From Octopus sinensis (lineage: Eukaryota), in NCBI RefSeq assembly GCF_006345805.1, contig NC_043000.1:139190001-139254000 (forward strand): a stretch of 64,000 nt of DNA. The letters are read 5' to 3'. A program made the translations under genes and the position numbers. This document shows, in pieces, positions 1 through 64,000 of the stretch (position 1 is the first letter of the stretch; each line of letters starts with the position of its first letter). The notes under the pieces are model-generated. The model was not told the DNA's origin and ran no database searches. It saw only the letters and a program-made list of their open reading frames with translations.

Positions 1-56
1 ATTAAGTTGTCAGATACTTAAGCGTCGAAACCTACAGGAGAGTCTAGTATTATTAT

Positions 57-323
57 TGTTCTTTTTTACTCAGGTTTTGATGGAACTCCTGGAGTCTTAT
101 ATGCATAGTGGGCTTGCTACCTGCAGCCTACAGAATGATGCTATCTGTTCTTTTCAAATATCTAATACTTTGCTGATTATTCTGGCCATGCCAACGAGGC
201 AAACCTTTGGTAACAGTTCTACTGGGAACTCTGTTCCAATTTCCTTTATATTCTTGATGCCTTCTGATACAGTCCCCAAGGACCAAACAACAATTGGCAC
301 TATCTTCACCTTCTTCATTTTAC
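57..323 (-). mobile_element. 3' fragment of an RLE-endonuclease non-LTR retrotransposon (R4/Dong-like)
   Basis: Minus 318-154 reads MKKVKIVPIVVWSLGTVSEGIKNIKEIGTEFPVELLPKVCLVGMARIISKVLDI*, the typical RLE C-terminus (IVP..G.LG...K..L.G.ARII.KVL). Followed by a short 3' UTR and flanked by (TAT)n on both sides. Confidence 0.75.
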
Positions 324-553
324 ATTATTATTATTATTGTAACTTTACTTGTACTGGTGCTGTTTAAAAAGCACCTAGTACACTTTGTAAAGTGGTTGGC
401 ATTAGGAAAGGCATCCAAATATAGAAGCCATATCAAAGCAGACTTAGGAGTATGATGCAGGACTCCTTCCTGATGGATCCTGCTAAGCTGTTAACCTCAT
501 ACTAGCATGTATACACATACACATATAAGTGTATACATATATATATATATATA

Positions 554-954
554 GGCGCAGGAGTGGCTGTGTGGTAAATAGCTTGCTTACCAACCACACA
601 GTTCCGGGTTCAGTCCCACTGTGTGGCACCTTGGGCAAGTGTCTTCTACTATAGCCTCGGGCCGACCAAAGCCTTGTGAGTGGAATTGGTAGACGGAAAC
701 TGAAAGAAGCCCGTCGTATATATATATATGTATATGTGTGTGTGTTTGTGTGTCTGTGTTTGTCTCCCCAACATCGCTTGACCACCGATGCTGGTGTGTT
801 TACGTCCCCATCACTTAGCGGTTCGGCAAAAGAGACCGATAGGATAAGACTAGGCTTACAAAGAATAAGTCCTGGGGTTAATTTGCTCGACTAAGAGGCA
901 GTGCTCCAGCATGGCCGCAGTCAAATGATTGAAACAAGTAAAAGCGTAAAAGAG
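554..954 (+). mobile_element. tRNA-derived SINE, family 1
   Basis: A box TGGCTGTGTGG, B box GGTTCAGTCCC, internal (TA)/(TG) tract, tail GAAACAAGTAAAAG. At least six near-identical copies in the window. Confidence 0.9.
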
Positions 955-1070
955 TATATATATATATATATATATAATTATTATTATTTCAGGGAATAAA
1001 ATCCAGACTTACAAGGAAAAAAATTCAATTTAGAAATACTAAATCAAATTTCACACAATGTAATATATAT

Positions 1071-1375
1071 ATATAAAAAATTAGAAAAAAAACACCTTCT
1101 ATCAATTCAAAATGAACAATTAAATTACACCATCAAGAAAATTACATATAATAGAAATATTAAAATTAAAATAACAATAAAATGTCAATGATTAAGTAAA
1201 TTACAAAAAAATAATAATAATAACGTATATAATTATATACATTTTTATTATTATTTTTTTGCAATTTAATCATTGACATCTTATTGTTATTTTATTTTTT
1301 ATATTTCTATTATATATATTTTTCTAGATGGTGTAATTTAATTGTTCATTTTGAATTGATAGGTGTTTTATTTTC

Positions 1376-1390
<15 letters not shown>
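1071..1390. repeat. AT-rich foldback palindrome in (TA)n
   Basis: Arms of about 155 bp are imperfect reverse complements (e.g. ATCAATTCAAAATGAACAATTAAATTACACCATC / GATGGTGTAATTTAATTGTTCATTTTGAATTGAT), centred at 1232/1233. Confidence 0.85.
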
Positions 1391-1427
<37 letters not shown>

Positions 1428-1429
1428 CA

Positions 1430-1645
1430 TGTAAACAAACGTGCTTTTTGTGGACTTTTTCTTTCTCTGGATTTTTCCTCCACCTCTTTCTGACAATGAG
1501 CTATGCTCGAAATGTTAAAAACTCAAATTTTTTCCACCTTTACTGAATATCAAGCTAGTATATTCCACGTGAATGTTCTCTTGTTCTTTTGTTATTTGTT
1601 ACTGTGTTCAATTGTTAATGTTCAACTTTTAATGTTTGATTTAAC
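1430..1645 (+). mobile_element. Degenerate PLE pseudo-LTR-like fragment with decayed HHR motif
   Basis: TCTTT-CTGACAAT-GAGC-TAT-GCTC-GAAATGTT at 1485-1516, flanked by (TA)n. Same layout as the pLTR motif at 39241-39278. Confidence 0.55.
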
Positions 1646-1662
1646 TATATATATATATATAT

Positions 1663-1842
1663 AGTCACTAAATCCACAAGTTTTTTATTGTTTCTCTGTT
1701 TATTTTCCCTTATTCCTTTCTGTTGAATAACGTAAACTCAAAACGTAAAAGACTTTCTCACTTTACCAAGCATCAAACTAATACACCTGCTTGTTGTTGA
1801 TACACCTGCCTTCGTCTTTTGTTTTTCTGTAAATTTCAATTA
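1663..1842 (+). mobile_element. Degenerate PLE pseudo-LTR fragment
   Basis: Shares CTTTCTGTTGAA...AAACGTAAAAGAC and CACCTGCCTTCGTCTTTTGT with the terminus at 39240-39378. Bounded by (TA)n. Confidence 0.65.
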
Positions 1843-2957
1843 TATATATATATATATCATATATCGTACATAATGTTATATATAATGCATACAAAAGAAA
1901 ATAGGTTTGTAAAGCAGTGCTAGGATATCCGAGTAGTATATATGTAATCTTCTACCATCTATATAAGCATTCACATACTGGCTTGCTTTCAGTAGTCGTC
2001 ATTTAGTGGGTGCCTTTGCGATTTCAGTCTCTGCAACAGATGAATTTTATCTAAATAATAAAGAGTAAAAATTAAGCTTCCTGAAAGCCAAGTTTGTTAG
2101 CTGAATATAGTGATTTAATTCACTTAACCTCATTGATGTTCTTGAACAAGAAGACTATGGCAAAAACCTAATTTTATATTTTACTCCTGATCCACTCTAA
2201 GAGCTATGTACAAAACGAATGGAAGAATTTGTTTGAGGAGAGTCTGTTTCAATCGCGAGACAATGATCTGAATTTAATTTCTGTACTTAATGGCATTGAC
2301 TAAAGTACTGGAAACTTCCAATGTAACAAATCCAAAGTCTGAGATGTTTATATAAACATGTTTATTGTCAGTCACTTGCGCAAAAATATAATTTGTAAAA
2401 TTCTCTTGAGGTGGTTTCTTTTTCTTTAATCGTTTTTCTTTTTCATCTTTTTCTTTTCATAAAGGATATGATAAGATCTAAAAGATGATAAGCTTAGATA
2501 TTCTAAACAGGCTCTTATTAATGTGACAAAAATATCTTTGAAAATTTAAAAACAATAACAACCGACTGGAAACATAATAATTGCATTAATGTGTGTTTAT
2601 TATATTGAAATATAAAGGGAAAAAATAAGAAAACAGAAAATGTAAAACAAAAGTTGTACATCATTAGCGTTTTCCTTTATTCCTAAACTAAATAATAATA
2701 ATAATAAAATTGAACCCAAAATATCTTACATATACATATCAATATCATCATCATTATCATGTATGTACACACTCACACACACGCATATATACCTATATGA
2801 ATATATATATATATATATTATATAGAGGGCATTACTATACATAAATGCCACACACTAGGAGAGACTCTTAAAGTCAAAACTACCAAAATAAATAAACACA
2901 TCGTACCGAATGTGAGGGAATGCAACTCTCAAAGCAAGCCATTTATAACAGAATTCA

Positions 2958-3019
2958 GCTGCAAATCATATGATTTCATAATTAGTGCAGTAATGCACTT
3001 TTTAATCATCAGTGCAAGC
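2958..3019 (-). ncRNA. Type I hammerhead ribozyme motif with long stem II
   Basis: Minus strand: GCTTGCA-CTGATGA-[TTAAAAAGTGCA TTAC TGCACTAATTAT]-GAAA-TCATATGA-TT-TGCAGC. Canonical core, palindromic stem III (ATCATATGAT), stem I TGCA/TGCA. Confidence 0.65.
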
Positions 3020-3099
3020 ATAATTCAAGATTTATAACGAATGAACAAAAATCAACATACCAGAATAACAACCAATGTGTGTGTGTACTTTGCATTTCA

Positions 3100-3254
3100 G
3101 TGAAAACTTTATTTACATTATTTACATTTGACATATTTGTCCTCATCTTGTTTGTTGTTAATACAATGTTTCAGCTGATATACCCCCCAGCCTTCATCAG
3201 GTGTCTTGGGGAAATTTCGAACCTGGGTTCTCGTTCCTAAGGTATTTTTTGATG

Positions 3255-3304
<50 letters not shown>

Positions 3305-3445
3305 GTTTAGGTCACTGGCTAGAATTAACCACTATGTCATATGCCCGCGGGCAACAAACAAGATGAGGACAAGTATTCGTCAAATGTAAGTAATGTAAAT
3401 AATGTAAATAATGTACATAATTCCTCATCTCTTAAATATAGAACA
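3100..3445 (-). mobile_element. PLE-type cassette: inverted arms plus HHR motif
   Basis: Minus 3205-3160 reads GACAC-CTGATGA-A-GGCTG..CAGCT-GAAACATTG. Inverted repeat about 3112-3157 / 3352-3410 (TTGTCCTCATCTTGTTTGTTG / CAACAAACAAGATGAGGACAA), then a short tail. Confidence 0.7.
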
Positions 3446-3622
3446 GTGAAAATTTTGTCTGAAACCACCAAATAACCACAAATATAGCAACAATTTCTGA
3501 TACAGGAAAATAATCCATTAAATCGATCCAGTACATCACTGATATTTATTTCATCCACCCTCAGATTAAGAAAAAGCATAAATGAATTTGGAGGAATTTG
3601 GATTTAGAATATAAAACAGACT

Positions 3623-4058
3623 TCATCATCATCATCGTAATTGTTTAATGTCTGCTTTCCATGCTAGCATGGGTTGGACGATTTTGACTGAGGGCTGGTG
3701 AACCAGATGGCTGCACCAGGCCCCAATCTGATCTGACAGAGTTTCTACAGCTGGATGCCTTTCCCAATGCCAACCACTCTGAGAGTGTAGTGAGTGTTTT
3801 TTACATGCCACTGGCACGGGGGCCAGTCAGGTGGTACTGGCAACGACCTCACTTGAATCTTTTTACGCATGCCAGCAGCACAGGTGCCAGTAAGGCAATG
3901 CTGGTAACGATCACGCTCGAACGGTGTCTTTCACGTGCCACTGGCATGGAAGCCAGTTAACCACTCCGGCAACGATCACACTCAGATGGTGCTCTTAGCA
4001 CTGTACTAGCACCAGCACAAATGCCATTAAGGCGACGCTGGTAACGATCACACTCGAT
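3623..4058 (-). mobile_element. RTE LINE 3' end with (GAT)n tail
   Basis: Same 3' UTR as 36778-37497 (GGCATCCAGCTGTAGAAAC...CCAACCCATGCTAGCATGGAAA) with roughly 57-bp internal repeats. Confidence 0.8.
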
Positions 4059-4552
4059 GTAGATTTTTCATCCAAATTGCTACTCAGTTATATCATTCAT
4101 CACCAGTAATACAATGAGGGTAATAATAAGAATTTAAAAAGCATTTTGATTTTGCTTTGAGCCACAATACTGGTCAGTTCTTTTTCTGTTGGAATTGTAG
4201 AATTATAGTTAGAAAGGAGGAACACGGCAAATTTCTATATAATGAATGGTTTTCGCATAAACAAATGTCATTATCTGTTTTAGAGCAGCAAATGTTCCAA
4301 ATTGGTCACTCTGAGTGTATCCACTCAATCATTATCGAAGCTATTCATGCTGTAGTTCAACAGTATTTGATACCTCTTGGGAAGAATCAGCATTTTTGGC
4401 AAGTTTCAAATGAAAAAAACAAAAAAGAAAAAATAACATCTGCAAAAATATTTTCATTATTATCATTTTTGCCATCGTTATTGTTATTTGCTAAAATTTG
4501 TTCCCATCATCACCATCCTAATTTTCGGTATCACTGTGTCCTCTCCATTCTC

Positions 4553-4559
4553 ATGATGT

Positions 4560-4606
<47 letters not shown>

Positions 4607-4770
4607 GTCGTAATCCTCCTCCTCCTCATCATCATCATCATCACAACCACCAACTCTAACACCACCACCAACACCACCACCACCATCACCACCATCACCA
4701 CCATCACCAACACCACCACCACCATCACCACCATCACCACCATCACCAACACCACCATCAATACTACCAT
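4553..4770. repeat. Compound trinucleotide microsatellite (GAT)n/(CAT)n/(CAC)n
   Basis: Directly visible. It explains the low-complexity ORFs at 4157-4834. Confidence 0.9.
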
Positions 4771-6446
4771 GAACCTCACAGTTTACTGCCATTGCCACCG
4801 CCGTCCTCAACATCAACTCTAGCAACACCCACACCAGCGCTGCAATCGTCCGTAATCACTGTTGTGATTAAATTATCATTATTGGAAACGTACCCTCCAA
4901 TCACTATCATCACCACCATGATCATTACCAAGTGTTCTCAGTATTGCTGACATCATCATCATCATTATCATATTAATTATATTTTTCGAATGGTAACAGC
5001 AGCAGCAGCACTTGCAGCAGCGACACCCAGTCATTAATATTTATGTTGAATTAGCAATGAAGATCTCCGATGTATCAACAACTCAGTTGTTTGAGCAATA
5101 AATTAACAAACTAATGCTTCTTAATTGTATTTCTGACACTGAAAAATTGTAATTCCTCTGGTCTGCTCTCCTTGTCATAGCTCACGCCTTCACCATCATC
5201 TGCTACTTCTCCCCTACTGCTACTGTTCGGAGAGGTTTCTTATCTTCTGACAACTGTTGCAGCTATTGCTCATGATTAATCTGTTGTGTGCATGAGATGC
5301 AATGTGACGGCATAATTAGAGGGGTCAGCGCGGACTAACTGATAATGTATTGAAATCAACAACGCAGGAAACTTCCACGGCTTTGACATCTCAGGAGGCA
5401 CTTGTCGACAGCATTAACCTTGGGTGTAGGTTAGTATAGGTCATGCTAGTGAATTAGTGTTGGTTACATTAGAAAATTAGTGTGTGTTTGTTTGTTTGTG
5501 TGTGTGTGTGCATGGTGTTTGTGTGCTTTTGTTTATGTATGTGTTGGACGTTTAATAATAATGTACAGTATTGGGATGAGTTGTTCTTTTTGTTGAATTC
5601 TACTTTAATTGAGTAGACCTATGATCAAAATTTTGCCAGCTGTGACCATCTCATTATTTTATTTCTAGAATAGATTACTCTATGCATCATTCTATTTTAA
5701 AGGTAGCAAGATGTGATTTCATAGAACTTTTGCTGCTGTTTTTAGAACTAGTGATCACTACTTCTCGTTGACTTATAGATAGTGTTGGTCACTTGTGTAA
5801 ACTGTTCTAATAATAAATATTGTAGCGTGTTTATGACAATGTTAATGAACTTTTAGCAGTCTAATGTAAATTAATTGTAAAATTTCAAATGGGATACAGT
5901 TCATAGTCTCAAGAATCAGAGACTTTTGCAACTCTTAAGTGTTTTATAAATATGTATTGCTGATCTGAATGGTCTTCAGTAGAGACATCATTTTCCTTTG
6001 GCCTGTATGTAATTGGACGAATACTTCATTTATAGAGCTTCTCATTGGGAAATATTGAAGAAGTGTGTGAGATTACAATGCATGAATCATAGAATCAAAT
6101 GTTGATATAGAATTTTGTCATTGTGATTTAGCCCTGGCTCAGCTCAGATCAAACAGGTCTGTAATATAAATAGCATTCCCATCATGATCATCTTGTGTTT
6201 ATTTATAAAATATATCTAGGACTATATAATTTAATTGCTTGCTTTAAAGGTAAAGAAGTTCTTAACAAGAGTTATTCTTAGCCCTAGCGAGTATAGGAAG
6301 GCTTGATCTGTAGTTTCATTTTCTATATATAAATATAACATTTGTATGGCTTATTTCCAACTCCCTTATATTTTAAGTAAAATCATGCTAGTAACACCCT
6401 TTGAAGTCATATTGGCACCATATATGATTGATGGGGGATGATGATA

Positions 6447-7012
6447 TTGGGTTGTCCAGAAAGTTTGTGCCAATTTATAGTAGCTTACCTTTCCACTTAT
6501 CTTAGAACATGGTTGAGTCCATAAAATAGGATTTTACTACACCTCCATATAGAGCACAGTTTAAGCTATCTTTTCGTGGAAAAAGATTTATGTTCCTATA
6601 ACCTGTGTTAATTCTGTGACCCTTTAAAATGGAAGATAAGAAAGTTCATTTTTGGTACTTGATGCTTTGGGAACAAGACAAAAATTGCTGCAGCTCAGCT
6701 GGGATGTGTTACCCCACCCTACATATTTACCAGATATTGCTCCTTCGGATTTCCAGTTATTCAGGTCTCAGCAGAATAATCTTAATGGTAAAAATTTCAA
6801 TTCCTTGGCTGACATAAAAAGATACCTTGATGAATTGTTTGCCATGAAACCACCTCAATTCTGGGAAGAGGGTATTTTCAAGTTAAAGGAAAGATGGAGA
6901 TGCATTGTGCTACAAAATGGTTCATATTTGGTTGATTAAAAATGTAATGGCAAGTATTTACTGACCTTTTTCTTTCCTTTAAAAATCAGCACAAACTTTC
7001 TGGACACCCCAA
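6447..7012 (+). mobile_element. Internally deleted mariner element
   Basis: TIRs TTGGGTTGTCCAGAAAGTTTGTGC / GCACAAACTTTCTGGACACCCCAA with TA on both sides. ORF 6652-6939 retains the transposase C-terminus WDVLPHPTYLPDIAPSDFQLF...GIFKLKERW (YSPDLAPSD motif). Confidence 0.92.
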
Positions 7013-7662
7013 TAATTTTCACAAACTGGTGCAGGAAATATAGAGACATTTTGAACCATCTTTTAATGGTTTGGAATTGTAAAAGTTGAGGAACTCTATT
7101 GCAGGGCATGAGATTTGAAGATTTTATAGTTAGTTTTAGTAGAACATATGACCACATAGAGGATTTTTCATTAGTTTGCTGACCTTTAATGTTATTGATG
7201 AGACAGTGTTAAGAGCTATATTTTGATATAATATCAAATTTCATGCCTCTAATCCATCTGTAGAAATTAATCCATCCTGTGCATATAAGAGACAAAGGTT
7301 TTCTAATTGGTTGTCACCAGCTTATTTTCAGTCTAATGAGACAAATAAAATTTATATGCATGCACGAAGACTGCTCACTATGGATTTGTTCAACATACTT
7401 GAAATCACAGCCTATCATCATAAAAGGAAAGAAAAACCATATTAGATTTCCCTAAAAATGGAGCGGGTAATTAATGTGCAGAATTCATTTGATCATGGCA
7501 GTTGACCTGGAGCTAGGCAATTACAATAAAAATTGGCAATCCAAAGCTATATTTTGACAGAATGAGAAGCATTTCAATGAAACAATTAAAAAATAAAAAT
7601 CAGCTGTAATTTGCCTCAGAAATTAAATGAGTGTTTGGAATTGCTGGAAACAGGTAAAGGGA

Positions 7663-7700
<38 letters not shown>

Positions 7701-7701
<1 letters not shown>

Positions 7702-7772
7702 CGCCTTTCGTGGAAGCTTTCGCCCGCTTCTTAGGACCGACTGACACGTGCTCGACCGCCGTTGGCACGGAA

Positions 7773-7775
<3 letters not shown>
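7701..7775. other. 75-bp GC/CpG-rich insert inside a (TA)n tract
   Basis: 47/75 G+C and 10 CpGs, with pure (TA)n on both sides. Confidence 0.8.
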
Positions 7776-7810
<35 letters not shown>

Positions 7811-8182
7811 GTATATATGTTTAGGATTGCAGCATTATATGGTGCATATTTGGTGCAATATAGAGATACACTGGATAAGGGTACATTTCAGAAAGTGCTT
7901 TAGATAAACAATAAAATTGTTTTCAGATATGAAATGAGTTGGAATACTAAACTTATATAAATAACACATTTCAGGCATATCAAACTAGTATAAACATGTC
8001 ATCTTTATCCATAATCACTTTAACATCCACTTCTCCATACGTACATGGGTCGAATTTTTATTGAGGCAAACTATCTATGACTGGATGCTCTTCCTGTTGC
8101 CAATCCAAATCTGTTTCCAGTGAACATACAATTTCTGAATACTAGATATATTCTTATAAGATATTGGAAATGATGATATCTG

Positions 8183-8410
8183 TTTCTTTATTACCCACAA
8201 GGGGCTAAATACAGAGGGGACAAACGAGGACAGAAATAGGTATTAAGTCGATTACATCGACCCCAGTCCGTAACTGGTACTTAATTTATCGACCCTGAAA
8301 GGATGAAAGGCAAAGTCGACCACGGCAGAATTTGAACTCACAATGTAACGCAGACAAAATACCGCTAAGCATTTCGCCTGGCGTGCTAACGTTTCTGCCA
8401 GCTCGCCGCC
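8183..8410 (-). mobile_element. SINE family 2
   Basis: Reverse complement of GGCGGCGAGCTGGCAGAAACGTTAGCACGCC...GTCGACTTTGCCTTTCATCCTTTC.GGGTCGATAAATTAAGTACCAG. Many copies in the window. Confidence 0.88.
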
Positions 8411-8539
8411 GATGATACCACTTGTACGACAGTGACACAAATACATGCACGCACACACACTCACACACAAACACACACACACACACACACACATGTGTGT
8501 GCGTGTTTGTGTGCATGAGGTGTGTTGATGTGTGATGTG

Positions 8540-8958
8540 TTCAAGAAGTTAAGTGGAAGGGATCTTCAGCCACGTGACACGTAAAAAGCCCTATCCGAAC
8601 ATGATAGATGCCAGGACAGCCTGACTGGTCCCCATGCGGGAGGCATGTAAAAAGCACCTTCCAAATGTGGCCAATGCCAGTACCCACTGGCTGGCTCCCA
8701 TGCTGGTGGCACATAAAAAGCTGTATCCAAATGTGATCGATGCCAAGCCCGCCTGACTGGCTTCTGTGCTGGTGGCACTTAAAAAGCACCCACTACATGC
8801 TTGGAGCGGTTGGCTTTAGAAAGGGCATCCAGCCGTAGAAACATTGCCAGATCAGATTAGAGCCTGGTGCAGCTGCTGGATCTCCAGACCTCAGTCAAAC
8901 CGTCCAACCCATGCCAGCATGGAAAACAGATGTTAAACGATGATGATGATGATGATGA
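8540..8958 (+). mobile_element. RTE LINE 3' end with (GAT)n tail
   Basis: Internal TGGCA.GTAAAAAGCACC repeats, conserved 3' UTR and GTTAAACGATGATGAT tail. Confidence 0.82.
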
Positions 8959-9069
8959 TTTTGTCCACCACCTTTTAAAATTTTTGCTTCTGTTGTAATC
9001 TCTCACATCGTTCAACTGTGTGCCTCATTCCTCTCATTCTAATAAGGCTATTTTACCTATCTGTTTATA

Positions 9070-9449
9070 CCTTTATATATAAAAGTAAGGTTGTGTGTCT
9101 GTCTCCTACGATTTAGATTCCTAACTACTCCCACATTTTGTGGTGCAGTTTATAGTCATGATTCATATCGAGCCCTTCTGGGTATTAGCGCGCGTCTACG
9201 ATGAGGCTACGATTTAAAAAAAAATTTACCATCATTTTTTTCCATTTTAATGCATTATTTCGCTATTATATAAGGGAAGTAACTCTCTAAAAATGTCTAC
9301 GATGAGTCAACGATTTAAAAAAAAATTTACCATCATTTTTTTCCCATTTTTAATGCATTTATTTGCTATTTTTTTGGCTATAACTCTCTAAAAATGCTTA
9401 TAGAGTTATTTCCCTTACAAACCCGAGCAACGCCGGGCGATACTGCTAG
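9070..9449 (+). mobile_element. Non-autonomous Helitron
   Basis: 5' CCTTTATATATAAAAG, 3' hairpin CCCGAGCAACGCCGGG followed by CTAG|T. Internal duplication of about 100 bp. Confidence 0.8.
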
Positions 9450-10544
9450 TACATATATATAAATGCATGTGTGATTTTGTGCATATATAGTCTTTTCTGT
9501 AAGCGAATTTCTGCTAATTGTGATGTTGCACAGAAACACCACATACATTGTCTATTGTCATATGGACCGGTGTAGCTTTGTAAAACATCCACTTTACAGC
9601 TGTGTGATCCCTTTGAGAAGTATATGAAAACAATTGTGAATATGTGTTTTATATATTTTACACACACACACACACATACACACATATGGGTCTGTGTGTA
9701 TTCATGTGTGCATGTATATATATGTGTATGCTTATGTTTTATATTGCTTTATACTTTCAGGTGTGTATCTGTGATTGACTGTTACTGAATCGTTGCAATA
9801 CTTATTTCTCTAACATAACACAGATAAATAGCTTAAGGTTCTTGGAACTGCTTCTTGCTTTTTTTTTTATATATTTTTGCTGATTTTTTAAATTTATTTT
9901 TACTTACTTCTTGTTATTATTTTCACTTTCTTATTATTATGAAATAAGGAAATAGGAGAATATTTCGAAAACGAATTCTTTACGAAAAGGAAATAACTTT
10001 GTAGCCACAATTTTACACACTTGTACACTCAATTATTGATTTGCTTGGTTTATTCAAATTTCCGCTTCCGAACGGAAGACTTTTCAATGAAAATCTCCTT
10101 ACAGGAAGTGGAAAATCTTTATAAATTTTCCAAATCTATAAAGTGACTGTAATGGAGTATAGAATTATGGTAGCAAAGCTAACATCCATTTTATATCAAG
10201 TATTGTTCAACTGGTCATAGTTTTGGAGTGTTTATTTTTGTGCTTACTTTTATATTCTTTTTTTTATATTACATTTATTAATTTTCTTCTTCTAAATTTT
10301 ATTCTCAGGATCAAATATGATTTAAGTTAAATTTCATTACAACAACAACCTTTTTGTTTTAGCTTCATTCATATCTTGGTGTTTTAATGCAGTACATTTC
10401 CTCATTTTCAAAGAATATTAAAACTGCTAGAAAAGATAACAAGAGGAACACCAGCAGCAAAATAAAATTGATTTGTATGAAAACATGTATATTGTATGAA
10501 CACAAACACACATGCACACACACGTGCACATACACACATACACA

Positions 10545-10586
<42 letters not shown>

Positions 10587-11139
10587 CTCTCTCACTCACA
10601 CACACACACTGTCTATCACTCACATACTCATACACTCACACACACATTCATACACTCACACACACATATACTGTTAATGGGAAATTTGTGCCAATATCCA
10701 TATGTTTGTGTATAAATGTGTGTGCATGTATTTGTATATATGTGTCTGATAAAACAATAAAATTTTACAAATGGGTAGTAATTTATAAAAGTTACAAACT
10801 CCAAAGTTTGAGATAAGAATTAAATGATTTAGAAGTGTTGAGTATTTCTTTCTTAAGCTTTTTCTGAAAAGTTTACTTTGGAAGAATGCTGCAATCGGAA
10901 ATGACTTGAGTTGCTTTAATATATTACTTAAGCTTATTTGAAATCACCAAGGGAATATTTACGTGCTCACTTGTTCTGTTGGAAATATTAACCAGATTAC
11001 TGCTCATTGCTTGCATTTTACAACTTGTTCTCTTAGATATGTAAGGGTAGGAAAAGAGTAAAGATAAGATATAGCAATCCACTTTCAGTCATGTCCCTCT
11101 TCGTGCCTGAAGGTCTTTGGTTGTACTGCTGGTTTGTTA

Positions 11140-11364
11140 ACTCTATCATGCTTTCAAATGCTGAGTGAATGTTCGATCAGTTTTGATACTAACTTTTACC
11201 ACCTGTGTAGGTTGGAGTAATAAGTAGTAAAGTTAAGGCTAAGAACAAAACTCTATCACACAATCAAATGCTGGATGAATGTTTGATCAGTTTTGATACT
11301 AACTTTTGCCACCTGTGTAGGTTGGAGTAATAAGTAGTAAAGTGCTTTGGCTAAGAACAAAACT
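11140..11364. repeat. Tandem duplication of about 110 bp
   Basis: GATCAGTTTTGATACTAACTTTT.CCACCTGTGTAGGTTGGAGTAATAAGTAGTAAAGT..GGCTAAGAACAAAACT occurs twice in tandem. Confidence 0.85.
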
Positions 11365-12009
11365 TGCCTACCAGACCAGAAATCAAACCCAAAACCTTAT
11401 AATCAAGAGCTTAGTTGCTAACCTATTGGCCATATTCTTTTTCAAAAATGTAAGGCTGCATTCAATCAAGTAAGATTTCTTTTTCAAAACGAAGCACTAG
11501 ATGGGTTTGTCATGGCTAGAATGTCATGGACCTGCATGACTAGGGCTAGTCTGGTATTTAACGGCAACAACTTGTTTATTTTAAAAAAAACAATCAGGTG
11601 TAAGTTAAAGTTTAATGCAGCCAATTTTGAAATCTGAACTAAACACTACATGGTTTGTAATGTATACGCCAATTGTAACCAGTGACTTTTATTATTAAGA
11701 TTTATCAAGAAGATGAGCTGGTAGAATTGTTAGGACATTGGACAAAACACTTAGTGGCATTCCTTCCAGTTCTTTATGCTCTACCTTCAAATTCAGTTGA
11801 CTTTGTCTGCCCCCTTTCAGGATCAATAAAATTAGTACCAGTTGAACGATGGGAGTCAATGTTATTTACTAACACTTACCATTTTAAATTATTGGTTTTC
11901 TGCCACAAATTAAAACCATTATTTAGATTTATTATTTCTAATTAAAACCATTATTTAGATTTATTATATCAACAACAGAAACATTATAAAAATGTATGAA
12001 TGTTCTGTA

Positions 12010-12477
12010 GTTTCAGTTTGGAGTGCTTGCGAAGACCTGTTGAAGCAAGTGAAATCGAAATCAAATTTGATGACTGGTATCCGTACTAGTGGAGCACTAA
12101 GAGCACCAGCCGAGTGTGATCGTTGCCAGAGCGGCTAACTGGCATCCATGCCGGTGGCATGTAAAAAGCACTATTTGACTGTGATCATTACCAGTGTCAC
12201 CTTACTGGCACCTGTGCCGTGTGCAGGTGGCATGTAAAAAAACACCATTTCGGCATGGCCTTTGCCAGTACTGCCTGACTGGCCCTCATGCCGGTGGTAC
12301 ATAAAAGCGCCCACTACACTCTCGGAGTGGTTGGCGTTAGGAAGGGCATCCAGCTGTAGAAACTCTGCCAGATCAAGATTAGAGCCTGGTGCAGCTATCA
12401 GGTCCTCAGTCAAATCGTCCAACCCATGCTAGCATGGAAAGCGGAAGTTAAACGACGACGACGATGATGATGATGAT
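12010..12477 (+). mobile_element. RTE LINE 3' end with (GAC/GAT)n tail
   Basis: Same family as 36778-37497. Confidence 0.82.
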
Positions 12478-12976
12478 ATTTGTAAAGAATTGTTTACAAC
12501 TAACTATATGACAATTCTTATGTTAAAAGTTTTATCATAAAATGAACTTCTTAACAACCATCGTTATTACACTTGTTCTGTCTATATAATATGGCATAGT
12601 GTTAGTGTTGGAATGCTTTTAGTTTTTACTCCTTTGTCAGCCGTGGTTGAACAGACTAATGATTAAAGGTATTCCAGCTTTAATCATTTTGTCTTCTTAT
12701 GATTTTATATAATCCTTTTCTTTTTTTTGTTATAGGTATGTTTTAAAAGGCATTTTGGCTGTTATTTCTAGTATGTTTTTATTAGAACATTCTCAGCTCT
12801 TTTCTCATTTAAAATATTTTTGAAAGGTGAACCAATGTAAACATTTGACTTCACCTTGGAATACCAATTTCATACATTGCCGCAAGACTATATTTATATT
12901 ACTTAGTTGATTGAACCATCCATGGGAAGTACTTGCTAGCTATTTCATCAGCTCTAAACTAAAACGTACACAGTCA

Positions 12977-13360
12977 GGTGTAGGAGCAGCTGTGTGGTAA
13001 GTAGCTTGCTTACCAACCACATGGTTCCTGGTTCAGTCCGACTGCCTTGCACCTTGGGCAAGTGTCTTCTACTATAGCCTCGGTCCGACCAAAGCCTTGT
13101 GAGTGGATTTGGTAGACGGAAACTGAAAGGAGCCCATTGTATATATGTATATATGTATAAATGTACATGTGTGTATATGTCTGTGTTTGTCCCCGCAACA
13201 TCGCTTCACAACTGATGTAACTTAGCGGTTCAGCAAAAGAGACCGATAGAATAAGTACTAGGCTTACATAGAATAAGTCCTGGGGTCGATTTGCTCAACT
13301 AAAGGCGTTACTCCAGCATGGCCACAGTCAAATGAGGGAAACAAGTAAAAGAGTAAAGAG
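12977..13360 (+). mobile_element. tRNA-derived SINE, family 1
   Basis: Colinear with 554-954. Confidence 0.88.
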
Positions 13361-14215
13361 TCAGTTCTTGAAGGATTTGAACTTAAAACTTTGTAAGAAA
13401 ATGCCAATATTGTGGTGTTTTATGATTTCTGCTACTCATATGTCAACCACATCTCAGCTGTTCTACTTATACCATGTTGACATTAACAGAAGGCAGCCAA
13501 ACTCAACCATGGTTAGATTTGAATTCTATAGCATGAAATCTTGAACTAGATCCAATAAAGAATTTATTCTAACTATCTGTAATTTTCATTGGTTCCAATA
13601 TTTTCTAATAACTAGGATCAGTGCATTTGTGAATGGGCATATTAATGTGAATATATGTATTTCTAGTTGTTAGTCAAATAGACAAGACGTTTTATTTACC
13701 TTAACATGCATAATAGGATGAGTAAAAACGTATATCATTCTTTACAAATAAATCATGTTAAAATTGATCATGAGCTCCATATTTATACATTTCAATGGAA
13801 AATGTTCCAAATATCCAAGAATAACTTTCTAAACATCAGTTTGCATACACTGACAATGTGTACTTAAGAAGAATATTATTTGGAAATAATAAATGTTTAA
13901 ACAATTAGAAGAAAAAAAATGGTAGTCATTTTAACTTCAGTTAGAGAAAATCTGCAAATTACAAGAAATATATATTGATACCAAAATAATCTGTGAAAGA
14001 ACTATTGATATAGTTTTACGTCATTTTGGTGGAAACAGCTAATATTTGTAACATGTTTTGTATTACTCCTACTATATTAATAATAATACCCATACATACA
14101 TACATACATACATACATAGACAGACAGGCAGACAGACATAGAGCAAGACAGACAGCAAGACAGACAGACAGATAAACAGACACACAAACACACTCACACA
14201 CACAAATAGATAGAA

Positions 14216-14445
14216 GGCGGCCAGTTGGCAGAAACGTTAGCACGCCGGGTGAAATGCTTAGTGGCATTTCGTCTGTCGTTATGTTCTGAGTTCAAATTCT
14301 GCTGAGGTTGACTTTGCCTTTCATCCTTTCGGGGTCGATAAATTAAGTACCAGTTACACACTGGGGTCGATGTAATAGACTTAATCCATTTGTCTGTCCT
14401 TGTTTGTCCCCTCTATGTTTAGCCCCTTGTGGCAATAAAAAAATA
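14216..14445 (+). mobile_element. SINE family 2
   Basis: Colinear with 8183-8410. Confidence 0.88.
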
Positions 14446-14454
14446 ACAAAAAGA

Positions 14455-14772
<318 letters not shown>

Positions 14773-15279
14773 GCAAGGGTGTGTGAATGTCTGTATATTT
14801 GTGTCCCCCTGTCTTTACATCATGTAATGCTATGAATGAATGTCATTCAATTCTAATATTCCTTGAAAGCATGTCTGACCATGATAAATTATTACCTTAC
14901 TACCTTTATTGGAATCAGGTAAAGGTTAATGACAGGAAGGGCATCCAGCTGTAAAAAAATCTACCTCAATAAACTTCATCCTACCCACACAACCTCGGAA
15001 AATTGGACATCAAAAATAATGATGATGATAACGTACATGTATTTATTTATATAAGTTCCCTCACGAGTTACATCACATAGAACTAATTTGTTGCCTAGTT
15101 TTAAGTCATTGACTTCTTCATGGGGGCTGTCAGTAAAAATCAAGAAATGAGACCAAATCAGTATCTTGATATAAAAGATTTCTACTGCAGCAACCCTTGA
15201 AATATAAGTTTCCTTCCTCCATATTTACTACTATTGAGAGTATAAGCACAGAGACATCTCTAGGTTTAAAATGGAGATT

Positions 15280-15725
15280 TTGTTTGTTTTTAATTGCCGG
15301 ATCTGCAGGGAGAGGCAATTCCTATGGTATATGTAGGCCTTCTTAGACAAGTGAAACTGGTTCCATTAATGCTACTCTTGACCTGTGTAAATCAACACCT
15401 GCAGGAAAGACAGGTAGGGAATTCTAGAAGATCAAGATTCTAGGAAAAAAAAGTCTGTGTATAATTATTAGTGCAGGGCCTAGGGAAGGTGTTGAACACA
15501 ATAAGTGTGATAAAAGCAGAAAAGTGAGTGGGATAGGAATAGCTGTGTAGAGTTGATTTGAGCTCAGTCAATTCTTAGGAACAAGAGTTATTATATTGAT
15601 GATAGAAAAGACAGTAAAACAGAGACAGAAGGCCAATGGGCTTAAAGGCTGAAGTGTGCCTGTGAGTGACCTTATACCCATCAGTTAGGTGGCTCTTTTC
15701 TGGATGCAGTCTTGAAAATCTATGT
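15280..15725 (-). pseudogene. Degenerate CR1/L2-group LINE ORF2 C-terminus
   Basis: Minus-strand pieces across frameshifts read DCIQKRAT*LMG..SLTGTLQPLS / LSLFY / NSCS*ELTEL / PRPCTNNYTQTFFS. These resemble the post-RT region of CR1-group LINEs. Confidence 0.55.
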
Positions 15726-15795
15726 CTGCAGGAACATCACTAGCTGAGAAGCTAGAGCAAAACTGCATTTTGGGCCTCAATTGAGCTTCACAGAG

Positions 15796-16682
15796 CAGGG
15801 GTCGGCAAACTGGGGTAAACTACCCCAAGTTGGGTAAAAATGAATTTCTTGGTGGTAATAAGGACTTATTAGACATAAGTAAAACAATATATAAAAAACA
15901 TGTTCTCGTTATGGCAGAAGATTTTCTTCTGACAACACTGCATCTGTCCAAGGTAATGGATGTGTAAACAGATTCATGTAAAGTATTGGGTTGTCCGGAA
16001 AGATCGTGCTGATTTTTAAAGGAAAGAAAAAGGTCAATAAATACTTGCCATTACATTTTTAATCAACCAAATATGAACCATTTTGTTGTACAATACGTCT
16101 CTATCTATCCTTTAACTTGAAAATACCCTCTTCCCAGAATTGAGGTGGTTTCATGGCAAAGAATTCATTAAGGTATCTTTTTACATCAGCCAAGGAATTG
16201 AAATTTTTACCATTAAGACTATTCTGCAGAGACCAGAATAAGTGGAAATCCGAAGGAGCAATATCTGGTGAATATGGAGGGTAGGGTAACACATCCCAGC
16301 CAAGCTGCAGCAATTTTTGTCTGGTTCCCAAAGTATCAACTGCCGAAAATGAACTTTCTGTTCTTCCATTTTAAAGGGTTACAAAATTAACACAGGTTAT
16401 AGGAACATAAACCTTCTTCCATGAAAAGATAGCTTAAACTGTGATCTAAATGGAGGTGTAGTCAAATTCTAGTTTATAGACACAACCGAACCATGTTCAA
16501 AAATAAGTCAAAAGGTAAGCTACTATAAATTGGCACGAACTTTCCGGAGAACCCAATAGATTCAATAGACCTTTTGAATTCAAACAATCTATGATTTTCT
16601 TCCTTTCAAATCAAAGAGGTAATGTTGTGACCTAAATAAATATATTTTGGGGTAATTGGTTAAGAAAGTTCTCCAGCCCCGG
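15796..16682. mobile_element. hAT-type MITE hosting a nested mariner
   Basis: Left end CAGGGGTCGGCAAACT, degenerate right end AGTTCTCCAGCCCCGG. The 8-bp flanks TCACAGAG / TTACTGAG match at 6/8. Confidence 0.6.
15986..16556 (-). mobile_element. Internally deleted mariner element, second copy
   Basis: Reverse complement of 6447-7012 with TA flanks. ORF 16101-16331 contains WDVLPYPPYSPDIAPSDFHLF. Confidence 0.92.
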
Positions 16683-16763
16683 TTACTGAGTATCAATAAC
16701 TAACAGTTGAAGTATCACTACTGCCATCAATTTTCCCTTAGTAACACTATCATTAAATGGAGT

Positions 16764-16968
16764 CTAGGACATTTACCCCACCCCATGGTCAATAAACACC
16801 CCAAGGACAATTAACCCTGAGGACAACAGATGATGATTTAAAACTTCTTAATATATTAGAGAAGGGGTAACTAACCAAGTGAGGTAATTTTCGTAGGGGG
16901 TAATTGTCAGGGTTGATTGTCAGATGGTGAGTGATTGCCCTAGTGGGGTGCGGTAATTGTCCTGATAC
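16764..16968. mobile_element. Degenerate foldback-like MITE with subterminal GGACAATTACCC-type repeats
   Basis: Several GGACA(A/T)TT.ACCC motifs on the left are mirrored by GGTAATTGTC motifs on the right. Confidence 0.4.
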
Positions 16969-17014
16969 ATATTAAATGTCCTCTAAAAGTTTGTGTGATC
17001 CATAATTGAGCTAT

Positions 17015-17500
17015 TATTGAAATCAAATTCGATGACTGGCATCCATGCTAGTGGACCGCTGAGAGTACCATATGAGCATGATCGTTGCCAGAGAAACAAA
17101 TTGGCCTCTGTGCTGGTGGCATGTAAAAAGCACCATTCAAGCGTGATCATTACCTGCGTCGCATTACTGGCACTTGTGCTGGTGGCACATGAAAAAACAT
17201 TTGAGCGAGGTCGTTGCCAGTGCCGCTGGACTGGCTCCTGTGCAGGTGGCACATAAAAAGCACCATTTGAGTGTGGCCGTTGCCAGTACCACCTGACTGG
17301 CCCTCGTGCCAGTGGCATGTAAAAGCACCCACTACACAGTGGTTGGCGCTAGTAAGGGCATCCAGCTGTAGAAACTCTGCCAGATCAGATTAGAGTCTGG
17401 TGCAGCTATCTGGTTTGCCAGACCTCAGTCAAATCGTCCAACCCATGCTAGCATGGAAAACGGACGTTAAACGATGATGATGATGATGATGATGATGATG
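17015..17500 (+). mobile_element. RTE LINE 3' end with (GAT)n tail
   Basis: Same family as 12010-12477. Confidence 0.82.
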
Positions 17501-18448
17501 AGTTATAGACTATTTCATTTGAGGTTCAGGTTTCTAGCAGAGATATTATACAGTTTCACAATTGTAACTGTTTGTATAAGAATGTTGCAGAAGTGTTTTA
17601 GGACACAGTATGCTAGTCAGATTTTACCCCTACACAACTGTTTATGCTTCAGCTGATATTTTTCTCCCACTATTGTTTTCAACATGAAAGGAACCGCATT
17701 TGACAGCAGCGAAAGCCTTGCAGCTCCATTTGTGAAATATAAGTTGTATCTCGGATTTAAGATTTTTGTAGTCCATTTTCACTGCAGACTCACTTTGTTC
17801 AAGTGATCATTACTATTGAACCAGTGTCAAATATCTGTCTGCATGTGTGTGTGTGTGTGTGTATGTGTGCCTGTGTACACACACGTAAACATGTGCTTGT
17901 TTTTTGTATATATGAATGCACGTGTGAATGTTTGTGGTGGAAGAGAAAGACAGAGAATTTGGCTGTGCATTATGTATGTAAACATGTATGGCAAGTAATA
18001 TTCTTGATTTTAAAATATGATTATTACGTTTTTTTTTTCACCTCCGATTGCTTCAAGATAAAGTGGATATTCAATTGTTAAACTTTTGATATGAAACTGA
18101 TATAAAATATATCAAAGTTATATATCATTTCCTTTACATTAGAGTCTCTTTACCTTTCTACTATTTATGAGAAACACATAGGAAGTATTTACAAGTTTTG
18201 CTTAAAGCTACTACTTATAATAATAGTAATAATAATAGTATCAGTATCTAAGGATTCTTTTAATATTGGTATGATTTGTTTGAGTCACTAAGTGCATGTG
18301 TATATTCACTATGCTGAGGATTTTTAAAAAAATATTTTGTGGAGTGTGCTTTGATATTATATTTATGGATTTCAAAAATTCCTTTAAGGGTTTATCTAAC
18401 ACTGTTACACATACTTTGAAAGGCTGTGTCCACTTAAGTCAATGACTT

Positions 18449-18610
18449 ATACAAGGTGCATTCAAGAAGTTTTGAGACATTTTCAGGTGAGTTATTTATA
18501 AATTTCAAAGTAGAACAAAACTCCAATCTCCTTCAAATTAGGATCCTCTGTCTTCAATGCACTTGTTCTAGTGCTACAGCCTCTTTGTGAAGGCCTCTTG
18601 GCAACCCTCT
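18449..18610 (-). mobile_element. Mariner 3' end fragment, different family
   Basis: TA-CAAGGTGCATTCAAGAAGTTT TIR-like end. Minus strand reads ..EAFTKRL*H*NKCIEDRGS*FEGD, like the mariner terminal KCI...G.YFEG motif. Confidence 0.5.
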
Positions 18611-18887
18611 GATGTGATAATGACAATGATGATGATAACGAGGATGACGACGACAATAACAACAACAACAACAACGATGATGTTGATGATGGTGATGATG
18701 TTTGATAGTAACATACCAGCATTTCAAACAAATGAAAAATATGTAGGTGAACAAGCTGATCAAGATGAAACATTGAAGTCACTGTCAGGCTTTTTTATTT
18801 TTGTATATATAAATCTAATAAGCATGTACTCTACTAAAATGTATTGAGTAATTGTTCAATTTGATGTAGAATTGTTCATTTAATAAA

Positions 18888-19405
18888 TGACGAAAGACTG
18901 AGACCTCTGAGATATGCCGTGACTGTGAAGACCCAACAAATGAAGTGAGTTCATGGCTCGCAGGACGGCTTGCTGTGCTAACCTTGTATCGTAGAGTGAC
19001 CCACTGTGCTTGAGGAGACCTATTGAGTCAAAATAAAAATAAAAATCAAATGGAAATTGTAGTTAAGATGCCCATGCTAGTGGCATGTAAAAGGCACCAT
19101 CTGAACGTGGTTGATGCCAGCACCGCCTGACTGGTATCCGTGTCGGTGATGTGTAAAAAGCACCAACCAATCATGGCTGTTTTCCAGCCTCCTCTGGCCC
19201 CTGTGCCGGTGGCATGTAAAAAGCACCCACTACATACACGGAGTGGTTGGCATTAAGAAGGGCATCCAGCTGTAGAAACACTGCCAGATCAGACTAGAAC
19301 CTGGTGTAGCCTCCTGGCTTCCCAGACCCTGGTTGAACCGTTGAACCCATGCTAGCATGGGAAACGGACGTTAAACAATGATGATGATGATGATGACGAC
19401 GATGA
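18888..19405 (+). mobile_element. RTE LINE 3' end
   Basis: ORF-end remnant (GACTGAGACCTCTGAGATATGCCGTG), 3' UTR repeats and (GAT)n tail. Confidence 0.75.
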
Positions 19406-19544
19406 TAACTTGAAATAGAAAAAGGGAACACTAATGTGTGTGTGTGTGTGTGTGTGTGTGTAGCTATTTCTTTTTGGTCATTGTTGATTGAATTGTGCAA
19501 ATTACACTAGGCCAAAAACGGTCTTAATTCCTTTCATGTAAGTG

Positions 19545-20120
19545 TCATGTAAATGGCTCAAGTGAAATTGCAATTGTGGTCATAGCTAGTGCCGTGATCT
19601 TCAAATGCTGGTCCTCACAGAGGTGAAGGACAAAGTGGTGAAGTATGATGTTCAAATGTTGGGCCTCACGGAGGTGATGACAAGTGACCGATACCTTGGT
19701 GATATGCTGCACTTGAGAAGACATGTCAAGCCAAGTGAAACCATAGTCATGCAAATGGCACCTGTGCCAGTGGCACTTAAAAAGCACTTGTTACACTGAA
19801 TCAGGCTGGAACCTGGTGCAGCTCTCTGGCTTACCAGTTCCAGTCAAACCATTTAATCCATACCAGCATAGAAAGTGGGCATTAAATGGTGATGATGATG
19901 AAGATGATGATGATGATGATAATGATAAGGAAGATGATGACGATGATGAAGATGAAGATGGTGAAAATGAAGATGATGAAGATGATGATGATGATGATGA
20001 AGATGATGATGATGAAGATGAAGGTGAAGATGATGAAGGGGAAGATGAAGATGAAGATGATGATGATGAAGATGGTGAAGATAAAGATGAAGATGAAGGT
20101 GAAGATGAAGATGGTGAAGA

Positions 20121-20150
<30 letters not shown>
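19545..20150 (+). mobile_element. Rearranged RTE 3' end with an expanded (GAT/GAA/GGT)n tail
   Basis: ORF 19605 KVVKYDVQMLGLTEVMTSDRYL matches the RTE ORF2 end seen at 37350-37497. The tail is expanded to about 265 bp (19886-20150). Confidence 0.7.
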
Positions 20151-20151
<1 letters not shown>

Positions 20152-20733
20152 AGAACCAAGGTGAGGCAAGTAGTGATGATAGCAGAAAAACCATGCCCAT
20201 AGCTATTCTCTTTTCTTGAGAGCACCACCAGATCACTAGCATGTCAATTTTAGAGAATACTTGATTTTTAAGATTATGCCCCTTCCTCAATAAAAATTGA
20301 TCCCAATTGCTAACTTATGATTCTTTTACCACTTTCTGGACTTGAAAAGATTTTCCATAGATCAAGATTATGTCTTGTATGTTATTTAATATACCTTATT
20401 TAAACAACATAATATCATTAACAGTGAGCTGTATCTTTCACACATACAAAGCTATTTAAAAAGAAAATTTTCTGATACAACATCCTACAGCTAATAGCAT
20501 TCAACATTAGTAAATACATGATAAATATTACCCACATCGTTTTATGCATAGCTCCTCAATAGTGCTGGTGGCACAAAAATAATTCCCAGTACACACTGTA
20601 AAGTGGTCGGCATTAGGAAGGACATCCAGACACAGTAACCATGCTGGAACATGATACAGTCCTTAGATTCATCAGATGCTGTCAATCTGTCCTACCCATA
20701 CCAGCATGGAACATAGCTGCTCAATAAGGATAT

Positions 20734-20769
<36 letters not shown>

Positions 20770-21296
20770 GTAAACAGTAAAAAATATATGCAAACTGAGA
20801 CAAGAACATGAAACACCTGGAAGACGACACAAGAACCACAGGACGGGACATTCGAAGCCCTCAGTCATCAGTCAAGAACCGGATCATCTTCGCAATTTCG
20901 GCTGATTAATCTTGAGATTGCTCCGACCTGAGCAGCCTCCAAGGGAAATCTAAGCCAAGCGCATTAGATCCCTTTGGAAGAAAGCTTCGAATGTATACAA
21001 CACAAGGACGGAAAACGAACGAAGTACACGAATAAAAATACAGAAATACGTGAAAACAATAAGGAAAGCACGAATAAGAATACAAAAACGTAAAAACAAT
21101 AAAGGTAAGGATAGGGAGAATTCGCAAAAAACAACAACAAAAGACGAAGACAGGTGGTGTAGACAAAAAACAGATGTATTAGTATAACGCTCAGGAAGTG
21201 AAAAAGTCTTTAACATTTCGAGCCTATGCTCTTCCACAGAAAGAAACAAGGAGAGAAAATAAAGAATGTGGTGTGGCTAGCGATCTATCATGGTGA
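20770..21296 (-). mobile_element. PLE pseudo-LTR-like cassette next to (TA)n
   Basis: Minus 21244-21206 reads TCTTT-CTGTGGA-A-GAGC-ATAG-GCTC-GAAATGTT-AAAGAC, the same family as 39241-39278. Also shares CACCTG.CTTCGTCTTT. Confidence 0.7.
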
Positions 21297-21674
21297 ATAC
21301 ACGCACACACACACACACACGCACACACACACACACGCACGCTTATATATATACGTAAACGTTTGATTTTTTTGTCAGTTATAATAAAAACTATTTAGGA
21401 TTAAACTGAAGAATTACTCAATACTTTTTATAGAGTGCATACCTATTGTACTCTTATAATATATAGAATAATATGTAGTCTTATATATAAATATATTTAA
21501 ACACTTATATTTATCTCAAACCTCCTTTCTCTTTCTCTCTCTCTTTGTATGTTTATATACCTATATACATATATGTGTGTGTGTGTGTGTGTGTATTTAC
21601 TTGCATACATACAGATAAATAGATAGCTTCATGTTTAAAAATGCATACCAATGATATACTTTTCTAATGCATTT

Positions 21675-21930
21675 ACATGCCATGCCCAGCTTGATCACCT
21701 GATATTTTGAATTACGATTATTTTCTTTAGGGAAAGTATTCGTTGAAGGGAAAATTTCGTCAATAAACAGTGCACATTAGAGGAATAGAAAGCTACTACT
21801 CATCAGGAAATTACTGCGATACCTCAAGACATGGTGTGATAGACAATGTAGAACTTCCAAGCCAGGCTCCAAGTATGTGTACAAAACAATGGAAGGCATT
21901 TGAATGACATTGTTATCAAGACTAAATGAA
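21675..21930 (+). pseudogene. Degenerate Tc1/mariner-superfamily transposase C-terminus
   Basis: Reads PCPA*SPDILNYDYFL*GK (decayed WPARSPDLNPCDYFLWG), then QEITAIPQDMV and NFQARLQVCVQNNGRHLNDIVIKTK*, with frameshifts. Confidence 0.7.
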
Positions 21931-23136
21931 CAGTTACTTATTTGTTACTTATACGTTGTTAAAAGGCACACATTGTTCTGTACATTTAAACAACATTGTA
22001 TTCATTTAATAACACTCTGTTTTCCTTGCTGGACCTTGTATTTAGCTTCAGGAATATTTCTGAATAAATTTGTCTTGCTTAAAAATTAAGGCTTGTATGA
22101 TATTATTTCCAATACTTTATATAAGATATTCCCATTGTTCTCGATGTATCAGATATGCAGCATGGACAATTTGTATTCATATCTTTGCTTTCCAATTTTA
22201 GTTCCCAGATAAAGCAAACAAGTGTAATTTGATAAGAGTAAAGTGATAATTTGATTTGTTGAGGATCTTCAGGTTACAGCAACATAAGTTGTCTCCATTT
22301 GAATACTCACCTTACTTCACACTTACTTAACATTCATCATGGCTTGTGGATAGTAAAATACTTATTCTTCAGGTCATCAGTCATTAGAAAAAAAACTTAC
22401 TTTCAAATCTAAATATGAATAAATAAATGAAATATATTATTTTGGTGAGTGAGGTGAAGAAAGCTGAAAGTAGTGTCTCATGTGACTAAGAAGTATCATA
22501 AAAGGCATATATATAGGAAGTACATTTCCAGCGTGTCAGAAAATACAACTAATAGCACACAGAGATACCTTTCAAAATGGGCCCATACTATACACTAAGT
22601 TATTCTTACTAATAAAAGTATTGGCTGCTGCAGATGACTTCCAGTGTCAGCTAGAGCAGAAATTGAACACTGAGCAACACTAAGGTTGCCTCACATAGTT
22701 GATCAACAAGAAAGCTGGAAGGCAATTGTAGTTTACCAAGCACTGTCTGAAACATCCTAAGTTACTCATTAGCCGTGTTATTTACTAAGAATCACTCCAT
22801 GAGATTATAACCCAAATGTATCTTCCAAAGTCTGCACAAGATGATTGGGGACAGTGAGTTCCAAATGCTGATGAACTTTCAAAGCTCATGATGGAATGGG
22901 GATATGTATTGCATTTCTCACTGTGCACGGTGTAAATGCAAACTGTAGTCACCATCAAAAGAAAACAAGGTCTTAAGATGCAAATGATTGCATATTGTTT
23001 GTCCTTAATATATTCTTAGTAAGTTCCACTGTTTAAGCAAGTTCAGTATCTTTACAGAATCTAGCAAAACCATGTAACTCATCTGGATGGTCAATTGCAA
23101 AATTCCTCAAACCAAACAATGAGATTTGCTGTAAGG

Positions 23137-23337
23137 CAGTGGTTTTCAACCAGGGTTCTGCCAGTACAGTCCAGGGGCTCCGCAAGAAGTTACAAAAAGC
23201 TAAAATCGGCAGTAATTTTTAATTCTCCTGTGCAGATATGTGTGCATAAGACTATTAAATTATTGCACAGGTGTTCCCCGAGCCAGTGGAATGTTTCCTT
23301 GGGGTTCCATTCCAAGCAAAAAGTTTGAAAAGCACTG
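23137..23337. mobile_element. hAT (Charlie-like) MITE
   Basis: TIRs CAGTGGTTTTCAA / TTGAAAAGCACTG and a perfect 8-bp TSD CTGTAAGG (23129-23136, 23338-23345). Confidence 0.9.
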
Positions 23338-23647
23338 CTGTAAGGTTATTTTAATGGATTGATTCAGTTAGAAGGGATTGCGTCTATGACATTTGCAGGC
23401 TTTGAAAGACTAACCGGATTGATTTGGTTAATGTTTGGTTTGAACAGATGCACTTCGAAGTCAAAAAGAAAATTAATAACCAGGAGAGATGGCTATGTCA
23501 GGTGGACTTCAGTAGGGGTGTTATTGAATTATTTAGCTCTGAGAATTGTTGTTGCTTTTGTTTCAAGAAAGGAGCAAACATTTGTGAATTCTTGTCTCTG
23601 ATTTATTGTCAAATCTTTTTTATTCATTCATTCAATTTATATTGCAA

Positions 23648-24029
23648 CTAGCAGTATCGCCCAGCGTTGCTCGTGTTTGTTTCAACGCTTTAAAATTAGA
23701 ATTTTTGAAAAGTAAAACTTTTGCATTATGTAGCTTGTTATTCTCTTTAAATGAATATTTTTCTGATTGAAATACACTGAAAAATGGCGACACAGCAGTG
23801 AAAAAATCGTAAAAAATAGGGATTTTCATAGAAAAAAAGCACCTTTTTATGTAAATAATTTTTGGTTTTAACATGGTCCAATTTGAATTTTTATCTTCTA
23901 CGGAATGAAGAGCAAGCCTTCTTCTATCATACTCTCAATTTTGGTCAACTTGCACCGGAGGAGATAGTGTTAGCTGAAGACTACCAAATCAGCCACACAC
24001 AGACAACTTCAGCTTTACATATATATAGA
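23648..24029 (-). mobile_element. Non-autonomous Helitron
   Basis: Minus strand A|TCTATATATATG ... CGAGCAACGCTGGGCGATACTGCTAG|T. Confidence 0.82.
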
Positions 24030-25625
24030 TTTGTGAAATGTAGCATTGGCTACAGGTTTTCAGTTAGTCATCACCAGTGCTTTGTCTCAAATGACTCTCT
24101 GTCTAACCCATAACAGCATAGAGAAATGAACGATAGGCATTAAATGAAGATTAAACATGTTCTTTAATTTGCTTTTACTCTCATAGCCAAGCTAATACCA
24201 GGACATATCCATCACTGACTTTGATAACCTATGATTCTCAATCTGTTATGTAAATTTCATTCAGGTGATAGATACCTAATTTGTCATAACTAAACTGCCA
24301 TGCAATGAACATAATTTTTTCCTCATAGCCAGAGCTTTTTAATATGAGGAATAATCAGGACAGCTCATAGTTTTAATCCAGGGCAATTTAACTATGTCCT
24401 GTTGAATAATCAAATTTTATATTAAGAGTCTCTTTACAATTGTTGCAACAAGGAAAGTGTAATTAGATTTCAGAACCATACAATTCACTAAGGGAAGACA
24501 TGGTCAAATGACTTATGAAGTTAAAAAATACCTCATTAAAATTAAATTCCTGAATAATAAATACTTATTCTCACTATACTGCTTATACTCATGTACAAAG
24601 AAAAGGTTTGGCCAAAACCTAATATATCCCTGTTTTACTACAAATGTCTGTATTTGAAAATGAAGAAAATTTGGAACATAAGAACTAAATGTAAAATTAA
24701 GGCAATATCACACTTTGCAGATCTGTCCCTAAAGTTAAATTTATACAAGACTGAGTAGAACATGGGTACTGGCTTTGTAACATCACATACATTTATTGGA
24801 AAGCATAATAGAGGATAAAGTAGATTTTTCATCAATATCAGAATAGAGAAATTTTAGAAAGCCTAGAAAAATATCTACTGGCTGAAGAACATATATAGCT
24901 TAAAAATTGAAAGCATATATTGATACAGAATAAAATTTCCATACTTGATAGAGAAGCATAGTGAAACATTATAGATATCAAAGAAACAGAACATACAAAG
25001 TATGTTAATAACTCATTCAGTAAGTCCAGTGCTAACAGCAATGTAGTATATTACTACCCTTCCCATAGTCTCTGGAACAAGGGGTGCAGGTGTTGGGCCA
25101 TGAAAATGCTTCGAATAGCTTGGGTTGGACCTAGATTTGTCTTTCTTAAAGGACCCATGGTCCTTCCTGAAAGATATAGCTAAATAACCTAAAATTACTT
25201 CACTACTTGTTTGTATACTGGTGGCATAGTGATTAGGAATGTTATTATACATAAACTAAAGGTAAATGTACTGAGTTTCAATCTATGCTGAGATTAAGAA
25301 TGTGTACAGATATATATTCCCTAAAGAGAAAATTAATAACTTTTCCTGGTTTCAACCATTGTAATCTGTACGTGCTAGGGCTCTCCCTTCAAAGGTTTTA
25401 TCAAATCAGTCCAATGTTTGTTTATTTTATGGCCAAATTACCTTTTTAAGTAAAAATGCTACAACTTGAAACATTGATTCACATAGATACAGATAAACAT
25501 CGATGTATATACATACACAAACTCATGAAAGATTTCAGCTAACATTTCACTTACAAGTCAAATGTAACACATTTCCCATCATAAAATATTAGTCAATGTG
25601 AGACTACAGATTGAACCTGGACATA

Positions 25626-26007
25626 CTTTTTTACTTGTTTCAGTCATTTGACTGCGGCCATGCTGGAGCACCACCTCTAATCGAGCAACTCGACCCCAGG
25701 ACTTATTCTTTGTAAGCCCAGTATCTATTCTATCAGTCTCTTTTGCCGAACCGCTAAGTTACGGGGACATAAACACACCAGCATCGGTTGTCAAGCAATG
25801 CTAGGGGGACAAACACAGACACAGGAACACACACACATATACATATATATATACGACGGGCTTCTTTCAGTTTCCGTCTACCAAATCCACTCACAAGGCT
25901 TTGGTCAGCCCGAGGCTGTAGTAGAAGACACTTGCTCAAGGTGCCACGCAGTGGGACTGAACCCGGAACCATGTGGTTCGTAAGCAAGCTACTTACCACA
26001 CAGCCAC
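25626..26007 (-). mobile_element. tRNA-derived SINE, family 1
   Basis: Reverse complement of 554-954. Confidence 0.9.
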
Positions 26008-26560
26008 ACATAGTTTTGAAGAAAACTTCTTATCCACATAGCTATGTCTGAGCAACAAAAAGGGAAAAATAATATTGTTAGACATGTGTTTTACATAGTT
26101 TATTAGAATCAAAGTATTACATAACAATAAATTACGTGACAAGAATTCAACATTCAGTTTTATATCAAATATGAGTAGTTGTGTGAATATCTTTTAGCAG
26201 TTAAGCACTTTGTAAATGTATTATTTATATCATGAGATGTGACTATTTTTTTAACACTTTTCACTGCAAAGCAGTTCTATCTCATATAGCATCCTTCATT
26301 ATAACTTGTTTTAAGTAAATGATCGTTAAATCCTACAATCTGTCTTTTTGTCTTTCTTCTTGTAAGCTTTACGTTTTGGTTTTATTCCTATTTTATTTCC
26401 TTACAGACCACTGGACTTTGATAATTTGTTTTGGAAATTTATTCTACAGTGATGAAGTGGTGGAATCATTTGAATATCAGACAAACTGCTATGTAGTATT
26501 TATTCTGGCCCTGCTCTCTGAGTTCAAATCTCATAGGGTGAACTTTGCCTTTCACCCTAT

Positions 26561-27010
26561 AATAGATTCCTTCCTCCGTTCCAGTAGTCTTGGGGGCTCT
26601 AGAACAGGTCATGAGCATTACCTTTCCTTCTGCTTAAAAGATAAAACAATTTAAATAAAACCAGACCAACTAAAATACCAATCAAAAGCAATGAATTAGT
26701 GGAACTGTAAGAACGTCAGTCCAGATGTTTTGCAGCTTTTGTTCCAGTTCTCTATGTTCAGAGTTCAAATCCCACCATTGCTTACTTAGGTGGTAGACTT
26801 GATCTCTCACCCAGCTTAGCACCACCACCTAGCATCTTGGGTGCCTCTTGCTGAATCAACCTTGTTGCAAGGATTTAAGTAAAGTTTCTGATTTGAGAAT
26901 AGATTCCTTCCTCCCTTCCAGTAGTCTTGGAGGCTCTAGAACAGGTCATGAGTATTACCTTTCCTTCTGCTTAAAAGATAAAACAATTTAAATAAAACCA
27001 GACCAACTAA
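26561..27010. repeat. Direct repeats of about 113 bp around a spacer of about 225 bp
   Basis: AATAGATTCCTTCCTCC...AAATAAAACCAGACCAACTAA at 26561-26673 and 26898-27010. Confidence 0.85.
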
Positions 27011-27401
27011 CCATACCTATAAAAATATACAAGTGCATGCAGACACATGCATGTTCACCTTCAAAATGCACTCCTTTCCACCATCACCTCCAAGGAATCT
27101 ATTTAGTTTCACCTCCATAAAAATAATTCTCAAACACACATACAAACAACATACTCTTTATCTCTTCCACACACCACACAACACCCTCTGTGTAAATTCA
27201 AGTGGAAATCAAGGTCTGTGCAGCAATATTCAATACCCAGTTTATCTTTCACATCCCTTCCTTGTACCCTGATCCTGTCACCATCTCCATTTTTTTCTGC
27301 CCCAGATCCTACCTCTTCAAATCATTATCTTCAACATTCAAACAACAATTACATACTGAAATTACACATTATTGCAGATTTATGCATTATTAACTTATTA
27401 A

Positions 27402-28031
27402 CTCTTTCCTTACTAGCCTGGCTGAAACCGGCTCTGGCTCTGAATACAAATGTCTTGTTTTCATAAGTTTTGAATTAAAATCTTCCACCAGGCGCAGGAG
27501 TGGCTGTGTGGTAAGTAGCTTGCTAACCAACCACATGGTTCCGGGTTCAGTCCCACTGCGTGGCATCTTGGGCAAGTGTCTTCTACTATAGCCCCGGGCT
27601 GACCAATGCCTTGTGAGTGGATTTGGTAGACGGAAACTGAAAGAAGCCTGTCGTATATATGTATATATATATATGTATGTGTGTATGTTTTTGTGTCTGT
27701 GTTTGTTCTCCTAGCATTGCTTGACAACCGATGCTGGTGTGTTTACGTCCCCGTCACTTCGGCAAAAAGAGACCAATAGAATAAGTACTGGGCTTCCAAA
27801 AAGAATAAGTCCCGGGGTCGAGTTGCTTGACTAAAGGTGGTGCTCCAGCATGGCCGCAGTCAAATGACTGAAACAAGTAAAAGAGTAAAGAGTAAAAGGG
27901 AGTAAACCTTAGTCACAATTTATGCTCCTAACACTAGCTGAATGATAACTAAGTTATTTTCCTAAATTCTTTGTTTTATTTAAAGTAATTGAAACACAGA
28001 GCATCTCAAAATAAATACAGTAACAAAAGGG
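27402..28031. mobile_element. piggyBac-like MITE interrupted by a SINE
   Basis: TTAA|CTCTTTCCTTACT ... AGTAACAAAAGGG|TTAA, i.e. a TTAA TSD with CCCTTT-type TIR. Confidence 0.6.
27491..27904 (+). mobile_element. tRNA-derived SINE, family 1
   Basis: Colinear with 554-954. Confidence 0.9.
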
Positions 28032-28452
28032 TTAAATTACCAGTTTTTAGTTGAGCTCACTCTGTACATCACTCATAGACATCAACTCTGACTCAAAAGC
28101 CCAGTTTGCCTTTCACTGGAGTTTTTGGTGCTACAGACTTGGACTAACTGCACAGTTTGCCAGCCCTCATGCAGGATGCTTTTATGAGACACCACTAATG
28201 TAGATGACTATTAGCTCTCAGTAAGCTCATCAGATCCATTCAGGAAATTCTTGCTACTGGCACCATGTAACCCGGTTCTACCTGTTTCATGGTTAGGCAG
28301 TCAGTAACTAAACCAGTTTACCCCCACCTGGCTTGCCAGGTGAAGAAGGTGTCGTAGACACTCTTCGGAACAAAAACCAAAACCTGTGAAAGACAGATGA
28401 GCTCAGTGTGAGCCAACAGTCATCCACCTGGTGATATTTTAGTTGATATGAA

Positions 28453-28690
28453 GGCAGCGAGCAGGCAGAAATGTTAGCATGCTGGGCGAAATACTTTGCG
28501 GTATTTGGTCTGCCGTTACGTTCTGAGTTCAAATTCCACCAAGGTAGACTTTGCCTTTCATCCTTTCGGGGTCGATAAATTAAGTACCAGTTACATACTG
28601 GGGTCGATATAATCGATTTAATCCGACTGTCTGTCCTTGTTTGTCTCCTCTGTGTTTAGCCCCTTGTGGGTAGTAAAGGAATAGGTATTT
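28453..28690 (+). mobile_element. SINE family 2
   Basis: Colinear with 14216-14445. Confidence 0.88.
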
Positions 28691-28858
28691 TAGCTGATAG
28701 CACCAATAGAACAGTGAAATTAATGATTAAACATTACCAAATGCTACTTCAAATATTTCATGTGTTTCCCCACCTCCCAACCCTCCTGAATATCTGTCTA
28801 AAACCTTCCTCATAATGGTGAAAGGGCAATGAACGTTCCAATACTATATGCGCTATAA

Positions 28859-29075
28859 GGCGGAAACATTAGCGCGCCGGGCGACATGCGTAGCTGTATT
28901 TCGTCTACCGTTATGTTCTGAGTTCAAATTCCACCAAGGTCGACTTTGCCTTTCATCCTTTCGGGTCGATAAATTAAGTACCAGTTACGCACTGGGGTCG
29001 ATGTAATCGACTTAACCCGTTTGTCTGTCCATGTTTGTCCTCTCTGTGTTTAGTCCTTGTGGGTAGTAAAGAAAT
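28859..29075 (+). mobile_element. SINE family 2
   Basis: Colinear with 14216-14445. Confidence 0.88.
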
Positions 29076-29913
29076 ATATGCGTTAATTTACAGCAGATGG
29101 CAGGTGAAAGGAAGAATAGGTGTGGTAAAAGTAAGATATTTTGATAGCAGCAAACATTTGAAGAAATGTATCCAGGTATCTTAGCAAGCAGCGTAATTGT
29201 AATATTCTTTGGAGATTAAATATATCAAGAAGCTTAGTGGGGGATTTGATTGTGGTTCTATGTATTAGGGATGGTTGTATTGATTTCTAAACTCTATATG
29301 ATATCTAGAATTTTTACCTTTGGAAGAGTTTGTTCTTCAAACCAAATTTATTGGCAGTTGATATATTTATTTCTAGAATGTATCAAGTGAACAAGCAGTA
29401 ATTCCTGCTTCATGCTTAGATAACTGCCCAACCTCTCTCTGTAGAGTCATTTTCATGTTATTAAGGTATTACATAGTCCCATATCTATAAGTCTGTAAAC
29501 TTTGGCTTCATTGAATATACTTATGGTAGCTCAATCTCATCTCTTATCTAAATATTGAGACAAGCTGTTTATTTTTGTAACAGAAGGAATTGCTTTATAT
29601 TCTATCACCCAACAAGAATAACCACTACTCTGATTCTGCCCTCTGTTGCCCTCACTTAAAATATTTCAAAGTTTTATAAAACTATCATTGATAGTTGTCT
29701 TCTCCAACATGTTGAATTTCTCGTTTTTTTTCTCTCCTCACTCTTAGAATTCCATAGAGCCAAACTTAATATTTAATGTCACTCAGCAATTGTCCCTGAC
29801 TCTAGAGAGGTTTTATGAAAGAAAGATAACTGCACTTGATATCAACAATCTTTTGATAATACTTTGCACAAAGCTTTGCTGTTTAAATAGATTGACTTTG
29901 TATTTTATTCCTA

Positions 29914-30300
29914 GGTACAGGAGTGGCTGTGTGGTAAGTAGCTTGCTCACCAACCACATGGTTTCGGGTTCATTCCCACTGTGTGGCACCATGGGCAAGT
30001 GTCTTCTACTATAGCCTTGGGCCAATCAAAGCCTTGTGAGTGGATTTGGTAGATAGAAACTGAAAGAAGCCTGTCGTATATATGTACATATATATGTATG
30101 TGTGTATATGTTTGTGTGTCTTTGTTCCCCCAACATCGCTTGACAACCAATGTAACTTAGTGGTTCGGCAAAAGAGACCGATAAGTACTAGGCTTACAAA
30201 GAATAAGTCCTGAGGTCAATTTGGTCAACTAAAGGTGGTGCTCTAGCATGGCCGCAGTCAAATGACTGAAACAAGTAAAAGAGTAAAAGAGTAAAAGAGT
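29914..30300 (+). mobile_element. tRNA-derived SINE, family 1
   Basis: Colinear with 554-954. Confidence 0.88.
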
Positions 30301-30342
30301 AACCTAAATCTAAACTGGAAACTAAAAGTAAAAGGAACATAT

Positions 30343-30368
30343 GCACGAACTTTCCGGACAACCCAATA
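30343..30368. mobile_element. Solo mariner TIR
   Basis: GCACGAACTTTCCGGACAACCCAA-TA matches the TIR of 6447-7012 and 15986-16556. Confidence 0.7.
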
Positions 30369-31832
30369 TTAATGCTAATTTATTAATGCATTTGGGTAAG
30401 TCTATGTCTGTATTATCAGACAATTGCAAAAGAATGTTTTAAAAAATTAAAAACTGCAAAACTCCAGTACAAATTCTTCATGATTCAAAACATTGGTTAC
30501 TTTTTACTCAACCTGACATAAAGTTCAAGTGGTTTGTTGTATTTGCAGTTAATAAACTTGTATGATCCAGCATTAAAAATTCCCTCCCAACAAAAGGGGA
30601 GCAATAAACTTAAATGATGTTAGCATATTAAATACTAAAACACTGAATGGGGAAAATGAGAAAATTTTAATTAGCCAAGTCTTTATTTGCACTAATGAGA
30701 AATAAACATTGGATCAATAACTAAATCTCTCCCAGAAAGGCAGGAGAGTAGCTACCAACACAAAATCTATATAAATCAAATGGGCTAACTTCAAATTCTC
30801 AATTACTAAAAAATAGATAAAACAGCCATTCTTAATTATTCTGGGAAATTTTAATTGAATGAATGGTAATTGTTATATTTCACGTCTGGATCAAATTTAT
30901 GGAGTGTCTATAAAAAAAGACAATTTAAAAATTTCTTTTACTAAATAAATCTAATTTGGTTTTAGCTGAGAGGATTAGCTGGAATTTGGTAGATAAGTCA
31001 AAGAAATTGTCTTTATAGTATTTAATGTTGTAAATGATATCACGCTAGCTAATATTAGTTTGTCTGAGATGTTGAGAAGTTTCTGTCTTTTATGAGATTC
31101 TATGTCTGTTTTGTTGTGTATATTCTCACTTCTTTACTTCTTACTTTTACAAAATAAAAGTTATATTTTCCACTGTTGTTTCTTATATGGCTATTATCAA
31201 AGAGGCTAGCTTAGAGTTTTAATGAATAAATAAATAAAGCCACATGGGTCCTAAAGATATATGCTAATCTACTACAATGTGCGAATGTACATACATAGAT
31301 GTATGTATACAAATATTTTCATTTATATGCAGACATTTACCCACCAACATTTTCATTCATTCACTAACACCCCCCCCTAATACACACACATACACAGAAG
31401 ATAGATTCTATTGGCCAGAGTATCAAACTTTTAGTATGAATTTAATATCCTAGTTCTTGCTTGTACACAGATGCACACATGTATATATATGAAAATTTAT
31501 ACACATAGTATGATATACAGATATGTATGTACATATATTTATTAGCATCCAGTATGACATGTGCGCACTTATATATTTCCCAAGATACGTATGGCTATGT
31601 ATATTCATAAGAATGCAATGCTGGTTTATGTTTGTGAAAGTCAATCTATTGAAGAGAAGCAAGAGTACGAAATATTTATCTGTCTCTTTTTTATTGAAAT
31701 TACTGGCACTTGCAACAAGCTTATATGTATATATAGAAGAGTGTGTGTGCATTTGTGTGTGTGTATAAATATATATATATATACACACATACATATGCAT
31801 ATATTTGTACATATGTATATATATATACACAC

Positions 31833-31863
<31 letters not shown>

Positions 31864-32369
31864 CATTTGTGTGTGTATATATATATACACATACATATGC
31901 ATATATTTGTACATATGTATATATATATATATATATATACACACACATGAGTGTATTTGAAAACACACACACATATATATTATATATATATACATACACA
32001 CATACAAGTGTATATATAAATATATGCACATGCATACATGCAAATATATATAGATAAATACATATATATGTATATATGTGTGTGTGTGCATGTATATGTC
32101 TAAGTATGCATATACGTATGTGTGTTTATAAAGATATATACCTAATTTTATGTATCTCTACACTTTATCATTATTTTCCTTTGTTCTCTTCCAATATATA
32201 TTGGCTTTGATAGATGGTGGTTGTCACTCTGTCTGTCTATCTATCTATCTACCTATGTATATATATATATATATATATATAAATATCTTCCCATCTAAAC
32301 AAATATAAACACACAAACACACAGATATGTTGTGAATTCATTCCAAATCACTGTGAGTGTGTGTGTGTG

Positions 32370-32424
<55 letters not shown>

Positions 32425-33084
32425 TGTGCGTCCGTGCACCCTTGCATGTATGTTTGTGTTTGAATGGAGATTTGAAAACAGAGTCTGAAGAATATCCATT
32501 GATAACAAAGCCAGATGTTTATGACACTCTGGTAGAATGTTACAACAGCTGTGTTAATTTCTACAGTTATCTCATACAAAAGAATAAAGAAATAAAACCG
32601 AAAACAAACAATAATTTCAATAAATTGTTGAATAATTTGGCATTTCTACTCTTTCTTACGTATTTCCCTTCTTTTATAGATGCACACTAACAAATATCCA
32701 TACACACACATATATACATATGTGTATGTGTGTGTATGAATCATATATATATATGTGTGTGTGTGTGTGTATATATATAATTATATATATATATATAAAA
32801 TCATATATATATATAATCATTTATATATATATATAATCATTTATATATATATAATCATATATATATTGAGAGAGAGAGAGAGAGAGATAACAGTATCTTA
32901 GTATATTTATACATAGATATGTAGACACACACACACTCACTCAAGCACATATTTTGGGGCTGCCTTGTCTTCTGCTGTTTAAAGGGGCTTTACCCGTTTT
33001 CTTAAAATTCTTTCCCCAATATAGTCTTCTTGTTGTGCCTGATTTTCATATTTTGCATTTCTGTTATTTATGTAAATACGTAGT

Positions 33085-33119
<35 letters not shown>

Positions 33120-33562
33120 TTATACTTATTTTTATGTTTATCCATAAATATAATATCGTCAGTTTCAATAAATTTTCTTTCACTTCATTGGGTGCATCTA
33201 ATTTTTAAAACCTGATTTGCTTTCTCTTTCATTTATTTATTTGTTGAGCTTCTGGTTTGTGTTTTGGGACTTTTTTTTATGCTACAAGCACTTGGATCAA
33301 ACTGTCAAGAGTTCAAAATTAACTAAGTTTTTGTTGTTTACCTTGAAATCATCCTAGACAGAAAAATATAATTTATATGACTCTTAGTGACTTTGTGATT
33401 TATTTTGATTAATAATCAATATTCATCAATCAATTTAGTTGATTGATTACTTTCATAAGATGTATACTCAGAGTTTATTTCTTATAAATACTTAACTACT
33501 CTACTTCTGAAGTTTTTCAAATTTCCTGTGATATTTTTAAACAGAAAGGCATTGAATGGCAA

Positions 33563-33718
33563 TCATCATCATCATCATCATCATCATTATTATCATCATC
33601 GTTTAACGTCTGCTTTCAATGCTAGCATGGGTTGGACGATTTGACTGAGGACTTGCGAACCAGATGGATGCACCAGGTTCCAATCATGATTTGGCCGAGT
33701 TTCTACAGCTGGATGCCT
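33563..33718 (-). mobile_element. Short RTE 3' end with (GAT)n tail
   Basis: Reverse complement of the RTE terminal 3' UTR. Confidence 0.78.
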
Positions 33719-34017
33719 AAAATACTAAATGACATTTTGCTCACACCTTTGCTTTTGGTTTGGGTTCAGATCCACTCAGGTCACCTTTGGTTGTTATTCT
33801 TTCAAAGTGCATAAAGGCAAGTATTAATAGAACTCTGTGTATTCTTGAAAGAAGCGCTCCAGTATGGTCACAATTCAATTTGTGAATTCAGTAAAATATG
33901 AAATGTCATTTACATAGAAACAAAATGTTTTGTGGGGATACACTATTATGCTATAAGCCATTGATGTAGGAACTTAACTTCTTTCAACCATGATAGTTTA
34001 TGTATATATTAGTTAAA

Positions 34018-34315
34018 TGGGTGCATGGCTCAGTAGTTAACATGTCAGGCTCACAATCATGAGTTAGTGAGTTTGATGTCTGGACTGGGCTGTGTGTTGT
34101 GTTCTTGAGGAAGACACTTTACTTCACATTGCTCCAGTTCACTCAGCTGTAGAAATGAGTTGCTGATGCCAAGCTGTTTTAGCCTTTGCCCTTCCCTTGA
34201 ATAACATCAGTGGTGTGGTAAGCATTGGTGACTGCTGGTCTTCCACAAAACAACCTTGCCTGGACTTGTGCCTCAGAGGGGAACTTTCAGGACCAAATTG
34301 GGTCTTTACCCTAGT
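34018..34315 (+). mobile_element. Degenerate tRNA-derived SINE, family 3
   Basis: A box TGGCTCAGTAG, decayed B box GAGTTTGATGTC, then GTGTTGTGTTCTTGAGGAAGACACTT...CACTCAGCTGTAGAAATG (CORE-like central domain). Confidence 0.6.
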
Positions 34316-34625
34316 CAAATGGGGTTATTAGAAATAAATACAAGAGCTTTTAGCTGGGAATTTCAGGGTCTTATGGCCTAGTTTTAGGAGAGTTTTTTTT
34401 ATAAAATATAAAAAAAAATGTAAAAATCATGTGTATTGAAAATAGGAGTCATTTTGAACTAAAAGGCAAACACAAATGATGTTCACACATTTCTACTTTA
34501 AGGAGATATACACATAAACAGACACAAACACATATCCACTCAAATAAACGCATACACACATGCACACATATGTACGTACATACATACACACACACACATA
34601 TCATTATTTATGTTTCTTTTTTCAG

Positions 34626-34954
34626 AAATAGCTTGATATATTGATGAGCAGCCAATAGCATTGGAGGATATAACGGTAAAGGTTGTAGTTGAAAAAATGT
34701 TGGCTGACATGAAGAACTAGAAACCATATTGAAGAGTTACCTGTATCATGAGGATTCACCTTGGGTGTGACCACACCATGATTGCTGTTCAACACCCTTT
34801 GTACATTGTAAAGGGTGTATTGCAAGATGTGTGACATGAACAACCACAGAGGAAACTATGAAGCCATAGCCAGCAGGAAGAAGCGCAGCAAGGGACACAC
34901 ACAATTCATCCAATAACTTCAGGAACAGAGCCTTAGACTCAATTTATGACAGCA
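34626..34954 (+). other. Candidate host exon (5' UTR, possibly ending ATG ACA GCA)
   Basis: Strong acceptor TGTTTCTTTTTTCAG|A and donor GCA|GTAAGT bracket unique, non-repetitive sequence. No frame is open throughout. ATG at 34946 gives M-T-A before the donor. Confidence 0.4.
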
Positions 34955-35347
34955 GTAAGTGAAATATTTTAGTTTTACTTTAAGCTTGAAATCCGATCGG
35001 GTACGAAGTTGACCAACGTTATGGATTCATTATTTTTCTTTTGCTTACCTACAATATGGAGTGTTATTTCTCAGAGGTTTTAAGGTGGTGTTAGGAGCTT
35101 AAGAGTCTATTTCTAGCAGTGTGTGGTGAGGCATGAGGATGACCCCATGTTATAATTATGTATATAATTACAAAATGTTTTGCAAAATGTACCTATGAGG
35201 TTTATATTTCCACACTGACCACCTAGTAAAATTATTACTCATTTTACCCTATATTAATATATATATATATAATATATATATATATTATATATATATATAT
35301 ATATATAATATACATACATGCATATCTATACACACACACACATATAA

Positions 35348-35382
<35 letters not shown>

Positions 35383-35384
35383 AT

Positions 35385-35880
35385 ATTTTTATTGAAATAG
35401 AAAGATGAATTTTCTTGTTACAGATTATTCAAAAGTTTAACCGATACCTGGGTAGCAAAAATCACAGCAGAAAAAAGCACGGTTGGAGATAGGACCATTT
35501 GGTGTTGCAACCGTGCGTTGGTGCGGATAATTGAAGTTTAATATTATTAGTGAATGGAAGAAATGGAGTTGAACGAAGATTGTACAGAATTCCTTTTATT
35601 ACATTCTACACATGTTTCAAAGGCCACAATTTTCCAAATTCTGATCAAATAAGGATACCATATTGTAGCTTTCTCTTCAGGAAAAAACAGGAATTCCGTT
35701 GACAGAACAAAACAAAACAGAGGCACAGCAACGCAATTCGAACGAGGACGCTCCTTAAGAGCCCATGGCTGAACTCATGGCTGAACTCATGGCTGAAAAT
35801 TGTGGCCTTTGAAACATGTGTAGAATGTAATAAAAGGAATTCTGTACAATCTTCGTTCAACTCCATTTCTTCCATTCACT

Positions 35881-35888
<8 letters not shown>
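35385..35888. repeat. (TA)n-flanked cassette with a perfect 94-bp inverted repeat
   Basis: 35541-35634 is the exact reverse complement of 35795-35888. The 160-bp spacer contains about three copies of CATGGCTGAACT. Confidence 0.92.
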
Positions 35889-35931
<43 letters not shown>

Positions 35932-36777
35932 TACATACATACATATATATATACATATATATACATAGACACACACATGCACATACGCACACACACACAC
36001 ATGTATGTATAATCCATAATCATTAGTCTGACAAAGTATATTTTGCCAAACTAACAATCATAATTTACATATTTTATTTATTCTCAGACTTATCTTTGAG
36101 TACTTTATTCTTAGTGACCAGACATTTCTTCCTCTGACCTTCTCACCCCTGGAAGATATATATGTAAATATATACTATGTATATGTGTGTGTGTACACAG
36201 ACACATACACATATATATATATAGAGAGAGAGACAGACAGACAGACAGATAGATAGACAGATATATACACACATGAATATATATACTTATATATACATGT
36301 ATACACACACACATATATTATTGTATACACACTCATATTTATGCATACACAGACACACACACATATTCTACACACTGTCATTTGCCATAATATATGACTT
36401 AAATATATAAATACATATATACATACATGTGTGTGTGTGTGTGCGTGCATGTGTGTGTGTGTATTGTTATTTATGACTATGGTATTATAATTGATTTAAA
36501 AATTTTCATTGATTGTGTGAACTTTGTGTGCAATGTACATTACACTGGTTGCCTGATGATAACAACTTTAAAATACGTGTCTCTAACACTTCACATTTCA
36601 ATGATCAGTGTTAGCTGTGAAATCAATTATTTTGAGAGGTGAAGCTAGTAACGACTTAGAGTCTACAGTTTTATCAAGATAGAGGCTGGGAGATGTCTAA
36701 AGAACAACTGTCTTTGTCTGCATCACAAAGATTCTCCCCTTCTTCATCATCTCTGAGTGTATTTTCATGTATGTATC

Positions 36778-37497
36778 AGCATCATCATCACCATCATTGT
36801 TTAACATCTGCTTTCTATGCTAGCATGGGTTGGACGATTTGACTGAGGCCTGGCGAACCTGATGGCTGCACCAGGCTTCAATTTCTACAGCTGGATGCTC
36901 TTCCTAACACCAACCACTCCAAGAGTGTAGTGGGTTTTTACGTACTGCCAGCATGAGGGCCAGTCAGGCGGCACTGGAAACAGCCACGCTCAAGTGGTAT
37001 TTTTACATGCCACCTGCACAGGTACCAGTCCAGCGGCACTGGAACAACCTCACTTGAATATTTTTCATATGCCACTGGCACAAGTGCCAGTAAGGCAATG
37101 CTGGTAACAATCATGTTTGAATGGTGCTTTTTATGTGCCACCGGCATGGGAGCCAGTCGGCTTCTCTGGCAACAATCATGCTCGGATGGTGCTCTTAGCA
37201 GTCCACTAGCACGGGTACCAGTCATCGAATTTGATTTTGATTTCATTTGCCTCAACAGGTCTTCACAAGCAGAATTTAGTGTCTAATGAAGGAAAGGTAC
37301 GCATAAGTGGGCTGGTTACACCCCTGCATAGGCCATGGGTTATGGTATCACTTGGCTTGATGGGTCTTCTCATACACTGCATATTTCCAATGGTCTTGGT
37401 CACTAGTCATTGACTCGGTGAGGCCTAATGTTCAAAGGTCATGCTTCACCACCTCATCCCAAGTCTTCCTGGGTTTACCTTTTCCGCAGGTTCCCTC
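36778..37497 (-). mobile_element. RTE-clade LINE 3' end, longest copy
   Basis: Minus strand from 37497 reads EGTCGKGKPRKTWDEVVKHDL*TLGLTESMTSDQDHWKYAV, the RTE ORF2 terminal motif GRPRKTW...D...W. Followed by the repeat-rich 3' UTR and (GAT)n tail. Confidence 0.85.
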
Positions 37498-37511
37498 ATA
37501 TATATATATGA

Positions 37512-38461
37512 TATCACTATCTCCAACACCTCTGTCTCCTTCCTCGACATTTCGGTTAGCATTCTTCACTCCACTCTTACCACCTCCATTCACTACAAAC
37601 ACACAGACTCACACTCATACCTCAACTTCTCTTCCTCCCACCCAGAACACACCAAGCTTTCCATCCCCTATTCCCAATTCCTCCGTCTACATAGGCTCTG
37701 TAGTGACGACCATGACTTTGAGACTCAGTCTCAATGTATGGCTCACCACTTCACCCTACGTGGATACCCCCTCACCACTATCCACACCGCCCTTGCCAGA
37801 GCATGGTCTGTGGACCGTGTATCTGCTCTCTCTCCCCGAACCCGCCCTGTAGTCTCCCGCCTCCCTTTTCCCCTCACTTACCACCCCCACGACCCTACGT
37901 CTCCAACGCACCATTCTTCGAGCTTTCCGTCATCTCCAGTCCGACCCGTCCACTTCACACCTCTTCCCTAACCGACCCCTCCCCTCTTTCAAACGAGCCC
38001 ACAACCTTCGAGACCTTTTGGTCCATAGCTCCTTCCCTGACCCTACCTCCCAACCCGGCTCGTTCCCCTGCTCCCGCCCACGTTGCCGCACTTGCCCTTA
38101 CCTCTCCAACACCACCCTCCTCACTAGCACCCACCATCGACTCTATCCCATCATCCACTCCTTCACTTGCACCTCCAGCAATATTATCTATTGCATCTCT
38201 TGCTCTCTCTGCCATTCCTTGTACATCGGACAAACGGGACGCCGCTTGGCTGACCGGTTCGCGGAACACCTTCGTGACATCCACCTTGCGAACGACACAC
38301 CAGTCTCACGCCATTTCCGCTCCACCAGTCACTCCCTGCAACACCTATCTGTGTTCGGTTTGTCCTTACACAGAGGCCATCCGGATTCCCGTTTGGAATT
38401 AATCTTCTCTCTTCGCTCTTATATGCCATTTGGTCTCAACTCTCCCCCCCTCCTCATCTAA
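37512..38461 (+). pseudogene. PLE ORF remnant: RT thumb/C-terminus plus GIY-YIG endonuclease (Neptune-like)
   Basis: SVSFLDI..YKHTDSHSYLNFSSSHP..SIPYSQFLRLHRLCS..RGYP, one +1 frameshift in the C-run at about 37884-37888, then FKRAHNLRDLLVHS, CSRPRCRTC, NIIYCISC..C..LYIGQTGRRLADRFAEH, PVSRHF, PFGLN. Confidence 0.92.
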
Positions 38462-38724
38462 CCCCCCTCTCCCTCTCCTCACCTATCCTTCCCCCCGACC
38501 CCTACTTCTTCAGTCCTTCATCCTTTCACCCCTACTCCCCTTCCCTTCTTCCCTCTTTCTCCCTCCCTCCTTCCCTCTTCCCCTTCCCTCTGCTCCCTCA
38601 CTCCCCTTCTCTCTCACCCTCTCCCTCTTTCCTCCTTCCTCCCCCCTCCGCCTCCCCTTCCTTCTCCCCTCCCCCACTTCTCCTCACTACACCACACGAC
38701 TTTACACATCACATCATATATGAT

Positions 38725-39070
38725 GTGCCATACTAATACATACACCAACTAATACATACTAATACGAACTAATACATACTAATACATACTAATACATACA
38801 CCAACCCTATACATACACACGTCAGACCCCTCATACGCACTTATACTCTCTCATACACACACACACACACACTTATACATACTAATACGTACTAATACAT
38901 ACTAATACATACTAATACATACACCAACCCCATACATACGCACGTCCAGACCTATCCTACGCACTAATACTCTCTCATACACACACACACACCCTTATAC
39001 ATACTAATACATACTGATACATACACAAACCCTATACATACACACGTCCAGACTTCTCCTACGCACTAAT
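38725..39070. repeat. (CATACTAATA)n units inside about three copies of a roughly 118-bp tandem unit
   Basis: ACCAACCC.ATACATAC.CACGTC.AGAC recurs at about 38800, 38922 and 39025. Confidence 0.85.
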
Positions 39071-39240
39071 AGCTGGTCATTCAACCCTATTATCAACCCT
39101 ATTATCTCCCCTTATTTCGCTCTCGCGTCTCATGTTTGATCTTTGACCTCTGGCCGAAATCAGATCGCCATGTTGATTCGTTAGTTACTGCACACATTTT
39201 TTTTCTCTCCTTCTTTCTGTGTTTTTTTTCTCTCTGTGTA

Positions 39241-39278
39241 TCTTTCTGTTGAAGAGCGTAGCCTCGAAACGTTAAAGA
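39241..39278 (+). ncRNA. Minimal type I HHR-like motif in the PLE pLTR (variant core CUGUUGA-A)
   Basis: TCTTT-CTGTTGA-A-GAG CGTAGC CTC-GAAACGTT-AAAGA. Stem I TCTTT/AAAGA, palindromic AACGTT in stem III. Confidence 0.6.
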
Positions 39279-39375
39279 CTTGTTTTATTTATATTTCCTG
39301 AGCGCCATACTAATACAATTGTTTGTTTGTTTTCCACCTGCCTTCGTCTTTTGTCTATTTTCATAAAGCTTCCCG

Positions 39376-39412
<37 letters not shown>

Positions 39413-39421
39413 TATATATAC

Positions 39422-39909
39422 AGCAAGGAAAAATTGTAAGAAGGCAGAATGCTAAATTGAAAGAAAAATTTTAATGAAAATGGGTGTATGGAAAAGTTAT
39501 TGAAAAATTGATAAAATATATATATATTATTTCAAACCGGTTTTCGTCATAATGTGACTTATCAAGAATTGTAAAGAAAAAAAAAATTTTTTCAAAGTGA
39601 GGAGGGGGAAAAAAGAAAATTGCATTGTTTTTTGCAATTATTTTTTTGCAAAAAACAATGTAATTTTCTTTTTTCCCCCTCCTCACTTTAAAAAAAAAAA
39701 TTTTTTTTTCTTTGCAATTCTTGAAAAGTCACATTATGAGGAAAACCGGTTTGAATTAATATATATATATTTTATCAATTTTTCAAAAACTTTTCCATAC
39801 ACCTATTTTCATTAAAATTTTTCTTTCAATTTAGCATTCTGCCTTCTTACAATTTTACCTTGCTTATCATTTCTCCACGTGCGGTCAACACAACCCCACC
39901 ATTTATTGA

Positions 39910-39910
<1 letters not shown>
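39422..39910. mobile_element. Foldback cassette of about 440 bp with an HHR-like motif in each arm plus tail
   Basis: Arms 39422-39637 / 39646-39864 are near-perfect reverse complements. Unpaired tail at 39865-39910. Adjacent to (TA)n. Confidence 0.9.
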
Positions 39911-39966
<56 letters not shown>

Positions 39967-40978
39967 ACATGGGTGGGTGTGTATAAATATATATATATAT
40001 TTGCATATATTAATAAATAAAAAGTGCAATTTTAGTTGAAGTCTTAAAGTTACCATTTTCCTAGTTTATATTTATATTCAAATCTAAAAGGCCATCAAAT
40101 ATTCCTAAGGAAACAAAAGGGAATCCTGCTTCACTTTCCATATCATTTTATCTGCATCATTATACATATCTATCTAATTATATGACATATAGATAGTAAA
40201 CATAGAGTTAAGCTGTATTGTATTTCATTTCCATAAAAGATTGAAATATCCTTTATACCTGGATATAAACAATCTGATTGATAATGTTATTACTATCCAC
40301 TAATCCTTAATATTAATATACTGTTCTCTTGCCTATCAAGAATATTTTATCCCTATTCAAATGTGTGTGTGTGTGTACTAACATCATCATCACCATTGTT
40401 TTGGCATCATCTTTTTCCATGCTCACATGAATTGAACAGAATTAGTGGAGGTGAATTTTCTATTGCTGGATTCTGCCGCAGTCACCAGCCATCACCTGTT
40501 TCTAATTAAGGTAGTATTTCCCCATCACCAGACATGTTTTCACGGAAGATTGGAAATGAAGGACACAGCTTGCATGATGGTGATACTCATTTACAGCAAT
40601 CATGTAATATAAAGACTGAGAGGCTCTAAAACACACACACACACACACACACACTCGTACACTCACATACAGATGGACACAACATTAAAATAGCAGTTGA
40701 GACCAACTCCATACCAGAAGAGGAATCTTCCATACAAGCATGGTTTAGATAGTTTAAGTTGACTTGATGATTTGGAGGACTGCAGTGGATTCCATTGTCT
40801 GATTTTGTATGGTTTCTTATTTCTTTACTGCCCACAAGGGGCTACACACAGAGGGGACAAACAAGTACAGACAAACGGATTTGGGCATATATACACATAT
40901 TGAAAAGGAATATCTCAAAAAAGGCAAAAATTACTTGATGTTTCTAACTATATTCATAAAATTTCTTTTATTCTTCTA

Positions 40979-41124
40979 CTTGATAAGTCACATTATGACG
41001 AAAACCGGTTTGAAATAATATATATATATTTTTATCAATTTTTCAATAACTTTTCCATACACCCATTTTCATTAAAATTTTTCTTTCAATTTAGCATTCT
41101 GCCTTCTTACAATTTTTCCTTGCT
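40979..41124 (+). repeat. Third copy of the foldback arm
   Basis: Reverse complement of about 39422-39566, ending in (TA)n. Confidence 0.9.
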
Positions 41125-41133
41125 ATATATATA

Positions 41134-41174
<41 letters not shown>

Positions 41175-42454
41175 TGGGGTGCCACCTAGTTGAATGAATC
41201 AACCTTAGTACTTACATTTCTATTTGGACATTTTATTTGTTGATTTATATAACTTACCAGCCCACATGAGAATACATCTAAGTCTATGAAACAAAATATT
41301 TCATGTTAAAGCTCAAATTTAAATGAACATTTTGCATCTCTGTCTTGTGTCAAAACTTTTTGTGTTCTAAACATCAGCCAAATAAGGGGAAGGATATTTA
41401 ACTAAGTCCCTCTAAAACCTTGCTTATTTTGGAGATTAATCAAAAAGACATTGGTAGTATATTTCAATGTTGTTTTTTATGCTTCTAAAGTGATTTAAAA
41501 TGTGTAATCCTGATCATTATCACACATATGGATTAGGAGAGCAAAAATTAGCTGTTCTATGGAAACAATTCCATGACAACTTAGAAAACTCTCTGCTGGC
41601 TCATGGGAAATCCCTAATGATAACGAGGTCTATTTTAAAGTATATGTGTACATAAGTGCATTGAATTTTGCTAAAAGCAGTTAACTGTGGAACAAGCTAA
41701 ACATAGCTTTAAAAATGAGCTTTTACGTCGTTAAGATTACATGCAATTTAACCATCCTACATTCGTGTAAAGCACTTCTATGCCATTTAATCATACAGAT
41801 GTATCAATGAATCCAAATTATGGGCTTGGTGTATGTTTGTGAAGAATTAGTATTCCCAGGGCTATTGAACGTCTTTGAAAAGAACCATTTGCTAGTAGAT
41901 TGTTAAAATTCTTCCAAAGTACTGCACTTTTTTCTTCTCTTCTCATCCACTTTGTCTTATTTTTTCTCATCATCTTTCTCTTCTTCTTTATTCTTATTAT
42001 CTTTCTCATTTTCTCCTTCATTCTTTTTATCCCATATTCTCCTCCACATCATTATCTTCTTCCCTCACTCTCCTTGTCTTTGAATGAACTCTCTTTTTTT
42101 TCTACTTTCACTTGTAACGTAATGCACAAGGCAACAACAGTCATGGAATGTAAAAGGAAAAGAAACTTTATTGCAACTGTTTGGTATTATCGTTTTTAAA
42201 AAACCTTTGCAAAGTTCTTCCCTGTATTTAGGAAACTGAAACATCCCTGTATTCATGTATTTGTATACTTTATAGGCACAGTCATGGCTGTGTGGTGAAG
42301 AAACATACTTTGCAACCACATGTCACTCCCCCCCCCATGGCACGTTGGGTAATTGTTTACTATAGTCCCAGGTCAACCAATGCCTTGGGAATGAATTTGG
42401 TAGATGGAAAGAATGTAAAAGTCCCTAACTTCTCTCTCTCTCTCTCTCTCTCTC

Positions 42455-42483
<29 letters not shown>

Positions 42484-42491
<8 letters not shown>

Positions 42492-42967
42492 ATATTTAGG
42501 AATGGTCATATTGCCAGTTTAGCCAATAAAAACACACGCACTATATATTTGGTGTTATTTTGCTTCAGTGATATTTATTTCTTACATTAATCTTAATCTT
42601 ATTTCGGCCAAAGTTCTTTCGTCACACTCCTGTGACCGCATCAGTGGTCCTTTGTTTTCTTCTCACTTACTTGTGTCTCTCCTTACTAACCGTCAGCCAT
42701 TTTGTATTTCTATTGTATGTCTTCATTTGCGCATGTTTATATCTCTATGTGCGTCTATGTTTATTTAGTGTGTGTGTGGGGGGGATGCCTGTAATATTTG
42801 TATCTTCTGGTTATATACATTCTTGTAATTTGTATTTTGTTTTTGTTGTTGTTGCTTTTGTTCTAATTTTGTTCATGTGTTTACATCCACCCATTATTAT
42901 CATTACATATGCTTGTATGTATGTATAACAACAAAATTAGTAATAATAATAATAAATCTAATTGAAA

Positions 42968-43038
<71 letters not shown>

Positions 43039-43258
43039 CATATAGACAAATTACAGAAGCTACACATATAATAGAAAATAAACCTAGCCTGAATAGAAAA
43101 CTAGAATGGAGCAATAGCGCACACCACAACATATGACGATAGTGGATCCTGCAAACATAATAAATACACAGGTAATTAAAGAAATAGAAATGAATATCTA
43201 TATATATGTATATGTGTATATGTGTGTATGTATATGTGTATATGTGTGTGTATATATG

Positions 43259-43317
<59 letters not shown>

Positions 43318-43552
43318 CTACTGGTTTGGCTACGCTGCATTGAAAAGGTGCAATACCCCGAAACGCGTCTGTAGCTGCCGGCCAAGTAGTGTGGAGCGAC
43401 TGACCTCCCTTGTTCAAAGGTTATATGGATACAGTTTGTGTATCAAATAGCTAACTTAAGGCGATGGCCTCATGGAGCTAATAAGCAGTCAGCTTTATTC
43501 TTATTTTTATAAGAATGCCATATTGGTATGGCGATAACTAATATTTTATATA

Positions 43553-43614
<62 letters not shown>

Positions 43615-44156
43615 TTTCAATTAGATTTATTATTATTATTACTAATTTTGTTGTTATACATACATACAAGCATATGTAATGATAATAATGGGTGGATGTA
43701 AACACATGAACAAAATTAGAACAAAAGCAACAACAACAAAAACAAAATACAAATTACAAGAATGTATATAACCAGAAGATACAAATATTACAGGCATCCC
43801 CCCACACACACACACTAAATAAACATAGACGCACATAGAGATATAAGCATGCGCAAATGAAGACATACAATAGAAATACAAAATGGCTGACGGTTAGTAA
43901 GGAGAGACACAAGTAAGTGAGAAGAAAACAAAGGACCACTGATGCGGTCACAGGAGTGTGACGAAAGAACTTTGGCCGAAATAAGATTAAGATTAATGTA
44001 AGAAATAAATATCACTGAAGCAAAATAACACCAAATATATAGTGCGTGTGTTTTTATTGGCTAAACTGGCAAAATGACCATTCCGAAATATAACAATATC
44101 TTTTTCAACACACGACTTCACATAAAAAATCTTGCACAACAAATATTTAAACGTAC
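42484..44156. mobile_element. Inverted repeat of about 500 bp (42484-42985 / 43597-44099) with tail, PLE pLTR-like
   Basis: Only about three substitutions seen between the arms. Mirror-image ORFs appear in the ORF track. Tail at 44100-44156. Confidence 0.92.
43315..43393 (+). ncRNA. Extended type I hammerhead ribozyme with U3-A8 core
   Basis: GCTGCA-TTGAAAA-GG TGCAATACC CC-GAAA-CGCGT-C-TGTAGC. Stem I extends through TTGGC/GCCGG, GG/CC and CTACT/AGTAG. GUC triplet ends at 43369. Confidence 0.75.
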
Positions 44157-44189
44157 TATATATATATATATATATATAAATGCATGTAT

Positions 44190-45952
44190 AAATATTCTAT
44201 AATTATAAACATAATTGTAATTAGGGGTCAGCTAGCTGCTTCACCGGATTTAGAAATAGGAGTTAAAAACTCCCTTTCTACTACTATAAGAATCTTCATG
44301 ACAGTAACACACCTTTTTACGTAGGCAAAGAGAAAAACAATGAATGAACATAATTCCAATTAGCCACAGATGCATTTTGAGATTAAAGTGTTTTTAATTA
44401 CTTACTACTCTCTTCAGTGTAGTATTTCCAATTATAAAACTTGAAAGTGCTAGGGTTAAATATAGATATGGTGAAGGTCGCAAATGTGTTCATCACATCT
44501 GTGGTTACCTACCACCTAACCATTGTGCCTTGTCCCCTTTCGTGACTAAACAAGTTGGAGCATCTGTTCTTTCACCTCTTGTAGAAGGGTGGTGTTCCTC
44601 TTCAAAGTTGCTTTGTCTGCTGCCAACACCCGCTAAAGGGTGAGCTAGGGATACCCAGGTTGCTGCTGCACAGACATGCACAGAGCCTGAGGCATCAGTG
44701 ACTCTACCTGGATGGTGAGAAGGTGTGGTCTTCGTTTGTTAAATTGTTACTTCCTAGGTTTACTAGTTTTAGTGAACTAGAACCATGGATCAAGTACAGA
44801 CCAAAGTTGGGAGATTGGGAAGTGAGAGTGCTGTAAGACACTCTTGCTGCTCTCTTGCACAGGTAATGCCAATGGTGGGGGTCCCACCTCGTCATTCTAC
44901 AGAGGGTTGGTAGAGGCTAAGTGTGACGACGACCTGGGGGAACTCTCTGGACTTCGGTGATAGTCAACTGGCCAGCCTATTCTGAAGGACGTTCGGGCCA
45001 GGATCCTTGGATAACTTTCATGGATCTCTGGCTTGGCAATGTTACCAAAGAGCCTTACCAGATAAACTCACAAGGCATAAGGTTATTTTAACGTAATGAG
45101 CTACTTGGTAAAATTATTAATTAATTGATTGGTTAATTAATTAATTTTACCTTTTATTATTAATTTGAAATTATAATTTACTCCAGTTATCAAGTTTTCT
45201 GCAGTACTGCTCATAAATACATGTGGGTACAAGGGATAAATAGTGTATTCACATTCAGCTGTGTAAATTTTGGAAGTGTTGGTTGGTTAAGGCGGTGAGT
45301 TGGCAGAACCGTTAGCACGCCGGGCGGAATGCGTGGCCGTATTTCGTCTGCCGTTACGTTGTGAGTTCAAATTCCGCCGAGGTCGACTTTGCCTTTCATC
45401 CTTTCGGGGTCGATAAATTAAGTACCAGTTACGCACTGGGGTCTATGTAATTGACTTAATCCCTTTGTCTGTCCCCTCTATGTTTAGCCCCTTGTGGGCA
45501 ATAAAGAAATATATCTATTGCACGATGTCGCTCGATCATGTGCATATTTAACCCTAACACTTTCAAATTTTATAATCTGAAATGTTACACTGAAGAGAGA
45601 AGTAAGTAATTAAAAACACTTTAATCTCAAAATGCGTATGTCGCTAATCAGATTCATATTGATTCATTGTTTTTCTCTTTGCCTATGTAAAAAAGTAAGG
45701 TACTGTCATGGAAATTTTTATAGTAATAAAAAAGGAATTTTTAACTCCTATTTCTAAATTTGGTATGCGGTGAAGCAATTAGTTGAACCCTAATTATAAT
45801 TATGTTTATAATTATAGAATATTTGTATAATTTTACCTATAAAATTTATTTTAACATATCGAGCTACTTGGTAAAATTATTAATTAATTGATTGATTAAT
45901 TAATTAATTTAATTAATCAATTTTAACCTTTTATTATTAATTTGAAATTATA
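44190..45952. mobile_element. Older foldback cassette: diverged arms of about 275 bp (44190-44463 / 45544-45824) with decayed HHRs
   Basis: Arms are diverged reverse complements. Each carries ACA-CTGAAGA-GAG..CTC-AAAATGC(A/G)T(C/A)-TGT. Direct-repeat tail at 45083-45174 / 45846-45952. Confidence 0.75.
45290..45510 (+). mobile_element. SINE family 2
   Basis: CpG-rich copy colinear with 14216-14445. Confidence 0.9.
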
Positions 45953-45971
45953 TGCATGTATATATATATAT

Positions 45972-46207
45972 AGCGGGAAGCTTTATGAAAATAGATAAAA
46001 GACGAAGGCAGGTTTACGGAAATAAACAAAAGACGAAGGCAGGTGGAATACAAACAAACAATTGTATTAGTATGGCGCTCAGGAAATATAAATAAAACAA
46101 GTCTTTAACGCCTCCAGCCTACGCTCTTCAACAAAAAGATACACAGAGAAAAAACACAGAAAGAAGGAGAGAAAAAAATATGCATGCAGAGGCTAGCGAA
46201 TCAACAT
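45972..46207 (-). mobile_element. Solo PLE pseudo-LTR
   Basis: Reverse complement of about 39170-39378, in (TA)n. Confidence 0.85.
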
Positions 46208-46242
46208 ATATATATATATATATTGAAGTATGTATATATATA

Positions 46243-46420
46243 TAGTTGAAATTTACAGAAAAACAAAAGACAAAGACAGGTGTATAAACAACAAGTGTAT
46301 TAGTTTGGTGCTCAGGAAAGTAAGAAAGTCTTTTACATTTTGAGCCTATGCACTTCAGCAGAAAGGAATATGAGAAAATAGACAGAGAAAATAAAAAATT
46401 TTGTGGACTTAGCAGTCAAG
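46243..46420 (-). mobile_element. Solo PLE pseudo-LTR, related subfamily
   Basis: Reverse complement of the 1663-1842 type. Minus strand CTTT-CTGCTGAA-GTGCATAGGCTC-AAAATGT. Confidence 0.7.
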
Positions 46421-47271
46421 CTTGACAACACACACACGCATACATACATACACACACACATACATACATACATACATGCATACATATATGTGTGTGTGTG
46501 TGTGTACAAGGCTGTATCAAAACATTCCCAACTAATTCTGTAGCTCAACAGATGGTAGTACATACACACACACACATACACACCTGTATATATATAAGTG
46601 AGATGGGTTGTGTGAGTGAATTAGCGTGTGCATGCATGCGTGTGTTCACAGAAATATATTTGTAGAAGTAGAACAACCAAAGAGTATCAGAGAATATATT
46701 GATTAAAATCTTCACCAGGGAATAGAAGCAAAAATATATGGTTAATAATACTTCCTAAACCTCAAAAAGTTAATTATTTTTGGTATTAACATAGCAGTTC
46801 TGGCAGAATCAGTAGAACACAAGATGTATACCTTGTGGTATTTTGTTATGTCGATTTACAATTTAAATTCAAATTCTACCAGGATTGACTTTGCTTTTCA
46901 TCCTTCTTGTGATAAAATAAGTTCTAACCTGATTCTGAGGTTAATTTAATCAACTGTATTCATTCCAAAAACATGTGGCCATGTGCCAAAGGTAGGAATT
47001 ATTATTATGAGGAATGTCTTAAGATACTGGATTGAAATATAGGTAGAATGCTAGTATATGTATGACAGAATTTTGTACCAATCTTCTATGTTTTTGGTTC
47101 AAATTCTACCCTGATCAGTTTCACCTTTCTGTGTTAGATAAAATAAGAACTAAGTACATTGAGGTGAATTGTGTTAACTGTAACCTTCCCAATAAATTTA
47201 TAGTAGTGTACCTTAATTAGAGATTCAGCATCATCAATTAACAGCTGTTTTCCATCCTACATGAATCGTGG

Positions 47272-47578
47272 AGGCACATGGCCTAGTGGTTAGAGCAGCA
47301 TACTCGCGGTCGAAAGATTGTGGGTTTGAATCTCAGATCGGGCGATGTGTGTGTTTATAAATGAAACACCTAAGTTCCATGCGGCTCCGGCAGAAGGTAA
47401 TAGTGAACTTCTGCTGACTCTTTCATCACAACTTTCTCTCACTCTTTCCTCCTGTATCTTGCAGTTCACCTGCAATGGACTGGCGACCCATCCAGGTGGG
47501 GAACCTATACACCAAGGAAACCAGGAAACCAGCCCTATGAGCCAGGTGTGGCTTGAGAAGGAACAAACAAAAAAAAAC
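47272..47578 (+). mobile_element. tRNA-derived SINE with V-domain-like core
   Basis: A box TGGCCTAGTGG, B box GGTTTGAATC, CTGCAATGGACTGGCGACCCATCCAGG (V-SINE-like, from memory) and an A-rich tail. Confidence 0.65.
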
Positions 47579-48048
47579 ATCCTATATGAGTTGGGTGGTT
47601 AGACAGGAGCTAGGAAGTCAGAAGACTGCACCAAACTTGACTGTCTGCTTTGGCATTGCTTCTTTGGCTAGATACCTTTCCTAATCTCAACTGCTTTAAA
47701 AGGTGTAAAGGGTGCTTTTTACATGGCATCAGCTGTGGTGATGTCACCAAGTAAACTCCAACTCAAGATTCCTCATCTGATTGGGAAATAATATTGAGGG
47801 ACATAAATAGGTGTCTTGCAGTAGAGAGAAACAAAGCTACATTAGGTAGAGGGAGAGTGGAAAGAGAGAGAGAGAGAAAGATAAGAAGATGAAAATATGA
47901 TGGAGCATCCACCGAAATCCCAAGGTGGTGGTGTCTATAGTGAAGTGGACCAGGAATTAGAGAGGCTGAGTGGGAGGAGTGAGGTTGTGAGATTACAGAA
48001 GGAGACTGAAAGATGGGGAGTAATTTAATGAGTATGAACATGTATATA

Positions 48049-48460
48049 GGTGCAGGAGTGGCTGTGTGGTAAGTAGCTTGTTTACCAACCACAAGGTTCC
48101 GGGTTCAGTCCCACTGCGTGGCACCTTGAGCAAATGTTTTCTACTATAGCCTTGGGCCGACCAAAGCCTTGTGAGTGGATTTGGTAGACGGAAACTGAAA
48201 GAAGCCCATCGTATATATGTATATATATATATATGCATGTGTGTGTTTGTGTGTCTGTGTTTGTCCCCCTAGCATTGCTTGACAACCAATGCTGGTGTGT
48301 TTATGTACCCGTTACTTAGTAGTTCGACAAAAGAGACCGATAGAATAAGTACTAGGCTTACAAAAGAATAAGTCCCGGGGTCGATTTGCTCGATTAAAGG
48401 CGGTGCTCCAGCATGGCCGCAGTCAAATGACTGAAACGAGTAAAAGAAAAAGGAAAAAAG
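48049..48460 (+). mobile_element. tRNA-derived SINE, family 1
   Basis: Colinear with 554-954. Confidence 0.9.
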
Positions 48461-49393
48461 AAATGTAGAGGAAGGGATTATTAGGAGGATGTGTTGTGAT
48501 TCAACAGGAACATATTGTGTACAGGTAGATGTACCTGAAATGAAAATAGAACTAAATTTATTATCATGTTTATTATTCGTTAATTCATTTATGTAGTAAA
48601 TAAGAAGAATTACAATAATAAATATTTATTCTTTTATTTACTTTCATTTTACTGCTGTGTACTTTAGTTTGTTTTGGCCATACTGTAGGACTGTTTTTCA
48701 AAATATATGCATTATTTATTTTCATATTTTAGTCCAAAACATACTGATGAAGATTAAAGATTTGGTTTCTATACATTTAACATTTAAAATCATGAAAAGA
48801 AGACAGAAAAAAAGGAGAGTAAATTAGAAAAAAATTTATTTTGCATTTTTTTTTAAAGATAAAAATACTATGAATGAAAGAATTTAAAAAGTTAAAGAAA
48901 TAGGCTATTTTTGCATTTTTCTGAAAGTTCATAGAGAATAATAATTATATTAAGAAATGTTATTTAAATGTTCTACTTTGGCATGATTTAATGTAATTAC
49001 CTCTCCTGTTTTTATCTTCGGCAACATCCTTGAAATGCGTAACTGTTGCATTAACAAGTAAATAAGACAGCCTCTACATGGCTGTTGGATCTATTAGAAA
49101 TAGTAGCCAAATTTGTATCACTACTTACCCAGCGTCTTAAAAAAGCACCAAGATATATTGGATAATATGATGCATTAGAGTGTAGTTCTTGATATACAAA
49201 ATAGATGAATGGTCATGGCTTTAACACTTTTGATCTAAGATCTCCTCAACCAAGATTGACTTTAGGCTAAGCAAATGTAGATAAGTTAATCTCATCAGTG
49301 CTACTAAGATTCAGTAATTTTTTGAAGACCACTGTATGTATAAAGTACATTTACATCATTATCATCATCATCATCTCTCACTCACTCTCTCTC

Positions 49394-49465
<72 letters not shown>

Positions 49466-51797
49466 TCTCTAGTTTCAGCTCAGAGCTGCAGCCATACATA
49501 CACACACACACGCACATATATATACACATATATATTACTTATACTTGCTCATTTAAAATCAACAATAAGATCAAAACATGCTTGTTATTTTCACCAATTG
49601 ATTTTGAAAACAAGCTCCACTCCTACTGCATCAACTTTATTTTCCAAAAATTTCAATTAACTGATTTTATTGGAGTTATCTCCCATATTCAATTTTGTTT
49701 TATAGATATGAAACACTCCTAGAGAAAGCTTACATCTATAGAATGACTGCATGAATAATCCCAGTTAATAGAAATGTTTCAACTAAGTCTATTACACATG
49801 TGAGACCCTACCATACATAAAAATCGAACAATGGCTGTGTACACTATTCGCTTTTTACTTACTCCTTCTTCAAGCCTCTTGTATTTAAATTTTATTTTCA
49901 TTTTAAATTTTATTTCAAGTTTCAATGTGGATTTTTTAAAAAAAACAACTTTTGTTGTTATCATCGCTTGCTTTATCTTTACGATATATTTTTTGTGTCT
50001 ACCTACCTTGTTTGTCATCACATCTCCTCCACATTTTCCCCTTCTTTTCTTTTCTCATCACCATTTTCTCAACCTCTCAATTCTTCTATTTTTATTTATC
50101 CACTTTATTCTTGTCCATCATTTTTCAACCATTTACAGTCTATTCTTACCCCTTCAATAATTTCTATTCTTTTTTCTTTCTCTTTTTTTAATTTTCTGAC
50201 TGATCATCCCCAGTCCATTATTATTAAACTTCTTGCTTTTCGTTAAATTTTTATCCTCCTTTACTTCACTTTTCCATTTATCTGCTAATTTTTTATTTCT
50301 ATTCTTTAAATTTCTTTTTTTACATTTCTATATTAGTCTTATCTTCCATTGGTTGATGTCTTTGGTATGGTTTTCTTCTTGTTCTCTTTCACTTAAATTG
50401 ACTTATTTCATTTTTATTTTCTTTCTTTCAATGTTTTTCTTCTTCGTATCATCCCGCATCACATCTCTTCCCTAACTGTCTTACTATTTGAAATGTTTTT
50501 CTCCCTTCCTCTAACATATGTACACATATGACTGCTCCTCAATAAATTCACTTACATAAAGGAATAATTGAATCAATGCAGAAGTGTGCGAGCTGATTGT
50601 GTCTGTCCATCTATGTATGTGTGCATGTGTGCACATGTGTGTGAGAGAGAGAGAGAGGAGGGATGAAAAGAGCATTTAGAAGTGATAGCATGTGTAGATG
50701 TGTGTTTGTGTATGTGTATGTGTGGTTGTGTATATGTGTAAAAGTAAGAGAGAAACAGAGATAGGAAGAGAGAGAGGGGAAGACAGAGAGAGTTAGAGTG
50801 CTTAAGTGATTGAAAAAGGGAGTGAGAATACTAGTTTGCCTGAGAGAGAGAGAGAGAGGATTGTGCGTGTTTATGTTTACCATGTGTGTATATTTATATA
50901 TGGATGCATGTTCATGCGTATGTCTCTGTGAGTGGCAGTATAATTGCCAAAGTGAGTATTGCTATGTGCAAAAATGTGTATGTATGTGTTGCCCTCTACT
51001 GATTTGTGCATATGTAATTTTTAGCACTTGCATGCATCCATAGGATTTAGTGAATTGTATTTGTGTTAGTAAAAATGAGTGGCCAAATGTTTAGCAAAGA
51101 ATTCTTGAACAGTAAAAAGAGTATGAGAGAGAAATAGTAAATGTAAGCAAGTACATGTGTGTATATGTATGTACATATGTGTATCTGTATGTATGTTTGT
51201 GTGTATATATGTGTGTATATGTCATGTGTATGTCAGGTCACTTTTAGTGCTACTGGTAACATGTAACCCAGTAATGGATATTACCAGTTTTAACTATGTT
51301 TAACTGTTCAAGTATACAGATTAGTTTACTCTCCTCATAAGAAAGAAAAATTATTTTATGTTTGACTATGAGACCCAACTGCTTTTTTCCCCATGGAATT
51401 ACATTCACTTCTAAGAAGTATTATAAAACATCCAAAACTGTAGTCTGTTCAAAATCTATGTAACTAAGAATATATCAATTACATTCCCCAAGACCTCAAC
51501 ACACATGAAAGTTATATATGCTTTGAAACATAAAAATGCTTCGGTGCACTGACTTCTTTTATACTGCAATAATGTGTTAATATATTCATAATATCTTGAT
51601 CAAGATTTGGGTCTTTAATTAATTTATACTATTTTTTACTGCATTGATTGATGTCAGTTGCTTTTGAAGTGACCTTTACAAAATAGATGATAATGTTCTT
51701 GCAAACTCTCCCCCATCCTTTGACTGAAACACCAATCCCAACAAAATATCTGTATATCTATTCAAAATGATTTATTTTGATAATTTCAGTATATATA

Positions 51798-52022
51798 CAA
51801 GAATCCCTCACATAACAGACATGCTGCATTCCAGAAAAACCTGTTATAACATATAATGCTATATATAATTCTATAACATGAAATGAATTTCCTATCGGAT
51901 TCTATATTCATTGACTTGCATGTTACATGGAAACCAACAGAAAATAGGTTTCACATTATGGGATTTCATGTTATAGAAAAATTTACGGGCAGGCAACATT
52001 TCTGCAACATGTGGGATACATG
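51798..52022. mobile_element. Degenerate pogo/Tigger-like MITE
   Basis: TA|CAAGAATCCC.. / ..GGGATACATG|TA ends. Internal inverted repeat TTCTATAACATGAAAT / ATTTCATGTTATAGAA. Confidence 0.4.
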
Positions 52023-53438
52023 TAACTGAGTCTATATATTTTGGTTTGTCTTCCCCCACTTTAATAGTACAATTTTTTCTGTTTGAGGATTTATCGTCTT
52101 TGGTATCTTAGTTGTTTAAGTCCACATTTTCTTCTTAACATATATACTTACATTTGGTACATATGAACGCAATACAGAATTTTATTAGCTTGGTGAGTGG
52201 GATTTGAGCTTGATGACTTACTTCAGGTTACTTAATCTCCTGAAATATAGACAAATAAACAAAAATATCTAAAGGTCAGTACATAAAAATAGAAATATCA
52301 AACGCATAAAACTAAAGGTTGATACTATAGTGTCTTTGATGTTATGTCCATATATTTCTGATTGATGTTTGGCATACTAGTCTTTTCTCGTGCTCTAGTG
52401 ACAAATGGCAAACAGTCTGTAACCACCTGTGGGATAACGCTTTATTTTAGATTTCTCTAGACTTTGAATATCTCTTATAATCATTATAAGGATGCTACTA
52501 TGTGTAAAATAATTCTCTTTTTCAGCTTTCTGTTCATCTAAAATATCTAGTGACTTGTTGAAAGCAACATATCTCAATGGATGAAGATTAATCTTTAGAT
52601 TTGTATGTTATCTTAGAATTTGAACAGTTTAGAGAAAGAGGAAAAAAATTGTAGTTATTCCCCAAGTAGAGAACAAATCAGAATTTTATATTTAATAGCT
52701 TAATATTCTCTTTTTAGATTTTCCCAACTCAATTTTGCTTTTAAAATTTCTTAAAAGAGATTTTACTTATACATCTTCCCATAAAAAAGAAATGACATCT
52801 ATTTTCTGAATTACAGTGAAAGGATCAACTTTTGTTTTATTTCTACAGCCATTTTGAAAATGAAAAGATAACAAAATGTACAAGGATTTAAAAACAGTTA
52901 TAGCGTTATTCTAGATTCTAGAATTCTCTACTTAAGCCATCAGCCAAATATATAAATATATGTTTCCAGACAAACACACACACACACAGAGTAGGTGTTG
53001 AAAAGGGCCTGGCCTTGGGTAAAAGAAAATACAGGAGGATCATTATAATCTTATTCAACATACTCCCCTTACTTCCAACCAATATATATATATATGTATA
53101 TATCTTATATACATATATATATATTATTAATTTTGCCTTTTGCTGCGAATAGTGGTGGTATTTTGAGAGTACTATCCCTCTCATGTTTACTTATAAATAA
53201 TTTCACGTATTTGGTTTGCATAAGTGGTGTTTTGCCACTTCAAACGAATTTGCAAGCATGGTAGGGGCAAAATTTTGTTGACTGGCAGGTTTGGCTGACA
53301 AGAATCAGGCATTGTTTGGCACTAAATTTGAAATCATGGTATCAAACTAACCAACATTATTTTTGCTGACCTAGCAGAGGTAAGAGGATTTTATTGTCCA
53401 CTACGAACCTAATTTGGAAACTTACCATATATATATAT

Positions 53439-53744
53439 ATTGTTGTATTTCAGAATGGTCATTTTGCCAGTTTAGCCAATAAAAACACATGCACTATATA
53501 TTTGGTGTTACTTTGCTTCAGTGTTATTTATTTTTTACATTAATCTTAATCTTATTTCGGCCAGAGTTCTTTTGTCACACTCCTGTGACCGCATCAGTGG
53601 TCCTTTGTTTTCTTCTTTCTTATTTGTTTGTCTCTCCTTACCAACCGTCAGCCATTTTGTATTTATTGGCTAAACTGGCAAAATGACCATTCCGAAATAC
53701 AACAATGTCTGTTTCAACACACGATTTCACATAAAATATCTTGC

Positions 53745-53752
<8 letters not shown>
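53439..53752. mobile_element. Short foldback copy of the 42484-44156 family
   Basis: Same sequence family and same tail. Arms 53439-53483 / 53662-53706, flanked by (TA)n. Confidence 0.88.
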
Positions 53753-53784
<32 letters not shown>

Positions 53785-53917
53785 TGTATATCATGTTAGC
53801 ATGGAAAACGGACGTTAAACGATGATGATGATATATATTTATATATAATTTTATTTGTTAGGGAATAAAAATTCTGGCATAACAGGGGTTCCAATTATTC
53901 TCAATGAAGAAATATAG

Positions 53918-54013
53918 GGTTCTGATGATTGGGGTTATATTTTAAGAATAGTTCCAGTAAAATATGGAGTGGTTTAGGAACCGGGAAATGTACCTCATGA
54001 AACACGTGTAGCC
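53918..54013 (+). ncRNA. Type I HHR-like motif with long stem II
   Basis: GGTT-CTGATGA-T-TGGGGT..ACCTCA-T-GAAA-CACGTG-T-AGCC with palindromic ACACGTGT. The cassette is flanked by (TA)n. Confidence 0.6.
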
Positions 54014-54105
54014 AAGTTATAAAGTAGTAGGTATTTAAAATAAAAATTCTTTTTTATATGGTGAGATGAAGGGGCCTACTATCTCTAAATGAAAATATAT
54101 ATTTG

Positions 54106-54146
<41 letters not shown>

Positions 54147-54191
54147 AAACAAGTCAAGATAGAAAATGCTAAAATAATTTTATAAAGAACA

Positions 54192-54235
54192 TTTCAGTAC
54201 CGGTTTCGATCATTTTGAGACCTTTTCAACTGTAA
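54192..54235 (-). ncRNA. Minimal type I HHR with U3-A8 core
   Basis: Minus strand: TTACAG-TTGAAAA-GGTC-TCAAAAT-GATC-GAAA-CCGGT-A-CTGAAA. Palindromic ACCGGT and a GUA triplet. Confidence 0.72.
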
Positions 54236-54574
54236 CGATTAAATAATTAAATTTAGAAAAATTAAAAGAAAAGTTTTTTAAAGGAATATTTGTATAGTGT
54301 TAAAATATAAGGGGCATTTTTCTTGTTTCTGCCTTTCTCTGTCTCTCTTGTTTGCACTTGTGTGTATATATATACACACACACACATAAATAGATACATA
54401 TATTTGTATATATAAATATTTGTGTATATATATATTTATGTATATATATATACATATATATGTACTGAATATATATATTTGTGTGTGTGTATATATATAT
54501 ATGTCTATATGTACATTAGTATATATATGTCTTTATATCTGTCTTTGTATCTATCTATGTATCTCTCTCTCTCT

Positions 54575-54603
<29 letters not shown>

Positions 54604-54614
<11 letters not shown>

Positions 54615-54812
54615 AAAGGGCTTAGTAAAATAAATTACTTTGCCGCATACTGAACTCAGTATGCGAGTTCAGTATGCGGCAAAGTAATTTATTTTACTAA
54701 GCCCTTTTATATAATATAATAATTTGAATTTGCCTTAAATGGTCCCTTTGCATACTGAATACTTGGTGAAATTGATTAATTAATTAATTAATTTTACCCT
54801 CAATTGTTGAAA
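54604..54812. repeat. Perfect hairpin with 54-bp arms plus tail in (TA)n
   Basis: 54604-54657 is the exact reverse complement of 54665-54718, with 7-nt loop AGTATGC. Confidence 0.93.
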
Positions 54813-55550
54813 TATATATATATATATTTAACAAAAAAAAGAAAATGGAGAATACATACAGAGGATGACCAATTCATTGTCAGAGTTCAGTCGAATTAAT
54901 GAGTTCATTCCTATTGCCTATGCTGCATTTTGTTTGATTGCTCTTATCCATATTTACACATTTAAAGTGCATTAAGAAATTGAGAAAAATGCAAAAAATC
55001 TTCCTCAGAATAAATTGACTGATATTTTTCACATCCTAATGGATGGAGAGTTTATTCCTATTGAATTGTAGTATGTGTGTCTGGGATTCTTTTCTAAAAA
55101 TAGGTAAAGGTTGATTTTGACCTTACTGGACCACAGATATGCACAGTTCAGAAGAAGTAGGTCATGTTACTATTCACTCTTTTGGTAGCGCCAATTAACC
55201 ATTTACAAGTCAGCCATTATCTTTCAACCTATTCAGTATGTCCATAATGCATTCCTCTTCATCCTTATTCCACACTTTTGGCCAAATTTATTAAATGCTT
55301 AAGCTTACAAACTTGCCCTTACTATTCATACTAATCAGAATGTCTGTAACATATTCCTCTATGCTCTAATTATTGATAAGACAAATTTAGTTACATACCC
55401 AATTGTTATTTTCATTTATTTATTTTATATCAACACAATTATTTACTTATATTTCATACAAGTTATATTAGTTACTATTAAATATAATCTATATTAGTTG
55501 ATAGTTTTATATACTCTATATTAGTTGAGAGTATTTAATTTATAGTATAG

Positions 55551-55739
55551 GGGCACGTAAAAAGCACCCACAACACTCACGGAGTGGTTGGCGTTAGGAA
55601 GGGCATCCAGCTGTAGAAACATTGCCAGATAAGACTGGAGCCTGGTGCAGCCTTCTGGCTTCCCAGATCCCCGGTCGAACCGTCCAACCCATGCTAGCAT
55701 GGAGAACGGACGTTAAACGATGATGATGATGATGATGAT
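55551..55739 (+). mobile_element. Short RTE 3' end with (GAT)n tail
   Basis: Terminal 3' UTR of the RTE family. TATAGGGGCA recurs at both junctions (TSD-like). Confidence 0.85.
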
Positions 55740-56123
55740 ATAGGGGCATGATTCATAGGTATTATATACACAGTGTTTATTTTAACCAAATCTTTTAAAC
55801 TTTATTGAAAGTATATTTAACTTTATCAACTATTCTTAGCTATTATTATGTATTATTTACACAGTGCTTATTTAATCATATCTATTTAAATTTATTGAAT
55901 GTATATTTAACTTTTTGAACACAACAGTTCCTCTTTCTCTCTTGTTGATTAATTTGCATTTTGATGTAAGGATCTGGTAAATTTCCTTGACACAAATTTT
56001 ACATCTTTTGTTCCCAGTGCTATAAGATTTGCTTGGCTATTATTTCCCTTGATATAGTGCTAAACTAGTGTATGCTTGGATAATATATCCATAGGAAAGA
56101 ACAATTTCTTTCCATACAGAATC

Positions 56124-56203
<80 letters not shown>

Positions 56204-56211
56204 TATATATA

Positions 56212-56593
56212 TCTATATATAAACGGCAGTTTGTCTGTGCGTGTTTCTGTGTGTCTGTTTGCTTGTACCCTCACCCTGATCACGGCTTTCAACCGATTCT
56301 GATGAAACTTGACACACACATAGCCCAATGTCATAATTCAAAACTAACGCAGCCAAAATTTTGAAAAGTTTCCCCAGTTCTGAAAAAAATCGATAAATTC
56401 GACATGGGGTCGAGAATCAGAAACACGAACCACAAACTGTCTAGGGGACGCAACTCCATCCTTTTTTAACTCTCAAAAAAAAATTTACCATCATTTTTTT
56501 CCATTTTTTTGCTATTTTTTGGCTATAACTCTCTAAAAATGCTTTATAGTTATTTCCCTTACAAACCTGAGCAACGCCGGGCGATACTGCTAG
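56212..56593 (+). mobile_element. Non-autonomous Helitron
   Basis: A|TCTATATATAAA ... CCTGAGCAACGCCGGGCGATACTGCTAG|T. The last 120 bp or so are shared with 9070-9449. Confidence 0.85.
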
Positions 56594-57068
56594 TATATAT
56601 ATATATATATATATATATCAGCAAACACTTGAGTAAATAATTGAATTCAGCAAAATTATATCCATCTGTAAATCAGATATATGTGATTAATCCAAGGCCA
56701 ATACTGATTGAGCTGACTAATGCTCAAAAGTGTTTCAGCCTTGACATACTTATTATTGTATCAGTGATTACTCTCTCCAAAATCTTCATAATTTTTAAAA
56801 TTGTAAGATGTGTTTTGAGAGAAATATTTTTGTTTCTTTTGCTAATTAAGTGGCCATGCCAAGGTTCCTCCATATTTCCAATCTTAGGTTTTTGTAATTG
56901 TTGTTATTTAATGTCTATTTTTCATACAGGTATGGATTGTAATTTCTTATGAATATGTATGTAAATACTAATTGCATTCCCTACTTTTCTGCATGTAATC
57001 AACTTACTCTTCCCCCAAATTGCTGCCATTGTGGCAAAATTTGAAACCATAATAACAATAATAATACA

Positions 57069-57118
<50 letters not shown>

Positions 57119-57175
57119 TAACAATAATAACAATAATAATAATAATAATAATAATAATGATTATTATTATTATTT

Positions 57176-57611
57176 TATGTTTGACTTTTGCTATTTTGAT
57201 ATGTACAAGTTGGCTCCAAGTATCACCCAGAGGCCTCAGGAGACAACAAGTTGGAAGTTCATGTTGGTATTATGCCTAGGGTGCCATATATTTGGTTTTG
57301 TGCATAGTGTTGTTCTAGGGAATGTTTGAGAAACCATAAGAAAATTATGTGGTTTTTTAAAACTTGAGATTATGTAGAAAGTATTTTGCATAGGATATGA
57401 GCAGTTCCCATGAGCACTATCTTTTGAATTTCTGCCATTTTGGGGTTTCCTGGTATTTGAGCTAGGTAGCAATCAGCTCCTTTTGCTATCATTCCCAGGG
57501 CACCTATGTCAACAGGTATTGTTTTAGTCTTCAGGTTCCACATTTTGCTAATTTTTATTTCAAGACCTTTATACTTGCTCATTATTATTATTATTATTAG
57601 TAGTAGTAGTA

Positions 57612-57644
<33 letters not shown>

Positions 57645-57702
57645 AGTAGTAGTAGTAGTAGTAATGAGAGAACAGTGCATGGCATCAAAGTGACACAGGG
57701 GT
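57176..57702 (-). mobile_element. RLE LINE-derived bipartite element, copy A
   Basis: ORF 57370-57582 SKYKGLEIKISKMWNLKTKTIPVDIGALG...IQKIVLMGTAHIL (RLE C-terminus), then a microsatellite and about 38 bp of the upstream module. Confidence 0.85.
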
Positions 57703-57715
57703 TTCATTTTTCAAT

Positions 57716-58136
57716 TTATTTCCATTTCTTGCCGAGTGTCTTCCCAACACCTACGGCAAAGAAACTATATATTGATAGGCCATGAAAATGAATACACCAG
57801 ATTGTATATTTACAAATTCCGAAAAAATGATATAGAAAACGAATATTTGCCTGGAAGTTTATCATTCTCACATTGACAATGCTCTTCTCAATATGTGTGA
57901 TATACCAGTTAAAACAAATATTTTGCACTTCTCACAGGAATGGTAAGCCAGGGGTCATTCTCAGATAACTTTTAATTCCTTGTAATATCATTCATAGTAT
58001 TCCTACAATCATTAGTATTGTAACCACCTTGAGATACCATATGTTGCTTTGAGTTCAACGACCTGATCTTTATATTTTCTGAGCTTGTTAAATTCTTGTT
58101 TGCTACAATATTGTGATCAAAAGAGACATTCAAGTA
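57716..58136 (-). mobile_element. Degenerate RLE LINE 3' end, second family
   Basis: Homologous to 62846-63347 (TCCATTTCTTGCCGAGTGTCTTCC; GACAATGCTCTTCTCAATA). Confidence 0.75.
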
Positions 58137-58138
58137 AC

Positions 58139-58180
<42 letters not shown>

Positions 58181-58182
58181 GT

Positions 58183-59168
58183 TATGTTTGACATTTGCTT
58201 TACATTTGTACATGTTGGCTCCAAGTCTCACCCAGAGACCTCAAGAGACAACAAGTTGGAAGTTCATGCTGGTGTTATGCCTAAGGTGCCATATATTCGG
58301 TTTTGTACATAGTGTTGTTCTAGAGAATATTTAAGAAACCATAAGAAAATTATGTTTGTTTTAAAACTTGAGATTACATAGACAGTATTTGGCGTAGGAT
58401 ATGAGCAGTTCCCATGAGCACTATCTTTTGAATTTCTGCCATTTTGGGGTTTCCTGGTATCTGAGCTAGGTAGCAATCAGCCCCTTTTGCTATCATTCCC
58501 AGGGCACCTATGACCACAGGTATTGTTTTAGTCTTCAGGTTCCACATTTTGCTAATTTCTATTTCAAGATCTTTATACTTGCTCATTATTATTATTATTA
58601 TTATTATTATTGAGTGAGAGAGCAGTGCATGCCATCAAAGTGACACTGGGGTAAAATATACGAAGCCCAATATACCCATCATGACTACCCGTCTGATAAA
58701 GGTACACCAGGCACATGCATCACAACCATATGTGCGCGACATGGTGATCTCATATCAAGATAAACAGCACATGACCTTGCAGGTGGGGCCCAGTTAGAAT
58801 TTTCTTCAGGTTGAGTAGCCCATCCCGCTCAAAAGGTCCCTGAATAAGGGTTGTTTAAGGATGTTGAAAGAACCACCCATGTTTCCAGAGGTGAACTATT
58901 CAAACCCCAAAGAATCCGTCTCAACACATGGCTATGATGCTCCCCCACTACTTCTGCTCGTGATCAGAGATGCACATATCGTCAGCCACTAAGGGACATG
59001 CTCAACTGGTTAAGGTCAAGCAACTGACAAGCAAATCTGTGGTATTGAGCAGAATATTTGCTGTAGCCCATCTTTTATACCAAGACAAAACAATGTACAT
59101 GATAACACTTCCAATCAGTTAAGATCAGAAGCCATGAGAGCCACTATCTGCTACTGCATCAGGGCATT
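58183..59168 (-). mobile_element. RLE LINE-derived bipartite element, copy B (longer copy)
   Basis: ORF 58374-58586 (RLE C-terminus), internal (TAT)n and a module of about 555 bp at 58612-59168. (TAT)n on both flanks. Confidence 0.85.
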
Positions 59169-59259
59169 TTATTATTATTATTATTATGATTATTATTATT
59201 ATCATCATCATTATTATTTATTATTATCATTATTATTTATTTATTATTATTATCATTAT

Positions 59260-59301
<42 letters not shown>

Positions 59302-59464
59302 TCTATTATTATGTCTATTATTATTATTATTATCATTATTCAGTAGTCTTATTTTTATCACGTGTTTTCACTGTAGTACTGAACCCAGCCTTGTGTGCCT
59401 TGGTTTTTTTGGTACTGTTATTTTCACTGTATTGAAAATGCCTATTATTATCATTATTATAGAA

Positions 59465-59680
59465 GGCAGCAAGCTGGCAGAATTGTTAGCATACTGGACA
59501 AAATGCTTACTGGTATTTTACCCATTTCTAAATTCTGAGTTCATATTCTGCTGAGGTCAACATTGCTTTCATCCTTTTGGGGTTGATAAATTAAGTACCA
59601 GCCAAGTACTGGGGTTGATGTGATCGACTATTCCCCTCCCAACAAATTTCAGGCTTTGTGCCTATAATAGAAAGGATTAT
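59465..59680 (+). mobile_element. SINE family 2-related copy
   Basis: GGCAGCAAGCTGGCAGAA...GCTTTCATCCTTTTGGGGTTGATAAATTAAGTACCAG. Confidence 0.75.
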
Positions 59681-60286
59681 CATCATTATTATTATTGTAA
59701 CTCTTGCTTCTTATATTAGTCACAGGAGCATGACAATGACCTACTTCCTAATTGAATTACTATGCAAGTGGTTGAATATTCCACAGATACATGAACCCAT
59801 AATGCAATTTTCAAGCAGAAACAAGGTTACACAGTGAACCTTTCAATTACAAGCACAATCATCCCAAATAACCTGTGCCCAGTTTTTGTCTTTTCCCTTT
59901 CACTCACAAGACTTGGGTTGACCCAAGGATGTAGTAAAAGGCATTACCTAAGTGATCGTATAGTAGGATTGAACCTGGGATCTCATGATTGTGAAGCAAA
60001 CTGCTTCACCCTCCAGCCTACTGTGTAAGTACATCAATTGTTCCAGTTTCTCTTAGCAAAGACAATTTGAGCTCAGACAATATTAACCACATCCCAATGT
60101 TCTATTTTTTAATCTACTACTTATTTTGCATTCCTGTTTTTTATTTTCTAAAATTTTAATATGGTCGTCTGTTTTATTTCCTTACACTTTCTTGCTCTAA
60201 TGAATGACAACATTATAAAAAAATGTCAAGTAGCCCAAGTATGTTTTTTTCTATGTGTGCATGCGCATGTGTGTGTGTGTGTATGC

Positions 60287-60390
60287 ATATATATATATAT
60301 ATTTATATATATATATATACATACATATATACATACATATACATATACATACATATATATATATACATATATATATGTATGTATATATAC

Positions 60391-60427
<37 letters not shown>

Positions 60428-60443
60428 CATATATATACATATA

Positions 60444-60485
<42 letters not shown>

Positions 60486-60745
60486 TATACATATATATAT
60501 GTATATATATATACATATATATGTATTTATGTATATATATATATATGTAAATGTATAACTACACATTATCATATAGCATGTGCCTACACATATATCTGTA
60601 TCTGTCTGTCTATCATATATATGTACAAACATATGTACACACATACATACATGTATATATATGTATATATATATATATATACATACATACATATATATAT
60701 ATATATGTATATTTACATACATATATATATATATATATATACATT
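60287..60745. repeat. Long degenerate (TA)n/(TATACA)n tract
   Basis: Directly visible. Source of the Y/I/H/T-rich spurious ORFs. Confidence 0.92.
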
Positions 60746-61529
60746 TAAATTCTAACCTAGATGTCATTTGCAAATGTTGTTAGTGGCAAAACTGAGATCA
60801 AAAATATAAACAACTCCTCCTTACACACGCGCACACACACACACACACACACACACAATACACACACGACAAAAGTATAAGCATAAAAGTAAAAAATAGA
60901 AATAGAACTGCCCAGAGTCTGTGTATTCAATTTCAAGTGTTAAGAAGAAATTAATGAAAATGGTGTGACAGGATAAACATAATGTTAAGATAGTTAGATA
61001 GATCATTTAAATATGAGTGGTTTTGTGGGGTGATGTGAGGTAGATTGTAAAGTCAAAAAATAAAAGAATAGAAATTGACGTGTTGATGGGATAGATAAAT
61101 ACAGAAAGCAAGGGTGGAGGATGAGGTTCATTGCATCAACAAAATTATAAAAGCTATAAAAGTACAGGATTGCGAAGGAAGAGGAGGAGGATGAAAAATA
61201 AGGAAAGGAAGAAGAAAAAAACGAAAAAAAGAGGATGTAGAATAAGAGAAGAAGGAAGAATAGGAGATTAGGGAAAGTAGAAGACAAGAGAGTAAGGCGA
61301 AGGAGAAGAAGAAGACAAAGAATAGAAGGAAGGAGTGGAAGAAAAAGATGAGGAAGAGAGAGGTTTGTATTTTGGTCAGATTAGAGCAGTAAGATAAACA
61401 GGGAGATGATAAAGGAAGGTGCTTCTTGTCCAGTCCACTTCACTTTTGAGTTAAATTCTGTTGGCCTTAGTCTGAACACATTTCTCAGCATCACCACAAC
61501 TCTACTGAACATTATTATTATTTTTATTA

Positions 61530-61568
<39 letters not shown>

Positions 61569-61951
61569 GGCGAGCTGGCAGAATCGTTAGCATGCTAGAT
61601 GAAATACTAAGCAGTATTTTGTCTGCCGCTACGTTCTGAGTTCAAATTCCGCCTAGGTCGACTTTGCCTTTCATCCTTTCAGGGTCGATTAAATAAGAAC
61701 CAGTTATGCACTAGGGTCGATATAATCGACTTAATCCGTTTGTCTGTCCTTTTTTGTCCTCTCTGTGTTTAGCCCCTTGTGGGTAGTAAAGAAATAGCTA
61801 TTTTTTCTGAATTCAAATTCTGCCGAGGTCGACTTTGTCTTTCATCCTTTCAGGACCGATAAAATAAGTACCACTTGAACACTGGGGTCAATGTAATCGA
61901 CTTGTCCCCACCTCCCCCAAGCTGTCCTTATGGCAAATTTGAAATAATAAC

Positions 61952-61991
<40 letters not shown>

Positions 61992-62240
61992 TTAAAAAAA
62001 TAATAATTATTATTATTATTATTGTTGTTGTTATACTTATCATTATTCAGTGCACTGCACAAAATGCTTGAAGGTATTTTGTCTGTCTCCATATACTGAG
62101 TTCATATTCTACTGAGGTCGACTTTGCCTTTTATCCTTTAGGGCTTGATAAATTAAGCACCAGTGAAACACTGGGGTTGATGTAATCAACTAGTCTCATC
62201 CCCCCAAATTTCAGACCTTGTGCCTTTACTAGATAGGAGT
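61569..62240 (+). mobile_element. Cluster of three SINE family 2 copies/fragments separated by (TAA)n
   Basis: The GTCGACTTTG.CTTT.ATCCTTT core recurs at about 61657, 61828 and 62117. Confidence 0.8.
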
Positions 62241-62529
62241 ATTATTATTGTTGTTGCTGTTGTTGCCATCATTATCATCATCATTGTCGTCTTCATCATC
62301 ATTATCATGATTATTATTATTATTATTATTATTATCATTATTATCATCATCATTATTATCATCATCATCATCATTATTATTTTTATTATCATCATCATTA
62401 TTATTATTTTAACTACTACACAAAAGCTATTATATTTCAGTATTTTCCCCTGTGGTTTGTTGACAACTCTCTTCAAATCTCGAAAATCTTTCATAGGATT
62501 CTTGTAGAATAAAAGATTGTACTTTTCTG

Positions 62530-62820
62530 TAGGCTGTCAATGCTTGTCTCAATTTTAGTAATCCTCAGCCTCTTACGTAGCATTTAGATATTGTATCAAA
62601 TTACGACAGGAATAGTTTTCACCTTTGTATAACACAATTTCTTCATCTCTTTAGCTAGGTCCTGATATTCCTCAGTTTTCTCAGCTTCCTACATTCTGTT
62701 ACAATATAGTATTACAAAGTCAATGACCTGCAGTGATTCATTCTGTCCTTCGTGCTCATATAAACACTTGCTTGAATATTATGATCCATCTCTTAGGAGA
62801 TATCCACTAAAATCACATAA
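62530..62820 (-). pseudogene. Old RLE LINE endonuclease remnant
   Basis: Minus strand reads LQVIDFVI..EAEKTEEYQDLAKEMKKLCYTKVKTIPVVI. Confidence 0.55.
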
Positions 62821-62845
62821 TCATCATTCATAATCACAGCCTCTT

Positions 62846-63347
62846 ATTTGCTTCCATTTCTTGCCGAGTGTCTTCCAGACTCCTAGGGCAGAGAAACTCA
62901 TAGTATACATGAGTATACACTAGTTCGTTCATTTTTTTTTTTAAGTTAAATTAAAATACATGGGTAGTAATAGTTCTCACATCGACAATGCTCTTCTCAA
63001 TACGTGTGATGTACCAGTTAAGACAATCTTTTGCACTTCTTGCAGGGATGGTAAGCTAGGGATCATTCTCATTAATTTTCGGTTCCCTTCTTGATCATTC
63101 CTAGTGCTCCTACGATCACTGGTATTGTAACCGCCTTGAGATGCCACATTTTCTCAATTTCAATGAGCAGATCTTTATATTTTCTGAGCTTGTCAAACTC
63201 TTTTGCCGAGATATTATGATCACAGGGGATGCTCATGTCGATCAATAAGCAATCTTTATTGTTTTAGTCTTTCACAACAATATCTGGTTTATTGGCTTTG
63301 ATGGTTCTGTCTGTATGTACTGGAAAGTCCCACATAATCGTTACATT
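62846..63347 (-). pseudogene. RLE endonuclease domain plus 3' UTR of an R4/Dong-like LINE
   Basis: Minus strand reads VTIMWDFPVHTDRTIKANKPDIVVKD*NNKDCLLIDMSIPCDHNISAKEFDKLRKYKDLLIEIEKMWHLKAVTIPVIVGALG..VQKIVLTGTSHVLRRALSM* (PD..D..K..KY motif). 5' junction lies in (TAA)n. Confidence 0.9.
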
Positions 63348-63459
63348 TTATTATTATTATTATTCAGTAGTTTTATTTTTATCACATGCTTTCACTGCAC
63401 TACCGAGCACAGTTATGTGTACCTTGGGTATGTGCTCTTGTTTGTATCTTAGACCATGG

Positions 63460-64000
63460 GCTCTCAGTTGGAGTTATCCATTTCGCGTAATCCACTTTTT
63501 CAATGATTCCGTTTTTTCCAATCTGTCCGACTCATTGTCTACTTACTTTATTGCCACAAAATGCACTTTCTTTTTAGGCTTAAACACAGGTGTAACATTA
63601 TCCATTAATTCAAAACTTGCTTCAGCTTTTGTGCTTAGATCTTGTTTGTTCAAGAGTGCTGGTAGAAACATTTTAAAAAAGTTGCTTTTAAAGTCCTCAG
63701 ATGAACTATTTTTAGAGGGACACCATTTATAATAGAGATTTATGGAGAGGTCCCATAAATAGAATAATTCTAGCCAATCAGTACCAAACAGATCGGTTGC
63801 ATTTCTAATGACGAATATTTTTGCCTTGCATGTTTTCCCTCGAAATGTGACGTTAGTCCACATTTCGCCTATGAAACGTAATTTGTTGCCCATCATGCTA
63901 CGAACAGATTTCGCTGTTTTTCTCAACACAGGCTTCCCTATTTTCTTTCACATGTCCACATTTGTTATTGAAATATCACTTCCAGTATCTAATTAAAGTT
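63460..64000 (-). pseudogene. Ty3/Gypsy (Mag-like) pol remnant: aspartic protease and RT N-terminus
   Basis: Minus strand reads LDTGSDISI..DLFGTDWL..PVFKPKKKVHF..VDNESDRLEK / GIIEKVDYAKWITP, with stops and a frameshift. Runs off the window end. Confidence 0.85.

What the first reader, a model, noticed from the sequence alone, without database searches (positions are those of the whole stretch)
43315..43546. Best ribozyme candidate: extended type I hammerhead with compensatory U3-A8 core in a 230-bp (TA)n insert
Seen: stem I GCTGCA/TGTAGC extended past a TAC/T internal loop by TTGGC/GCCGG, GG/CC and CTACT/AGTAG; core UUGAAAA; short stem II; GAAA; palindromic ACGCGU helix III; GUC cleavage triplet (cut after 43369). 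Established: C3-G8 is a tertiary Watson-Crick pair, so U3-A8 is a compensatory double change, and stem I internal loops contact loop II in fast HHRs. Intact CpGs suggest youth. The insert starts almost exactly at the base of stem I, as expected for a retrozyme-like or pLTR unit.
Basis: partly seen in the sequence, partly recalled or inferred. Interest (0 to 1): 0.8.

Follow-up and report, generated by a model that had tools for sequence, protein, structure and literature searches.

The report
Hammerhead retrozyme targeted by a LINE
This is a cut-short copy of a 362-base repeat, present over a thousand times in the genome, that carries a predicted self-cutting hammerhead RNA and likely spreads with Penelope-type retrotransposon enzymes; the ribozyme type is known, but a second mobile element (a LINE) sits almost only at one exact site just before this ribozyme.

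Summary
The hammerhead is real, but known in kind. 43314-43547 is the first 234 nt of a 361-363-nt tandem repeat with 1,054 exact core matches genome-wide. Stems I-III covary and U3-A8 is invariant in 18 of 18 aligned copies. U3-A8 and palindromic, dimer-type helix III are published for Penelope-like elements (PMC4209133). This copy has a stem II mismatch (43349), stands alone, and is likely dead. Its start at stem I is a chance truncation: 5' ends are scattered. Family copies show Penelope hallmarks: (TA)n targets, target duplications, head-to-head arms, and two fixed 3' ends 63 nt apart. In 70 of 71 classifiable two-armed loci each arm uses a different end. New: a 5.35-kb L1/Tx1-type LINE with open ORFs inserts at the base of stem I with a 17-nt duplication. 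38 of 40 copies with both ends visible are at this site; 35 are full-length. 5'-truncated copies and LINE-LINE tandems point to targeting by its own endonuclease. I found no report of a LINE targeting a retrozyme. Cleavage, circular RNA and the helper Penelope element are not shown.

The parts
43314..43547 (+). 5'-truncated retrozyme copy, monomer positions q1-q234 of 363; ends at fixed 3' end A
   Evidence: 98-99% identity to genome-wide copies; ends tabulated
43264..43314 (+). left copy of a 51-nt target-site duplication in (TA)n, with one diagnostic G
43547..43597 (+). right copy of the 51-nt target-site duplication
43314..43323 (+). last 10 nt of the 17-nt site (q-7 to q10) that the LINE duplicates in other copies; no LINE here
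43318..43389 (+). type I hammerhead with extended stem I (proximal 43334-43339/43370-43375; distal 43318-43330/43377-43389)
43340..43346 (+). catalytic core with U3 (43340) and A8 (43345)
   Evidence: U-A in 18 of 18 aligned copies; U3 255/256 and A8 256/257 in young copies
43347..43359 (+). stem-loop II; G>T at 43349 breaks the third pair
   Evidence: T in 2 of 259 copies; hammerhead fold about 7 kcal/mol weaker
43363..43368 (+). palindromic helix III, predicted to pair between two hammerheads
   Evidence: central pair varies as G-C, A-U, U-A and stays palindromic in 18 of 18; duplex -8.9 kcal/mol
43369..43370 (+). predicted cleavage site (after C17)
   Evidence: hammerhead numbering applied; not tested
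43517..43547 (+). hairpin (43517-43532) and fixed 3' end A, a likely reverse-transcription start; end B lies 63 nt further on and is absent here
   Evidence: (ends, fold)
42484..43017 (+). left arm of a different inverted repeat element that hosts the insert
   Evidence: 99-100% complementary to the right arm; related copies in L017, L026
43565..44155 (+). right arm of the host element; runs about 55 nt beyond the left arm's end before (TA)n

Best explanation
This is a lone, 5'-truncated and likely inactive copy of a 362-nt tandem repeat carrying a U3-A8 hammerhead predicted to cut as a dimer, a family likely copied by Penelope-type enzymes and used as a near-exclusive insertion site by an L1/Tx1-type LINE. 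Shown: tandem and head-to-head arrays, (TA)n targets, target duplications, two fixed 3' ends with one per arm, covarying stems, and the LINE at one site with a 17-nt duplication. Inferred mechanism: arrays are transcribed; two hammerheads would pair through helix III and release 362-nt monomers or circles; a Penelope RT-endonuclease dimer would cut both strands of (TA)n and prime at two internal RNA sites 63 nt apart, one per cut strand; the two cDNAs would stop at variable points and join by microhomology, giving inverted arms. The window copy kept one arm (end A). The LINE endonuclease likely recognises the DNA at the base of stem I; insertion there leaves the downstream hammerhead whole.
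For: Copy number 1,054 plus 168 of a G-U stem II subtype; older subfamilies at 71-87% identity keep the monomer and mostly both ends. Covariation: 89% of 502 cells paired, 8 of 28 pairs change on both sides, slid controls 27-48%. 176 of 186 3' ends at A or B; of 75 head-to-head loci 70 are A+B, 1 B+B, 0 A+A, 4 have a non-standard or cut-off end. (TA)4 beside an outer end in 91 of 100 loci; duplications of 9 nt or more with G/C in 25 of 100 versus 3.2 in mismatched flanks. Within-locus divergence 1.0%, between loci 2.9%; private variants on both arms in 7 of 63 loci. Circular monomer folds at z -7. Two internal RT starts, both-strand cutting and a predicted dimer were reported for an Anolis Penelope-like element (PMC11167929). 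LINE: 33 of 33 target-blind 3'-end matches are at the site (32 exact, one 1-nt variant, L120); 38 of 40 copies with both ends; 5'-truncated copy with 16-nt duplication (L191); LINE-LINE tandems spaced only by the duplication (L185, L187); a sister family ends in (ATT)n.
Against: No cleavage or circular RNA shown. 5' junctions are not clearly enriched at the cut site (6 in q55-59 versus 2.5, P 0.04 uncorrected, not the top window). No autonomous Penelope pLTR shares sequence with the monomer in the 50 GIY-YIG loci read (the matches found are separate retrozyme insertions nearby). The 63-nt tail is longer than the 30-40 nt in PMC8557442. Covariation controls are lenient for related sequences (tool note), and 'further pair types' fell below shuffles. 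Only 40 of 397 LINE candidates were scored, so diverged off-target copies may be missed; 2 of 40 are off target.
Confidence: 0.8

Rival explanations
1. The family is copied from uncut linear multimer transcripts; the hammerhead is kept but is not needed for integration, and no circles are involved.
For: 5' ends run through the cut site freely and are not clearly piled at it; hammerhead mutants still inserted in vitro and no RNA-seq reads ended at the cut in Anolis (PMC11167929); period-4 (L072) and alternating (L096) variant patterns in arrays fit multimer templates or local duplication; 8 of 9 predicted Xenopus dimers did not cleave (10.64898/2026.07.22.740005).
Against: Core and helix III palindrome are kept through compensatory change across subfamilies; monomers within a locus are more alike than between loci; mussel and axolotl repeats of this size give circles (PMC7229834).
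Confidence: 0.3
2. The window copy is itself an active, fast, monomeric extended hammerhead.
For: Core intact, long stem I with covarying pairs; coral and mussel monomers cleave well (PMC7229834).
Against: Stem II mismatch drops predicted pairing to at most 0.2; helix III is 2 bp plus a 2-nt loop as a monomer; no neighbouring hammerhead of the family in the window.
Confidence: 0.1
3. The LINE is the retrozyme's mobiliser, or LINE and retrozyme move as one composite copied by Penelope enzymes.
For: Near-total association; (LINE+monomer) arrays on both arms at C3:72.5M; 35 of 38 on-target copies full-length.
Against: About 40 LINEs against more than 1,200 hammerheads; retrozyme ends are in (TA)n with inverted arms, unlike the LINE's site; the five C3 LINEs differ from each other; one LINE subtype sits in several retrozyme subtypes; the G-U subtype is mostly LINE-free; no LINE fragment at an inversion junction among 43 copies.
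Confidence: 0.07

Closest known systems
Metazoan non-LTR retrozymes (Cervera and de la Pena 2020, PMC7229834; mussel 350-390 bp, axolotl 330/350 bp)
   Same: Tandem monomers of this size, type I hammerhead per unit, weak palindromic helix III, GC 40%, strongly self-paired predicted circle, long target duplications.
   Different: U3-A8 core; head-to-head arms and two fixed ends were not found in the parts read ('inverted' 0 hits); circles not shown here.
Penelope-like element hammerheads, incl. the U3-A8 variant of Schistosoma Cercyon (PMC4209133)
   Same: U3-A8 covariation, palindromic positions 15.2-16.2, dimer architecture.
   Different: Canonical 6-bp stem I and 4-bp stem II with long distal stem I, not the minimal form; no ORF between repeats.
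Penelope 'tail' and internal RT initiation (PMC8557442; Poseidon of Anolis, PMC11167929); Xenopus retrozymes as pLTR derivatives (10.64898/2026.07.22.740005)
   Same: Inverted 5'-truncated arm, tail at one end, AT-rich or (TA)n targets, two start sites.
   Different: Tail is 63 nt, in a non-coding element; the one-end-per-arm rule is counted here (70 of 71); no pLTR donor found.
Target-specific Tx1 LINEs: Tx1 in Tx1D, Tx1-Mar in Mariner-N4, Tx1-9_AMi in Harbinger, Keno in U2, Kibi/Koshi in microsatellites (PMC4494074)
   Same: CCHC ORF1, APE-RT-zinc finger ORF2, one site in another repeat, 16-17-nt duplication, tandems spaced by the duplication.
   Different: Target is a hammerhead retrozyme, 7 nt before to 10 nt into the ribozyme unit; nearly all copies full-length; Tx1 placement not tested by tree.
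R2 elements in 28S rDNA (PMC6765202 passages; co-transcription also in PMC4494074)
   Same: Site-specific element inside a transcribed repeat that may depend on host co-transcription and a ribozyme.
   Different: R2 encodes its own HDV-like ribozyme; this LINE would borrow its target's hammerheads (untested).

Membership tests
Type I hammerhead ribozyme | Conserved core with 3-8 pair, GAAA, NUH triplet | tested here: met
   U3-A8 18 of 18
Type I hammerhead ribozyme | Stems I-III supported by covariation | tested here: met
   stem I 3 of 6 and stem II 2 of 4 pairs change on both sides; helix III centre varies three ways
Type I hammerhead ribozyme | Match to an Rfam hammerhead model | tested here: not met
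   no hammerhead family listed; I attribute this to the variant core and 2-bp helix III (inference)
Type I hammerhead ribozyme | Self-cleavage; loop I-loop II tertiary contact | not testable with these tools
   needs in vitro assay
Non-LTR retrozyme | Tandem 150-450-bp non-coding monomers, one type I hammerhead each, GC below 50% | tested here: met
   361-363 nt, arrays to about 10 units; GC 40%
Non-LTR retrozyme | Highly self-paired monomer; long target duplications | tested here: met
   circular fold z -7 against 60 shuffles; duplications in 25 of 100 loci
Non-LTR retrozyme | Expressed as linear and circular RNA | not testable with these tools
   only contigs of runs not on record as RNA were offered
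Non-autonomous Penelope-like element | Inverted 5'-truncated arm, tail at one end, microsatellite target | tested here: met
Non-autonomous Penelope-like element | Sequence shared with the pLTR of an autonomous element | tested here: inconclusive
   none in 50 loci drawn from 150 scored of 5,029 GIY-YIG candidates, mostly one family
Tx1-clade LINE (the inserted element) | ORF1 with CCHC knuckle; ORF2 with APE endonuclease, RT, zinc finger | tested here: met
   closest solved structure human L1 ORF2p, E 3e-66
Tx1-clade LINE (the inserted element) | Sequence-specific insertion with target duplication and tandems | tested here: met
Tx1-clade LINE (the inserted element) | RT phylogeny groups it with named Tx1 families | not tested
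   no named Tx1 protein came; label rests on architecture and targeting

The most novel reading that the evidence does not exclude
The LINE is a hyperparasite that uses the retrozyme as borrowed terminal repeats: it is transcribed from the upstream monomer, and the flanking hammerheads trim its RNA so that both ends carry target sequence (the downstream cut lies 63 nt past the LINE end). That would explain why 35 of 38 on-target copies are full-length with the same 5' junction and no poly(A) run, and would make it a LINE dressed as a Penelope element. Against: an AATAAA lies at the LINE's 3' end, so ordinary polyadenylation could do the job, and only about half of the copies have a whole hammerhead upstream.
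Probability: 0.25. Interest if true: 0.8.

Novelty: new variant of a known kind. Interest (0 to 1): 0.55.

Why it matters
The ribozyme is one more member of a known class. Two family-level results matter. First, the one-end-per-arm rule (70 of 71) is genomic support for a dimer model of Penelope integration, an open mechanistic question, and a 362-nt non-coding template makes it simple to test. Second, a LINE with open ORFs and a 17-nt non-rDNA target that mostly inserts full-length adds a new target class (retrozymes) to target-specific LINEs and is a candidate for studying endonuclease specificity and precise insertion.

Tried and rejected
Rfam: nothing relevant. Fold of the 81-mer alone: not significant. 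Start at stem I as unit boundary: rejected. 5' ends piled at the cleavage site: weak, not accepted. Composite LINE-retrozyme mobilisation: rejected; the apparent link of the G-U subtype to LINE loci came from my own search pattern and vanished. Helper search: an RT+GIY-YIG family with a sense U3-A8 hammerhead and two (TA)n-joined ends about 30 nt apart exists but shares no sequence beyond the core, so it is only a candidate. Luense et al. 2017 (PMC5785218) is not held. Earlier scan findings: none. Supplements were not read and Repbase could not be searched; either may already list this family or a Tx1 family with such a target.

Full report
Observation. I number the unit from 43314 as q1. The predicted cut is after q56 (43369). 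The 81-mer folds no better than shuffles (z -0.96) and Rfam lists no hammerhead, so the case rests on copies. The host genome has 2.7 Gb; that it is probably an octopus is my recollection from repeat content, not a call result.

The family. The insert matches copies at 98-99% (779 candidates, 40 scored). They are tandem monomers of 361-363 nt. A 33-nt core pattern has 1,054 exact matches, control 0; a subtype with a G-U pair in stem II adds 168. Older subfamilies at about 71-87% identity give 734 matches to a tail motif and 27 to a core motif and mostly keep the same ends. In 18 copies that I picked across subfamilies, 89% of 502 cells pair, 8 of 28 pairs change on both sides, slid controls pair 27-48%, U3-A8 is invariant, and the centre of helix III changes three ways while staying palindromic. 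The tool warns that related sequences can beat its shuffles, and one measure (further pair types) was below shuffles. The distal stem I is weaker (82% paired).

The window copy. Against each column's commonest letter it has three rare changes: 43349 in stem II (2 of 259), a decayed CpG at 43487 (3 of 329) and 43525 (1 of 329). Predicted stem II pairing falls from 0.98 to at most 0.2. It is the only family hammerhead in the window. It lies in a 51-nt duplication of (TA)n that carries a diagnostic G, inside another inverted element. It is a single truncated insertion and likely inactive.

How copies end. I analysed 102 non-redundant loci: top hits, the loci listed for C1 and part of C2, and LINE-bearing loci; this is a selected sample of young copies with at least one core. 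176 of 186 3' ends fall at A (q221-235) or B (q286-302), 88 each. Of 75 head-to-head loci, 70 are A+B, 1 is B+B, none A+A, and 4 have a non-standard or cut-off end. If arms chose independently about half would match. 5' junctions (184) are scattered; the window is the only one at q1 apart from one misclassed LINE junction; q55-59 holds 6 against 2.5 (P 0.04 uncorrected; the top 5-nt window holds 9). (TA)4 lies beside an outer end in 91 of 100 loci, and G/C-containing duplications of 9 nt or more occur in 25 of 100 against 3.2 in mismatched flanks. Monomers differ by 1.0% within and 2.9% between loci, and 7 of 63 two-armed loci share a private variant on both arms. These are Penelope hallmarks. 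PMC8557442 (passages) describes an inverted truncated copy and a 30-40-bp tail often at one end only. PMC11167929 (parts 1-2 of 4) shows both-strand cutting, two internal RT starts and a predicted dimer. I infer that one dimer primes once from each cut strand, at A and at B. Circle versus linear multimer template is not settled.

The LINE. L076 holds a 5.35-kb element between two copies of a 17-nt stretch (q-7 to q10) at the base of stem I. L161 has both frames open, 512 and 1,140 codons stop to stop, with zf-CCHC, Exo_endo_phos, RVT_1 and zf-RVT; the closest solved structure is human L1 ORF2p. A target-blind 3'-end pattern finds 33 copies; 32 match the junction pattern and the other has a 1-nt target variant (L120). 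All 40 scored hits (of 397 candidates) were read: 38 at the site, 2 elsewhere. Of 43 copies, 3 were dropped because an end was in a gap or beyond the stretch; of 40, 35 are full-length with the duplication, 3 are truncated at the site (L191 with a 16-nt and L180 with a 10-nt duplication, L176 without) and 2 are truncated off target (L189 with its own 11-nt duplication, L190). The first base of the duplication follows the local allele on both sides. LINE-LINE tandems are spaced by the duplication alone (L185, L187). The five LINEs in the C3 array differ, and the G-U subtype is mostly LINE-free. A sister family at 67% nucleotide identity ends in (ATT)n in all rows shown of 30 loci (output partly cut). 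So the LINE likely targets the site with its own endonuclease. Multiple hits at 6 loci look more frequent than chance and are unexplained.

Helper. GIY-YIG search scored 150 of 5,029 candidates. One RT+GIY-YIG family has a sense U3-A8 hammerhead with a palindromic helix III like the older retrozyme subfamilies and two (TA)n-joined ends about 30 nt apart, but shares no other sequence in 50 loci. It is a candidate only.

Comparison with print. U3-A8 and dimer-type helix III in Penelope hammerheads: PMC4209133 (parts 1-2 of 4). Non-LTR retrozymes and their circles: PMC7229834 (passages and parts 2-3 of 6). Retrozymes as pLTR derivatives: 10.64898/2026.07.22.740005 (parts 1-3 of 5). Tx1 families targeting other transposons: PMC4494074 (passages and section 15). 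PMC13282606 lists active L1-Tx1 and Penelope families in Octopus vulgaris and has no 'hammerhead' or 'ribozyme' (passages). PMC6765202: passages. Searches (listings only) showed no LINE targeting a retrozyme or pLTR; the library lacks most subscription papers and Repbase, and I read no supplements.

Verdict. The flagged ribozyme is an ordinary, probably dead member of a known class (interest alone about 0.25). The family adds a counted one-end-per-arm rule and a LINE with a new kind of target. Novelty: new variant of a known kind. Interest 0.55.

Noticed in passing
window 42484-44155: A different young element with 99-100% complementary inverted arms, (TA)n ends and one arm about 55 nt longer, the same Penelope-type layout; it has an internal poly(A)/(TA)n and a hammerhead-like core variant near 43937-43970.
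   Followed up: partly
window 54192-54235 (- strand): A second hammerhead-like motif of another repeat family, also U3-A8 with a palindromic helix III; similar motifs in L078, L115, L221.
   Followed up: no
window 44187-44470 and 45537-45827: Another inverted pair, 86-89% complementary, probably an older insertion of the same layout.
   Followed up: no
L181-L184 (G000:C3:72.50-72.53M): Five different LINE copies occupy nearly every monomer junction of one retrozyme locus, on both arms; also double hits in L180, L185, L187, L194, L197.
   Followed up: partly
L072 1721-5287 and L096 1855-4336: Period-4 and alternating variant patterns within arrays: multimer templates or local duplication.
   Followed up: partly
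L288-L317: Abundant young sister LINE family, several with ORF2 frames of about 1,145 codons, ending in (ATT)n and forming tandems.
   Followed up: partly
L349 1674-5374, L353: Penelope-type element with two long frames (479 and 781 codons), the second with RT and GIY-YIG, and a long repetitive 3' region before its hammerhead.
   Followed up: partly
L045 1472, L093 1764, L072 1721, L094 1814: Four LINE-free arms begin at q358-359, the LINE's cut point; the excess is not significant but could mark cuts without insertion.
   Followed up: partly
LINE copies in L161-L200: Variant patterns are mosaic along the element, suggesting template switching or gene conversion.
   Followed up: no
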